A stretch of DNA of 24,212 nt from an archaeon (GTDB taxonomy: Archaea; EX4484-52; B79-G9), in NCBI GenBank assembly GCA_043813875.1, contig JBDRKP010000030.1, positions 1 through 24,212 on the forward strand, written 5' to 3'. This document shows, piece by piece, positions 1-24,212 of the stretch. Each line of letters opens with the position of its first letter. Position 1 is the stretch's first letter. The position numbers and the translations under genes are program-made. The notes below the pieces were generated by a model. That model was not told the DNA's origin. It worked only from the letters and a program-made list of their open reading frames with translations, and ran no database searches.

Positions 1-78
1 CTATCGTCCACAGCGCTTATAAACATCCCCCTCCAATATGATGAAGAGACACAAAGAATGTGAAAATGGAGGCATAAA

Positions 79-465
79 ATGAGACACATCTGGCGCTCAC
101 TTCTTATCATCACACTCATCGCAGCAGTCGTCATGTCATCAGGCTGCGCACAGGACAACAGCACAAAAGAAAACCGGATCTCCGGCGCATTCCAGAACCG
201 CAATCCCGGAGGCGAAAGGCAGTTCGCATCAAACATGACAGCCGGCGCATTCCAGAACCGCAATCCCGGGGGCGAAAGGCAGTTCGCATCAAACATGACA
301 GAAGAGCAGAGGAACATGCTCCTTGAGGAAAGAGAAAACGCATGCGCAACAAAAGCCGAAAACGACCCCTGCGCCATCATCACCCAAAGAGGCGAGATGC
401 CCGGCACATGCCAGAAGACAGAAAATAACCTTGTATGCGCAATACAGAGGAGACAGACACCATGA
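79..465 (+). CDS. Small secreted, lipoprotein-like protein with an internal 20-aa duplication; first gene of the ABC exporter operon
   Basis: GGAGG RBS upstream. Hydrophobic signal peptide ends in lipobox-like SSGC. Cys-containing C-terminus. Stop overlaps the next ATG (ATGA, 462-465). Confidence 0.75.
   Translation: MRHIWRSLLIITLIAAVVMSSGCAQDNSTKENRISGAFQNRNPGGERQFASNMTAGAFQNRNPGGERQFASNMTEEQRNMLLEERENACATKAENDPCAIITQRGEMPGTCQKTENNLVCAIQRRQTP
182..301 (+). repeat. Tandem 60-bp direct duplication inside the lipoprotein gene
   Basis: 182-241 and 242-301 are identical except A210/G270. Encodes GAFQNRNPGGERQFASNMT twice. Confidence 0.95.
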
Positions 466-1175
466 AATCAAAAGACCCCATACTCTCACTCAAAGACGTC
501 TGGAAGGTATACAAGATGGGCGAAATCGAAGTCCCGGCGCTTAGAGGCGTGACCATCGACATCAAGAAAGGCGACTTCGTCGCCATAACCGGCGCATCAG
601 GCAGCGGAAAGTCCACCCTCATGAACCTCATGGGCTGCCTCGACATCCCCACATCCGGCCACATCTACCTCAAATCAAGAGACATCAGCACCATGAGCGA
701 ATCCGACCTTGCCACCTTCAGGGGCAGGACAATCGGCTTCGTCTTCCAGCAATACAACCTCATCCCGTCCCTGTCCGCCTTTGAGAACGTCATGCTGCCC
801 CTCGAATTCATGGAATACGGCGACGACGAGGCGGCAAAAAGAGCAAGATATATCCTCGATCTCGTCGGCTTAAAAGAGCGCATGCATCACCGCCCCACGC
901 AGCTATCAGGCGGCCAGCAGCAAAGAGTCTCCATCGCCCGCAGCCTCGCAGGAGACCCAGAAATAATACTTGCCGACGAGCCCTCAGGCGCCCTTGACAG
1001 CACGACAGGCATAAGGATCATGGAGATACTGAAAAAACTCTGGAAAGAAGAAGGAAAGACAATAATCATAATCACGCACGAACTCAGCCTCGCAAGATAC
1101 GCGCACACGATAGTTGAGCTCAAAGACGGCCAGATAATAAAAGAATACGAGAATCAAGAGGTGTATAAGAAATGA
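462..1175 (+). CDS. ABC transporter ATP-binding protein (LolD/MacB/SalX type)
   Basis: Walker A GASGSGKST, LSGGQQQR signature, ILADEP Walker B, H-loop ITHE. ATG 462 preferred because it is coupled to the upstream stop. Confidence 0.95.
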   Translation: MKSKDPILSLKDVWKVYKMGEIEVPALRGVTIDIKKGDFVAITGASGSGKSTLMNLMGCLDIPTSGHIYLKSRDISTMSESDLATFRGRTIGFVFQQYNLIPSLSAFENVMLPLEFMEYGDDEAAKRARYILDLVGLKERMHHRPTQLSGGQQQRVSIARSLAGDPEIILADEPSGALDSTTGIRIMEILKKLWKEEGKTIIIITHELSLARYAHTIVELKDGQIIKEYENQEVYKK

Positions 1176-2557
1176 AGACAGTTACTTTTTCGGTTATTAT
1201 GATAGTGGCACTGGCGCTCGCCTTGCCTATGGCGTATGCCGCGACAGAGACCAGCAGCCAGATATCGATCAGCCTTGTGAACCAGGACCCAGACCCTGCT
1301 GCCACGGGAAATATAGTTGATCTCCGCCTCGGGGTAGAGAACCTCGGCGGGAAAGCAGCAAACAACCTGATCATAGAGCTGGCCCCACAATACCCCTTTG
1401 GACTCGTGCCGGGAGACAGCCCGACCCAGAAGATCAGCTCAATCAATGCATACCAGAGCGCCCAGAACATGATAATCGCGAAATACAAGGTCCGTGTCGA
1501 CAAAGATGCACAGGCCGGGAACTACGATCTGAAAGTCAATTACTACACCGAGGGCTCAAACATCATCGAGCACAAGACCCTCACAGTAGCTGTCGGCACC
1601 AAAGAAAGCGCACAGATAACCAACATCGACAAGACCCTGCTCGTCCCGGGGAAAGAGACCAGCCTGAAGATCACGATCAACAACGTCGGCAACGCCCCCC
1701 TGAAAGACCTTAAATTCAGCTGGGAGAACGCTGACAAGATCATACTCCCTGTCGGAAGCGACAACACAAGATACATAAAATACATCGACGTCGACGGCAG
1801 CGCCGAGATAGAATACCATGTCATCGCAGACACCAACGCGGTGCTCGGCCTCTACCAGCTTGACCTGTACCTGACATACAAGGAATCCGCGACCGGCACA
1901 GAGAAGACGATATCGACCATCGCAGGCATCTACGTCGGCGGAGGGACGGACTTTGACGTGGCATACGCAGAAAGCTCGAACGGAGAGATATCATTCAGCA
2001 TAGCCAATGTCGGAAGCAATCCCGCGAACTCGGTAACAGTGATGATCCCTGAGCAGAGGGATTACAGAGTCACCGGCTCGAACTCATTCATGATAGGCAA
2101 CCTCAACAAGGGCGACTACACAGTCGCAAGCTTCAGTCTGCAATCAGCAGCAAACATGACATCGCAGGGCGGCATGAATGTACGCAACAGGGACCCCGCA
2201 GCCGCAAATTTCACGCAGGACAGGATCAGACCTCTCGCACAGAACAGCTCAACTGGAGCCCTTGTCATACATATAGCATATACAGACACCATGGGCGAGC
2301 GCCACATAGTCGAAAAGGAAGTGAACATGGCGGCCCAGAGCGGCATCGCATCTTCTGGCGCCCAGGCGACATTCCGCACCGGCGGCCAGAGGACTGTGCA
2401 GAGCAGCTTTTTTGCAACATATGGGAACTACATAATCGTCATCGCCATACTGCTAGTGGCATTCTTCATCCACCGGGAACACAGGAAAAGGAAACTGCTT
2501 GACCCCGGTTTCAAGTTCAGGGACTTCCTTAAAAGAAAAGAAAAGAAACGCAAGTGA
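1172..2557 (+). CDS. COG1361-type S-layer-domain, membrane-anchored accessory protein of the ABC exporter
   Basis: Signal peptide, QDPDPA..G..VDLR start, beta-rich repeats (NVGNAP, NVGSNPA), C-terminal TM helix and basic tail. Typical position between ATPase and permease in archaea. Confidence 0.8.
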   Translation: MKTVTFSVIMIVALALALPMAYAATETSSQISISLVNQDPDPAATGNIVDLRLGVENLGGKAANNLIIELAPQYPFGLVPGDSPTQKISSINAYQSAQNMIIAKYKVRVDKDAQAGNYDLKVNYYTEGSNIIEHKTLTVAVGTKESAQITNIDKTLLVPGKETSLKITINNVGNAPLKDLKFSWENADKIILPVGSDNTRYIKYIDVDGSAEIEYHVIADTNAVLGLYQLDLYLTYKESATGTEKTISTIAGIYVGGGTDFDVAYAESSNGEISFSIANVGSNPANSVTVMIPEQRDYRVTGSNSFMIGNLNKGDYTVASFSLQSAANMTSQGGMNVRNRDPAAANFTQDRIRPLAQNSSTGALVIHIAYTDTMGERHIVEKEVNMAAQSGIASSGAQATFRTGGQRTVQSSFFATYGNYIIVIAILLVAFFIHREHRKRKLLDPGFKFRDFLKRKEKKRK

Positions 2558-2563
2558 TACTGG

Positions 2564-3811
2564 ATGAGACTAAGCAAATGCTTCAGGCACGCCTTCAACA
2601 TAGTGCTGCATAGCAAGTTGAGAAGCTGGCTTACCATAATCGGGATAGTGATCGGCGTCGCTTCAGTGATCGCCATAATGTCGCTTGGGCAGGGCATGCA
2701 GCAGACGATGAGCTCCCAGCTGGGTGGCCTTGGAGGCGATATCATAACAATATCCCCGGGCTTTTCCAGGGGAGGAAACATTTTCCAGATGAGAGGCAAC
2801 GACAACAGGGGAGGAGGTTCCTCCACAGCCCAGGCGACAGGAAAAGAGATAACACTCACCCGTACAGACGTACAGGTCTTAAGAGGGATACCCGACGTAT
2901 CACTCATCGATACAAACATCCGTGGAAGCGTGAAAGTATCCTACCTTGGAAAGACAGGAAGCGTCTCACTCACCGGAGTAGACCAGAAAGTGTGGTCAAA
3001 GATCACCACCGCCAGTATAAAAGAAGGCAGGATGCTTGACTCCGCCGACCAGAATGTGGTGGTCATCGGAGGAAGGCTCGCATCCACGTATTTCGAGCGT
3101 CCGCTGGGCCTGAACAAGATGATCACAATAGGCGGAAATGCCTTCCGCATAGTAGGGATTCTTGACGACCAGAGCACGAATATCTATATGCCCATCCAGA
3201 TGGCATACCAGGTGATTGAGGACAAGGAGACCAATGTCTATGACACTCTCGTCGTCAGGATAAGGGACGAAAACCTCCTGGACGACTCGATAGCAAAGAT
3301 CGACAGCAGGCTCATGCTTGCAAGGCATGTGACAAACAAGACAAAAGACTTCTCAATCAGCTCAAACAAGCAGATGCAGGAAGCAAGATCAGAAGCCATG
3401 AGCACCATGAGCCTATTCCTGGTAGCGATTGCTGCGGTCTCGCTCATAGTCGGCGCCATAGGCGTCGCGAACACCATGTTCACGTCCGTCCTTGAGAAGA
3501 CAAAAGAGATAGGCATCATGAAAGCCATAGGCGCAAGAAACAAAGACATACTTATGATATTCCTCCTCAATGCCGCGCTCATCGGCCTCATCGGGGGCGT
3601 GCTCGGCGTACTCCTGGGAGCGCTGCTCTCAGAATCAATGACAACGCTACTCGGCGGCGGCACACCGATGATAAGAGGAGGGACATTGGTCACCATGGAC
3701 TCTGTGATCCTTGCTTTGTCTGTCTCAGTCAGCGCAGGAATAATCGCCGGATTCATACCCGCATACCAGGCATCAAGGCTGAAGCCGGTAGACGCGCTGA
3801 GATTCGAATAG
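2564..3811 (+). CDS. ABC transporter permease (MacB/FtsX/SalY type)
   Basis: RSWLTIIGIVIGVASVIA, GVANTMFTSVLEKTKEIGIMKAIGA and C-terminal PAYQASRLKPVDALRFE motifs. Confidence 0.95.
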   Translation: MRLSKCFRHAFNIVLHSKLRSWLTIIGIVIGVASVIAIMSLGQGMQQTMSSQLGGLGGDIITISPGFSRGGNIFQMRGNDNRGGGSSTAQATGKEITLTRTDVQVLRGIPDVSLIDTNIRGSVKVSYLGKTGSVSLTGVDQKVWSKITTASIKEGRMLDSADQNVVVIGGRLASTYFERPLGLNKMITIGGNAFRIVGILDDQSTNIYMPIQMAYQVIEDKETNVYDTLVVRIRDENLLDDSIAKIDSRLMLARHVTNKTKDFSISSNKQMQEARSEAMSTMSLFLVAIAAVSLIVGAIGVANTMFTSVLEKTKEIGIMKAIGARNKDILMIFLLNAALIGLIGGVLGVLLGALLSESMTTLLGGGTPMIRGGTLVTMDSVILALSVSVSAGIIAGFIPAYQASRLKPVDALRFE

Positions 3812-3813
3812 CG

Positions 3814-4629
3814 TCATTTCTTTTCAAGATCATAAGAGAACAGGTGATGCCCGAAAGTGCCGTCCTGAAGGCCTTCATAGACCACCTTATTCACGCCTCC
3901 AAGAAAATCAGCCTTCAGCTTCCAGTAAGGTAAGGTCATAGGAGTAAGGTCCACATGCACATCAGGCCTCCACCCATAATCCCCGGCCATATCAATATAA
4001 TCAGACACGTCATGCATATCCGTGAGATACGCTTCATCAACGATGCGTTTGGCATCAGATTCCTTGGCAGTGCATGCCATGATGACAAGCCGCGCACCGT
4101 CCTTTCCGACGCGCGCAAGCTCTTTGAAAAGCTTATCAAGATCGACATATTCCGTGCTCTCATGCGCCCATATGAAATCATACGTTTTATCACCCACAGG
4201 AAGCCTTCGCATATCTCCCCTGTTGTAGTCCAGTTTATCGCCAAAACCGCGCTTCATCGCGTCTTTCTGCGCATACTTCGCCTGTTCAGGTGAAACCGTG
4301 AACCCATCCATCTTAGGCCCGTATCTTTCGCATATCATTATGCTTCCGCCCCCGGCTCCGCAGCCGGCATCAAGCCCGCGCATATCAGCGGTGACTTCGC
4401 CAAGGAAAGGCATCCCATAGAGCACAGTATCCTTCTCCATCGCATGCAACATCCCGTTTAATTCATCCATGCCAGAAAGAGCCGGATACTTCTTGCCTTC
4501 AGGGACAATCCCGTTATGGCTGAAGAAGTAACCGTCAATAGAAGCAAGAGCCGGGTTGAGCCCGTAATGAGTCTTCCAGTCATACAGCTCGGCAATCTGA
4601 GCAATCCGCATAGCCTCATTGTCCGGCAT
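3814..4629 (-). CDS. Class I SAM-dependent methyltransferase resembling geranyl-diphosphate 2-C-methyltransferase (prenyl-PP C-methyltransferase family)
   Basis: SAM motif LDAGCGAGG plus family-type segments LNPALASIDGYFFSHNGI, LHAME, WAHESTEYVDLDKLF, VDLTPMTLPYWKLK, DGTF. Start could be 4629, 4635 or 4641. Confidence 0.8.
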   Translation of the reverse strand: MPDNEAMRIAQIAELYDWKTHYGLNPALASIDGYFFSHNGIVPEGKKYPALSGMDELNGMLHAMEKDTVLYGMPFLGEVTADMRGLDAGCGAGGGSIMICERYGPKMDGFTVSPEQAKYAQKDAMKRGFGDKLDYNRGDMRRLPVGDKTYDFIWAHESTEYVDLDKLFKELARVGKDGARLVIMACTAKESDAKRIVDEAYLTDMHDVSDYIDMAGDYGWRPDVHVDLTPMTLPYWKLKADFLGGVNKVVYEGLQDGTFGHHLFSYDLEKK

Positions 4630-4798
4630 AACCATCAGCAATGAATATATATTCTAAATATATATAGTTATGGCATAACATATTTTTAAAAATTGGATAT
4701 AGGTATATATATTTACTACAAAATATCAAAAAATCACAATATTTTTATATATTAACCCCATAACTCAAGAAAAAAGCATAAATATACACATGAAATCA

Positions 4799-5088
4799 TC
4801 AGGCAGCCCATCCATATCCGATCTTTACGAGATGCTCCACAAACCTTCGAATGTATTTTTGTGTATATCCGGTGAAGAGGTCTTGATTCCCTTTGAAAGA
4901 AGTATGGCCTTTGCGGCATAAAAAATCGCATAATATGAATGGGATATTACGGAACTGTAAAATGTTACGTCCACGCTAAGCTCGAATTCCTTCTTTGAAT
5001 TGAGGTCTTCGCTTAACTTTTTTAGTGATTCAGCCGCATGGATTTCGTTGTCTGCCCGCTCAAGGAATATCTCAACCATTGAATCCAT
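4799..5088 (-). pseudogene. Truncated, frameshifted HEPN-domain toxin of an MNT-HEPN module
   Basis: HEPN-type SHSYYAIFYAAKAILL..GI....H motif. ORF stops after 87 aa (4825). A shifted frame continues FVEHLVKIG and stops at 4799. Overlaps the MNT gene end. Confidence 0.65.
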
Positions 5089-5692
5089 TTTTTATCGCCT
5101 CGCCAATAATCCGGTAGTAGTTTTCCCCACCGAAAAGAAGCAGGTTATTCTTTGCTATCTCTTTGCCATAGTTTGGCTTTTTGTCTAAAAGCATGCCTAT
5201 GAATTCCGATTTCCTGAAAACAGATAGATGAATCTGTGGGATGTTCATCTCGCACATGTATCTTAGGTCCGCATATATCTTCTTTGTGTCAATGCAATCC
5301 TCGGTGATGAGGACGATGTCAATGTCCGAGTCTTTCTTCTCTGTGCCTTTCGCATAGCTTCCGGTCACAATAAATATGCTGAATCCAGCCGATGTTTTTG
5401 CGGTGATTTTTTCGAGATCAAGATAAGGGATATGTTTTTTGTCCCATCCCGTGTATTCAGAGCAAAAACCGGCGTATGCGCAGGCTTTGCTTGAATTGAC
5501 ATTGAGCGAGTAAAGCGTTACATTGCCTGCCTTTTGTTCGGTGAGGATTCCGTTTTTTGAAAACTTCTTGAGCGTATTGTAGACATAGCTTTCTGATTTC
5601 TTTTTCGTCGCCTGCTTTATCTCGCGCTCGGTAAATTTTTTCCACGGAGATTTTGCAAACTCATAAAGGATTTCGTATTCTTTTTTTAGCAT
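5072..5692 (-). CDS. wHTH-fused minimal nucleotidyltransferase (MNT antitoxin)
   Basis: GSYAKGTEKKDSDIDIV Pol-beta-type NTase motif. N-terminal HTH-like region (FTEREIK...SESYVYNTLKKF...G.L). AGGAG RBS. Confidence 0.85.
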   Translation of the reverse strand: MLKKEYEILYEFAKSPWKKFTEREIKQATKKKSESYVYNTLKKFSKNGILTEQKAGNVTLYSLNVNSSKACAYAGFCSEYTGWDKKHIPYLDLEKITAKTSAGFSIFIVTGSYAKGTEKKDSDIDIVLITEDCIDTKKIYADLRYMCEMNIPQIHLSVFRKSEFIGMLLDKKPNYGKEIAKNNLLLFGGENYYRIIGEAIKNGFNG

Positions 5693-5703
5693 TTGCTCAC
5701 AAC

Positions 5704-5756
5704 TCCTAATTTTAGGATAAGTATATCCTGTTTTTAGGAATATATAAATCTTTCTG
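5704..5756 (-). promoter_or_regulatory. BRE/TATA promoter of the MNT-HEPN operon with two TCCT-N6-AGGA operator palindromes
   Basis: Minus strand reads CAGAAAGA-TTTATATA (5756-5741), followed by palindromes at 5726-5739 and 5704-5717. Confidence 0.7.
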
Positions 5757-5782
5757 TTAAGAGAAATTTCAGTTACACTTTC

Positions 5783-7714
5783 TCACAAATAACCCCCAAG
5801 CTTCCCTTTATCGACAAAAAAACCGGATATCTCCTTCTTTATGTCCTTCGACACAACAAGCTCATAATCATCCGGTATGACTTTCCTGTAATTCTGCCAC
5901 AGGTACCGCCCGTCCATGAAAACGATCACACCTCTGTCCGTTTCAGACCTTATGCATCGCCCCGCCGCCTGGACAGCCCTGTTCATCGACGGGAACACAT
6001 ACCCGTAATCCCATCCCTTGTGGAACTTCACATCATAATACTCGATGAGCTTCTCTGAAAGAAGATCCGGCCTCTGCAAAGGCAGCCCGACAAGCACAGC
6101 CGCATTCATCAGCTTGCCGTCATAGCTCACACCCTCCGAGAAATTCGCCCCCACCACTGCAAAAAGCGCAGCCCCCACATCCTTCAGCCGTGAGAACTCT
6201 GAAAGCATCTCGAACTTCTCCTTCTTGGTCATGTTCTGCCGCTCAAGAAGTATCTGCTTCTCGCATGACCCGGAAACGATGTCATATATCTCATCCCTGA
6301 TCGAATACGACGGGAAGAACACGCCGACATTCCCTCTCATGCATCTTAATATATCCGCAAGATAATTTGCTATCTTCACAGACTCCTGCTTCGATCTCAT
6401 CGAATACTTGGTCGTCACATCCTTCACCACAAGCGAAAGCTTATTCTCCCTCGGGAACGGCGATTCGAGCTTGAGCTCGATAGACTTATCGACCCCGAGC
6501 ACATTCTTGTACATCTCAAGAGGAAGAAGCGTTCCCGACATCAGTATCGCAGAATGGACCTTTGAAAAGATATCCCTCGTGGCGACCGACGGGTCAAGGC
6601 ACTCGTGAGTGTAAAGATAAAGATACCCATTCCTCGTCTGCATCCTCTTGAGAATCCTGACATACCCTGGCCCCTCCTCCTTCCATCTCTCAAGGAACGC
6701 CGCGATACCGCCAAGATACGACTTCTTCTTCTCCTCCCGCACAATCGCAGCCGCCCGCTCAAGCTCCTCGATGAAATGCTCATAGACCGTGGTCTCCTCA
6801 ACAGCATCGACAATGTTCCCTATATCGATGACAACCTCATTGCCGCTCTTGAGCATAGTCCCTGCGCCGTCGACCAGCTTCCTGTATATGAACTCAAGAT
6901 CCTTCGCAAGCTCATGCTCCTTTATCTCATTCGCCTCCTTGATGGCCCCCGACACCTGCCGGTCAGTGAGCTGTATAGAAAGAAGCGACCTCACCCTCCC
7001 TGGCAGGTTATGCGCCTCATCGGCGATGAGGATCACATCATCGATCTTCGTCCCTGTCTTTGCAAGGAACGTCTTGTAGATAGTAGGATGGAACATATGG
7101 AAATAGTCGGCGATAATGACATTCGACCTCTTCGCCCTCTCAAGGAATATGTCATACGGGCACACGTCACAACACAGCGCCTTCGCATCCATAGAATGCA
7201 TGATCGACTCATCAAGCCTCTCAATCGCCTTCATGCCGTCATCAGTCAGCTTGCCCTCGCTCGTGTAGGTCCTCTTGTGATACCCGCATCGCCCCTCCTT
7301 CTTCAATGACGAGCAGTATTCACGGAAATCCGTCGTGGACATATTCTCTGATTCAGGCAGGTTGCACAGCCACTTGCGCCCGATGAGGTCCGTGACCTTG
7401 ATATCAGCCCCGGACTTCTTCTTCATGGCCCGCAGCGTCTCGATCACGATCTTGTGCTGCGCATGCCTTGATGTAAGAAATATCACCTTCGTCCCGTTCG
7501 CGATGCTGTGAGCCACAGCAGGGACGAGCGCCGCAGCAGTCTTCCCGATACCTGTCGGCGCATGCGCGATAAGGCATTTATGCAAAGATATGGCCTCATC
7601 AGCCTTAGCCATGAACTCCGCCTGAGTCTCCCGGACACTATCATGAGGGAACAGGTAATCGAAACGCGAAGCCACAACAGAACAAGTCTTTTCAGCTACC
7701 TTTTTTTTTGGCAT
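5783..7714 (-). CDS. xpd: XPD/Rad3/DinG-family Fe-S ATP-dependent DNA helicase
   Basis: Q-motif RETQ, APTGIGKT, cysteines in the Fe-S region (WLC..C..CPY), DEAHNL, MSGTL, FFPSY, FSEGV, QAAGRCIRSETDRG. Confidence 0.9.
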   Translation of the reverse strand: MPKKKVAEKTCSVVASRFDYLFPHDSVRETQAEFMAKADEAISLHKCLIAHAPTGIGKTAAALVPAVAHSIANGTKVIFLTSRHAQHKIVIETLRAMKKKSGADIKVTDLIGRKWLCNLPESENMSTTDFREYCSSLKKEGRCGYHKRTYTSEGKLTDDGMKAIERLDESIMHSMDAKALCCDVCPYDIFLERAKRSNVIIADYFHMFHPTIYKTFLAKTGTKIDDVILIADEAHNLPGRVRSLLSIQLTDRQVSGAIKEANEIKEHELAKDLEFIYRKLVDGAGTMLKSGNEVVIDIGNIVDAVEETTVYEHFIEELERAAAIVREEKKKSYLGGIAAFLERWKEEGPGYVRILKRMQTRNGYLYLYTHECLDPSVATRDIFSKVHSAILMSGTLLPLEMYKNVLGVDKSIELKLESPFPRENKLSLVVKDVTTKYSMRSKQESVKIANYLADILRCMRGNVGVFFPSYSIRDEIYDIVSGSCEKQILLERQNMTKKEKFEMLSEFSRLKDVGAALFAVVGANFSEGVSYDGKLMNAAVLVGLPLQRPDLLSEKLIEYYDVKFHKGWDYGYVFPSMNRAVQAAGRCIRSETDRGVIVFMDGRYLWQNYRKVIPDDYELVVSKDIKKEISGFFVDKGKLGGYL

Positions 7715-7809
7715 GGCATAAATATCGCAAAAATGTTTTAAATCTCTGTTGGTGGCGCATTGCCGATAAAAAATCGAAGGTTCAGTTGGAACAACATCGA
7801 CTTAAAAAG

Positions 7810-8643
7810 ATGGATGATAAAACGAAAGATATGAGTTACAAGAAACAAAATCTCGTTTTTGGAACAGTTTATACTTTAGAAAAAGGCATACCGGACCTGG
7901 AAAGAGCAATAAAAAGACAAGAATATATTGGCCTGCCTCAAGAAGACATAAAAAAACTGGCAGAAGAAAAAGGATATGGACAAAGCATCAATGACGTCGG
8001 CTTACCAATAATAGAATTCGATCTGGATGGCGATCATGCAAATGCACACCTTAAGATAGATTATATTCCGTATAGTGAACTGTATAAGGACGCCCGCATC
8101 ACAATATACGCAGAAATGGAGGATGACAAGGAGCTATTATTTGGAGAAGCACCCAATTTCTTCCACAACGCAGGCGATATTGTCCAAAAAATTGTAGAAG
8201 AAATAGCAGCGGCGTATCTGGACGAATGTATGGACAAATATAAAATCAGCAATACTAAAATGTATGACTTTAACATTAACTTTCTTGGTTGCAGTATACC
8301 TGAGGATTCACCCATGAAGATTCTATTTGCAACAAAAGAAAAAAAATATGAACTAAAGGATGCACTCGAATCACATGAGGAGCTCAGGCAAATTATAGAA
8401 GACCTTAATGATATTCATGGAAAGAATGCCGGAAATACATTCGATAGATGGGAACTAATCGGGCATGATACACAAAAAACGCCACATACGCTATATCGCA
8501 AAACTCTTGTAGAAGACCGGGTAATCATGACGGGGTTCACAGACACATCCAAAGCAGGCATCTCTGATGTTGTTAAAGCCAGAATAAGAGATATGACTGC
8601 CCTTGCACGCGAATTAGGATTGAGCTATAAGTTAAGGACGTAA
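7810..8643 (+). CDS. Hypothetical protein (AT-rich orphan)
   Basis: Long open frame. Start 7810 or 7831 is more plausible than 7708, which overlaps the divergent helicase start. No motif recognised. Confidence 0.65.
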   Translation: MDDKTKDMSYKKQNLVFGTVYTLEKGIPDLERAIKRQEYIGLPQEDIKKLAEEKGYGQSINDVGLPIIEFDLDGDHANAHLKIDYIPYSELYKDARITIYAEMEDDKELLFGEAPNFFHNAGDIVQKIVEEIAAAYLDECMDKYKISNTKMYDFNINFLGCSIPEDSPMKILFATKEKKYELKDALESHEELRQIIEDLNDIHGKNAGNTFDRWELIGHDTQKTPHTLYRKTLVEDRVIMTGFTDTSKAGISDVVKARIRDMTALARELGLSYKLRT

Positions 8644-8726
8644 ACACAAGCTAAAAATGCCGTAGTCATTAGAAGCGCTCTTTTTTTATCCCAACGTTCA
8701 ATACCGCGACATTATGCCTTGGTTCT

Positions 8727-8765
8727 TATAGCGGATTTCAGTAATTTATTTGTACATCAACTATA
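8727..8765. repeat. Degenerate short member of the TATA-bounded palindromic element family
   Basis: TATAG...CTATA imperfect hairpin. 8754-8766 is the exact reverse complement of 12706-12718. AATTTATTTGT-N6-ACTATA is shared with 14962-14984. Confidence 0.6.
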
Positions 8766-8830
8766 TTAACCGCCTTGACCTAAAAATATCTGTTACACTA
8801 TTGATAGACTAAGGAAAAGGGAGATAATCA

Positions 8831-9466
8831 ATGACACTTCTATTGAACCAGATAATCCAGACCTCATTCAAGCATGGCTGGTTCTATCACTACCGCATAA
8901 ACGTCGCCCACATGGAAAACCACTGCAACAACGGCTTCTCGAACCTCAGGTCATACCTGACAAGAGTCTTTGACCTCTGCCCCGACGAGAAATTCAGCGA
9001 AGGCCCAAGATCATCTGCCTTGAAATTCCCTATTCCCGCGCCATTAAAAGAAGACAGCACGCACACAGTATGCGCTCAGGCAAAAGAAGGCCTTGCGACA
9101 ATGGACACCTACAGGACCGCCCATTCCAAAGTCCAGGTATACATGCTAAAAAAAGACAGGAACACAATAGCGATTGAAGTCCCCCTGTGGCTCGACTCCT
9201 TCGAATACCCCCGCTTCAGGGACCTCTTCGGCTGCGACGGCGCACTGAGCGGTCACATAGACGTCCTCAAAGTATTAGACAACAAGATACAGATCCTTGA
9301 CTACAAGCCCAAAGCCCACAAGGAAAAATACGCCGCCACCCAGACATACTTCTACGCCCTCATGCTCGCCACAAGGACAGGGATCCCGCTGGAAAAGATG
9401 GAATGCGGCTACTTCGACGACAGCACATCCTACTTCTTCGACCCGTCATCCGTGATGCTCTCATAA
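8831..9466 (+). CDS. PD-(D/E)XK nuclease family protein (RecB/Cas4-like core)
   Basis: E(VPLW)...GHIDVL...ILDYKP...QTYFYA catalytic pattern. Confidence 0.8.
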   Translation: MTLLLNQIIQTSFKHGWFYHYRINVAHMENHCNNGFSNLRSYLTRVFDLCPDEKFSEGPRSSALKFPIPAPLKEDSTHTVCAQAKEGLATMDTYRTAHSKVQVYMLKKDRNTIAIEVPLWLDSFEYPRFRDLFGCDGALSGHIDVLKVLDNKIQILDYKPKAHKEKYAATQTYFYALMLATRTGIPLEKMECGYFDDSTSYFFDPSSVMLS

Positions 9467-9523
9467 AAAAGGAATCAGGCCTTTCATGCCGACAAGAGCC
9501 TCATAATTCTTCGTCTCATACAT
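9461..9523 (-). pseudogene. 20-codon ORF with a strong RBS; possible 5' relic of an Fe/Mn superoxide dismutase
   Basis: GGAGG (9536-9532) precedes ATG. Translates MYETKNYEALVGMKGLIPFL*. The first 15 aa resemble SOD N-termini of the YEAKNY..L.G..GFS type (from memory). Confidence 0.4.
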
Positions 9524-9698
9524 AACCTACGCCTCCGTGACATTAACGATAGATAATATATATTGCACACGCAAAAATTTAAACAGGTGACAAGGACGGC
9601 GTATATCCATTTTTGAATCTAAAAACAATATGCTATCTGGAATATAACCTCTTGATTTTTAGCAAAGTAATTTAAAACTGCGACAAACAAAACAAAGC

Positions 9699-10232
9699 AT
9701 GAGGCTCATCAAGTTGACCGGGACATTGAATAACAGTTTCGGCAACGAAGAGATACTTCTGCGTGTTCTGGACGCGGGCGCATACAATGCAGCGATAATG
9801 TCCCGCGAGATAGTGGTCGAATCAGCAAGAGACTATCTGCCGAGCATAAAAGACGCCATGCGGGTAATGAACATAACCGACATCAGGGCAAGAGAAGCAT
9901 CGATAATCGAATCCACAGTCAGCCACGCCGGCGACGGTCTGGACCCGAACAAGTGCATCAAGATTTCCATGGCACCCGGGACTCGCCTCACAGGCGTGAA
10001 ATTTCTCGGCATGACATTCACCAAAGGCTTCAGGGACAACACATTCACAGACACCGACATACTTATATCCAATTCCCAGAAAGTCATAAAGAACATACTC
10101 AAAAAAGCAGGCATAACGGATGTCCTCGTATCAGTCGAATACAAAAGGACAAGCGAAGATCTGGATTTAGCCCTGGAGCTGGCGACAATCAACACCATTG
10201 TCAACACGAACGGCATCACCCAGCTTCTCTAG
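9699..10232 (+). CDS. Hypothetical protein
   Basis: 177-aa ORF with host-like codon usage and an upstream TTTAAAA box. No confident family. Confidence 0.75.
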   Translation: MRLIKLTGTLNNSFGNEEILLRVLDAGAYNAAIMSREIVVESARDYLPSIKDAMRVMNITDIRAREASIIESTVSHAGDGLDPNKCIKISMAPGTRLTGVKFLGMTFTKGFRDNTFTDTDILISNSQKVIKNILKKAGITDVLVSVEYKRTSEDLDLALELATINTIVNTNGITQLL

Positions 10233-10404
10233 CGATTATTGATCCGCTGGATTATTAATATGACTGCTTTTCCATGGCCTTCAATGCCTTGATATACACA
10301 TTTCTTACGCCGTTATTCTTTTCCTCTTTTATTGTGTATAAATTATCTGATGATTCCTACAACGACCGCTACAGATAGAAAAAACAAAAAAACAGGAAAG
10401 CGGA

Positions 10405-11352
10405 CTATTCATCTTTTCTTTCCTTTCGGGACTTGTCATTCTCTTGCGCCTTGCGCTCGACTTCTTCCTCGATGCCGAGCTTCTCCACAAGATCCTTGTA
10501 CCTGTTCCTGATAGTTACCTCAGTGACGCCGACGACATCCGCGATATCTCTCTGTGTCCTCTTCTCGCCCTCGAGCACCGCCGCGATATACAATCCCGCA
10601 GCAGCAACACCAGTCGGACCTTTTCCTGAAGTGACCTCTTCATCAAGGGCATTCTTCAGGATCTCCTTGGCTTTCGCCTGGACCTGTCCTGAAAGCCCAA
10701 GAAGCGATGCGAATCTTGGCAGGTACTCTTCAGAAGTCGCAGGCAGTATCCTTATACCCAGTTCCCTTGCGACGTACCTGTAAGCACGTCCGATCTCGCG
10801 CTTCTCGATACCGGAAGCAGCCGCAAGTTCAGACAGAGTCCTTGGCGAACCCTGCTCGCGCGCAACCGCATAGATGATAGCAGTGATGATGGACTCCATA
10901 GACCGCCCGCGCACAAGCCCCTTCGTGACCGCCTTCTCATAAAGCCGCCCTACTTCCTCGTGCACAGACTTGGGCAGGCCAAGATACGACACCTGCCTTG
11001 CCAGTTCCGAAAGAGAATATGACAGATTCCTGTCCTTGGACTTCGTAAGTCTCTTGTTCCATTTCCTTAACCTGTAATACTGCGCCCTCTTCTTGATAGG
11101 CACCTTGTAAAGCTCACCCACGCCTTTGCCGATCTCAGTGGATATGCCTTTATCATGCTTCGTAAACGTCAGAGGAGCGCCTGTCCTCGTCCTCATTGCC
11201 TGTTGCTGCGCATCGAACGCGCGCCATTCAGGTGTAGTATCAATCTCATCCTGCTCAATGACCCTGCCGCACTTGTTGCAGGTAAGTTCACCACGACCTT
11301 CATCCCTTGAAAAACTCTTACCTTTGCATTCCGGACATTCTGCTGTTGCCAT
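10405..11352 (-). CDS. tfb: Transcription initiation factor IIB
   Basis: Zn ribbon CPEC...CNKCG, PEWRAF B-reader, two cyclin repeats (LVRGRS, TSGKGPTGVAAA, TQRDIA..VGVTEVTIRNRYK). GGTAGGTGG RBS before ATG 11352. Confidence 0.97.
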   Translation of the reverse strand: MATAECPECKGKSFSRDEGRGELTCNKCGRVIEQDEIDTTPEWRAFDAQQQAMRTRTGAPLTFTKHDKGISTEIGKGVGELYKVPIKKRAQYYRLRKWNKRLTKSKDRNLSYSLSELARQVSYLGLPKSVHEEVGRLYEKAVTKGLVRGRSMESIITAIIYAVAREQGSPRTLSELAAASGIEKREIGRAYRYVARELGIRILPATSEEYLPRFASLLGLSGQVQAKAKEILKNALDEEVTSGKGPTGVAAAGLYIAAVLEGEKRTQRDIADVVGVTEVTIRNRYKDLVEKLGIEEEVERKAQENDKSRKERKDE

Positions 11353-11395
11353 AGCCAAGCCACCTACCAATATAGAAAAAGCCATTAACGATTCA

Positions 11396-11446
11396 TTTAT
11401 AAAGCTTTTGATTACAATTATATATAGAAAGATTTATAAACCTTTC
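11396..11446 (-). promoter_or_regulatory. Two tandem BRE/TATA boxes upstream of tfb; the distal one is near-palindromic
   Basis: Minus strand CAAAAGC-TTTATAAA (11410-11396) and GAAAGG-TTTATAAA within GAAAGATTTATAAACCTTTC (11427-11446). Confidence 0.6.
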
Positions 11447-11500
11447 GGTTCATCCGGAAACAATGGTTCCAAAAAACGTGTAGCGCAAGACTCAAACACC

Positions 11501-11974
11501 TCACCTTTTTTTATGGTGCCGGTGTTTTTTCACGACCTTTTTAGCATTATCCGCATCATCCGGCTTCTTATCCTTCACCTCTTTCCTGCCGCCAAAACCC
11601 AGCAGCCAGTAAAGGAACTTCGACAAGAGCACAAATGGGTACAACAGGATACTGACTGCACCCAAAAACAGCTTAGAGGAATTATAGAATAATTTGAACA
11701 CTTCATAAAGGACATAAAGGACAACCCCCGCTGATGCATAAAACAGGATAAGATCAACCGTTATGTCCATGGCATATCCAAAAAACCTGTTCAGGATGAA
11801 TGGAAATGAAGCAGAAATGACCGCGATGATGATTGCGTTTTTAAGCACATTGAATACCTTATAGGCGACAATGATAAAGACAAGAAAGATCAAGAACATT
11901 ATCTTTACATCAGGATATCCTGCATCCGTCAAGTCATTGAACATACCGCTGATGTTTGTCTCCATAAAATCCAC
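11501..11974 (-). CDS. Hypothetical multi-pass membrane protein
   Basis: Three to four hydrophobic helices and a basic C-terminal tail. Abuts the upstream gene stop. Alternative start at 11965. Confidence 0.75.
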   Translation of the reverse strand: MDFMETNISGMFNDLTDAGYPDVKIMFLIFLVFIIVAYKVFNVLKNAIIIAVISASFPFILNRFFGYAMDITVDLILFYASAGVVLYVLYEVFKLFYNSSKLFLGAVSILLYPFVLLSKFLYWLLGFGGRKEVKDKKPDDADNAKKVVKKHRHHKKR

Positions 11975-12658
11975 TCATACGCTTGGCGCTCTGAAAAAAT
12001 CAAAATCAAGCCGCCCGTCACCATTGATGATGACATGATCCTTATAATACTGTATTTCACCATCAAAATAAGAAAGATCGAACTTCCTGTTGTTCAGCGG
12101 AATATTGGCGGAACTTCCATCGACAAATATCTCGACATTGCCGGTGACATTATAAAGGACCAAAGACTGCCCTTGTAACTTGCTCAAAAATACTTTGGAA
12201 AACACCACATCATTGCCTGACACAGAGACAGACTTCTCCTTCGAAAGCGTATTATTGTCTGCCCTCACCCTTTTAGAAGATCCTGAAAAAATAAGCTTCT
12301 CCGACAGATGCACATTGCCGATATAATCTATGAACTCGATGTGGCTGTCACCAGGCGATCTTAAAGACAACCCGTTGATAATGAACTTGCTTTCAGGGCC
12401 CACGTAATCGACATAAAATGAATCGACTTCATCATCGAACGCAAAATCAATCTTCTGGTCCTTCTCAAACGAAAGCTCTGCCCTGAACGGGACAGTCTCC
12501 TTCTCATTGCCGACATACTTCAGGACAAAGCCGACAGGGTTATTTATGGCTGATCCTGCCTTTTCATCAATCAGGGTATTGTCCGATAAAAAAACGAACA
12601 CCGCTGCAACTGCCGCTATGAAAAGGGCTGCTGTGACAACGAATATTTTTTCGACCAT
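11975..12658 (-). CDS. Hypothetical N-terminally anchored, beta-rich surface protein
   Basis: One N-terminal TM helix followed by a beta-strand-like domain. Start 12658 or 12667. Confidence 0.75.
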   Translation of the reverse strand: MVEKIFVVTAALFIAAVAAVFVFLSDNTLIDEKAGSAINNPVGFVLKYVGNEKETVPFRAELSFEKDQKIDFAFDDEVDSFYVDYVGPESKFIINGLSLRSPGDSHIEFIDYIGNVHLSEKLIFSGSSKRVRADNNTLSKEKSVSVSGNDVVFSKVFLSKLQGQSLVLYNVTGNVEIFVDGSSANIPLNNRKFDLSYFDGEIQYYKDHVIINGDGRLDFDFFRAPSV

Positions 12659-12706
12659 AAGATTCACAAGCTATTTAGCAATTTTATTATTATGAAGCTA
12701 TTTATA

Positions 12707-12855
12707 TATAGTTGATGTCGTTACTAGCTGGACAAATATGACTCCATGAACCGATAGACATCAACTGTATGGAAAAGTCATCTGTCCATTTTGAGGACGA
12801 AGTCCTCGAAAGCTTGGCATGTAAGTGCCATGAAAAAGTTATGACTTTTACTATA
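12707..12855. mobile_element. Structured MITE/REP-like element, long copy 1
   Basis: TATAGT...ACTATA ends. Inverted repeats 12706-12719/12757-12770 and 12773-12781/12841-12849. Core TTTTGAGGAC-GAA-GTCCTCGAAA-GCT-TGGCAT-GTAA-GTGCCA-TGA is shared with 15955-15996. Confidence 0.7.
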
Positions 12856-12994
12856 TATATAAATTCCCATGTTCAAATAGTAAGTGTTTGCATAGTTTAC
12901 CATTATATCAACAAAAACCTTAAAAACCAAAGATAATGATATATTTATATAAAGATTTACACATTACAAGAAGTTACTAAGTACTAAGTTACAG

Positions 12995-14185
12995 ATGATT
13001 TCTATGTTTGAAAACATTTTAGGCGGGGATAACAGTCTGATTGGAACGATCACATCAATCATATTCCTGTTGTTCATCATATTCTACCAGAAGATCATGG
13101 TGATGCAGACACTTTGGAGAGCTGAAAAGGATCTCAAGAAACTGGACGAATACACAAAAAAAGCCGAAGGATACGTGTTGAACAGTATCTCAAAAAAGCC
13201 GGACAAGAAACTGAAGCATGACATAAGCAACTTCATGAATTTCTTTATCTCGACACCAGTAGACATAGATCCATATGGCATCCTGAACAAGATTGAGCAT
13301 ATCATGAACCAGTCCGAAAGGAGATTCAACTACTTTGTCGATACCGTCGCACCAAAGCAGAATGAAGTCGAGAAAGCGAACATCAAATTCGGGCTTATCG
13401 GCGCTCTCGGCGTTTACCAGATATACAAAATCGTAAGACATCTGATAATAACAGTCAGGAAGACAAACAATATTCAGATGGTGCTCGTGCTCCAGATGTA
13501 CATGCCGCTATTGCTGAAGATGGCAAAAGGCAACGTCAAGGCGACCCAGGCATTCGTCAAGGGCATACCGATCGGCGATGCGATCGGTCCCATGATAGCA
13601 GCATCATTCATGACAACAGAAGGTGAAGAGATAGCAAAGGACGTCCTCGTAAGCAAAGAGAAGATAGAAGGCAAGACCGTTTTCGTGATGAAAGCGAAAG
13701 GCCCTGGAGCATCGCTTGGCAAGCTCGGGAAAGCTGTGGAAGCGCTGAGGGAAAAGGAGAACATAGACCACATAATCACAGTAGACGCAGCCGGCAAGAT
13801 GGAAGGCGAAGAGACCGGATCGATAGCAGAAGGCGTAGGCGTCATGATGGGCGGCGTAGGCGTAGAGCGCTCAAAGATCGAAGAAGTCGCTCTAGAGCAC
13901 GACCTGCCTCTCGACGGTGTCGCGATAAAGATGGGCGTCATGGAAGCATCAGCCCCGCTTCCGGAAAAAGTGTTCAAGGCGCAAGTTGAGGCAAGAGACA
14001 TAGTCAAGCGCCTCATCAAGGAGACGAAAAGCAAGAAGATCATGCTCCTTGGCGTCGGAAACTCATGCGGGATAGGGAATACGAAAGAAAGCCTCAAAGG
14101 ACTTGAAGAGAAGCTTAAGCCTATCTGGGTGAAGCAGAAGAAGGAAGAAGAAGAAGAAAAAAAGGAAGAAAGCGGCTTTTTCTAG
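12995..14185 (+). CDS. DUF1512-family conserved archaeal protein
   Basis: N-terminal TM, PVDIDPYGI..KIEH, GIPIGDAIGP, IITVDAAGKMEGEETGSIAEGVGV, GVGNSCGI motifs. Confidence 0.85.
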   Translation: MISMFENILGGDNSLIGTITSIIFLLFIIFYQKIMVMQTLWRAEKDLKKLDEYTKKAEGYVLNSISKKPDKKLKHDISNFMNFFISTPVDIDPYGILNKIEHIMNQSERRFNYFVDTVAPKQNEVEKANIKFGLIGALGVYQIYKIVRHLIITVRKTNNIQMVLVLQMYMPLLLKMAKGNVKATQAFVKGIPIGDAIGPMIAASFMTTEGEEIAKDVLVSKEKIEGKTVFVMKAKGPGASLGKLGKAVEALREKENIDHIITVDAAGKMEGEETGSIAEGVGVMMGGVGVERSKIEEVALEHDLPLDGVAIKMGVMEASAPLPEKVFKAQVEARDIVKRLIKETKSKKIMLLGVGNSCGIGNTKESLKGLEEKLKPIWVKQKKEEEEEKKEESGFF

Positions 14186-14280
14186 TGGCGCAAAATCTCT
14201 TCTATTCAAACTAATTAATTAGTCTTTATAGGTAGTTACAGAAGTTAAATTTATAAAGAATCACCTTCTTCTAAGTTATT

Positions 14281-14904
14281 ATGGGCAATAAATCCATTGA
14301 ATTAATGCTATCTACCAGAGAATGGCTTAATCAATCGACACCTCTAATAACATATAAAATAACATATGACCCATCACCTTATCAATCTGCAAAATTAGAC
14401 GCCAGAACATTAATGTTCTTTGAGGGTATTTCTTTAGGGAAGTTAAATGTTAGTGAAGATGTAAGAACGCCCATAACATTGAAAAAATCTGGAAAATTGA
14501 GCTTAAGAGATCCAAAGCCAAAAATACCAGATTATTTAAGTCATGTTTTATCAACATTATCTGCATTAGTTGGTTTTGGAACTTCTTTAGATCCAGAAAA
14601 AATCTATCATGGTCTTAGTGGAATATACAACGAATATAAAGGCCGGACTGAACTTGTAAAGCGTGATTGGGATTTAGTATTTAATGAAGGATATGGATAT
14701 GATGAGTTAAATGGGCCAATTGGTACTTGCACTTACGAAGCGAAGAAATATTCACCAAGATCAAAACATGGTCTAAAGGTTATGGAAGAATTTGAAAAAG
14801 AAACAGGCGTAGATTTATCTTCACTAAGTGAAAAGGTTCAAATTGATTTAATAAATACTCATTTCCTCGATATAAATGTTATAGTGAAGGCAAGAAATAA
14901 ATGA
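14281..14904 (+). CDS. Hypothetical protein in an AT-rich island
   Basis: 207-aa ORF with A/T-ending codons and an upstream TTTATAAA box. No motif recognised. Confidence 0.7.
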   Translation: MGNKSIELMLSTREWLNQSTPLITYKITYDPSPYQSAKLDARTLMFFEGISLGKLNVSEDVRTPITLKKSGKLSLRDPKPKIPDYLSHVLSTLSALVGFGTSLDPEKIYHGLSGIYNEYKGRTELVKRDWDLVFNEGYGYDELNGPIGTCTYEAKKYSPRSKHGLKVMEEFEKETGVDLSSLSEKVQIDLINTHFLDINVIVKARNK

Positions 14905-15241
14905 ACAAATTTCAACAAGAAATCAACTTGCCTTCATCTATATGGCAAGGCACAAATACTCAATTTATTTGTGCCTTGACTATAGTTATGAAATACCAAA
15001 AGACATGATTGAAAAAGTATTTAGTGTTAAAGCAGAAAAAACTTCAGGTTCTCAGAATCCTTCAATAGTTTTATGGACGAATATTGATCCAAGATTTTTA
15101 AACCCTGACACTTCAAATATAGAACATCGAATCTATACTCTTACTTCATTTAAAGGTGATGCAGAAATATATCAAAACATATTAGATATAGCTGGTCCAA
15201 AATACCCGAAAGATAGTAGAATTATGGGGTATTCCCCTTGA
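14901..15241 (+). pseudogene. Hypothetical gene interrupted by a 44-bp hairpin insertion (ORF track starts it at 14942, inside the insert)
   Basis: ATG 14901 is coupled to the upstream TGA. Deleting 14941-14984 gives MNKFQQEINLPSSSYEIPKD... open to 15241. Confidence 0.55.
14939..14984. mobile_element. Minimal member of the palindromic element family
   Basis: TATATGG-CAAGGCACAAATA-ctcaatt-TATTTGTGCCTTG-ACTATA: a perfect 13-bp inverted repeat with the same flanks as the right halves of the long copies. Confidence 0.7.
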
Positions 15242-15527
15242 AGGTGGTCGTTTATTCTATTGTCAAGTTAATGGACTGCATAAACAGACTACCTCCTGAA
15301 ATACCAAATATAATATTCACAACAAACATTATATATTTTATTACTGATAGGACACAAAAATAAAATACTCGTCACATTCAGTGAAAGAAATACAGGTAAT
15401 TGTCGTACATTCCAGCTCAAATAATAGTCGATTGACGAATTCATCATACAAAGTATGATAAAGTTTATAAATACCTCATTCTAATCATTCAACAGAGCAA
15501 GTCCGAAGATTAAGATAGCTCAAGTAA

Positions 15528-15901
15528 GATATATCCAGAATAGACTCTGCTATTAGCCCATAGGACACAACCGCATACAAAAATGGACATAGAAAAGAGC
15601 CCGAGTTTTTGTAAACAAAAAACAATAGACTCAGCTATAGCCCAAAGAAACAGATACCGAAGAGGACTAGGCCATGAGCCGGAAAGTCAGGACATATCCA
15701 GACTAGACCCCCCTTATGCCATAAGAAACACAAGACCTGTGGCAACGCCCTAAAGAAAGCCGGAATACACAGACATAGACATACCCATAGGCCGCACAAA
15801 GAAAGCAGATTTAAACCGCCAGGTCCTCCAGGGAACCACAAAAGCAGCACACGACGGACTGGAAAAAGAAGCCAAGGCCAGAAGCATGGATTCAGCTATA
15901 G
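15528..15901 (+). repeat. Degenerate direct repeats (ATAGAC-TCAGCTATAGCCC-like) in a non-coding or decayed region
   Basis: Related motifs start at 15540, 15625, 15703, 15775 and 15886. Confidence 0.45.
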
Positions 15902-16063
15902 TCAATCCAATGACTATTGGATTATTGGATTGAGTATATGGGAATCCAACACTGTTTTGAGCTTTGCTCAAAAGCTTGGCACGATTAGTGCCATGATTTC
16001 CAACTTTGTTGGAAAGCTTCGAACGCAAGTGAGATGAGATCAAAAGTTGTTGGATTCACTATA
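15897..16063. mobile_element. Structured MITE/REP-like element, long copy 2 with two core modules
   Basis: Terminal inverted repeat GCTATAGTCAATCCAA / TTGGATTCACTATAGC (15 of 16 match). Internal IRs 15897-15911/15924-15938 and 15942-15951/16048-16057. Two hairpin-AAAGCTT-hairpin-TGA modules. Confidence 0.75.
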
Positions 16064-16093
16064 GCCTTGGCTATCGACAACGGAGATGATAGG

Positions 16094-17536
16094 ATGGACA
16101 GGAACACGTATACAAAAGAAGAGCGAGAGACACAGGCAGAACTCTACATCGACTTCATACACAAGCACGGGAAACTGCCAGACAGCATAGACTCGCTCTC
16201 CGAGATGTACAACATAAGATCAGACAAAAACGACGACACGGCCGTAGGACAGATAGGGACGCACCTTGAAGGCAAAAAAATCGCGATCGTCGTATCAGGC
16301 GGTATCGCTGCCTACAAGGCTCCATCGCTTGCAAGACACTACCGCCAATACGGCGCAGAAATCACATTCTACCCGACAAAAGACGCCCTGAGATTCATAA
16401 CTGAGATCCCATTAGGGTGGTCATCAGCAGGCGACGTCATAACAGAACTGACAGGCAAAGCAGAACACCTGTATGAGTACGACGCATATATCGTAGCCCC
16501 GGCCACCCTGAACATCATCGGCGACATCGCAAACGGGCGGGCTGACGACATGGACCCTGCAAAATCACTGCTCACATCAGCATTCGGCAGGATCCAGGAC
16601 CCAAAAAACACCTCTGAACTCATCATAGCCCCCGCGATGCATGGATCGATGTACGAAAACCCCGCACTGAAAAAGAACCTGGAATTCCTGAAAGAATACG
16701 GAGTCAAACAGATAGGCCCCGAGATGAAAAACAACAAGGCAAACCTGAAAGACACTCATTCGATAGTGGCATACACCATACGCGAGCTCAGCGACGACCC
16801 GCTGAAAGGCAAAGACATCCTCGTAAACGCCGGCCCATGCTGGGCAAAGATAGACAACGTAAGAGCGATAACGAACATATTCAGGGGACGCCTCGGGATC
16901 GAGATAGCCGAAGAGCTCTATCTGAGAGGAGCCAACGTCAGGCTGATATACGGTCCCGGCGGACTGGACGTCCCGCGCTACATAGACACAATGAACGTCA
17001 GATACTATGAAGACATGTACGACGCCGTCATCCGGGAGATCGAGAATCATGACTACGACGCAGGCATATTCTCATCAGCGATTCCTGACTACAAGCCGAA
17101 AAACGTATTTGACGGCAAGATTAAGTCTGAAGGCGGGATGAACATGATTGAGCTTGACCAGACAGAAAAGATCATAAAGAAAGTAAGGCAGAAGCGCCCC
17201 GACCTCCACATGACCACATTCAAGCTCGAGACAGGCATAACAGAAGACCAGCTGCTCGACATAGGATACAGGAGACTTAAAGACTACGAGATTGTCGTCG
17301 CGAACCTGCTTGATGATATGTCGTCACAGGACCACACAATCCACCCGTCATACATCATGGAAAAGACCGGCAGGATAACAAGAGCATCCACAAAAAAAGG
17401 AACCGCGGGCGCATTGCTTGACACGGTCGGAGCCCACCTCGAAGGCAATATAGAACCACAGACCTTGCTCCAGGAATACTACCTCAAAGAGCTGCACGAA
17501 GGGTTGAAACACCCGCTAGCCTCAATGCGAGCGTAA
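16094..17536 (+). CDS. coaBC: Bifunctional phosphopantothenoylcysteine decarboxylase/synthetase
   Basis: SGGIAAYKA, APATLNIIG.IANG, APAMHGSMY (flavoprotein CoaC). NAGP....IDNVRAITN..G.LG, PDYKP....GKIKS, FKLET, IVVAN (CoaB). ATG 16034 lies inside the repeat element, so 16094 (GGAGATGA RBS) is preferred. Confidence 0.9.
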   Translation: MDRNTYTKEERETQAELYIDFIHKHGKLPDSIDSLSEMYNIRSDKNDDTAVGQIGTHLEGKKIAIVVSGGIAAYKAPSLARHYRQYGAEITFYPTKDALRFITEIPLGWSSAGDVITELTGKAEHLYEYDAYIVAPATLNIIGDIANGRADDMDPAKSLLTSAFGRIQDPKNTSELIIAPAMHGSMYENPALKKNLEFLKEYGVKQIGPEMKNNKANLKDTHSIVAYTIRELSDDPLKGKDILVNAGPCWAKIDNVRAITNIFRGRLGIEIAEELYLRGANVRLIYGPGGLDVPRYIDTMNVRYYEDMYDAVIREIENHDYDAGIFSSAIPDYKPKNVFDGKIKSEGGMNMIELDQTEKIIKKVRQKRPDLHMTTFKLETGITEDQLLDIGYRRLKDYEIVVANLLDDMSSQDHTIHPSYIMEKTGRITRASTKKGTAGALLDTVGAHLEGNIEPQTLLQEYYLKELHEGLKHPLASMRA

Positions 17537-17540
17537 GAGC

Positions 17541-18362
17541 ATGTGCACACTGATCCTCCTGTACCAGCTCCTCGAAGAATATCCTGTCATCCTCGCAGAA
17601 AACAGGGACGCATCCGTATCCTCAGCCGAGATTCCGCCATCCATGGTATCAAGCAACCCCGGGATATATTCTGCGATAGACAAAAGAAGCGGCGGGACAT
17701 GGTTCGGCCTGAATGAAAACAGAGTTGCCCTCGGGCTGACCAACCTCTATTCAAACACAGAGGACATAAGACCAAAAGCATCGCGAGGACAGCTATGCCT
17801 TGAGGCATTGAAGCAGCCGACAGCAATAGATGTATCTATGTACCTAAAAGAGCACTATGACCACAGAAGATACGCCAAAATGAACATACTGGCCGCCGAC
17901 AGATACGACGCGATACTCACGATGTGCGACATCAAGATCGATACTAAAGAACTGGATGAAGGCATACACATACTGACAAACTACAATCTCGCGCATGCAC
18001 CGTCTACCCAGGAAGACATAGACACACGTATAGACTCGGCACACAGGAGAGACCGCGCACTTGAGCTGTCGGAAATATACGGCCTTGACGAAAAGAAAGA
18101 CATAGAAGGTGTACTGGAAATACTAAAGATGATCCTGAGCGACCACCAGAAAACAGCTGACAATCGCGGCTCAGAAAAGAAGAAGTATTTCACAATATGC
18201 TGCCACGACAGAGAAGGCTACGACTGGAAGACCATGTCATCATCGATAATAGCCCTCTCGAAAGCCAGCATAGAAAAAAGCAGATATCTCTACTGCCCGG
18301 GAAATCCCTGCAAAGAAGACAGCGAATATGAGGACTACTCACATATCCTAAAAGAGTGTTGA
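17541..18362 (+). CDS. NRDE/TANGO2-family protein (Ntn-hydrolase-like fold)
   Basis: N-terminal MCTL, LAENRDA (NRDE variant), D..SGGTWFGLNE, LTN, SRGQL, GIHILTN, ICCH...W.TMSSSII. Confidence 0.88.
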   Translation: MCTLILLYQLLEEYPVILAENRDASVSSAEIPPSMVSSNPGIYSAIDKRSGGTWFGLNENRVALGLTNLYSNTEDIRPKASRGQLCLEALKQPTAIDVSMYLKEHYDHRRYAKMNILAADRYDAILTMCDIKIDTKELDEGIHILTNYNLAHAPSTQEDIDTRIDSAHRRDRALELSEIYGLDEKKDIEGVLEILKMILSDHQKTADNRGSEKKKYFTICCHDREGYDWKTMSSSIIALSKASIEKSRYLYCPGNPCKEDSEYEDYSHILKEC

Positions 18363-18363
18363 A

Positions 18364-18975
18364 TTAAGAACCATCAGAAACAGGTGATTTCTGACCATTT
18401 GTTTCCTCAGCAATTATGCCGTCCCATACTTTCTCAGCATGTGTTTTATAGTTTCTGATCTTATCGATAAGATTTTCATTCTTTTGATATATCTCATCTA
18501 CCGCATTTTTCACTTCTTCATAGCACATCTCGACCCATAGATGAGCTTTTGGGATATTTTTTGAATTCAATATGGATGTTATACTAACCGCATTTTGATG
18601 CAGCTGGGAATTGTCTATAAACACATCCATCAAGTCCTTGTTCGACTCTAATCCTGTTCTGATGACATCTATCTGAGGCTTATCGACAGATTTGGATTTA
18701 TAGATACTGTCAGTTATTTGTCGGTAATATTGCTCGAAAAGTGTCAGATAACCATCAACCTCTTCCTTGATTTTTCCTTCGAGAAGAGTTTTACTCTCAG
18801 ACTCCCCATACAATTCACTTCGCTTCATGATATCGATTTCAAAATCTTTCTCCAAGTATCGTTCACCGGACGTTATACCCTTCAGATATCCCATCTCAGT
18901 CATTTCATTGAAAGTAGTCTGAAAATCCTTGAACGTAACATCAAACAATTTTTGCAAATTAGTAGCATCACTCAT
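18364..18975 (-). CDS. Hypothetical helical protein
   Basis: 203-aa acidic ORF with GGTGA RBS and an upstream TATA-like box. No motif recognised. Confidence 0.7.
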   Translation of the reverse strand: MSDATNLQKLFDVTFKDFQTTFNEMTEMGYLKGITSGERYLEKDFEIDIMKRSELYGESESKTLLEGKIKEEVDGYLTLFEQYYRQITDSIYKSKSVDKPQIDVIRTGLESNKDLMDVFIDNSQLHQNAVSITSILNSKNIPKAHLWVEMCYEEVKNAVDEIYQKNENLIDKIRNYKTHAEKVWDGIIAEETNGQKSPVSDGS

Positions 18976-19066
18976 AGCATCACCAGGATAATTCCAGTTT
19001 ATATAATTTCAACAATATTTAAATATCTTGCGATTTTATCTACTAAAAAATAGTATAATGTGGCAA

Positions 19067-20269
19067 TCATTTCCCGGCGACGATCTTGATGATATCATCG
19101 GCCTTGAGCACATAATCCTTCCCGACGACCTGCTTTGTCCTCGCATTTATCGCCCTGATGAAATGGTCGCCGATATCCGTATGTATCTTATATGCGAGAT
19201 CAAGCGCATTAGACCCCTTCCTGATAAGTATGGCATCCGGGAACGCCTGTCCGTTCTTGTTGGAAAAATGAGTCTCATTCTCAACAGGATAGACGACGAT
19301 ATATCCGAGGACATCAAAAACAGCCTTGTTCAATGCAGTGACAACCCCCGTGGAGCCGTACTTTTTGAGCACATTATCGCGCAGGAATTCAAGCCCCTTC
19401 TTCTGCTTATCAGTCAATGCCACGCCATCTTTCACCTTGAAATCAGCGCCACCGGGCACATAATCTATCAACCCGGATGATGCCGCATTCCGCAGCGCAA
19501 GCTCAGCCTCACAGCTAGCCGGTATTATCACCTTATCTGTATATTTCGCACGAATCATTTCAAGATTAGCAGCGCTCGTGGGCATATCGATCTTATTGGC
19601 AAGGATAATCGAACATTTAGACAGACGTATAAGCTCAAACACAAATTCTTTGAGTTCATCAGGAGAAAGCGCCATGATATCCTCCGGCCCCTTCCCCATG
19701 GAATCAAGCGCAGCGACAATATCAGTCTCAGTTATTCCGTAAGTGGACAGGTTCTCAACAAAAAACACAAGCGGGACACTCTTCAGCTGCAAAATCAGGC
19801 GCGTGTACTTATCCCACTTGGACGATATGATGCCATAAAGCCACATACCTATCTCATTCTCAAGAAACTCAACCTCCTGTGTGACATCAGCCCCGTCCGT
19901 ACCCTCGCCATTCACATCCGTCTTCCCCGAACAGTCGATGACATGGATCATCACATCAGCAAGCGAGATGTCAGAAAGGAACTGGTTGCCCATCCCCTTC
20001 CCCTCATGAGCGAGCGGCACAAGCCCGGCAATATCGACAAGCTCGACAGGCACAAGCCGTATCCCGTCGATGCACCTGGAATTCTGCGGCGCGCACTTGA
20101 CCTTGAACTCAGCGCACGGGCATTTCGTGGTGACAAACCCCACCCCGACATTCGGCTTGATAGTCGTGAACGGGTAATTGGCGATATCGACATCTTTCAG
20201 CGTAACAGCCTTGAAAAAAGTGGACTTGCCCTTGTTAGGCGCACCCACAACACCGATTTTGATAGCCAT
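19067..20269 (-). CDS. ychF: Archaeal YchF/OLA1-type translation-associated P-loop NTPase
   Basis: GAPNKGKST, ANYPFTTIKPN, Cys-rich archaeal insert, DIAGLV..AHEGKGMGNQFL, NKID, C-terminal TGS domain. Confidence 0.93.
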   Translation of the reverse strand: MAIKIGVVGAPNKGKSTFFKAVTLKDVDIANYPFTTIKPNVGVGFVTTKCPCAEFKVKCAPQNSRCIDGIRLVPVELVDIAGLVPLAHEGKGMGNQFLSDISLADVMIHVIDCSGKTDVNGEGTDGADVTQEVEFLENEIGMWLYGIISSKWDKYTRLILQLKSVPLVFFVENLSTYGITETDIVAALDSMGKGPEDIMALSPDELKEFVFELIRLSKCSIILANKIDMPTSAANLEMIRAKYTDKVIIPASCEAELALRNAASSGLIDYVPGGADFKVKDGVALTDKQKKGLEFLRDNVLKKYGSTGVVTALNKAVFDVLGYIVVYPVENETHFSNKNGQAFPDAILIRKGSNALDLAYKIHTDIGDHFIRAINARTKQVVGKDYVLKADDIIKIVAGK

Positions 20270-20354
20270 ATGTTTAATACCGGAACAACATTTAAATATC
20301 TAGACCTTGAACCCATCGCAATTTTTATAAAACTCAACATAACCAATATAAATC

Positions 20355-20735
20355 ATGTCCGACGAAAAATGCTCATTCTGCAGAAAAAAATTCGACGAAT
20401 TCCCATTCACATGCAAATTCTGCGGCAGGGAATTCTGCTCAGAGCATCGCCTCCCCGAGAACCACGAATGCCCTGGCCTTGAAAGATACAAAGAAAAACA
20501 GCAGGAATCACTAGGCCAAAAAAAGCCCGCCCAGCCCATAGAATACTTCTACCACAAGGACCGCTTCGCACCAAAAAAGAAAAAGAAACCAATAATGCCA
20601 TACGCGATAATCGCAATCGGCATCATCATAATGATTTCCGCATTCATCACAGGCCAGATTCCGCTATACTACGTCGGCTTCATACTCATTCTCGCAGGCA
20701 TGATTAAATTATTCATGCCTCAATTCCAGGCATAA
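20355..20735 (+). CDS. AN1-type zinc finger protein with two C-terminal TM helices
   Basis: CSFC...PFTCKFCGREFCSEHRLPENHEC motif followed by a hydrophobic hairpin. Confidence 0.88.
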   Translation: MSDEKCSFCRKKFDEFPFTCKFCGREFCSEHRLPENHECPGLERYKEKQQESLGQKKPAQPIEYFYHKDRFAPKKKKKPIMPYAIIAIGIIIMISAFITGQIPLYYVGFILILAGMIKLFMPQFQA

Positions 20736-22726
20736 TCCATCTTGAGATGTTCTATGTCGCCCCAGTTTATGACCTCATTGACACCTAAAAGCAGTTCATG
20801 CCAGTAAGCCTTCGCAGCCTTCATCTCATCCTCATCGAACCTCCTGATCCACTCATCGATTTCAGGATTGGTCCCGAATACGTCGCGCGCCTCAGTTAGA
20901 TATGTCCTGATGACCTCGATGACCTTCTTCGTCTCCCAGAACGTCGGCACGACACCAGCCTTCAAATCATAATCCTTAAGATCCTTCAAGACCTGCCTGC
21001 AGTGCTCATAATAATCCATCTTGATTCCATATCCCTCATTGATCAGCGTCCCGACAAGCTTCTCAGACCAGCCGCGATGAAACCTGCATATCCCGCTATT
21101 GCCAGAGAAAAGCTCCTTCACTGACCTCTCGGCAGACATCTTCCCAAGCACCTTTGGAGGATAGAACTCATTGCCGTAATAAGTATAGAACTTTCCCGGC
21201 ATCTGCAGCGGTATATAGAACCCTGGCACCCAGTACTGGCACGGAGCGATATACCCATCCATCCCGTACGGCACGTAATTAGCAAGATCCGAGAACCTCA
21301 AACCGTTGACACGATCCGGATATAATTCATCGAGCTTCTTCACAGCCGAACGCATCCCGTGCGCGAACAGCTTAGCAAAATCCGTCTTCTGATAAGCGAC
21401 ATCATAAGCGAGCTTCGCGCCGATATCAGCATGCTTGTTTGAATCATCCATCTTGAAAGTCATGGGATCAAAATTCGGCATGACCTCAACCCCTACCTCA
21501 TCCATCGTAAGAAGTCCCTTCTGCATCGACTCAAGCACAAAAGACACGATATTGCCGAAACAGATGGCATCAAAACCCATCCCTTCGACGGCACCAGCAA
21601 TCTTCTCGGCAGCCCTCTGGTCAAATATACCGCAATTCGGCCCTAATGCCTCATAAGGCTCATAATCTTTCTTCTTGTCACCCTTATACTTCTTGCACAC
21701 CGCAGGACACGGCTCGCCGCACGTCCTCCAGTTCTTGGTATCGATTGTCTCCTCATTGAACTGCTTAAGATAATGATCCTTGACCAGCGTCTCATAAAGC
21801 TCATTCCTCTTCGCCCGGGGTAGATGGATAGAACTCCAGTTGAACATCGGAAGCCAGCTGCCGATTGTCGACATATTCACCCCGAAAGTACCGCCGCTAT
21901 TGTATTTCTCGACATACCTGTACTTCTCAGTCGACTTCCTTGCAGAATCCGTCATATTCGCCCCGAGATTATCCATGAAAATCTTATTGACATCATCCAT
22001 GTCCTTGAGGTTCTTCGGGCCAAACACCCGGTCATCCCTGTCGCCTCCATAGACGATAGCGACGACATTATGCGCCCGCATAAGAACAGAACCGAAACCG
22101 CCCCTGCCAGCCCATCCGTCCGAGCCCCGGACGATATTGCCGTTCCTCACGACCATCGTATTTATTGCGCCCATATTGGTATAAAGAGCCGAAGGCCCGA
22201 CCGCAAGCACGCGGAAATCAAGATATATCTTATTCTTCAGGAACTCATCCTTGTACTTGCCGACAACATATTCATGAAGAGCATAGATACCCGAATCATC
22301 CTTGGAATATATCTTCATCAATGAATCAAATTCAATAGGATAGAACCTGACAGAAGACTTGCCTGAGATATTCTTGATCACAACAACACTCGGCTTATCG
22401 CACTTGCCTTCGATCTTGACAAGATCAACTCCTGTCTTGTAAAGCGGCAGCGCTGCGCCGCCGATAGTACTCAAAAAAAGCGTCTCGACAACAGGAGACC
22501 GCCCGACAATGATCAGCCTGTGCGTTCCCGGCATCTTGCTTCCGGCAAGAGGTCCTGCGCCGAATATGAAACTGTTCTTCGGATCAAACACCCCGTACTC
22601 ATAAGTCTTGTTCTTCAGATGCACATCCACGGCATAATCAACAACACCCAGTATCTTATCCGACTCTATAGAAGTATATTTGCTTGAACCTTTCCCTGCA
22701 TCAATCTCAATGATTTTCTTGATCAT
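20720..22726 (-). CDS. gor: Glyceraldehyde-3-phosphate:ferredoxin oxidoreductase (GAPOR), W/Mo-pterin AOR family
   Basis: GPLAGSKMPGTHRL, WAGRGGFGSVLMRAHNVVAI, GGTFG, NWRTCGEPCPAVCKK, YEPYEALGP, MGFDAI, CRFHRGW. Collinear with euryarchaeal GAPOR as recalled. Confidence 0.88.
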   Translation of the reverse strand: MIKKIIEIDAGKGSSKYTSIESDKILGVVDYAVDVHLKNKTYEYGVFDPKNSFIFGAGPLAGSKMPGTHRLIIVGRSPVVETLFLSTIGGAALPLYKTGVDLVKIEGKCDKPSVVVIKNISGKSSVRFYPIEFDSLMKIYSKDDSGIYALHEYVVGKYKDEFLKNKIYLDFRVLAVGPSALYTNMGAINTMVVRNGNIVRGSDGWAGRGGFGSVLMRAHNVVAIVYGGDRDDRVFGPKNLKDMDDVNKIFMDNLGANMTDSARKSTEKYRYVEKYNSGGTFGVNMSTIGSWLPMFNWSSIHLPRAKRNELYETLVKDHYLKQFNEETIDTKNWRTCGEPCPAVCKKYKGDKKKDYEPYEALGPNCGIFDQRAAEKIAGAVEGMGFDAICFGNIVSFVLESMQKGLLTMDEVGVEVMPNFDPMTFKMDDSNKHADIGAKLAYDVAYQKTDFAKLFAHGMRSAVKKLDELYPDRVNGLRFSDLANYVPYGMDGYIAPCQYWVPGFYIPLQMPGKFYTYYGNEFYPPKVLGKMSAERSVKELFSGNSGICRFHRGWSEKLVGTLINEGYGIKMDYYEHCRQVLKDLKDYDLKAGVVPTFWETKKVIEVIRTYLTEARDVFGTNPEIDEWIRRFDEDEMKAAKAYWHELLLGVNEVINWGDIEHLKMDYAWN

Positions 22727-22890
22727 TCAACCACCCAATATAATATTTGTCAAAGTTCCTTATATAATTGACATCGTCTATGAAATAACAAATTTCACCA
22801 AAAACCAAAAGAGGTCAAATATATGGAAACGCCATGAGTATAATAGTTATGGCGTTAACAATATAATTTACAAATGAGCGCCCAATAAAC

Positions 22891-23304
22891 CTAATCACCG
22901 ATAATCACTTCTCTTTCGACACTCACGACGAACCTGTTGTATAGCCATATCAGGATGGCGCCAAAGATGATTACCGCAATGATCACCGCAAGAAACGTCG
23001 CCAAAGACGATACACCCGGACCGCGCACCCCGAGCGGCCCGCCGCCCGTATCATCATCCTTAGTAAGGGAATCGATCTTCTCAATTATAAGATCAAGAAT
23101 AGACCCGCAATCTTCCAGGCATGAATCCTTCGACTCAAACGGGTCGCAATACCCGTTTCCGCAGAAACCGACATTGTACCTGTCATCCTCGCAGCTGTCA
23201 TCCCACATGCAATTCTCCTGGTAGGATAATCCGCCAAGATAGACAAATGAGATTAACAGGGAAAACATCAAAACTTCATATCTCCTATATCCATCATATC
23301 TCAT
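22891..23304 (-). CDS. Small membrane-anchored protein with a Cys-rich CGNGxC..E...C..DC motif
   Basis: N-terminal hydrophobic segment, CGNGYCDPFESKDSCLEDC, C-terminal TM helix. Confidence 0.75.
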   Translation of the reverse strand: MRYDGYRRYEVLMFSLLISFVYLGGLSYQENCMWDDSCEDDRYNVGFCGNGYCDPFESKDSCLEDCGSILDLIIEKIDSLTKDDDTGGGPLGVRGPGVSSLATFLAVIIAVIIFGAILIWLYNRFVVSVEREVIIGD

Positions 23305-23439
23305 ATCAAATAATTGCTCATCATTATTTATATTGATTGAGGCTCACACTAAAAATTAAAGTCCAAAAAATACATTTAAATAATTTACAGCACAGATATA
23401 ATTGAAATCATTAATTCTGTACTCTATGTTGTGCTGCAT

Positions 23440-24212
23440 ATGATAATACCATTCAAGAACATCAAACACTACATCTTCGATCTCGACGGAACCATATGGA
23501 CATACAGGGACCTCCTGCCTGAAGCGAACTATGTCATAGACCGCATCAGGCGGAAAGAAAAAGAGATCCATTTCACGACAAACAACACCCTGCTTTCAAG
23601 ATCAGACTACGCAAAAAAGCTTCTGAACCTCGGGATAAAGACAACAAAAGAGCACATATTCTCAGCAGGCTATGTCGCATCCAAATACTTCGAAGAGAAA
23701 GGCATACAGGACTTATATCTTATCGGGGAGCACGGCCTCATCCAGGACCTTTCAGATGCAGGCGTCAGAGTATCTGAAAACGCGAATGATGTCCTGATCG
23801 GTATAGACAGGAACTTCAATTATTCCAAGCTGAAACACGCAGCAGACCTGATAAATAAAGGCGCTGAAGTCTACTGCACAGGAATATCAAAATACTTCCG
23901 GGTCGGAACCGACCTTTATCCCGGCGAGGCCCCCATAATAAAAGCCATAGAGACCCTCACAGGCAAGATGCCCATACACTTAGGCAAGCCGTCAGACGTA
24001 TTCAAGGCAAGATTATCGACAGACTTAACCTTATTCCCCGAAGACGTCCTTCTTGTAGGCGACGACCTCACCGAAGACATAGTATTCGCCAACAAATGCG
24101 GCTTCAAGAGCGCCCTGGTCCTCACGGGCAACACCTCAAAAGAGCAGGCAGAAGAGGCGACAGGTCTGAAAAAGCCGGGCGCCATAATCCGCGACCTGAA
24201 AGAGATAGTCAC
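23440..24212 (+). CDS. HAD-IIA (NagD-like) phosphatase, runs off the window end
   Basis: Absent from the ORF track because no stop falls in the window. Hand translation gives MIIPFKNIKHYIFDLDGTIW...FTTNN...LGKPS...VGDDLTEDI.FAN..G...LVLTG. Confidence 0.92.
   Translation, partial: MIIPFKNIKHYIFDLDGTIWTYRDLLPEANYVIDRIRRKEKEIHFTTNNTLLSRSDYAKKLLNLGIKTTKEHIFSAGYVASKYFEEKGIQDLYLIGEHGLIQDLSDAGVRVSENANDVLIGIDRNFNYSKLKHAADLINKGAEVYCTGISKYFRVGTDLYPGEAPIIKAIETLTGKMPIHLGKPSDVFKARLSTDLTLFPEDVLLVGDDLTEDIVFANKCGFKSALVLTGNTSKEQAEEATGLKKPGAIIRDLKEIV

Follow-up and report, generated by a model that had tools for sequence, protein, structure and literature searches.

The 24,212-nt stretch of archaeal DNA analysed here (the window) carries copies of a mobile, non-autonomous element that inserts at TA and duplicates it. 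The family is probably made up of IS630/Tc1-mariner-style MITEs whose ends are constrained by their fold, and it is abundant in a lineage of DPANN archaea. As a kind, a MITE is ordinary; the unusual part is the hairpin ends with matched mutations. Two terminal hairpins evolve independently by compensatory change, yet TA is duplicated as by an IS630/Tc1-mariner passenger.

The unit consists, in order, of TATAGT, a left hairpin, CTATATGG, a right hairpin and ACTATA, or more fully TA/TAGT-(left hairpin with a conserved A-rich loop)-CTA TA TGG-(right hairpin)-ACTA/TA. The terminal TATAGT and ACTATA are near-invariant, a few copies having TATACT or ACTGTA. The outer arms double as ordinary imperfect terminal inverted repeats. 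In subfamily A these agree at 13 of 18 nt, and in B and C they run for 13-14 nt. In the alignment the left-hairpin loop is conserved across subfamilies, and stems that the initial annotation took to be unrelated belong to a single alignable family, as variants of its subfamilies. In this genome (G000) the boundaries of 46 complete elements, 84-474 nt long, could be set. Their length grows by extra hairpin cassettes, and the steps between length classes are whole cassettes. The elements have no coding content and no long ORF, and lie mainly between genes, in both orientations.

Three true copies lie on the plus strand between positions 8727 and 16063, where four had been counted. The three stem pairs that were placed in a TATGG...ACTATA frame are present in the sequence as claimed, and the RNA folds of the three copies are far below those of shuffled sequences (z -5.55, -5.95 and -6.83; 0 of 200 shuffles as good). 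Copy A (12707..12855, 149 nt) matches the covariance model at E 1.2e-6 in its left part and at 9.2e-12 as a whole element in the genome search. It opens with TATAGT (12707-12712); its left hairpin has the arms TTGATGTC (12712-12719) and GACATCAA (12757-12764), and TATGG (12768-12772) is followed by the right arms AAAAGTCAT and ATGACTTTT (12773-12781 and 12841-12849) and ACTATA (12850-12855). Copy B (15897..16063, 167 nt), which on the left ends much like an IS630-type transposon, has its left hairpin at 15902-15933, TATGG at 15937-15941, the right arms GAATCCAACA and TGTTGGATTC at 15942-15951 and 16048-16057, and ACTATA at 16058-16063. Copy C (14880..14984; covariance model E 1.7e-18) is a minimal form within a coding frame, with a left hairpin at 14885-14936, TATGG at 14941-14945, the right arms CAAGGCACAAATA and TATTTGTGCCTTG at 14946-14958 and 14966-14978, and ACTATA at 14979-14984. 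The left hairpin had been described for the long copies only; it is present there, but the short copy has one too, starting at 14880 and not near 14939, and is 105 nt long.

The supposed fourth copy at 8727..8775 was rejected, as the covariance model, even with its filters switched off, gave no match there at E<=10. Folding of 8715-8790 gives a z of -1.25 (17 of 200 shuffles equally good), and likeness to the family is limited to the 13-nt ACATCAACTATAT. The region is at most an unrecognisable remnant, if it is a member at all. A degenerate fourth copy does lie beyond that span, at 22763..22863 on the plus strand (TATAAT...ACAATATA; covariance model E 4.2e-12). It has two mismatches in its left stem and is flanked by minus-strand genes on either side.

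The right-hairpin loops of copies A and B hold cassettes of the form hairpin-AAGCTT-hairpin-ATGA, three in the window (12789-12833, 15955-15996 and 15997-16037). This module, first read as hairpin-AAAGCTT-hairpin-TGA, is real but not private to the elements: it also occurs independently about 35 times in the genome, and the elements share it with a second dispersed family. The 45-nt cassette of copy A (12789..12833, plus strand) reads TTTT-hairpin-AAA-GCTT-hairpin(GGCA..TGCC)-ATGA. Near-identical relatives of copy A at C20:16535-16638 and C38:5540-5643 are without the cassette, and one at C83:11337-11484 has it. Copy B carries two cassettes in tandem (15955..16037, plus strand), the second with a degenerate second hairpin, and both are missing from two minimal copies of subfamily B (C44:6163-6246 and C44:6537-6620). 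K-turn, C/D-box and hammerhead assignments were dropped by eye, since the cassette has neither a CUGAnGA core nor the required G.A pairs in tandem. The hairpin-GCUU-hairpin-AUGA cassette may function at the level of protein or RNA, and its occurrence in both the element and the second dispersed family indicates that small structured modules are shuffled between mobile elements.

Copies are numerous in this genome and its relatives. A strict pattern found 51 right-hand hairpin modules in the genome, and covariance model R1 (threshold E<=0.01) gave 96 matches in its 1.64 Mb, or about 80 loci without opposite-strand and second-half matches. With this genome counted, R1 matched 21 of the 61 genomes searched; without it, matches were found in all seven genomes of the genus, 13 of 15 of the family, 7 of 26 from further families of the order and none of 19 other archaea. 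The relatives are deposited in GenBank as 'Candidatus Nanohalarchaeota' MAGs. Sixty-two viral-contig matches to the left-end pattern were also considered; their number is by our estimate about that given by chance, and none fits the covariance model. Assembly of four groundwater DNA runs yielded short low-depth contigs, mostly other copies of the family, with no allele information for the locus. The initial annotation did not recognise the family as described. Likewise, we found no description in print: three characteristic strings of the element were looked for and do not occur in the searchable literature, and Rfam gave no match at E<=1 on either strand of the whole window. ARAGORN found no tRNA or tmRNA in the window.

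The element is a mobile MITE because it occurs in many copies, has empty counterparts of its sites and duplicates TA, as the initial reading of a non-autonomous mobile element had anticipated. The orthologous site of copy A is precisely empty in four congeneric genomes (G001, G003, G004 and G005). A paralogous pair sets GGCCAAT-TA[element]TA-CATCAAG on contig C24 against GGCCAAC-TA-CATCAAG on C37. On C42 a type-A copy is nested inside the loop of another copy, for which C34:20640-20733 is an intact comparator (CATAAC-TA-TTTAG vs CATAAC-TA[..]TA-TTCAC). Copy C splits a gene: deletion of 103 nt, the element minus one TA, joins the ORFs 14281..14904 and 14942..15241 into a 285-aa frame, whereas deletion of 105 nt gives only 201 aa. 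A query with the N-terminal 200 aa found no homologue of the split gene among 42 genomes of the order. Four independent sites show the TA duplication, and the left flanks past the TA are variable and unconserved.

The fold, too, is conserved, and the covariation first proposed from the stems holds in a larger sample. Among 20 copies from this genome, 15 of 22 pairs are compensated. Other genomes supplied 29 distinct copies, in which pairing holds in 98.4% of cells, against 78.7% in shuffles and 32-42% with slid partners, and 17 of the 22 pairs have changed on both sides (116 cells; 0 of 500 shuffles as high). The stems of the left and right hairpins vary independently of one another, and the loops differ among copies while the arms stay paired. 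In set A4, Watson-Crick pairs make up 584 of 634 cells, and one invariant G.T pair a further 28.

Near-perfect Watson-Crick arms beside divergent loops could also be a mutational by-product, if intrastrand template switching or fold-back repair perfected the near-palindromic arms of an ordinary MITE. Correction of quasi-palindromes is well known as a mutational process, and IS630-type transposon ends do not fold (z about 0), which would make the hairpins secondary. We consider this explanation unlikely. The junction TATGG, the invariant G.T pair and a bulged A are unchanged, never 'corrected', in 49 distinct copies, and the degenerate copy at 22763 has retained its mismatches. Templated correction moreover predicts no wobble excess, whereas G.T pairs outnumber A.C mismatches by 12 to 2 in A4 and 1 to 0 in A1, the count in this genome alone being sparse and mixed with false hairpins. 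The excess is a hint that one strand is read, and a mechanism acting on ssDNA or RNA would account for this more readily than recognition of a duplex.

IS630/Tc1-mariner-type DDE transposases would move the element in trans, as suggested by transposons of the same lineage that end in TA/TAG...CTA/TA and by the near-identical terminus of one subfamily. The left terminus of copy B, TATAGTCAATCCAATGA, shares 16 of 17 nt (z 6.2; 0 of 200 shuffles) with TATAG-CAATCCAATGA of L035, an IS630-type end from a congeneric genome, and the contrast with IS630-type MITEs that had been drawn for the family fails for subfamily B. The match is the top one among 2854 TATAG sites, where the single match at 13/16 and eight of the nine at 12/16 are MITE ends. 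Four IS630-type transposons have ends of the form TA/TAGCA..CCAA..AAGT, and the ORF of the G005 transposon encodes HTH domains plus DDE_3; the G005-type transposase lies at L035 976-2016. Of 42 genomes searched in the order, three have a transposase of the G005 type, and this genome is not among them. Transposase and element thus seldom occur together, and, as stated from the start, the window holds no transposase.

Among the three transposon-bearing genomes B-type termini were found in G005 only (two), while G003 and G001, both of the tested genomes with no transposon detected, have 12 and 3 such termini; since these MAGs are 68-93% complete, the comparison is a weak one. G018 has the transposon and no R1 match. 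Subfamilies A, C and D have ends without significant similarity to the IS630-type end (best z 0.5-2.4), and no partner was found for subfamilies other than B. As judged from terminal sequence, the IS630 link is limited to this one subfamily, which counts against our best explanation. A metagenome scan with the G005 transposase returned one locus only. In this genome an IS630-like ORF (C62) was rejected as partner, having no matching ends. A long autonomous copy between unpaired ends was likewise dismissed, every 'solo' end proving to be an artefact of detection, a degenerate copy or the end of a contig.

In the IS630-style MITE that we favour, each outer arm would act both as terminal inverted repeat and as half of a local hairpin, and compensatory change among spreading copy lineages would keep the hairpins. 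Since hairpins would be kept in this way among spreading copies, the fold, whether as single-stranded DNA, cruciform DNA or RNA, would probably aid mobilisation and not the host, and the element may be recognised by short ends plus secondary structure, as first proposed. The transposon ends have no fold, and the hairpins would therefore be a novelty of the MITE. We know of no need for hairpins in a duplex-binding DDE transposase, nor of a fold requirement in the IS630/Tc1-mariner class. A hybrid between recognition of repeat sequence, as in DDE transposons, and of fold, as in HUH elements and attC, in which a TA-duplicating element with IS630-type ends spreads via folded ends read on a single strand and also carries and spreads a structured cassette, is in our judgement distinctly unlikely.

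We give little credence to a purely single-strand mechanism, in which a transposase of HUH/Y1 type, like those of IS200/IS605 or the RAYTs (compare PATEs and REPINs), would recognise two similar same-strand hairpins as ends. Compensatory change in both hairpins and the preference for G.T over A.C, suggesting that one strand is read, would fit it, as would a partial Y1_Tnp gene at the end of contig C84. However, IS200/IS605 elements make no target duplication and require a 4-5-nt target. Here TA is duplicated, no fixed 4-5-nt word precedes it, and subfamily B has termini like an IS630-type end. Furthermore, the hairpin adjoining the Y1 gene is unrelated to the element, so that this gene was rejected as partner, and the genome has no match to the TnpB zinc-ribbon domain. 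Similar compensatory change in REPINs, as reported in the accessible part of PMC3116915, speaks for such a mechanism.

A structured small-RNA gene family or RNA-level regulatory module, spreading by duplication with its fold selected for host RNA function, would explain the very strong covariation and fold z-scores, the excess of wobble pairs, the conserved left loop and the fixed unpaired GCUU and AUGA of the cassettes, but is highly improbable in view of presence/absence polymorphism, coding-frame insertion and nesting, unbiased orientation relative to co-directional neighbour genes (12 same, 16 opposite), equal folding of the two DNA strands of copy C (-24.1 vs -23.7 kcal/mol), the negative Rfam search and the old copy at 22763, where stem and termini have decayed alike.

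To our knowledge there is almost no experimental mobile-DNA biology in DPANN archaea, and in this family the G005-type transposase and its candidate substrate, the B-type ends, form a concrete pair that can be tested. Assemblies break at the copies, several of which lie at contig ends; the copies also split genes (14281-15241) and land beside TATA-box promoters. Annotators of such genomes are advised to mask them.

Known systems resemble the archaeal family in part. Stowaway MITEs duplicate TA and are mobilised by Tc1/mariner transposases. Pneumococcal BOX elements, for which we know of no established transposase, contain modules in variable number, as the archaeal family does. Correia elements end in TATAG...CTATA, also as in the archaeal element. 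The available account of Correia/NEMIS elements of Neisseria describes TA duplication, two size classes about a 50-bp block apart and insertion beside promoters (PMC2229807). On that account the archaeal family is similar in TA duplication and promoter-adjacent insertion, and the size classes match its 105 and 149 nt; the Correia elements differ in their conserved 24-26-bp terminal repeats, IHF site and restriction to Neisseria, whereas the archaeal arms vary freely yet stay complementary.

REPINs, moved with RAYT, are described in the available part of PMC3116915 as doublet replicating units with single-strand hairpins, common compensatory changes and nesting in or beside copies, all of which the archaeal family shares. 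As described there, REPINs are two inverted REPs in one long hairpin, without TA duplication and with an HUH partner, whereas the archaeal family has two tandem hairpins, TA duplication and an IS630-like terminus. A census of prokaryotic MITEs reports that, among 8220 archaeal genomes, those of DPANN are MITE-dense, with no family-level description in the accessible part of its text (PMC11602168); its sequence files may include the archaeal family without a name. RUP of Streptococcus pneumoniae, as summarised from Oggioni and Claverys 1999 in the accessible part of PMC2229807, is about 107 bp long, has about 100 copies and a TA target, and its terminal repeats are similar to those of the IS630-Spn1 transposon, by which RUP has been proposed to be mobilised in trans. 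As far as that summary goes, RUP is like the archaeal family in size, copy number, TA target and IS630-like terminal repeats; it is bacterial and has a single stem, whereas the archaeal family has a covarying hairpin at each end, variable cassettes and only one subfamily that matches an IS630-type end.

The positions of the three complementary stem pairs described in the initial annotation were confirmed exactly, and the three loci fold strongly (z -5.55, -5.95 and -6.83; none of 200 shuffled sequences equal). They belong to copy A (12707-12855), copy C (14880-14984) and copy B (15897-16063) of a MITE-like double-hairpin repeat. Copy C, the short one, had been described as lacking the left hairpin; a TATAGT and a left hairpin are in fact present from 14880 onward, so all three window copies have the same architecture, TATAGT-[left hairpin]-(A/T)CTATATGG-[right hairpin]-ACTATA. 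The supposed fourth copy at 8727 was not supported, giving no covariance-model match at E ≤ 10 with filters off and a fold z of -1.25. The model identified a genuine, decayed copy at 22763-22863. The window, contig C30 of a 1.64-Mb archaeal genome in 90 contigs (completeness 91.5%), also encodes TFIIB (10405-11385) and holds 60-nt direct repeats at 171-290, two in tandem with 90% identity, probably within a coding region.

A MAFFT-based alignment of copies from the window's genome showed compensated changes at 15 of 22 predicted pairs. The covariation suspected from the window extends to 29 distinct copies from other genomes, where 17/22 pairs are changed on both sides (116 cells) and 98.4% of cells are paired, compared with 78.7% in shuffles and 32-42% for slid partners; none of 500 shuffles reached any of the five measures. 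This alignment was fitted to the covariance model and is biased toward structure, a minor concern because the effect is large and the MAFFT-based result is at hand. Left-stem and right-stem variants combine freely among copies; the conserved property is therefore complementarity inside each hairpin and not a shared protein-binding word. With the invariant G.T of the TATGG/ACTATA closing helix set aside, wobble cells outnumber A.C cells 12 to 2 in one alignment of copies (A4; spread over 8 and 2 pairs, respectively) and 1 to 0 in another (A1). This excess is suggestive of one-strand reading, of which we do not claim proof; in DNA folding the two strands are about equally stable.

Further copies had been predicted, and the family is indeed abundant. 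A stringent motif search, requiring TATGG, a perfectly matched 8-13-nt stem with its complementary arm and an ACTATA-like end, found 51 right-hand modules in the genome, and the boundaries of 46 complete elements (84-474 nt) could be placed. The covariance model, for which 20 minimal copies served as the seed, gave 96 matches there at E ≤ 0.01, or roughly 80 loci once 6 opposite-strand matches and some 10 matches to the second half of a long copy were pruned. This figure probably understates the real number of copies. Long B-type copies of identical sequence sit at contig ends (C17:1-208, C61:1-169, C28:22605-end and C87:4591-end), so the family is one cause of the assembly breaks.

At E ≤ 0.001 the model matched 21 of 61 genomes, the window's own counted. 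With that genome excluded, the element is present in 7/7 congeneric genomes (17 to at least 65 matches each) and 13/15 genomes of the family; it also occurs in 7/26 genomes from other families of the order, and 19 genomes of archaea outside the order gave no match. Scanned with a sequence pattern, GTDB species genomes yielded at least 116 loci, those listed being mostly chance bacterial matches; 13 of the 116 listed passed a strict double-hairpin filter. Applied to 75 loci (12 from the search of 61 genomes, 11 from the orthologous-site set and 52 of the 116 pattern-scan loci), the model identified 33 copies. Among those listed, the matched pattern-scan loci came from Candidatus Nanohalarchaeota / Nanohaloarchaea MAGs, 'uncultured archaeon' and one Thermoplasmata MAG. 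DNA runs sharing words with the window were groundwater metagenomes.

Four independent, concordant observations establish that the element is mobile and duplicates TA on insertion. Copy A is precisely absent from the orthologous intergenic site in four congeneric genomes, the kind of empty allele that had been sought: the relatives read CTATTAATATATAT-(A/G)GTTCCCAT and the window CTATTTATATA[TAGT...ACTA]TATATAAATTCCCAT. In a paralogous gene family of three copies (C24:8934-9038, C37:~1300-1630 and C38:3295-3541; 87-89% identity over ~200 nt), the C24 member is broken by the element (GGCCAAT-TA[...]TA-CATCAAG), and C37 provides the empty counterpart, GGCCAAC-TA-CATCAAG. On C42 a type-A copy is nested in the left loop of a copy of a different subfamily, one TA having become two relative to the intact C34 copy. 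Finally, in-silico removal of 103 nt, copy C less one TA, joins ORFs 14281..14904 and 14942..15241 into one 285-aa frame, whereas removal of 105 nt gives no fused frame (201 aa only). The split gene (14281-15241) lies in a low-GC stretch (GC 0.31-0.36 over 14001-15500); for its first 200 residues, neither a match in Pfam nor a homologue among 42 genomes of the order was found.

Some copies carry a cassette in the right-hairpin loop and are otherwise near-identical to those without it. The cassette pattern, hairpin-AAGCTT-hairpin-ATGA, matches the genome at 78 places and shuffled genomes at 9-14; of the 78, 24 lie within MITE copies, every one in the MITE's orientation, and 35 represent a separate dispersed element of ~75 nt. 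The latter opens with a T-run hairpin containing TATAAAG, a TATA-box-like word, and reads T-run-ATTGTGTATAAAGTATAT..GACAAT-A-run-GCTT-GAAAT(variable loop with CCAAT)ATTTC-ATGA-T-run, sharing the GCTT-hairpin-ATGA core with the cassettes. Examples are C49:9507-9617 (two tandem copies), C11:2507-2616 and C24:9179-9215 (2547-2583 of locus L234). Cassette-like units (hairpin-AAAGCTTGCCAC..GTGGCATGATT) also occur outside any MITE in A-rich, coding-looking DNA, on the minus strand of C44 (~1700-1860 and ~3590-3750, counted from the opposite end of the contig) and at C47:6140-6200; their loop lengths would shift a reading frame.

By crude ORF calls, 52/66 copies overlap no ORF by more than 30 nt. Of the 50 copies flanked on both sides by a called gene, 28 lie between tandem, 14 between divergent and 8 between convergent pairs, the background being 894, 246 and 255; beside co-directional genes, 12 copies point the same way and 16 the opposite. 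Copy A sits inside a TATATATA run (12690-12712), roughly 30-40 nt upstream of where minus-strand gene 11975..12667 begins, and on that side its terminal TATA restores a putative TATA-box-like word. Upstream of copy B lie ~650 nt of A-rich DNA (15242-15896) lacking any plus-strand ORF of ≥60 aa, in which GA(C/T)TC(A/T)GCTAT(T)AG was seen by eye three times, the last adjoining copy B's left end.

As to a partner, the congeneric genome G005 encodes an intact 346-aa ORF with HTH and DDE_3 domains, in a transposon bounded by TA|TAGCAATCCAATGAAG... and ...CTTGGTTTGCTA|TA; its TA|TAGCA..CCAA..AAGT ends are common to relatives in two further genomes (G006, G018) and one metagenome contig. The left terminus of copy B matches the G005 left end at 16/17 positions with one gap (z 6.2; 0/200 shuffles). 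Among 2854 TATAG sites in the window's genome, the single 13/16 match and eight of nine 12/16 matches are MITE termini. Judged by its ends, this transposase is a candidate partner, and the link has real limits. Comparing subfamilies A, C and D with the transposon end gave no significant match, the transposase occurs in only 3/42 genomes of the order, B-type termini do not follow it across genomes, and the transposon ends do not fold. Within the window's genome, the one IS630-like ORF has ends unrelated to the MITE and the one partial Y1 transposase adjoins an unrelated hairpin, and both were rejected; the TnpB zinc-ribbon had no match there.

Lack of target duplication is a defining feature of IS200/IS605 derivatives, and the MITE, which duplicates TA, departs from it. 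The literature covered by text search gave no description of the family: three characteristic strings were absent from it, and the work retrieved on MITEs in DPANN and other archaea consisted of bulk censuses. The family is real, abundant and mechanistically slightly odd, and constitutes no new category. Its conservation of fold is reminiscent of REPINs (PMC3116915). Like RUP/IS630-Spn1 and Correia elements, it combines TA duplication, terminal repeats, promoter-side insertions and size classes; the 107- and 155-bp Correia forms (PMC2229807) parallel the copies without and with the cassette.
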